28,532 nt of DNA from Bacteroidales bacterium (GCA_020353115.1 CP070687.1:1-28532), one strand, 5' to 3'. Positions 1 through 28,532 are shown, numbered from the stretch's first letter. Program-made: numbers and translations. Notes: a model not told the origin generated them from the sequence alone.

Positions 1-649
1 CTTTACCGGATACGATCGTAAATATTTTCTTATCGTCTTTTCCCGGTTTTACAATAATATGATGATCATGATCTCCGCTCCCGCTCACCCAAACATGGTC
101 GGATCCTGTACTCCCTGAATCGATCGTGATTCTGATTTGTTTGGTACATTCTTCATCTCCCGTATCAAGGGTATCGATAACAACAGCTACCCCTTTGGAT
201 ATCAAAACACTACCACCCTTTGAATAGGAATATGCCACGGCTTTCTCTCCCGTTCCCGACCTGATCTTTCTCTTAACGGTTACATATTTTCCATCCTCCT
301 CTTCAATTTCAATATCCATAAATTCATCATCGTCGACCGTCAATACAATGGTTTTAATGGAATCCGAGTCCACCTTCTTCATCCCGGAATCGAGGTAAAA
401 GTGGCCATGTTCATCAATTCTATAAAGATCAAGATCTTCAATTTCAGCAAATTCACTGATTAGATTCTTCAATTCATCGCTTTCGGATCCCGACTTTATA
501 TAAAATGTGGTATCCAGGGTCACAACTTCATCTTTCTTTACTTTCAGGTGAACTTTTGTTTTATCTTTTTCCTGTGTGAAAGCAAGTACACTACTGAAGA
601 AGAAAATTGCCGCCAGGATTAATTCTGTTTTAAGTTTTACTGTCTTCAT
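1..649 (-). CDS. Exported hypothetical protein, 3' end outside the window (partial, 216 codons seen)
   Basis: Not in the ORF track. Manual translation from ATG at 649 is open to the window edge: MKTVKLKTELILAAIFFFSSVLAFTQEKDKTKVHLKVKKDEVVTLDTTFYIK...GSGDHDHHIIVKPGKDDRKYLRSYPVK. It has a basic N-terminus, a hydrophobic core and Gln near the predicted cleavage site. A TACCTTTG -7 box lies upstream (691-698, minus strand). Confidence 0.85.
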   Translation of the reverse strand, partial: MKTVKLKTELILAAIFFFSSVLAFTQEKDKTKVHLKVKKDEVVTLDTTFYIKSGSESDELKNLISEFAEIEDLDLYRIDEHGHFYLDSGMKKVDSDSIKTIVLTVDDDEFMDIEIEEEDGKYVTVKRKIRSGTGEKAVAYSYSKGGSVLISKGVAVVIDTLDTGDEECTKQIRITIDSGSTGSDHVWVSGSGDHDHHIIVKPGKDDKKIFTIVSGK

Positions 650-690
650 AAGGAGTTTTTTAGTTTGTATTTATCAGGAATTATATAAGA

Positions 691-698
691 CAAAGGTA
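691..698 (-). promoter_or_regulatory. Bacteroidota primary-sigma -7 box (TACCTTTG) for the divergent exported-protein gene
   Basis: Plus strand CAAAGGTA reads TACCTTTG on the minus strand, matching TAnnTTTG, ~40 nt upstream of the ATG at 649. Confidence 0.6.
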
Positions 699-709
699 AA
701 TCCAGGTTG

Positions 710-745
710 TGTTAACGAAGCTTAAGGAGTGTTAAATATTGTTAA
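710..745. promoter_or_regulatory. Four phased direct repeats (TGTTAA/GCTTAA/TGTTAA/TGTTAA), candidate OmpR/PhoB-type (RprY) operator
   Basis: TTAA occurs at 712, 722, 732 and 742 with exact 10-bp period, between two divergent -7 boxes. Confidence 0.5.
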
Positions 746-772
746 AAATACAGATGGTTTATAAGGTAGATG

Positions 773-780
773 TATCTTTG
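773..780 (+). promoter_or_regulatory. -7 box (TATCTTTG) for rprXY
   Basis: Exact TAnnTTTG match ending 7 nt before the ATG at 788. Confidence 0.6.
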
Positions 781-787
781 TATTGTT

Positions 788-2368
788 ATGAGCAGGAAAC
801 TGATATGGATTTTGGCTGTGATAATGACAGCAGGATTAATGGGGCTGATTGCTGTCCAGGGATATTGGATACGTAATGCCGTAGCGGTAAAAGAACAGCA
901 ATTCCGTCAATCCGTGAATAGAGCACTCTCTTCTGTTATACAGGAACTGGAAGAAAAGGAGGCACTTCAACGGATTGTTCATGAAATCATACCTGATTCT
1001 GTTCCGGGAAGAGTGATCATCACCTCAGAAAATGTTCCTGGCGACAGTTCCGTTGCAGCCATTCATATCGCCGGTGAGACAATCGTTCTGGACAAAGACG
1101 GCAATGGCTTTTATCTTCCCGGGTCGGAAGATGTATGGAGTGATTCATTGGATTATGTTTCAATCGATCCCGAGATAGAGTTCCACACCAGCGTATTTTC
1201 AGAGACACACATAATCAACAGAGAAGATCTTTATGCTACTCTTTCCAGAAAGGTTACCAACAAAACCGTTTTTGTTGAGAATGTTCTTAAAAAAATGATA
1301 AATGTAAATCCCAGTATTGAAGAAAGGATTGACATTCGATTACTGAACGATTTGCTTAACAATGAGTTGAATGAAAGAGACATCCGGCTGAATTATGAAT
1401 TTGCCGTAAGGAAAAGTCCCCAAAATGAATTTGTTTTTCACTCCGATGGATTTAAGACATACACGAAATCGGCAGTATACCAACAAACTCTTTTCCCGAA
1501 CGATCTGGTCAACAATCCGAATTTCCTGACTCTCTATTTCCCCAACGAAAAAAATTATTTGTTTAAATCCCTGGGATTTATGGGGATTTCTTCTGCCGTA
1601 TTAACCCTTTTTCTGGTTGTTACTTTTGCTGTTACACTATATATCATATTCCGACAAAAAAGGTTGTCAGAAATTAAAACCGATTTTGTAAACAATATGA
1701 CCCATGAACTCAAAACTCCGATTTCTACCATCTCACTGGCATCACAGATGTTAAAGGATGATAGTATTGAAGTGAAGGATAAGAATATCGATCAGATCAC
1801 CAGGGTAATTGACGATGAGAGTAAACGCCTTGGATACCAGGTGGAAAAAGTACTTCAAATGGCTATTTTTGACAGGGGGAAAATCAAACTCAAAATCAAG
1901 GAGATCGATATACACCCTCTGATCCGGAATGTGGTTTCAAATTTCAGTATGCAGCTGGAAAACAGGAATGGCCGGATTGAACTTCAACTGGAGGCTGATC
2001 CGTCAACACTAAGGGTAGATGAAATCCATTTCACCAATATCTTGTCCAATCTGCTGGATAATGCGATCAAGTATTGTGACACTATACCGGAAATAGTAAT
2101 CCGGACAACCAGGTCTGTAAAAAAGTTTATCATTTCTGTGGATGATAATGGAATAGGAATAAAAAAGGATGATCTGAAAAGGATATTTGAACGTTTTTAT
2201 CGTGTACCATCCGGAAATATACATAATGTAAAGGGATTTGGCCTGGGTCTCAGTTACGTGAAGAAGATCATTGATGAGCATAGTGGCACCATTATTGTGG
2301 ATAGTCAGCCGGGTAAAGGTACCCGTTTCGATATCTGTATTCCCCATAATGGATCGAAAGATGAATAA
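788..2368 (+). CDS. rprX: Membrane sensor histidine kinase, RprX-like
   Basis: Two TM segments flank an extracytoplasmic region. H-box NNMTHELKTP, N-box NLLDNAIKY, G1 DDNGIGI, F-box IFERFYRV, G2 GFGLGLSYV. The stop overlaps the rprY start. Start moved from 770 to 788 because a -7 box lies between them. Confidence 0.85.
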   Translation: MSRKLIWILAVIMTAGLMGLIAVQGYWIRNAVAVKEQQFRQSVNRALSSVIQELEEKEALQRIVHEIIPDSVPGRVIITSENVPGDSSVAAIHIAGETIVLDKDGNGFYLPGSEDVWSDSLDYVSIDPEIEFHTSVFSETHIINREDLYATLSRKVTNKTVFVENVLKKMINVNPSIEERIDIRLLNDLLNNELNERDIRLNYEFAVRKSPQNEFVFHSDGFKTYTKSAVYQQTLFPNDLVNNPNFLTLYFPNEKNYLFKSLGFMGISSAVLTLFLVVTFAVTLYIIFRQKRLSEIKTDFVNNMTHELKTPISTISLASQMLKDDSIEVKDKNIDQITRVIDDESKRLGYQVEKVLQMAIFDRGKIKLKIKEIDIHPLIRNVVSNFSMQLENRNGRIELQLEADPSTLRVDEIHFTNILSNLLDNAIKYCDTIPEIVIRTTRSVKKFIISVDDNGIGIKKDDLKRIFERFYRVPSGNIHNVKGFGLGLSYVKKIIDEHSGTIIVDSQPGKGTRFDICIPHNGSKDE

Positions 2369-3047
2369 GATAAGAATCCTACTGGCAGAAGATGATGAAA
2401 ATCTGGGATCCCTCCTGAAGGAATATTTAAGCGTTAAGGGATATGAGACAGGTTTATATTCAGACGGTAACAGGGCTTATAAGGGTTTTATTCAGGAACA
2501 TTATGATCTCTGTCTCCTGGATGTCATGATGCCGGTCAAGGACGGTTTCACACTGGCAAAGGAGATCCGCCTGATCAATAGTGATATACCAATAATTTTC
2601 CTGACTGCCAAGTCGCTCAAGGAAGATGTCCTGGAAGGATTTACCATCGGTGCCGATGACTATATTACCAAACCGTTCAGTATGGAGGAACTTTTGTTCA
2701 GGATCGAAGCAATCCTCAGAAGAACAAATCCGGAGATGGGAGAATCCCATAAAGACCTGTATCCCATTGGTGAGTATATATTCGACAGCCAGAAACAGCA
2801 ATTGTCAAGAGGGGATCATGTTCAGAAACTGACCACCAAAGAATCCGAACTGCTGAAACTCTTATGCAATAATAAAAACAAGGTCCTGGAACGAAATTTT
2901 GCCCTAAGGACCATCTGGATCGACGACAACTACTTCAATGCCAGAAGCATGGATGTATATATCACCAAGTTGAGAAAATATCTTAAGGAAGATCCATCCA
3001 TCGGTATCATTAATATCCACGGGAAAGGCTATAAACTCATCGGCTGA
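2361..3047 (+). CDS. rprY: OmpR-family response regulator RprY
   Basis: MNKIRILLAEDDENLG...DVMMPVKDGFTLA...FLTAK...DDYITKPF...IWIDDNYFNARSMDVYITKLRKYL...INIHGKGYKL closely matches Bacteroides/Porphyromonas RprY as I recall it. The likely start is ATG 2361, overlapping the kinase stop by 8 nt. Confidence 0.9.
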   Translation: MNKIRILLAEDDENLGSLLKEYLSVKGYETGLYSDGNRAYKGFIQEHYDLCLLDVMMPVKDGFTLAKEIRLINSDIPIIFLTAKSLKEDVLEGFTIGADDYITKPFSMEELLFRIEAILRRTNPEMGESHKDLYPIGEYIFDSQKQQLSRGDHVQKLTTKESELLKLLCNNKNKVLERNFALRTIWIDDNYFNARSMDVYITKLRKYLKEDPSIGIINIHGKGYKLIG

Positions 3048-3055
3048 ACTCCTGA

Positions 3056-3377
3056 TTCGTTAATCGTCTTTCAATTTCCGGGAACGATACACGGATCGTA
3101 AATCGTTGTTCGTTAATCGTGAATCAACTGACGATACCGTGCTACGACTCAGAGTAAACCGTACGGTATAAAAAAGTGAAGATTGACTAAACAATGTTGC
3201 GAAACGGATCCGCGCCAGGTCACAGCGACTGGAGGGTTTTGTAATCCATACCCTCATACGGCAATACGCAACAAAGCCGGTATTGAACTTCGTTTATCGG
3301 TTAAAGTAAACAATTATTGACGATTTACGAATAACGCGTCAGGATCCGGGGATCATTACCGGATAACGACCAACGAA
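3056..3377. repeat. Long imperfect inverted-repeat (fold-back) element filling the convergent rprY / plsA-like intergenic gap
   Basis: Nested complementary arms: 3056-3067/3366-3377 (10/12), 3077-3097/3343-3363 (17/21 ungapped), 3098-3106/3320-3328 (9/9), 3113-3119/3298-3304, 3132-3139/3278-3285 and 3195-3201/3267-3273 (7/7). TCGT(T/A)AATCGT occurs three times directly and twice inverted. Confidence 0.7.
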
Positions 3378-3381
3378 AAAG

Positions 3382-6300
3382 CTAATCCCTTATATGCCAG
3401 TACTCGGGTTTATTATAGCCTTTCATTCTGGAGTATTCTTTCGCCTGGTGCATAAAGGCCTGAAGGCGTAATTCTATTGCTGCATCATCCTGTCCGTCAT
3501 ACGCGATACTCTCATAGGGCAGGTTCCCGTGGTCCTGTTTAAACTTATGGGAAACGGATGCCACTACTGTCCCCGGCATACATGTAAACGGGAGGATGTT
3601 CACAATCCCTGATATATTTGTATCGGTTAATCTGACGGAGCTTCCAAGGTTCAGGGCGGGATCGCCATCATAGTGCCTGTGGATATAGGGATCACAATTA
3701 TCCAGCATTTCCCGAACGGTAATATCCCGTTCTTCTTCAAACAGGCCATGAACTGCCTTATGAAGGTTTCTGGCTGAGATATTTTGTGAATAATCCTGTA
3801 TTTTCGATTTTAACAGGCCTTTAAAATCTCCTTTCCAAATGCTATCCCTTGTATACCGGTATGTTGAATAACTGAGCCATTCCGAGAAGGGTGCGATAAA
3901 GGTCTCTGCCCCGAATCTCTCCAGTCTGTCGACCAGGTATGCGCTGCAGAACGGATTATCCCGCATAAAGATCTCACCTACCACTGCAACTACCGGTTTC
4001 CTTTCGCCATTGGTAGTCTGGATGAATTTAAATTTCCGGGCGTATTCACGAAGTACCCGGGTAAGATCTTTCGCTCCCCTTTCCACCGATGAAACCACAG
4101 CAGCCAGGGCTTCCCTGTATACCCGTTCTGTTTCTCCCGGAACCACTTCATACGGTTTCCTTTCCTGTTTCAGCTTTCGGAGCAGATCAACGGCAACAAA
4201 ACCCTTCCATGCTGTAAAACGGAATTTGGTCCCATGCCCCCCGGACAGGTCTTCATACGACGTATCGTTGCTCGGAGAAATGATCTTCACATCCTTATAT
4301 CCAAGGCGGTCAAAAATAATCTTTTGCAATTTGTTGTATTGTCCGAACCTGCAGGGTCCATTATGATCCGGCATGAAGAAGCTGATTTTGGATGGATCCA
4401 CTCCCGGTTCCATCAATTTCTTCAAGAAGCTCCCAGTGGTACAGATCATTGGAAAGCATTCCCGTGCGGAGGTATATTTCCTGCCCAGCTCGAGGGCTTC
4501 CTTATCCTGCATGGGTAATACATCCGATTGCAGACCGCAGCTCCGGACTGCAGCAGCGACGGTATAGGCAGCGTCACACATATAGGGAAAATAGAGCATC
4601 CTGCTGGCTGAAGGGGATGAATCCATTACTCCCGGTCTGTAGATTTCCTTTTGTTTCCCTTTTATCTTTTTTGATCCCCTCAGGCTATCCAGGAAAGCTT
4701 CGTAACGGGTTATCATTCCTGCATCAGCACTGTGTTCATCGATCTCTATTTCAAGATATGGCTTCCCTGCCATCTCCTCATGTACAAAATGGGAAAGGAA
4801 GGAATCGGGACCACAACGAAAATTCCCCATATAGACGGCATGCAATTTTTTATCCCTGGCAACGATTCTTGCCGCTGCAAGGATTTTCTGCCCGTTTGGC
4901 CAGTACATCTGGGGATAATCATTGGTAATCTTTTCACTTCCCAATGGCAGAAAATCAATCGGGATAGGCAATACATCCTGGTTAATCAGTTTTTCAACCA
5001 TGCTCAGGTTAAGGGCAGGATCCCCTGTATTATAAGACCTGCCGAGCAGGACCAATGCTTCCTTATCTTCAGGAAGGTTGTCGAGCACCTCCTGCCCGCG
5101 TAATAACAGCTCTTGTTCAAAAGCAACCTGTACCTTATCTGCCTCCCGTATGGCTTGGACGGTTTTTTTCCTCGATATTCCGAATTTTTCCCGCATATAA
5201 TCCGAGAGTTCCTTATCCAGCACTTTCCCAAAGTACCTGAAATTCAATGTAGGTACCAGCATCTTTCCGATCAGCTTTTCGTCGTTCAGAGCCGCTTTCA
5301 TCATGAAAGGGAAAGTCTGAACCCATGGGCAATTGCAGTTGTTTGTCGGATTATCTGGTGCAGCTTTCGAATTGATAATGAACGGGGTAAATACATGGTC
5401 GACATCTTTGTTCTCAAGAAGGTTCATAATATGACCATGCATCAATTCCACCGGGAAACAGGTTTCTGCAACGATGACTTCCAGAGATTTTTTGATCAGC
5501 TGATTATCCGATTCCGGTGAAATTACGACATGAAATCCCAGTTCACTGAAGAATGTACGCCAGAATGGAAATTGCTGGAAGAAAAGAACCAGTGCCCTGG
5601 GAATACCGATGGTAATCCGTCCGTTTTTAGGTTCTTCGGTATAATCCCCCATGAGCATTGCCATCCTCTCATCGAAAAGGTTGGGTATTCCCTTTCCCTT
5701 TCCTTTCCGTTCATCCAGTTCGTATTTCTCGCATCTGCCGCCATAGTATAGCGGTTTTTTCTCACCTTCTATTCTTACCCTTCTTATTTCGCACTGGTTT
5801 GAACAAGCTTTGCAGGTGAATTTGTCTACTTTATAAGGGATCTTGCTGATATCGAATCCTTTAAACCGTGTCTTCCTGCCGTCTTTTACGGTATCCCTGG
5901 CCAACATGGCAGCCCCGATTGCCCCGGTAACATCGAAATGGGGTGGGACAATAATCTTTTTACCGGTAACTTTCTCAAAGGCAGCAACAACGGCTTTGTT
6001 ATTGGTAACACCTCCCTGAAAAAAGATATGGTTGCCGATTCGCTTTTTCCGGACCACTTTCTGGATATAGTTTTCGACAATAGAATATGCGAGTCCTCCG
6101 ACAAGATTTTCCTTCTCCACCCCTTTCTGCTGTTGGGAATTCAGGTCCGATTCCATGAATACCGTACACCTGTTACCCAATCCTGCCGGTTTTGGAGCTG
6201 CAAGACCGAGTGCTCCGAATTCCTCTATAATATTAATATCCAGTTTTTCCGCTTGTTCTTCAAGAAAGGATCCGGTTCCGGCAGCACAGACTTTATTCAT

Positions 6301-7629
6301 TTCAAAATCAACCACCACACCATTATCAATACTGATAAACTTTGAATCCTGCCCCCCGATCTCGAAAATGGTATCTACCCTTGAATCATAGTCAATGGCG
6401 GCTGTTGCCTGGGCAGTGATCTCATTCTGGATGGTATCGGCTCCGACAAAGTCGCCTGTCAGATACCTTCCCGAACCGGTTGTTCCGGCTCCTCTGACAA
6501 TTACCCTGTCACCCACCTCGTCGCATATCTCCGACATGCCTTTACGTATTGCTTCAAGGGGTTTACTGGCTGTTGGCAGGTATCGTCTTGCAATTACCCG
6601 GTTTTGATCATCGATCAGGACCACATTGGTACTCAATGATCCGACATCCAATCCGAGATATACTTCCACTTTATCCTGGTTATCCGGAATCGGGAATACC
6701 TCTTTATTATAATCGGCATCTGACTCGACAAGAGGTTCATGAACATCTCCCCTGGACTGGGCACTCGTAAGGTATTTTTCCAGAGATTCAAGTCCCCTGA
6801 AGGCACATCCCTCCTCATTTTCCCTGTCAAGTATATGATAAACGGCACCGATCGCTCCCATCGATGCATGGTACTCGGGTATAATCAAATCCTTTTCACC
6901 TGCCTTTAACAGTTCCCTGAATGCCCTTACTACTCCGGCATTCGCAGCAACACCACCCTGGAAGAGTACCGGAAATTCAAATTGTTTTCCTTTCCCCAGC
7001 GCGCTGATAAAATTCCTTGCAACGGCAAAACAGAGTCCGGCAACAATATCATGTACCGGTGTGGCAATCTGCTGCAGGTGGATCATATCGCTTTTTGCAA
7101 ATACGCTGCACCGTCCTGCTATCCTGGGAGGATCCTCTGACCTGAGCGCCAATTCCCCGAATTCCCCGTCAATGGAAACACCGATGCGCTTTGCCTGCTG
7201 GTCAAGAAATGACCCGGTACCGGCAGCACATATGTTGTTTAAGGTAAAATCAGATAACCGGCTGTATCTTTCTTCCTCATTCTCCTGCATTAATATCAGC
7301 TTGGAATCCTCACCTCCCATCTCTATCACCGTCTTAACATGGGGGTATAACTTTGCGACCGACGCGGATTGGGCTATGATCTCGTTTACGAAATACCCGC
7401 CTACAAGGTCTACCGCAAGCTTACCACCCGTACCGGTAAAAGCCAATTTCTGAATTTCATATTCCGAATAATCGGAATAGATCTTCTCCAGCAAATCTTT
7501 CAGCAGATGGAACGGCTTACCATGACAGAAATGATAATGGTTAGCAACGATCCTCCTTTCACCATCCATAATAATGGTATTGATTGAAATAGAACCAATA
7601 TCAAAACCAAGATGAATAACCTTCTTCAT
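3382..7629 (-). CDS. Fused CoA-activase x2 + DUF2229/2-hydroxyacyl-CoA dehydratase-like x2 protein; PlsA(-PlsR)/Ger-type plasmalogen or ether-lipid synthase candidate
   Basis: Two BadF/BcrAD-type ATPase/[4Fe-4S] activase modules: DIGSIS..IEMGGEDSK..NNICAAGTGSFLDQQA..AGRCSVF and DVGSLS..FEIGGQDSK..NKVCAAGTGSFLEEQA..GNRCTVF. Linker CKACSNQC...GGRC. Then IGIPRAL..ETCFP..NCPWV..FRCGPDSF..EIDEH, and RECFP..GPCRFGQY..VVGEIFMR..PFTCMPG..YDGQ. The family call is firm; the product is inferred. Confidence 0.8.
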   Translation of the reverse strand: MKKVIHLGFDIGSISINTIIMDGERRIVANHYHFCHGKPFHLLKDLLEKIYSDYSEYEIQKLAFTGTGGKLAVDLVGGYFVNEIIAQSASVAKLYPHVKTVIEMGGEDSKLILMQENEEERYSRLSDFTLNNICAAGTGSFLDQQAKRIGVSIDGEFGELALRSEDPPRIAGRCSVFAKSDMIHLQQIATPVHDIVAGLCFAVARNFISALGKGKQFEFPVLFQGGVAANAGVVRAFRELLKAGEKDLIIPEYHASMGAIGAVYHILDRENEEGCAFRGLESLEKYLTSAQSRGDVHEPLVESDADYNKEVFPIPDNQDKVEVYLGLDVGSLSTNVVLIDDQNRVIARRYLPTASKPLEAIRKGMSEICDEVGDRVIVRGAGTTGSGRYLTGDFVGADTIQNEITAQATAAIDYDSRVDTIFEIGGQDSKFISIDNGVVVDFEMNKVCAAGTGSFLEEQAEKLDINIIEEFGALGLAAPKPAGLGNRCTVFMESDLNSQQQKGVEKENLVGGLAYSIVENYIQKVVRKKRIGNHIFFQGGVTNNKAVVAAFEKVTGKKIIVPPHFDVTGAIGAAMLARDTVKDGRKTRFKGFDISKIPYKVDKFTCKACSNQCEIRRVRIEGEKKPLYYGGRCEKYELDERKGKGKGIPNLFDERMAMLMGDYTEEPKNGRITIGIPRALVLFFQQFPFWRTFFSELGFHVVISPESDNQLIKKSLEVIVAETCFPVELMHGHIMNLLENKDVDHVFTPFIINSKAAPDNPTNNCNCPWVQTFPFMMKAALNDEKLIGKMLVPTLNFRYFGKVLDKELSDYMREKFGISRKKTVQAIREADKVQVAFEQELLLRGQEVLDNLPEDKEALVLLGRSYNTGDPALNLSMVEKLINQDVLPIPIDFLPLGSEKITNDYPQMYWPNGQKILAAARIVARDKKLHAVYMGNFRCGPDSFLSHFVHEEMAGKPYLEIEIDEHSADAGMITRYEAFLDSLRGSKKIKGKQKEIYRPGVMDSSPSASRMLYFPYMCDAAYTVAAAVRSCGLQSDVLPMQDKEALELGRKYTSARECFPMICTTGSFLKKLMEPGVDPSKISFFMPDHNGPCRFGQYNKLQKIIFDRLGYKDVKIISPSNDTSYEDLSGGHGTKFRFTAWKGFVAVDLLRKLKQERKPYEVVPGETERVYREALAAVVSSVERGAKDLTRVLREYARKFKFIQTTNGERKPVVAVVGEIFMRDNPFCSAYLVDRLERFGAETFIAPFSEWLSYSTYRYTRDSIWKGDFKGLLKSKIQDYSQNISARNLHKAVHGLFEEERDITVREMLDNCDPYIHRHYDGDPALNLGSSVRLTDTNISGIVNILPFTCMPGTVVASVSHKFKQDHGNLPYESIAYDGQDDAAIELRLQAFMHQAKEYSRMKGYNKPEYWHIRD

Positions 7630-7648
7630 ATTACAGACGTTATTGCCT

Positions 7649-7656
7649 CAAAGATA
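7649..7656 (-). promoter_or_regulatory. -7 box (TATCTTTG) upstream of the plsA-like gene
   Basis: Plus strand CAAAGATA, 19 nt upstream of the ATG at 7629. Confidence 0.55.
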
Positions 7657-7890
7657 TTAAAAATAGAAAAAAAATCTAATCGCTGAATAATTGAGGTAAT
7701 TTGGACTCTATTTAGAATCGATCAGGCATTCGGCAGAAGCTGATACCAACTTAATTTATTTACTAATCCATAATCGGTATTCCATTTTGTCTGTCCGTGT
7801 TCCATGGATGGATATTTTCCCGGACTGGGTTACATCTCAGGTTTACATCAGGAATGGCACCAGGATAATACGGGAAATCCATTGAAGGGA

Positions 7891-9678
7891 TTAGTCCAGT
7901 TTAAGTACGGCAAGGAATGCTTGCTGAGGGACCTCCACGTTGCCAACCTGCCGCATTCGCTTTTTCCCTTTTTTCTGTTTTTCCAGGAGTTTCCTCTTAC
8001 GGGTTATATCCCCACCGTAACATTTGGCCGTCACATCTTTTCGTACTGCTTTAACCGTTTCCCTGGCAATAATTTTTGCACCAATCGCCGCCTGAATTGC
8101 AATATCAAACTGTTGTCGCGGTATCAGGTCTTTAAGCTTCACACATATCCTCCTGCCAAAATCATATGCATTATCCTTATGGATCAGGGTTGACAGGGCA
8201 TCAACCATTTCACCGTTCAGCAAAATATCCAGTCGGACAAGGTTTGCTTTCCGGAAACTTGACTGGTAATAGTCAAATGAAGCATATCCCTTCGAAATGC
8301 TTTTAAGTTTATCATAAAAGTCGAATACGATTTCGGCGAGGGGCATTTCAAATGTAACCTCTACCCTGTCGCTTGTCAGGTAGACCTGGTTTTTCAAGGT
8401 GCCTCTTTTGTCAATGCATAATTTCATAACGGAACCGATGTATTCCGATCTTGATATGATCGAAGCGGTAATATATGGTTCCTCGATACAATCGATTGTA
8501 GTGATTTCCGGCAATCCCGAAGGATTATGAACCTCGATAATCTCTTTCTTCTTTGTATATACCTTGAAGGATACATTAGGAACCGTTGTGATTACATTCA
8601 TGGCAAATTCCCGGTCAAGACGTTCCTGGATAATTTCCATATGAAGCAAGCCAAGGAATCCGCAACGAAATCCGAATCCGAGCGCTGCCGAAGATTCCGG
8701 CTCATAGGACAGCGATGCATCGTTTAGCTGCAGCTTCTCCATCGCAACGCGCAGCTCTTCATAATCATCAGCATCTACCGGGTAAATACCGGCAAAAACC
8801 ATAGGTTTAACATCCTTGAAACCCTCAATAGCTTTCTCACAGGGATTTACAACATGCGTAATGGTATCCCCCACTTTTACCTCTTTTGAACTTTTAATCC
8901 CCGAAATGATATATCCAACATCGCCCGTCCTGAGAACATTCCTGGGTTCCATTTTTAATTTCAAAACACCGATTTCATCTGCATGATATTGTTTACCGGT
9001 TGCGACAAATTTAACATGGTCGTCGGTTCGTATCTCTCCATTAACTACTTTAAAATAAACATGTATGCCCCGAAACGAATTAAATACCGAGTCAAAGATC
9101 AGGGCTTGCAGCGGAGCATGGGGATCACCCTGTGGTGGAGGGATTTTTACTATGATCTCCTCCAAAATGCGGTCTACACCCAAACCCGTCTTTCCGCTTG
9201 CTTCTATAATATCCTTCCGTTCACACCCCAACAGATCAACTATCTGGTCCTTGACCTCTTCAGGCATCGCAGCTTCAAGATCCATTTTGTTAAGAACAGG
9301 TATTACTTCAAGATCGTTATCGATCGCCTGATAAAGATTGGAAATGGTCTGGGCCTGGATCCCCTGGGTGGCATCAACAACCAGCAGCGCTCCTTCACAT
9401 GCAACAATGGATCGCGATACTTCATAGGAGAAATCCACATGCCCTGGGGTATCTATAAGGTTCAGGAAGTAACGCTCATTACCCGATCTGTACTCCATCT
9501 GGATGGCATGACTCTTTATGGTTATACCCCTTTCCCTCTCCAGTTCCATACTGTCAAGAACCTGATCCTTAAAATCCCTTTCAGAAAGCGTATTCGTTTT
9601 CAATAGCATTCTGTCAGCCAGAGTACTTTTACCGTGATCTATATGTGCAATAATGCAAAAATTCCTAATGTTCTTCAT
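7891..9678 (-). CDS. lepA: Elongation factor 4 (LepA)
   Basis: [55 protein letters not shown], and C-terminal [23 protein letters not shown]. Confidence 0.98.
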
Positions 9679-9708
9679 CGGAAATTTAGCTCAACCAGAA
9701 ATAAGCTA

Positions 9709-9716
9709 CAAAGATA
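9709..9716 (-). promoter_or_regulatory. -7 box (TATCTTTG) upstream of lepA
   Basis: Plus strand CAAAGATA, 30 nt upstream of the ATG at 9678. Confidence 0.55.
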
Positions 9717-9763
9717 TTCATTTCGGAAAAACAACTATACGGAAGGCTGGAATTCAGGGTGGA

Positions 9764-10582
9764 TTATTCTTCTTCTCCGCTATCGATAAGTCCCAATTCA
9801 GACAAGCTCACTGTTTTATAATTGGAGGGCGGGAGAAATTCTGATATATCAAAATCCTCTTCCCGCATTTCAACTACTTCATTAACGGTTTGATAACCAT
9901 ACTGATAATCTTTGGTTTTGAGAATAAAGTAATCATCCAAAATCCGTCCATATTCATCCGTAGCTTGATAAAACAACTCATTCTCAAAACCTTCACTCAG
10001 TTTTCTCTGAAAATTGACAAACTTCCGCAGATCCAGATTAGGTAATGTATTCAGGTTTTCAGCGATCCAGATATCCTCTTTGAGCACTCCGTTTAAAAAA
10101 ACCTGGTATTTTAAAACCTCATAACCAATAATCGTATCCTTTTCTGCAGTTTCTCTAATGAATACATCCAGAACGGAAGAAGTATCAGGATCTTCCATTA
10201 TCTTCATCATATTTTGAAATAATTTTCTTGCCTGTTCCTGTTGGTCTTCCGGTAATTTCTCGACTTCTATCTCGATCATTAGTTTCAGTGTCCGGTTTAC
10301 CTCTTCCCAGTATTCTTCAAGGGTGCCCGACCAGTACATATGGATCTCCGGTCTCAGGAATGTGACCCTGTTATCATTCAGGTCAAAAATCGTGACAAGG
10401 TCATTCGTTACCTGTTTTACCATGTTGTCTTCAATATATATAAGGTAATTGACCACCTGTTCTGTGTCCGTATCATAGGATTTATAACGGATAATCCATC
10501 CGGCATTACTGTCGGTCGGGAGCATAAAGAAAACGAATAATATGCCAGTAATGAATGTTAAATTTCTCATCTGACGTATCAT
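9764..10582 (-). CDS. Exported hypothetical protein, DUF4412-like
   Basis: Signal peptide (..ILFVFFMLPTDSNA), beta-rich N-terminal half, ETAEKDTIIGYEVLKY..EDIWIA, and ending FLPPSNYKTV as typical of DUF4412/GLPGLI-like proteins. Alternative start at 10570. TAAATTTG box at 10591-10598 (minus strand). Confidence 0.65.
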   Translation of the reverse strand: MIRQMRNLTFITGILFVFFMLPTDSNAGWIIRYKSYDTDTEQVVNYLIYIEDNMVKQVTNDLVTIFDLNDNRVTFLRPEIHMYWSGTLEEYWEEVNRTLKLMIEIEVEKLPEDQQEQARKLFQNMMKIMEDPDTSSVLDVFIRETAEKDTIIGYEVLKYQVFLNGVLKEDIWIAENLNTLPNLDLRKFVNFQRKLSEGFENELFYQATDEYGRILDDYFILKTKDYQYGYQTVNEVVEMREEDFDISEFLPPSNYKTVSLSELGLIDSGEEE

Positions 10583-10680
10583 TGTGTTATCAAATTTAAA
10601 GATATTTCCTGAAATATTGGTATATTTAATAGGATATTAAATTGTCCCATTCAATGCTTTAATATTCAATTATTCGACAA

Positions 10681-11976
10681 ATGATGAAGACAGACAGACG
10701 TCAATTTTTAGCCAATTCGATTGCCGCTGCCGGTGCGGTAGCAGTCGGTTCCTTTCTCAACAAAACCTTTGGCAGGGATCTGCCGGGATCCCTGATTAAC
10801 AACGATTTTCAACCTCCCGTTAACATGGTAACGGAAGAGGAATTCTGGTACTGGATCCAGCAATCATTTACAGCCTCACCCAATGTAATGAACCTGAATA
10901 ATGGTGGAGTATGTCCTCAACCCAAAGTGGTCCAGGATGCTTTCGAACATTACAACAGGGTCAGCAACGAAGGGCCGGCCTACTATATGTGGCAGGTAGT
11001 TGGAGAAGGAAGGGAAGCTGTCAGGAAAGATCTGGCCCGCCTGGCAGGATGTTCACCGGAAGAAATAGCGATCCAACGGAATACTACAGAAGCACTTGAG
11101 ACGGTTATCTTCGGCATGAACCTGAAAAAGGGAGATGAAGTTGTTCTTACCAGACAGGATTATCCAAATATGATCAATGCCTGGAAACAGAGGGAGAAGA
11201 GGGATGGGATTGTGCTGAAATGGATCAACCTGCCCCAGCCGGTTGAGGATGACGATCTTATCGTAAAAGCTTACGAAGATGCATTTACCTCAAGGACCAA
11301 GGTTATCGAGATCATGCATATGATCAACTGGTCTGGCCAAATCCTTCCTGCAAGGAAAATAGCACGTGCTGCACATAAACAAGGCATCGACGTTCTGGTG
11401 GATGGTGCCCACACTTTTGCACACCTCGATTTTACCATCCCCGATCTGGAATGTGAATATTTCGGTACCAGTTTGCATAAATGGTTATATGCTCCTTTCG
11501 GAACAGGTATGCTTTATATAAAGAAGGATAAGATCGGGGAGATCTGGCCTTTGACCGCCCCCGGAGAACCTGAAAGTGATGATATACGTAAGTTTGAAGC
11601 AATGGGTACCCGGTCATTTCCTGCCGAACTGGCCATTGGTAAGGCGATCGACTTTCATCATATGATCGGCTCCGCAAGAAAAGAAAACCGTTTGAATTTC
11701 CTGCGTAACTATTGGATGGAGAAAATCAGGGATATTCCGAAAATCAAATTCTATACTTCATTTAAACCGGAGTATGCCTGTGGGCTTGGTAACTTCGCAA
11801 TTGAAGGAATGACACCGGGTGAGTTACAAAAAATCCTATTCTCAAAGTATAAGATCTTCACGGTACCAATTGATTGGGAAAACATTTATGGCGTAAGGAT
11901 AACTCCCAATGTATATACGACACCTGCGGACCTCGATTATTTCGTTGAAGCGGTAAAGGAGATAGCTGCCGGATAA
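10681..11976 (+). CDS. Tat-exported aminotransferase class V-fold PLP enzyme (CefD/isopenicillin-N epimerase / cysteine desulfhydrase-like)
   Basis: Twin-arginine signal DRRQFL plus hydrophobic stretch. NLNNGG, RNTTEAL, LVDGAH, PLP-lysine motif TSLHKWLYAPFGTG, and VRITP near the C-terminus. Confidence 0.85.
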   Translation: MMKTDRRQFLANSIAAAGAVAVGSFLNKTFGRDLPGSLINNDFQPPVNMVTEEEFWYWIQQSFTASPNVMNLNNGGVCPQPKVVQDAFEHYNRVSNEGPAYYMWQVVGEGREAVRKDLARLAGCSPEEIAIQRNTTEALETVIFGMNLKKGDEVVLTRQDYPNMINAWKQREKRDGIVLKWINLPQPVEDDDLIVKAYEDAFTSRTKVIEIMHMINWSGQILPARKIARAAHKQGIDVLVDGAHTFAHLDFTIPDLECEYFGTSLHKWLYAPFGTGMLYIKKDKIGEIWPLTAPGEPESDDIRKFEAMGTRSFPAELAIGKAIDFHHMIGSARKENRLNFLRNYWMEKIRDIPKIKFYTSFKPEYACGLGNFAIEGMTPGELQKILFSKYKIFTVPIDWENIYGVRITPNVYTTPADLDYFVEAVKEIAAG

Positions 11977-12074
11977 AACCCGTGTCCTGAGTGGCTAAAA
12001 TACCTGAAATGTATTGGGTAAGGATCTGTTCGCCGGGTTCAACGATAAAATCGGAGCTTGCTTATAAATCCCTC

Positions 12075-14267
12075 TTATTCCATCACAATTTTTTTGTGAT
12101 ATTCCCTGTCCCCGGTTCGTATTTTTAATATGTAAATTCCTCCCGGCAGGTTCAGGTTGTCAAGATAGATCCGGTTGATACCTTCCGTAAAAAAGGTACG
12201 TTTCCCGCAGACAAGTTTGCCTGTGAGGTTGTACAATTGAATATCCGCTGCAGCAAGACCGGGTTGATAAAATTCAACAGTTATCCGGTCGTTTCCGGGA
12301 TTTGAAAAAATTCGGACCGGATCATCTGTAATTACGGGTACGGAAACCGGTGTGTATGTAAATTCAAATGTTGCATTATCCACAGCATTCCCACTTCGAT
12401 CCTCTACCAGATTAACCGTAAGAATATGGGTTCCTCCCTGCATGCCTGCAATACTAAGGCATACACGAGTATCTTCATATAAATAAACTCCGGTGACGGA
12501 AATGTTGTGGTTCAGTGTATAGTTCGAGGGATTCTGGGAAGAAACGGAATCCAGTTTTTCATTAAAATCAACCATTAAACAGTTGGAATCCAGCACCTGT
12601 ACATTCATGATCTGTGGCGGACTGGTATCCTCCACCTCCCCGAAATCATTCATGTCTCTTACAAGGATCTGGTAATCGTTGCCATACTGGCTGACAATGC
12701 CGGTAATATTCACCACTCCCGACGGAACTTCATGGCCTGCCAGCCGTGAATCATGGCGTGAAAAAAGCACCATGTTTCCTGTACCATCGCTAAATGAAAA
12801 GGTATTATCGCTATTATCAATAACGGTACCTCCATCCGCAAACTGGCAGTTACCGATCTTTACCAGCATTCCTTCGTATTCTTCTCCGATCTGGGAGATC
12901 GTAAGATCAAGTGTCTCGGGTTCCCTGCTGATGGAATAAGAATAGAGATAACTTATATTTTGAAGTTCTGTAAGATTTTGATATTCTGTTACATCGCCGG
13001 TAACAACGATACTGTCTCCAATTCTTCCCCTGCTGTTCGATCCGAATATACATAATCCGCTATACGGATCATCCGAATCCTGGATATAGAAAGTATTATC
13101 GAAGTTACCGGTAACGATTCCGGCAGTTGTTACCGTTTGGGAAAGGAGCGGGCTTGAATTTCCCGTACCCTGTATCTCCTTTATGCCTGTAATCTGTGCA
13201 GGGGTAATACCGGATGGGAACAGATGGGTTCCCCTCTGCACTCCGGTAGTGGTTCCGTTTGTGGCCACTATCTTGAAATGAAGGTATTCACCCTGGCTGA
13301 ATCCGGAAAGGTCCATTTCTCCCGAATAAATATTCCCGGAGGATACCATCTCCACATGGTTTGTTTCCGCATCATGGGTGTTACCCCAATAGAGTGATAC
13401 ACTGTTTAAAGCCTGTCCGGATGATATACTGGCAGTAATTGTTGCATTATGGCCTGCCTCCGGATAGAACGGATTCATAGACATACTGTCGATCGTTATT
13501 CCGGAAGGTATTCCTCCATCCCAAATCAGATCAGCATATTCCGGGTGGTCGATGAAAGGATTCCTGTTATGCTGTGATTGAAAAATCCGTTCATTCCTTC
13601 TCCGTTCGAAATCCGATGGCGGGAAATTCCTGTTCCACTGGATCAGGGTGGATAATTTCCCATGCCGGGGAGTTCCTGCAGTGTTAACCTCATCCACGAC
13701 CTCAAGATCCATTTCATCCACACTCCCTTCATACCTGACAGCCATATAAAAAATAATCCTTGCTACCTGCCCCTTAACGGCATCGGCGGGTTCAAACCGG
13801 CTAACCGTATAATAGGTGCCGGGTGCCTCATCTATTTCTGTTCCTGTAGACGAGCAATTATCAAAATCGAGATTACTTCTTTGCAGGTTAACAGATGCAT
13901 CGGCCGGCCTGAGGTTGAATGCGTCACCATCCATCGGCCGGATTCCTTCAAAATTTCCATGCGATTTTGCCCAGACATGTTCCCGGTTTATATCATCTTC
14001 TCCCGTGCCATAGGTTTCCGCATTCTGGGAACGCTGTGTATAAAAAAGTATTACATTATTTTCGTCATTCGGGTCAGCATCGGAATAATTGATAATATAT
14101 TTGGCCTGTGAATAGGAAAAGTCAATATGTCCTTTAATGATATCATTTAAAACGGATTTCAGATCACTACCTGTCTTACTGCCCGTACCGTTATAGTATC
14201 CGGCAGGTTGTGCCATACTTAATAATACAGGCAGCAAAAAAAATATGGAGATACCGGTTTTTTTCAT
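12075..14267 (-). CDS. Secreted endonuclease I-family nuclease with OB-fold/Ig-like modules and T9SS C-terminal sorting domain
   Basis: Signal peptide ..LLSMA-QP. NREHVWAKSHG, NLRPADASVN..RSN, KGQVARIIFYMAVRY, RNERIFQSQHNRNPFIDHP. OB-like modules FYIQD..YSGL and YEGMLVKI. C-terminal IQLYNLTGKLV...LPGGIYILKI..KKIVME. Confidence 0.9.
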   Translation of the reverse strand: MKKTGISIFFLLPVLLSMAQPAGYYNGTGSKTGSDLKSVLNDIIKGHIDFSYSQAKYIINYSDADPNDENNVILFYTQRSQNAETYGTGEDDINREHVWAKSHGNFEGIRPMDGDAFNLRPADASVNLQRSNLDFDNCSSTGTEIDEAPGTYYTVSRFEPADAVKGQVARIIFYMAVRYEGSVDEMDLEVVDEVNTAGTPRHGKLSTLIQWNRNFPPSDFERRRNERIFQSQHNRNPFIDHPEYADLIWDGGIPSGITIDSMSMNPFYPEAGHNATITASISSGQALNSVSLYWGNTHDAETNHVEMVSSGNIYSGEMDLSGFSQGEYLHFKIVATNGTTTGVQRGTHLFPSGITPAQITGIKEIQGTGNSSPLLSQTVTTAGIVTGNFDNTFYIQDSDDPYSGLCIFGSNSRGRIGDSIVVTGDVTEYQNLTELQNISYLYSYSISREPETLDLTISQIGEEYEGMLVKIGNCQFADGGTVIDNSDNTFSFSDGTGNMVLFSRHDSRLAGHEVPSGVVNITGIVSQYGNDYQILVRDMNDFGEVEDTSPPQIMNVQVLDSNCLMVDFNEKLDSVSSQNPSNYTLNHNISVTGVYLYEDTRVCLSIAGMQGGTHILTVNLVEDRSGNAVDNATFEFTYTPVSVPVITDDPVRIFSNPGNDRITVEFYQPGLAAADIQLYNLTGKLVCGKRTFFTEGINRIYLDNLNLPGGIYILKIRTGDREYHKKIVME

Positions 14268-14394
14268 ATTATCGTGTGAAAAGCTCTCGAACCCGGAATA
14301 ACTGTAAAGATAGATTTATCTATTACCGATATCAATAAAATAATGTGGATTTCGTAACGAATGAAATACGGATCGGATCTGGCATCACAGGGAA

Positions 14395-15147
14395 TCAGGT
14401 AAATCCTAGTTTCCTAATTTTCTCAAGATCTTCCGGAGTATCAACTGAGATGCTTTCATGTTCAGTAATTGAGACTTTGATACGGTATCCGTTTTCCAGC
14501 CATCGGTTCTGCTCCAGCGACTCGGCCAACTCCAGTTTTGATGCTTTCAGCCCGGTAAGTTCTCTTAAAACAGCTGCCCGGTAGGCGTAAATCCCGATAT
14601 GTTTGTAAAACGTATGGACTGAGGTCCAGGAGGATTGGTCCATATTTTGTATATGAGGAATGGGTGAACGGCTGAAATACAATGCTTCACCCTTCCGGTT
14701 TATCACCACTTTTGGAATGTTGGGATCGAAAAGTTCATCGCCTGAATCAATGGTCTTCGCGAGGGTGGCAATTTGGATCTCAGGACTGGTGAAAGAAGAC
14801 ATAAGATCCTGTATTTGTGAAGGATGGATAAATGGTTCATCTCCCTGAATATTGATTACAACATCGGCTTTACCCTTTCCATCTTCCAGAATATGTTCCA
14901 GTGCTTCCGCACATCTGTCCGTGCCGGTTTTATGTTCGGGTGATGTCAGAACTGCAATTCCATTGAAATTTCTGACCTCACGGGCAATCCGTTCATCGTC
15001 GGTTGCAACCACGATCCGGTCCAGTACCTTGGATGCCTGTTCATAAACACGCCGGATCATCGGTTTTCCTCCGATATCTGCCAGCGGTTTGCCTGGAAAT
15101 CTTGAAGAATGGAACCGTGCAGGGATAATACCTAAAAAATGAATCAT
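14395..15147 (-). CDS. kdsB: 3-deoxy-manno-octulosonate cytidylyltransferase (CMP-Kdo synthetase)
   Basis: IIPARFHSSRFPGKPLADI, TGTDR, INIQGDEP, ALYFSRSPIP, HIGIYAY, ESLEQNRWLENG, SVDTPEDLE. Confidence 0.97.
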   Translation of the reverse strand: MIHFLGIIPARFHSSRFPGKPLADIGGKPMIRRVYEQASKVLDRIVVATDDERIAREVRNFNGIAVLTSPEHKTGTDRCAEALEHILEDGKGKADVVINIQGDEPFIHPSQIQDLMSSFTSPEIQIATLAKTIDSGDELFDPNIPKVVINRKGEALYFSRSPIPHIQNMDQSSWTSVHTFYKHIGIYAYRAAVLRELTGLKASKLELAESLEQNRWLENGYRIKVSITEHESISVDTPEDLEKIRKLGFT

Positions 15148-15291
15148 TTCCTCTTACTGAGAATTCAGGTTTCTGCTAAGGTAAGGAATTTATCCAATAC
15201 ACTCCATATCAACCAGGTAATTCATTTTACAGTTTTTAAATTATTAAAAAATCTCTAATTTCGCAGATGGCTTCATCTTATCGGAAGAGAT

Positions 15292-16521
15292 ATGCAGGAT
15301 GTACAGAAAATAAAGCAGCGTTTTGGAATTATCGGAAATTTCATAGGTCTGAACCGGGCTATTGATATCGCCGTTCAGGTTGCACCAACGGATCTGTCGG
15401 TACTTATTTCAGGGGATAGCGGGACAGGCAAGGAAGTATTCCCTCAAATCATACATAATTTCAGCGCCCGTAAACACGGACAGTATATTGCTGTCAACTG
15501 TGGTGCCATACCGGAAGGTACGATTGATTCGGAACTTTTCGGACATGAAAAGGGTTCCTTTACCGGCGCAACCGATAGCCGTAAGGGTTATTTTGAAGTA
15601 GCCAACGGCGGTACGATTTTCCTTGATGAAGTTGCTGAACTTCCTCTGGCAACCCAGGTCAGACTGCTCCGTGTTCTCGAAAGCGGAGAATTTATTAAAG
15701 TCGGATCATCCAAAGTCCAGAAAACAAATGTCCGTGTAATCGCTGCTACAAATGTGGATATCCTTTCATATATCGAGTCCGAGAAATTCAGGGAGGATCT
15801 TTTCTACCGTTTGAATACCGTACCGATTATGGTTCCCCCACTCAGGGAACGGGGAAACGACATCCATCTGCTGTTCAGGAAATTTGCAAATGACTTTGCC
15901 GAGAAATACAGAATGCCGGCAATAAGCCTTGATGACCAGGCACTTCAGGTGCTGCTTAGCTACTCCTGGCCCGGTAATATCCGGCAACTGAAAAATATTA
16001 CGGAGCAAATTTCCGTTATTGAACGGAACCGTGTCATCGGTGCCGAAATCCTGAGAAGTTACCTTCCCGATTATCAGGGAGTGAAATTGCCGGCACTGGT
16101 CCGTAAGGAAGACAATAAATCATTCGCATCCGAACGTGAGATTTTATACAAAATTCTCTTCGATATGAAAAACGATGTGAATGACCTTAAAAAACTGGTA
16201 TTTGAATTACTGGAAAAGGGATATGAAGGTGTAGATCTGAGTGATAGCAACGAGCAGCTTATCCGGAAATTGTATAAAGGTTCAGACAGAGTGTATAAGG
16301 ATGAACCGGTCTCTCCCGTGGAGGTCAAACCTGAAGTGGATGAGGCAATTCAGGATACGGAAGAGATTATTGAGGAATCCCTGTCACTCGTCGACAAGGA
16401 AATTGAATTGATTAGAAAAGCCCTGGAGAAACACCATGGAAAGCGAAAACATGCAGCCAGCGAATTGGGGATCTCTGAACGGACTCTTTACCGGAAAATA
16501 AAGGAGTACAATATTGACTGA
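15292..16521 (+). CDS. Sigma54-interaction (AAA+) domain protein with Fis-type HTH and no N-terminal sensor/receiver domain
   Basis: Walker A GDSGTGKE, ELFGHEKGSFTGA, Walker B FLDEV, FREDLFYRLN, WPGNIRQLKN, and C-terminal ASELGISERTLYRKIKEY. The AAA+ domain starts at about residue 10. Confidence 0.92.
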   Translation: MQDVQKIKQRFGIIGNFIGLNRAIDIAVQVAPTDLSVLISGDSGTGKEVFPQIIHNFSARKHGQYIAVNCGAIPEGTIDSELFGHEKGSFTGATDSRKGYFEVANGGTIFLDEVAELPLATQVRLLRVLESGEFIKVGSSKVQKTNVRVIAATNVDILSYIESEKFREDLFYRLNTVPIMVPPLRERGNDIHLLFRKFANDFAEKYRMPAISLDDQALQVLLSYSWPGNIRQLKNITEQISVIERNRVIGAEILRSYLPDYQGVKLPALVRKEDNKSFASEREILYKILFDMKNDVNDLKKLVFELLEKGYEGVDLSDSNEQLIRKLYKGSDRVYKDEPVSPVEVKPEVDEAIQDTEEIIEESLSLVDKEIELIRKALEKHHGKRKHAASELGISERTLYRKIKEYNID

Positions 16522-16534
16522 ATGCAACGGGAAA

Positions 16535-17080
16535 ATGAATAAACGGGTAATAACCACAAAACATGCTATATTTGCCCTAATAATCGCCGGCGGACCGATT
16601 ATTGCCGGTACAGGATGTAAAGTGAGTTATTCGTTTACGGGTGCCTCCATTTCTGCGGATGTAAAAACGATCTCAGTACAGTTTTTTCCGAACCGGGCTA
16701 ATCTGAGCGGCGGCATCATTCGTGCTGGTTTTGACCAGGAATTTACCGATGCATTGAAAGATAAATTTAAGGCTCAGACAAACCTTGAATTTGTCAATGA
16801 TATTGGTGATGTAAACTTTGAAGGTGAGATTGTAGGTTATAAAACCTCACCCATGGCAATTACCGGAAATGAAACAGCTGCACTGAACCGGTTTACCGTT
16901 TCAGTTCGCGTGAAATTTACCAACGCTTTTCAATCCGACCTGAATTATGAGAGCGTATTTACACGTTATGAAGATTACGAAAGTTCAAGGGATCTGAGTG
17001 AGGTGGAAGATGAACTGCTGGAATCCATTCTTGAACAAATAACTGAAGATGTTTTTAATAAAGCATTTGTAAATTGGTAA
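16535..17080 (+). CDS. lptE: LptE-family LPS-assembly lipoprotein (Bacteroidota type)
   Basis: Signal peptide ending GTG-C, then KVSYSFTGASI..KTISVQFFPN..FEGEIVGY..RFTVSVRVKF..QITEDVFNKAFVNW. Conserved position after the sigma54-type gene. Start at ATG 16535 preferred over TTG 16514. Confidence 0.8.
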   Translation: MNKRVITTKHAIFALIIAGGPIIAGTGCKVSYSFTGASISADVKTISVQFFPNRANLSGGIIRAGFDQEFTDALKDKFKAQTNLEFVNDIGDVNFEGEIVGYKTSPMAITGNETAALNRFTVSVRVKFTNAFQSDLNYESVFTRYEDYESSRDLSEVEDELLESILEQITEDVFNKAFVNW

Positions 17081-17092
17081 CTTTACATCCTG

Positions 17093-18604
17093 ATGAACAG
17101 GGAAGAATTTATAAATTATTTGAACCATCCGGAATTGCTGGATAAAAAAAGTGTTGCGGAAATGCGGGAATTGCTGCATGAGTTTCCCTATTTTCAAACG
17201 GTCCATCTTCTATTCCTGAAAAATCTTCATTGCCTCGATAATATTAAATTCCCCAGCCAACTGAAAATCTCTGCCGCACATATCACCGACAGGGAAATAC
17301 TATATCACCTGTTGCATAAAAAACCTGTCGGAAAGGCAATGGAAGAACCTGCAGGAGAAACCGTTGAAAAAAAGGCGGAAGCTCCTGAAATACCTGCCGC
17401 TGAATTGCAGGAGGAGAAGAAGGAAAAGATAACGGTGAAAAAGGAGCCTAAAAAGCCGGAACCGGATAAATCAGAAGGAGAAAAGGTCAAACCTGAGGTG
17501 CCTCCTTCAACGGTTACGGAAAGCGAAAAGAAACCTTCTCCCGAAAAAATCCGCGAACCGGAAAAGATAACAGGTAAAGCCGCCGCAGAAGAACCTGCAA
17601 AACATACAAAAGATGAACTGGCCGACCAGATCCTGAAACGACTGGATGAATTGAAAAAGGGAAAAGGAGCTCCAACTACCGAACCTCCCCCGTCCACAAC
17701 CGACAAAACAAAGGAACCGGGAGAAAAGAAAAGCATAGCAGATACAATCCTGGATGAACTTTCCCGAAGCAGGGATAAAACAATCCGGAAACCAGAGGAC
17801 CAGCATCAACCAGAGGAAAAAGAAGCCGTCCGGAAAAAAAAAACCGAAAGACAAATCCCGGGAGAAGTAGAAAACAACAACGAAAATAAATCCAACCCAT
17901 CCATTGAGAATTCAGAGGAAATGCATGAAGCCATTCTGCTGATAGACGAGGAGGAGGAAATCATTCAACGAACACTGACAAAGGAATCGGCCGGAGATAT
18001 ATCGGCAATTCCCGATTCTGAAGAAGAATCCAACCGGACAGGCACTCCTGCTCATCAGAAAGATCTTCTGGATTTTGAATATTCGGAAAAATCGGAGCTA
18101 TCCGGAAAAATAACAGATGATACGGGTCAATCACCTGTTAATACCGCCGGGGAGGATAAGTCCGTTTCAGAAAAAAAAACAGAAGATACCCGGGAAAAAA
18201 AAACGACGGCAGAAAAAGACATAACAGATGAGCTGAGCGGGGAAAGATTTTCATTTGCTGTCTGGCTCGATCTTCTCCAACATCCCGAAGAAAAGATTCC
18301 TTCCGATAATACCGGAGACCGGATGGACTATTCAAATACACAGTTAATCGATAAATTCCTTGAATCGGATCCAAGAATAATCTCCCCCATTGAACCGGAA
18401 GAAGACCAGGAAGATATTTCCCTGAAAAGTGTTACGGAAGATGAAGGTTTTATCACAGATACCCTTGCCCAGATATATGTTAAGCAGGGATATTATTCAA
18501 AGGCCATATTCGCCTATGAAAAATTGAGTTTGAAATTTCCGGAAAAAAGTAGTTATTTTGCGAGTCAGATTCAAAAGATTAAGGAATTAATTAAGAAATT
18601 ATAA
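17093..18604 (+). CDS. Conserved Bacteroidota hypothetical protein (helical/TPR-like termini, long charged low-complexity linker)
   Basis: N-terminal LHEFPYFQTVHLLFLK..AAHITDREILY and C-terminal LIDKFL..P.I..ITDTLAQIYVKQGYYSKAIFAYEKLSLKFPEKSSYFASQI match the gene usually found between lptE and secG. The middle is rich in E/K/P/T. Confidence 0.8.
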   Translation: MNREEFINYLNHPELLDKKSVAEMRELLHEFPYFQTVHLLFLKNLHCLDNIKFPSQLKISAAHITDREILYHLLHKKPVGKAMEEPAGETVEKKAEAPEIPAAELQEEKKEKITVKKEPKKPEPDKSEGEKVKPEVPPSTVTESEKKPSPEKIREPEKITGKAAAEEPAKHTKDELADQILKRLDELKKGKGAPTTEPPPSTTDKTKEPGEKKSIADTILDELSRSRDKTIRKPEDQHQPEEKEAVRKKKTERQIPGEVENNNENKSNPSIENSEEMHEAILLIDEEEEIIQRTLTKESAGDISAIPDSEEESNRTGTPAHQKDLLDFEYSEKSELSGKITDDTGQSPVNTAGEDKSVSEKKTEDTREKKTTAEKDITDELSGERFSFAVWLDLLQHPEEKIPSDNTGDRMDYSNTQLIDKFLESDPRIISPIEPEEDQEDISLKSVTEDEGFITDTLAQIYVKQGYYSKAIFAYEKLSLKFPEKSSYFASQIQKIKELIKKL

Positions 18605-18617
18605 TAAAATACTAAAA

Positions 18618-18959
18618 ATGGGAATCTATACCTTATTCTCAATCCTGGTCTTAATGGCCTGCATTCTGCTGATTCTGATCGTTCTTGTTCAGAACTCAAA
18701 AGGAGGAGGACTGGCTGCAAACTTCTCTTCCTCGACGCAGGTAATGGGCGTTCGAAAGACAGCAGATTTTCTGGAGAAAGCAACCTGGACCCTGGCAATA
18801 AGCTTGCTGGTACTTAGCTTGCTTGCAAGTGCGACAATCCCAAGAGGTGATGAGACAAACCGTTCCCTGATCGAAGATCAGATCGATAACGCCATAGACC
18901 CTACGGCAGTACCTAATTTGCCAACGGCCCTTCCTGAGCCGGATGAAAACACTGAGTAA
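18618..18959 (+). CDS. secG: Preprotein translocase subunit SecG
   Basis: LILIVLVQNSKGGGLAANFSS..GVRKTADFLEKATWTLA, two TM segments. Confidence 0.96.
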   Translation: MGIYTLFSILVLMACILLILIVLVQNSKGGGLAANFSSSTQVMGVRKTADFLEKATWTLAISLLVLSLLASATIPRGDETNRSLIEDQIDNAIDPTAVPNLPTALPEPDENTE

Positions 18960-19001
18960 ACCGGATTCCGGTTATTAATGGTATACACGGTATAAGGAAC
19001 T

Positions 19002-19034
19002 GTGTCAGACTGTCATAAAGCTGACACTTTTTTT
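19002..19034 (+). terminator. Hairpin GTGTCAG/CTGACAC plus T7; intrinsic terminator of the activator-lptE-secG operon, or a TGTCA/TGACA protein-binding site
   Basis: 7-bp inverted repeat 19002-19008/19021-19027 followed by seven T. Confidence 0.5.
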
Positions 19035-19178
19035 ACCTGTTTAATTTGGTTATATTTTAATGATGAGGCCTGATTATCAGCTGATTACTAAATTTCGGGC
19101 TATTGTTGTCCGCAAATTGCTTCTGAAAGGACTGTTATTCTGTCCTTTTATTTGTCATGGAATCCGGAAGAATTTGCT

Positions 19179-19195
19179 TTGGCACAGAATATGAT
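19179..19195 (+). promoter_or_regulatory. Sigma54-like -24/-12 promoter candidate for groESL
   Basis: TTGGCAC-AGAAT-ATGAT against consensus TGGCAC-N5-TTGC. The -24 element is perfect and spacing is correct, but the -12 element is degenerate (GA for GC). It lies ~50 nt before the groES ATG. Confidence 0.4.
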
Positions 19196-19245
19196 AAAAC
19201 CGTACACGAAATATTATCGGATGTTTAACTAAAATTCAAAATAAA

Positions 19246-19524
19246 ATGGCTGACGTAAAAATCAAACCTTTGGCTGACAGGGTACTTGTTGAACCCATGG
19301 AAGCTGAAACCAAAACTGCAAGTGGAATTTATATTCCAGATTCTGCTCAGGAAAAACCTCAGAAAGGGAAAGTAGTGGCAGTTGGTTCCGGAACAAAAGA
19401 AGTTGAAATGGAAGTGAAAAAGGGTGATGTGGTATTATATGGAAAATATTCCGGAAACGAAATAAATGTTGACGGAACGGATTATTTGATAATGCGTCAA
19501 TCCGATATTCTTGCAATCTTGTAA
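19246..19524 (+). CDS. groES: Co-chaperonin GroES
   Basis: [50 protein letters not shown]. Confidence 0.99.
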
Positions 19525-19551
19525 ATCATTTAATAATTTATAAATCATTAA

Positions 19552-21201
<1,650 letters not shown>

Positions 21202-21224
21202 TCATTACCTTTATATACCTATGC

Positions 21225-21260
21225 AAAACCCCACACGATATGTTTCCTGTGGGGTTTTTT
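21225..21260. terminator. Bidirectional intrinsic terminator between groEL and cstA
   Basis: AAAACCCCACA (21225-21235) / TGTGGGGTTTT (21248-21258), an 11-bp inverted repeat with A and T runs on both sides. Confidence 0.85.
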
Positions 21261-21281
21261 ATTCCGGTTTGCACTTATGCT

Positions 21282-22721
21282 TTATACACTGGCCGGTCTT
21301 TTATAATGTATACTCCCGAAATAATAAAAAACAAATAATGCAAGCAGTGCAAGACCAATTCCTATGGGATACCCAATTTCAGCAGGTATGCCAAATCCTT
21401 CGGGAGCAATCAGCAGGTACGTCATGGTTACTGCCGTCATAAAAACAGAAGGGATAAGAGCCACCCAGTAAAATTTGTTTTCACGGATAAGATATACGGA
21501 AACCGCCCAGAGTACAATGGTCGCCAGGGTCTGGTTCGACCAGGCAAAGTATCTCCAGATAATATCAAAATTGATCTGGGTCAGAAGAAAACCGATAACG
21601 AAAAGAGGTATGCTGACATATAGCCGGTTGATGATTTTTGCCTGTTTCACCTTTAGGAAATCAGAGACTATAAGCCTTGCACTCCGGAATGCCGTATCCC
21701 CGGATGTTATGGGAGCAGCAACCACCCCCAGGATGGCCAGTATCCCCCCAATTTTACCGAGCAGCGTGTTGGAAATCTCGTTCACAGCCCAGGCAGCATT
21801 ATTACTATGCTCATGCATTGCCCCGTTTAATTCACGTACACCTCCGAAAAAACTCATGGCCGCCGCAGCCCAGATCAGGGCCACAATACCCTCGGCAATC
21901 ATTGCCCCGTAAAAGACCCTTCTGCCCAATCTTTCATTCTTTATGCACCTGGCCATGAGGGGAGCCTGAGTGGAATGAAATCCGGAAATCGCACCACATG
22001 CAATCGTAATGAACAAAATCGGGAAAATCGGGAACTTGTCGGCTTCTGCATTCATGTTTATAATGTTTCCCGGTTTAAGCTCAGGAATGGCATAACGATT
22101 CACTATAAGGCTGACCGATATCCCGACAGCCATAAATAAAAGAGCAAGTCCGAATACCGGGTAAATCCTGCCGATAAGCTTATCGATTGGTAAAAGTGTG
22201 GCCATTAAATAATAGGCAAAAATGATCCAGATCCAGATGGTGTCCCCGACAATACCCGATGTAAATCCGGTCAGGATATTTGCCGGTCCCATTATAAATA
22301 CGGCACCGACCAGGACCATCAGGACTACGGTAAATCCCCGCATAAACTGTTTGAATCCGATACCCAGATATTTACCAACTACCTCCGGAATGCTTAATCC
22401 ATTATGTTTCACCGAAAGCATTCCGGAAAAATAATCATGCACGGCACCGGCAAAAATGGAGCCCAGAACGATCCAGAAAAAAGCTACCGGTCCAAACATC
22501 GCTCCAAGTATGGCACCGAAAATAGGTCCGAGTCCTGCAATGTTCAGAAACTGAATCAAAAATACCTTGCCCCATCCCATCGGGACGAAATCAACTCCAT
22601 CTTCCAACCGGAGGGCGGGAGTAGTGCGAGAGGAATCTGCCCCAAATACCTTTTCAATAAACCTGCTGTACAATAAATAACCAAGAATCAAGGCAATGAC
22701 CGATATGAAAAATGTAACCAT
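21282..22721 (-). CDS. cstA: Carbon starvation protein A family (peptide/pyruvate) transporter
   Basis: GVDFVPM, IQFLNIAGLGPIFGAI, IFAGAVHDY, FITIACGAISGFH, APITSGDTAFRSAR, WRYFAWSNQTLA, many TM helices. Start MVTFF at 22721 preferred over 22760. Confidence 0.92.
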   Translation of the reverse strand: MVTFFISVIALILGYLLYSRFIEKVFGADSSRTTPALRLEDGVDFVPMGWGKVFLIQFLNIAGLGPIFGAILGAMFGPVAFFWIVLGSIFAGAVHDYFSGMLSVKHNGLSIPEVVGKYLGIGFKQFMRGFTVVLMVLVGAVFIMGPANILTGFTSGIVGDTIWIWIIFAYYLMATLLPIDKLIGRIYPVFGLALLFMAVGISVSLIVNRYAIPELKPGNIINMNAEADKFPIFPILFITIACGAISGFHSTQAPLMARCIKNERLGRRVFYGAMIAEGIVALIWAAAAMSFFGGVRELNGAMHEHSNNAAWAVNEISNTLLGKIGGILAILGVVAAPITSGDTAFRSARLIVSDFLKVKQAKIINRLYVSIPLFVIGFLLTQINFDIIWRYFAWSNQTLATIVLWAVSVYLIRENKFYWVALIPSVFMTAVTMTYLLIAPEGFGIPAEIGYPIGIGLALLALFVFYYFGSIHYKRPASV

Positions 22722-22935
22722 GATGAAATACCATTTATTCAGAAAAATCCAATATAGCAATTATATTCCTACAGGAAACATCAGATTCTGTATCTTTTTT
22801 ATAAATTAGTGAACCGGCGTATAAAGAACCGTGTGACCTCAGACAAATTATCTGAAATGACAGTCCTCGATCGGATCTATACATATCATACCGGAAGGAA
22901 AATACGAAATAACAAATCCACTTAAAATTTTTAGC

Positions 22936-23385
22936 ATGAAAAAAACGATTTGCATTATGCTGTTTGTTTTTACCGGATCGGCAATTTTTGCCCAGCAGAC
23001 AGAAGCACCCAAACCCGTCGCACCTTACAGCCAGTCTGTAATGACAGAAACCGGGATGCTTTTCGTATCAGGACAGATACCCATTGATCCCGATACGGGT
23101 AAACTCGTTGAAGGGGATATTAAGGAAGCCACCGGACAGGCAATGAAAAACATCGAAGCCATATTGAAAAAAAACGGGATGGATTTTTCAAATGTTGTGA
23201 AATGTACCGTGTTTCTTACTGATATTGGTGATTATGGAGCAATGAACGATGTATATAAGACTTTCTTTAAAGAGGGATTTCCGGCAAGGGAAGCTATCGA
23301 GGTGGTTAACCTGCCACTGGGTGCTATTATAGAAATCTCTGCTATAGCCGCTGAAAAAATAAAAAACAGGCTTACTGTTGAGTAG
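22936..23385 (+). CDS. RidA/YjgF/YER057c/UK114-family protein with N-terminal signal peptide
   Basis: APYSQSV, LFVSGQIPIDP, NIEAIL, VVKCTVFLTDI, MNDVY, FPARE, LPLGAIIEISAIA. Preceded by MKKTICIMLFVFTGSAIFA-QQ. Confidence 0.9.
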   Translation: MKKTICIMLFVFTGSAIFAQQTEAPKPVAPYSQSVMTETGMLFVSGQIPIDPDTGKLVEGDIKEATGQAMKNIEAILKKNGMDFSNVVKCTVFLTDIGDYGAMNDVYKTFFKEGFPAREAIEVVNLPLGAIIEISAIAAEKIKNRLTVE

Positions 23386-23457
23386 ACAGGGGAGTGCTAT
23401 AAATACCTGAATTTCTTAAATGTCTCACGATCGTGTCACTAACCTGACACATCCTCC

Positions 23458-24444
23458 CTAATCGTTTTTCCCCGCGAAATAGTCCATCTCCTGATCCAGG
23501 TTAAGGAACGGATATTTTTCCCTGAGATTGCCGGTAATCTCAAGATGTTTCTTCAGGAACACCATATGTGCTTCCGAACCGGGTTTTATTGGCCTGTGAC
23601 GGTAAGCCGACAGAATGTTACGGACTTCGTTTATGATCTTTCCGGATTCCTCATCAATAAAGGCATTCTCAAATTTTCCCCATATATAATCTGCCGCTAC
23701 CCGGTTCAGGTGGATCATATCTTCTGCATAAAACCTGTAGTCCCTGAGGTCATCCATCACAATTTCATATGCCGGGAAATAGCCTGTTTCAGGGAAATTC
23801 GTTCGGATATGCCGAATGGCGAGATGCAACGTGGCTTTGCTGATCTGGTTCCCCTCGGCACCATCCTTCCAGTGGCGAACAGGACTAACAGTAAAAATGA
23901 TCTTTAAAGCAGGATTAACATTTTTCAGTTCATCAATCAGTTCCGTATAAAGCCCTGCAATCTCCCCCGCTTCAATCAATTCCCGGTGAAATTTCTTAGC
24001 CGGAATCTTATGGCAGTTCGATACCACCTGACCTGTGGCTTTCCATTTATAAATCCAGGCTGTCCCGAATGTAATGAACAGGAAATTTGCCTTCCTGAGG
24101 AACTGTGAAGAGAACCGGATACTGTTGTTTATTGTATCCAGGCATTCTTCAGGATCAGGATCAGAAAAAGCGGTTTGATGATAAAAACTAATCCATTGGC
24201 CTTCAAACTGATGAAGATCATCTCTGGAGAATTCTTTTTCCCGGATAAGAATATCCAGGCTGTTCTTAACGGATACAGGATTATAGATTATTCCGAACGG
24301 ATTGATATCGACGGGAAATTTCAATTCCTTCAGCTTTCCACCAATGGTTTCGCTGAAACAGGAGCCCATAAAGAGTGCCGGTTTCCGGTAGGAGAGCCTG
24401 GAACTATAAGCCGGTATTGAAAATGTGGTGCGAAACTGATTCAT
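23458..24444 (-). CDS. GSCFA-domain protein (SGNH-like)
   Basis: FMGSCFSETIG, NPFGIIYNP, ITFGTAW, VSNCHKIPA, FTVSPVRH, NQISKATL, YFPAYEIVMDDLRDYRFYAEDMIH. Confidence 0.92.
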   Translation of the reverse strand: MNQFRTTFSIPAYSSRLSYRKPALFMGSCFSETIGGKLKELKFPVDINPFGIIYNPVSVKNSLDILIREKEFSRDDLHQFEGQWISFYHQTAFSDPDPEECLDTINNSIRFSSQFLRKANFLFITFGTAWIYKWKATGQVVSNCHKIPAKKFHRELIEAGEIAGLYTELIDELKNVNPALKIIFTVSPVRHWKDGAEGNQISKATLHLAIRHIRTNFPETGYFPAYEIVMDDLRDYRFYAEDMIHLNRVAADYIWGKFENAFIDEESGKIINEVRNILSAYRHRPIKPGSEAHMVFLKKHLEITGNLREKYPFLNLDQEMDYFAGKND

Positions 24445-24512
24445 CTTTCCTTTCGTTTGTAATTTGTCGGTTTAAATTCCGTGACGGATCCGCAAAGTTC
24501 CGATAAAATACC

Positions 24513-25367
24513 TTAAAACTCCCTGAATTCTTCTTTTTCGGTGTAAATCCTGATCCAGTTCATGAGAAACTGGAATACTCTGTTTTGATCCGGATCATTT
24601 CGCAGCTCATGATGCATTCCTTCCCAGATTTTAAGTGTGGTATGCTTTTTCGAATTTTCAGCAAACTCTTTACTGGCGTCATGTGAAGTTATCTTGTCCT
24701 GATCTCCATGCATCAGCAGGAGAGGGAGTTCCAGTTTCCCGGCATTTTCAATTGCCCACTGACCGTTCTCGATAGCACAGTAACCTAAGCGAAGGGAAAT
24801 CCTGTCATGGACAAGCGGATCTTCACAGTATCGCTTTACCACCTCCCCGTCGGCACAAAGATTTTCCGGATTTAATCCTGACGGTTGTATGAGCCCGGGA
24901 AGCAAACGCTTCATAGCTTTCGCAATGAGTAGTTTGACTTCCGGCACCTTCATAGCTAACCTGAGCCATGGTGAAGAGGCTATTATACAGTTGGGTTTCT
25001 CCTGGTATCGCAAAGCATGGTTTATCACGAGGGTGCCTCCGAAACTTTGTCCGAAAAGGACCTGGGGAATGTCCGGGTATCTTTCAAACGTTTTTTGCAC
25101 AAGCAATCCTACATCATCCAGCAGCACTTCATAGGAAGAGCAATGACCTCTTTTCCCCTCTGACCGCCCATGCCCGTAAAGGTCGAAACCCGTAACTGCA
25201 AATCCTTCACCTACAAAGTCTTTAGCCAACCGGTTGAACCGGTTTATATGATCACCCAAGCCGTGAACCAGGCTTACAACAACATTTGGAGGTACCTCAG
25301 GCTCCCAAATCTTTACATACAACCTGTGCCCGTCAGTAGATTTCCACTGAAGTTCCGTTTCCTTCAT
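24513..25367 (-). CDS. Alpha/beta hydrolase, lysophospholipase/monoacylglycerol lipase type
   Basis: VHGLGDHINR, DLYGHGRSEGKRG, nucleophile motif GQSFGG, LMHGDQD, HHELRN. Confidence 0.9.
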   Translation of the reverse strand: MKETELQWKSTDGHRLYVKIWEPEVPPNVVVSLVHGLGDHINRFNRLAKDFVGEGFAVTGFDLYGHGRSEGKRGHCSSYEVLLDDVGLLVQKTFERYPDIPQVLFGQSFGGTLVINHALRYQEKPNCIIASSPWLRLAMKVPEVKLLIAKAMKRLLPGLIQPSGLNPENLCADGEVVKRYCEDPLVHDRISLRLGYCAIENGQWAIENAGKLELPLLLMHGDQDKITSHDASKEFAENSKKHTTLKIWEGMHHELRNDPDQNRVFQFLMNWIRIYTEKEEFREF

Positions 25368-25412
25368 GATGATCCTTTTTTATTGTAAATTTATATATTA
25401 AATGGATAAAAA

Positions 25413-25835
25413 ATGCGTGAGGTAATACAAATAAGTACAGATAGTCGTAACGGATTGTACGACATTACCGGACAGGTCAGGGAAATAATAAGTAAAAGTA
25501 AAATCCCGGAGGGAATTGCAACCGTGTATGTTCAAGGAGCAACTGCTGCGATAATGATCCAGGAGAACTGGGACCAATCGGTCCAGACCGATGTTATAAA
25601 CCTTCTCACCAAACTGATCCCTCCCGGTGTCTGGCTCCATGACCATCAGGACAGCAATGGTGATGCACATCTTAAAGCCGGCATTATCGGTCCGAGTGAA
25701 ACAATTCCTATTATAAATGGTGATCTGGGATTATCCACATGGCAGAATATTTTTCTGTGTGAATTTGATGGTCCCCGAAGCAGAAGAAATATTGTGGTGA
25801 CCGTGCTAAACGCTGAACCAATCTCAGGTGAATAG
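25413..25835 (+). CDS. yjbQ: YjbQ / UPF0047 (secondary thiamine-phosphate synthase-like) protein
   Basis: ATAAIMIQEN, HD..DSNGDAHLKA, LGLSTWQNIFLCEFDGPR. Confidence 0.92.
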   Translation: MREVIQISTDSRNGLYDITGQVREIISKSKIPEGIATVYVQGATAAIMIQENWDQSVQTDVINLLTKLIPPGVWLHDHQDSNGDAHLKAGIIGPSETIPIINGDLGLSTWQNIFLCEFDGPRSRRNIVVTVLNAEPISGE

Positions 25836-25857
25836 CTCTTGCTGCAATTTCCCCCAT

Positions 25858-25880
25858 CCTTTATCGGCGAAAGGTTTTTT
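25858..25880 (+). terminator. Weak intrinsic terminator after yjbQ
   Basis: CCTTT-ATCGGCG-AAAGG followed by six T. Confidence 0.45.
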
Positions 25881-26140
25881 ATTCGAAACAACCTGCAGAA
25901 TGTTGTTCCCGCTCCGGAATTATTGTTAATACTGCTTAATATTTCTAGTTCAACCAATACAAGATCAACCTGTTAATCAAGCTACAAGATTTAATTCCAA
26001 AGGAATTGGCCGAGGTGATCGTGTTACGGAAAAAGGTTACCCTCTTCGATATCCAAAAGAAGTAATAGCCAGGACCTGATCCGACAACCGGAGTATCTCC
26101 TTCCTATTAAAGTGTAAATTAATATAAGAATTAGAAAATA

Positions 26141-26172
26141 TTTGAAAGTTTTTGATATTTTACATACTTTTG
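26141..26172 (+). promoter_or_regulatory. Complete Bacteroidota primary-sigma promoter for the DeoR gene
   Basis: TTTG (26141-26144), 20-nt spacer, TACTTTTG (26165-26172), matching TTTG-N19-21-TAnnTTTG. The ATG follows at 26192. Confidence 0.7.
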
Positions 26173-26191
26173 TTTTAAGAAATCATTCGAC

Positions 26192-26959
26192 ATGGAACTT
26201 CTCGCAAACCAACGCAGGGATCAGATTATCAAGTTGCTCCAGGAAGATGGGGCTGCAAAAGTAAACAAACTTGCGAAACTGTTCAGGGTATCTGAAGTAA
26301 CCATCAGGCAGGATCTTGAAAAACTGGAAGCAGACGGTTTGCTCATCCGCGAGCACGGGGGCGCCTACCTGAAAACAGTGGAAGACCAGGTCAGGAATTT
26401 AACCTTAGCCAATACCGATAATATGGATCTCAAGGCAATCATCGGTAAAAAGGCTGCCTCTTTGATCGAGAACGGGGAAACCATCATCCTGGATTCCGGG
26501 TCGACCACCACTGAAATCGCAAAGAATCTCAAGGGACGAAAGAATCTTACCATTATTACCAATGCCTTGAATATTGGGCTTATGCTGGGCCCGGAACCTG
26601 GTATTGAGGTCATGATAACAGGTGGGGAATTCAAGGCTCCGACCCTTTCCCTTACCGGGCAAAAAGCAGCCGACTTTCTTGAGGACATCCATGTGGACAA
26701 ACTTTTCCTGGCTACGGCAGGAATCTCTTTGAAGTCAGGACTAACCTATCCCAGTATCAGTGACCTTGTGGTGAAAAAAGCCATGATTGATGCTGCCGAA
26801 ATTGTATACCTGGTGGCTGATTCCACCAAGATAGGGAAATCCTCTCTTGCCAGCCTGGGGGCATTGTCCCTGATCAACTACCTGTTAACGGATCCTTTTA
26901 TCAAAGAGGAGGATAAACAAATCTTCCTTTCGCACGAAATTGAATTTATCATAGCTTAA
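26192..26959 (+). CDS. DeoR/GlpR-family transcriptional regulator
   Basis: HTH VSEVTIRQDLEKLE..REHGGA, sensor domain IILDSGSTT, IITNALNI, VADSTKIG. Confidence 0.95.
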   Translation: MELLANQRRDQIIKLLQEDGAAKVNKLAKLFRVSEVTIRQDLEKLEADGLLIREHGGAYLKTVEDQVRNLTLANTDNMDLKAIIGKKAASLIENGETIILDSGSTTTEIAKNLKGRKNLTIITNALNIGLMLGPEPGIEVMITGGEFKAPTLSLTGQKAADFLEDIHVDKLFLATAGISLKSGLTYPSISDLVVKKAMIDAAEIVYLVADSTKIGKSSLASLGALSLINYLLTDPFIKEEDKQIFLSHEIEFIIA

Positions 26960-27032
26960 CGAAAATTATCATATATTTGTTTTTAATTACGATTATATTT
27001 GTATTTTTACGTTTTCAAGCTTCTTGCTCCCC

Positions 27033-28532
27033 ATGAATGAAGAAAAGAAGTACATCTTAGCCATAGATCAAAGCACTTCGGCCACCAAAATCCTGTTGTT
27101 CAACGCAAAGGCAGAACTCGTCAACCGGGTATCCATACCCCACCGGCAGTTTTATCCTCAGCCGGGTTTTGTGGAGCATGATCCCCGGGAAATCTTTTCA
27201 AACACCCTGAAAGGTATGGGCGAGGTCATTGAAAAAACCGGTTGCAGGGAGAAGGAGATTGCCTGCATTGCCATTACGAATCAGCGGGAAACTGCCATGA
27301 TCTGGGAAAAAAACAGTGGTGAACCAATCGGTATGGCGGCTGTCTGGCAATGCCAGAGAGGGGTTGAGTACTGCGAGCGTTTAAGGAAAGACCATAAAGC
27401 GGATCTGATCATGGAGCGAACAGGCCTGATCATTGATCCCTATTTTTCTGCCAGCAAGCTTCAGTGGATCATGGATCATGTGAAAGGTGCTAGGGGAAAA
27501 ATGGATCGGGGGGAACTCCTTGCCGGTACCATGGACAGCTGGCTGGTATGGAATCTTTCGGGAAAGAAGGCTCATGTTACCGATTTCTCTAACGCATCCA
27601 GGACCATGTTGCTGAACCTGAAAGAGATGGAATGGGATCAGGATATGATTGACCTTTTTACCCTGACCCGGAATATGCTCCCTGAACTTGTATTCAGTGA
27701 CCAGATTGCAGCATATACGGAACCTGGTGTCATCTTCAAATCACCTGTTCCTATTGCAGGCTTGATGGGAGATTCCCATGCCGCCCTGTTCGGACAGAAC
27801 TGCTTTGAACGCGGCATGGCAAAAGCCACTTATGGAACCGGTTCTTCCATTATGATGAATATAGGAAAGGAAGCGCTCGATCCCCCGGACGGACTTGTAT
27901 GCTCGGTGGGATGGGGCAGAAACAAAGCCATAGAGTACGTTTTTGAAGGGAACATCCATTGTACCGGGGATACCATCAACTGGCTGGTCAATGACCTTAA
28001 ACTTCTTGCTTCGCCCGAAGAAACGGAAGAACTCGCATTCTCGGTGAGCGGGTCCGGGGGTGTTTATCTGGTCCCGGCCTTTGTTGGTCTCGGGGCGCCT
28101 TATTGGGATAACAAAGCCAGAGCCCTTATTTGCGGTATGGACCGGGGAACCGGCAGAGCACACATAGCCAGGGCTGCCCTGGAAAGCATCGCCTACCAGG
28201 TCAAGGATCTGGTGGATTTGATGGTTCTTGAATCAGGCATTGACCTGAAGGAGCTACGGGTGGATGGAGGCCCGACCCGGAACAATTTTCTGATGCAGTT
28301 CCAGGCGGACATCCTGGGAAGGTCCATCGTCCGTACCCGTATCGAAGAGATCTCGGCCCTGGGGGCGGTCTTTATGGCTGGTCTGGCAAGTGGGATCTGG
28401 AGCAGCCTGGAAGAGATCACTGAACTCAGACTGGCAGATAAGCAATTCCCGCCAGGTATGGAATCAGAGACCGTGAATGCCCTTTATTCAGGCTGGAAGA
28501 AGGCTGTAAAATGTACACAACAGATCTATAAA
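27033..28532 (+). CDS. FGGY-family carbohydrate kinase, GlpK-like but non-canonical; stop codon lies beyond the window
   Basis: Not in the ORF track. Manual translation gives 500 open codons: MNEEKKYILAIDQSTSATK..VEHDP..ITNQRET..VWQCQR..DPYFSASK..TDFSNASRT..GDSHAALFG..TYGTGSS..PAFVGLGAPYWD..LESIAYQ..VDGGPTRNNFLMQFQAD..GWKKAVKCTQQIYK. Confidence 0.93.
   Translation, partial: MNEEKKYILAIDQSTSATKILLFNAKAELVNRVSIPHRQFYPQPGFVEHDPREIFSNTLKGMGEVIEKTGCREKEIACIAITNQRETAMIWEKNSGEPIGMAAVWQCQRGVEYCERLRKDHKADLIMERTGLIIDPYFSASKLQWIMDHVKGARGKMDRGELLAGTMDSWLVWNLSGKKAHVTDFSNASRTMLLNLKEMEWDQDMIDLFTLTRNMLPELVFSDQIAAYTEPGVIFKSPVPIAGLMGDSHAALFGQNCFERGMAKATYGTGSSIMMNIGKEALDPPDGLVCSVGWGRNKAIEYVFEGNIHCTGDTINWLVNDLKLLASPEETEELAFSVSGSGGVYLVPAFVGLGAPYWDNKARALICGMDRGTGRAHIARAALESIAYQVKDLVDLMVLESGIDLKELRVDGGPTRNNFLMQFQADILGRSIVRTRIEEISALGAVFMAGLASGIWSSLEEITELRLADKQFPPGMESETVNALYSGWKKAVKCTQQIYK

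Follow-up and report, generated by a model that had tools for sequence, protein, structure and literature searches.

The window analysed here, a stretch of 28,532 nt from an uncultured sediment Bacteroidales bacterium (GCA_020353115.1 CP070687.1:1-28532), carries a gene whose product probably functions as a self-sufficient iron-sulfur reductase of the PlsA/PlsR-Ger family, driven by ATP and making ether lipids from ester phospholipids; we give this reading a probability of roughly 0.6. Enzymes of the PlsA/Ger family are oxygen-sensitive and convert membrane ester lipids into ether lipids. If active, the protein would allow this conversion of ester phospholipids to proceed without oxygen in an uncultured sediment Bacteroidales bacterium, which bears on who makes the plasmalogens and alkyl glycerol ethers that anoxic sediments contain.

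The ORF list and translation reveal a single ORF of 1415 aa with an ATG start at 3382..7629 on the minus strand. The original prediction had described one chain of this length, which is correct, and had overlooked its location on the minus strand; reading this interval on the plus strand runs into stops throughout. The gene and its parts are as follows.

3382..7629, minus strand: whole ORF (P0001), predicted fused PlsA/PlsR(Ger)-type enzyme (ORF list and translation, alignment to C. perfringens PlsA)
7649..7656, minus strand: -7 promoter-like motif TATCTTTG, Bacteroidota-type (sequence and motif scan)
6841..7617, minus strand: activase module 1, BcrAD/BadFG ATPase, about aa 5-263 (PF01869, TIGR02261 stretch 5-263, HadI match)
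5896..6663, minus strand: activase module 2, about aa 323-578 (PF01869 best stretch 325-577, TIGR00241 324-576, HgdC match)
5731..5814, minus strand: four-Cys linker CxxCxxxC...C, with C606, C609, C613 and C633 (motif positions, conservation)
4951..5613, minus strand: core of reductase/dehydratase-like module 1, DUF2229, aa 673-893 (PF09989, E 2e-57)
3385..4617, minus strand: reductase/dehydratase-like module 2, PlsR-equivalent, about aa 1005-1415 (BLASTP to PlsR, hhalign)

The N-terminal activase modules are recognized by Pfam, with two matches to BcrAD_BadFG (PF01869, E 1e-73), and by NCBIfam, with two matches to TIGR00241 (acyl-CoA dehydratase activase). In a PDB sequence search, the first aligns with HadI (4eht; residues 7-273, E 9e-31) and the second with HgdC (1hux; residues 325-578, E 6.5e-31). 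A motif scan places CAAGTG at residues 134 and 448 and RCxVF at 173 and 487, resulting in the cluster cysteines C134 (CAAGTG) and C174 (RCSVF) in activase 1, and C448 (CAAGTG) and C488 (RCTVF) in activase 2. The linker reads CKACSNQC at 606-613, followed by C633, and is presumably a metal site (Fe-S or Zn) with these cysteines as its likely ligands. Downstream, the whole of reductase/dehydratase-like module 1 spans about aa 640-990 and contains TCFP (723), NCP (766) and CGPD (939); its DUF2229 domain (PF09989, aa 673-893, E 2e-57) was recovered at the same position by genome search. Module 2 contains ECFP (1057), GPCRFG (1091) and TCMP (1349), together with a weak DUF2229 match where PlsR shows one too. 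Comparison by hhalign makes module 2 a homologue of module 1 (96.5%, E 8e-10, 305 columns), with cysteines 724/1058, 767/1093 and 939/1350 forming aligned pairs. In an AF2 model of the C-terminal half (pLDDT 91, pTM 0.90), model residues 44-392 match DCCP (6eno, Z 13.8), MbdON (9g87, Z 12.5) and HadB (3o3o, Z 12.2); a PDB sequence search with the window protein returned no PlsA or Ger structure.

Conservation was assessed in an alignment of 51 diverse homologues (21-71% identical), in which C609, C613, C633, C724, C767, C939, C1058, C1093 and C1350 are invariant and C606 is conserved in at least 90%. All Cys motifs of the original prediction are present in the protein, and the invariance of nine of their cysteines across such divergent homologues places the motif set beyond chance.

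The reference for this architecture is the anaerobic plasmalogen synthase PlsA/PlsR of Clostridium perfringens (CPE1194/CPE1195; Jackson et al. 2021, as relayed in PMC9702350 and PMC12838417). The window protein aligns with C. perfringens PlsA (P0470) at 31% identity (E 2e-135) over 1011 columns, covering 99% of PlsA. This alignment is collinear from end to end with every Cys motif aligned: C134/C174 and C448/C488 fall on their counterparts, and the linker on CGLCTNRC...GNRC. The last module (residues 1024-1357) matches Clostridium PlsR P0437 by BLASTP (E 1e-12, 21% identity), a reference from a Clostridium sp. whose PlsA is 94-96% identical to the named C. perfringens PlsA; the Clostridium references were located via a C. 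perfringens primer, with matches in two Clostridium sp. genomes. Published similarity screens apply either E <= 1e-30 with identity > 30% or E <= 1e-50 with coverage >= 30%, and the match to C. perfringens PlsA lies within these thresholds. The family features are likewise present: two activase modules with Cys pairs, the linker and DUF2229 module, and a second, PlsR-equivalent module. The four-module PlsA/PlsR architecture that had been proposed is therefore borne out by the alignments, and, as far as sequence can tell, assignment of the protein to the PlsA/Ger family is sound. Public annotation relies on generic names (e.g. 'acyl-CoA dehydratase activase'), the activator-type naming that the original prediction anticipated, and this name conceals a likely lipid role.

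From the observed architecture, conserved ligands, fold and homology to validated PlsA/PlsR, we infer the lipid substrate, electron donor, cluster types and product as follows. The two fused activase modules would form an intramolecular pseudo-dimer that holds one bridging [4Fe-4S] cluster via C134/C174 and C448/C488, and this cluster may be reduced by ferredoxin or flavodoxin. The genome encodes PFOR, a source of reduced ferredoxin. ATP hydrolysis would push a low-potential electron into Fe-S centres of the two DUF2229-type modules, with three invariant cysteines each, where reduction and dehydration would turn the acyl ester at sn-1 of a membrane glycerophospholipid into a vinyl ether (plasmalogen, PlsA-like). 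Alternatively, further reduction might yield a saturated alkyl ether (Ger-like). Sequence cannot separate the vinyl-ether from the alkyl-ether product, a caveat already attached to the prediction and in agreement with the literature (PMC11868695, PMC13274423). In the literature covered here, all members with the fused architecture that were put to experiment make ether lipids (PMC13159169, PMC12838417). The original prediction had also overlooked a heme-copper oxidase (COX1) encoded in the genome; the organism is therefore not clearly a strict anaerobe.

The gene is flanked by lepA, a histidine kinase/response regulator pair, a DUF4412 protein and an aminotransferase. The motif TATCTTTG lies 20 nt upstream of the ATG, inside the 261-nt gap after lepA. 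Shuffles contain the -7 motif 22.7 +/- 4.4 times and the window 21 times, a frequency equal to chance, so that the motif by itself is no evidence of a promoter. Of the gene's own -7 promoter as predicted, the motif is real and its value as promoter evidence is lost; that it serves as the promoter of this gene is only plausible. No hgdAB-type, fldBC-type or CoA-transferase genes occur within about 10 kb, in line with the claim that none are adjacent. Across 50 related loci the gene is a stand-alone unit, as expected if the enzyme acts on bulk membrane lipid, and at 14 of them a ferredoxin-domain gene lies directly upstream. Among these loci no lipid gene recurs as a conserved neighbour, which counts against the ether-lipid reading.

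Orthologues of equal length (60-85% identity) are found in at least 80 genomes. The window's type is also carried by Maribellus strains that are in culture and facultatively anaerobic, among them M. mangrovi FJH33 and M. sediminis Y2-1-60, and the product could be measured there. Nearest relatives outside Bacteroidota belong to Fibrobacterota, Zixibacteria, Ignavibacteria, Desulfobacterota, Planctomycetota and Nitrospirota; with a Fibrobacterota relative as query, the best matches were only 47% identical, and Fibrobacter succinogenes was not among the results. The contig matched by a BT2156 primer of B. thetaiotaomicron (an Anaerolineae MAG without a DUF2229 gene) gave short, weak matches in 151 Bacteroidales genomes. 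For carriers of the window's clade, we found no ether-lipid data in the literature. A maximum-likelihood tree of 120 sequences (FastTree, IQ-TREE; SH-aLRT), with Clostridium PlsA/PlsR as its only validated references, does not part the window protein from these references at the deepest split (SH-aLRT 89 for their shared side; other side 100). Within that side, the window clade is a different subclade from Clostridium PlsA/R, far away and with long branches between them.

The same genome encodes a second full-length paralogue at genome position 1,888,315-1,892,511, which had also been overlooked; it is 29% identical and comes from another deep clade. The two types are each found repeatedly in Bacteroidales and co-occur in several other members of the order, so Bacteroidales have two distinct enzyme types, often together. 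New here are the second paralogue, the recurrence of both types in Bacteroidales, and the presence of the window's type in cultured Maribellus. Given this second, deeply divergent paralogue, any ether lipids of the organism need not come solely or mainly from the window gene. We speculate, as an improbable scenario, that the paralogues split the work, for example between vinyl and saturated alkyl ethers or between sn-1 and sn-2. Sediment Bacteroidales would in that case produce mixed or di-ether lipids, and the non-isoprenoid alkyl glycerol ethers of anoxic sediments would have a source so far unappreciated.

That paralogue also feeds the alternative we take most seriously, namely that the window's clade is a distinct functional branch of the BBD superfamily, using the same ATP-driven Fe-S machinery on a different substrate, with ether lipids, if any, made via the other paralogue. 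The long branches and the low identities (only 31% to PlsA and 21% to PlsR) leave room for such a shift, as do the top structural matches, which include DCCP, a small-molecule reductase, and the counts in sampled Bacteroidales families, where the second type is about three times commoner (about 28 versus about 9 of 151 genomes searched). Moreover, according to the supplement of 10.1101/2022.04.21.487849, homologues from K. stuttgartensis and T. geofontis yielded no ether lipid on expression, so homology is no guarantee of activity. However, the window protein retains all PlsA/PlsR modules and ligands in unchanged order, and validated PlsA matches it more strongly than it does the other paralogue (E 3e-133 versus 1.5e-77). 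Its neighbours point to no alternative substrate, and the same supplement counts proteins of Bacteroidetes, Fibrobacteres, Zixibacteria and Ignavibacteriae as Ger homologues. We consider a different substrate unlikely.

A 2-hydroxyacyl-CoA dehydratase system for amino-acid fermentation, with the activator fused to the dehydratase, is what the public 'activase' names suggest, and the activase matches to HgdC and HadI (E 1e-30) and the HadB fold of module 1 agree with it. Yet PF06050 (HGD-D) finds no match even at E 1, CoA-transferase and 2-hydroxyacid pathway genes are absent nearby, and structural identity to HadB is only 13%; we rejected this reading as very improbable. Class I benzoyl-CoA reductase (BcrABCD/BzdNOPQ) was rejected as well, since the subunit equivalogs score far under the NCBIfam cut-offs (TIGR02259, 158 bits versus 578; TIGR03192, 119 versus 380; TIGR02261, 108 versus 313), a result that also speaks against the dehydratase. 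Least probable of all is an inactive or decaying copy: no RNA run contains the gene (the matching runs are all DNA, from a sediment metagenome), but the ORF is intact, the ligand cysteines are all invariant, and equal-length orthologues persist across the genomes counted above.

The preferred reading, an anaerobic ether-lipid enzyme, adds to a known picture in Bacteroidota. PlsA/R homologues occur in about 15% of sequenced Bacteroidota, as PMC10191378 states in citing Jackson 2021; Ger homologues are listed for Bacteroidetes in the supplement of 10.1101/2022.04.21.487849 and were found in 9/273 Black Sea Bacteroidota MAGs (PMC11868695); and PE plasmalogens have been measured in B. thetaiotaomicron (PMC10056535). 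The suggestion that the organism represents an unrecognised ether-lipid source does not hold against these reports. With both the family and its occurrence in Bacteroidota published, the gene is chiefly one more data point and a fairly ordinary find, except for the very different second copy.

Among known systems, HadBC/HadI, HgdAB/HgdC, class I benzoyl-CoA reductases and DCCP/DCCP-R belong to the same superfamily as the window protein and share its 'archerase' logic, in which an activase that depends on ATP and carries a bridging [4Fe-4S] cluster supplies an Fe-S catalytic pair; the likeness extends to the fold (Z 12-14) and the activase matches (E 1e-30). In these systems the subunits are separate and the substrates are CoA thioesters or small molecules, whereas the window protein has everything fused, lacks CoA-pathway neighbours, and is only 13% identical to HadB. 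The glycerol ester reductase Ger (Thermotoga maritima Tmari_0479, Desulfatibacillum alkenivorans SHJ90043; PMC13159169) produces saturated 1-O-alkyl ethers and, as described, resembles the window protein in having two activase modules and DUF2229 (BBD...) at about 150 kDa. Unlike Ger, the window protein shows no HGD-D pieces by Pfam; the phyla of its nearest non-Bacteroidota relatives are listed as carriers of Ger homologues in the supplement of 10.1101/2022.04.21.487849. With C. perfringens PlsA/PlsR it shares the order activase, activase, 4-Cys linker, DUF2229 module and second related module, although there the system is two genes and here one chain of low identity in a different subclade. 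Fused, single-gene PlsA is known from Enterococcus faecalis (EF1327, 4248 bp) and also Lactococcus cremoris (PMC12838417). These two proteins are 48-55% identical to C. perfringens PlsA (PMC12838417), far closer than the window protein (31%), but the E. faecalis enzyme has the same one-chain form and an identical gene length (4248 bp, 1415 aa), and its host is not a strict anaerobe; nor, with its COX1, is the organism of the window clearly one.

The 1415-aa protein is soundly placed in the PlsA/Ger family, and its best-supported function would be the conversion of lipid esters to ethers, to which we give a probability of about 0.6, judging from homology at ~30% identity. The features on which this reading draws are as follows (residues are those of the protein).

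3382..7629, minus strand: fused PlsA/Ger-type open reading frame, 1415 aa, ATG start
Residues 134 and 448: CAAGTG
Residues 173 and 487: RCxVF
Residues 606-613: CKACSNQC, plus C633
Residues 723, 766 and 939: TCFP, NCP and CGPD, in module 1, the first of the two C-terminal reductase/dehydratase-like modules
Residues 1057, 1091 and 1349: ECFP, GPCRFG and TCMP, in module 2, the PlsR-equivalent
7891-9678, minus strand, same as the gene: lepA, upstream across a 261-nt gap
3048-3381: convergent gap of 334 nt, downstream
Plus strand, beyond the downstream gap: histidine kinase/response regulator pair

Read on the plus strand, 3382..7629 is broken up by many stops. Every motif listed in the original prediction was found, and its two activase modules in one chain are borne out by two BcrAD_BadFG ATPase stretches (Pfam) and a twofold acyl-CoA dehydratase activase domain (NCBIfam). 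Benzoyl-CoA reductase subunit equivalog models (NCBIfam) scored far under their cut-offs. When the C-terminal 816 residues were aligned with 50 homologues (21-71% identical), C609, C613, C633, C724, C767, C939, C1058, C1093 and C1350 were invariant, and C606 was conserved in at least 90%.

Reference sequences were located by matching the primers that Table S6 of PMC12838417 gives for cloning; these led to Clostridium sp. LIBA-8841 and its genes of 975 and 420 aa. The 975-aa protein shares 94-96% identity with many proteins that bear the name Clostridium perfringens. In its alignment with the window's protein, C. perfringens PlsA (our entry P0470) covers residues 7-983, 31% identical and with all Cys motifs in register (E 2e-135), and Clostridium PlsR aligns with residues 1024-1357 at 21% identity (E 1e-12). 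The activase modules also match HgdC, HadI, MbdQ/P and DCCP-R (PDB sequences; E 6.5e-31 to 4.7e-18). At L085:531-4729 and L169:2151-6410, LIBA-8841 carries a split plsA-plsR operon and also a fused 1419-aa paralogue, the sister of the operon's product in our tree.

Pfam recognises only module 1, as DUF2229 (residues 673-893), while module 2 gives a sub-threshold DUF2229 match in the same relative place as in clostridial PlsR. Profile-profile comparison relates the two modules (96.5% probability, E 8e-10, 305 columns), and pairs the three Cys of one with the three Cys of the other. For a confident AlphaFold2 model built from a 51-row alignment (pLDDT 91.0, pTM 0.90), the sole significant Foldseek matches in the PDB, which holds no PlsA or Ger structure, were the double-cubane cluster protein, 3-methylbenzoyl-CoA reductase MbdON and 2-hydroxyisocaproyl-CoA dehydratase. 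These reach Z 12.2-13.8 over model residues 44-392, corresponding to module 1, and the next-ranked structures are unrelated folds with Z of 7 or less (VIA-align).

More than 7,900 database proteins match the window's protein. The best 120 of these are 69-85% identical, ~1,410-1,430 aa long and from Bacteroidota/Bacteroidales MAGs, and bear the names 'acyl-CoA dehydratase activase' or 'CoA activase', the generic annotation that had been anticipated. The best 80 loci from species-representative genomes are nearly all from uncultured Bacteroidales, with a few from Spirochaetota-labelled MAGs. A maximum-likelihood tree (IQ-TREE -fast, LG+G4, 120 sequences, 1295 columns) was built from the full-length members among the best 150 50%-cluster representatives plus named loci, excluding partial sequences. 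Rooted at its midpoint, it has two groups: one (SH-aLRT 100) holds the second paralogue type described below, and the other (SH-aLRT 89) joins Clostridium PlsA/PlsR and the fused 1419-aa sister to a large clade from environmental anaerobes. The window's Bacteroidales clade lies within this large clade, with a Fibrobacterota protein as its sister (SH-aLRT 100), followed by Nitrospinota, KSB1, Zixibacteria/Ignavibacteria, Desulfobacterota, Planctomycetota and Brocadiia, groups for which the supplement of 10.1101/2022.04.21.487849 reports Ger homologues. As validated sequences of Ger, E. faecalis and B. thetaiotaomicron are absent from it, the tree does not separate 'PlsA' from 'Ger'. Two cultured carriers, Maribellus mangrovi FJH33 and M. 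sediminis Y2-1-60, fall within the window's clade. In Spirochaetota/Spirochaetaceae-labelled MAGs (L014, L035, L052, L053 and L054), the orthologues share 62-71% identity with the window's protein, and that of L053 nests within the Bacteroidales clade, which points to gene transfer or mis-binning. Sediment metagenome runs contain the gene's DNA; no RNA runs containing it were found.

In the 50 orthologous loci that include flanking sequence, at most 14 share any one neighbour, so that the gene is a stand-alone unit. An upstream same-strand 4Fe-4S ferredoxin-domain protein (14/50), a downstream 2-hydroxyacid-dehydrogenase-like gene (14/50) and a Crp/FNR-type regulator (13/50) recur most, and lepA is found in only 4/50. 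The ferredoxin gene is a lineage-specific neighbour, and its product a plausible electron donor. No HGD-D dehydratase or CoA-transferase gene lies among the neighbours of the window's gene, in keeping with the original prediction. Its proposed own -7 promoter fared less well: a TAnnTTTG motif does lie 20 nt before the ATG, but its frequency in the window is not above that in shuffles. The 334-nt gap, next to the response-regulator gene, holds several ACGATT(A/T)ACGA-like copies in both orientations and inverted arms (3048-3068/3319-3339, 81% complementary; 3096-3106/3320-3330, 100%); this could be a regulator site set or a structured element. Elsewhere in the window, 12075-14267 (minus strand) encodes a candidate secreted nuclease of 730 aa that combines Endonuclease I and DUF5689 with a C-terminal sorting domain for type IX secretion.

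Searching the window's own genome, a single 2.94-Mb contig, with DUF2229 revealed another full-length family member:

G000:C1:1888315-1892511 (L003:8316-12512), plus strand: second paralogue, 1398 aa, same architecture

This protein is 29% identical to the window's over the full length and lies farther from PlsA (25% identity, E 1.5e-77). It is flanked by genes for a beta-lactamase-fold and an HlyIII-family protein, and has many Bacteroidales orthologues (57-67% identical). The public MAG 'Bacteroides sp. SM23_62_1' is present in the match lists of both types. In an even sample of 151 genomes from the whole of the Bacteroidales, 37 have a match: ~9 have the window's type (54-71% identity) and ~28 the second (27-31% identity to the window's protein), making the latter ~3 times commoner among the sampled families. 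Both types co-occur in at least four genomes other than the window's own.

PlsA/PlsR convert diacyl lipids to plasmalogens (PMC9702350), and E. coli has served as the host for expressing the fused single-gene forms of E. faecalis, L. cremoris and B. longum subsp. suis (PMC12838417). The homologues of T. maritima and D. alkenivorans, named Ger, produce 1-O-alkyl glycerols (PMC13159169), while those of K. stuttgartensis and T. geofontis gave no product, according to the supplement of 10.1101/2022.04.21.487849. Sequence does not tell Ger from PlsA (PMC11868695, PMC13274423), in agreement with the earlier caveat on vinyl versus alkyl ethers. The suggestion that Bacteroidota are an unrecognised ether-lipid source fails, because homologues are already published for ~15% of sequenced Bacteroidota genomes (PlsA/R; PMC10191378) and for 9/273 Black Sea Bacteroidota MAGs (Ger; PMC11868695), and, within Bacteroides, measured PE plasmalogens are reported for B. 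thetaiotaomicron but for none of three other species (PMC10056535). Bacteroidetes are also listed among Ger carriers in the same supplement. With the enzyme family and its presence in Bacteroidota already published, what is fresh is only that a second paralogue type shares the genome and that cultured carriers exist. A 22-nt qPCR primer for B. thetaiotaomicron BT2156 returned no B. thetaiotaomicron record and matched exactly in L086 (JAKLPV010000092.1, from an 'Anaerolineae bacterium' MAG), a contig that may be foreign to its bin.

The window's genome has genes for heme-copper oxidase subunit I, full-length and of the COX1 family (E 1e-150; G000:C1:2450891-2452222, minus strand), and for a 1177-aa pyruvate:ferredoxin oxidoreductase (PFOR), and its host is probably facultative or microaerotolerant, not a strict anaerobe. 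This likely oxygen tolerance resembles that of the Maribellus carriers and of facultative PlsA hosts. The fused E. faecalis gene (4248 bp; PMC12838417) has the same length as the window's reading frame, and the paralogue pair parallels the Bacillota with two homologues, for which one has been hypothesised to be Ger and the other PlsA (PMC13274423).
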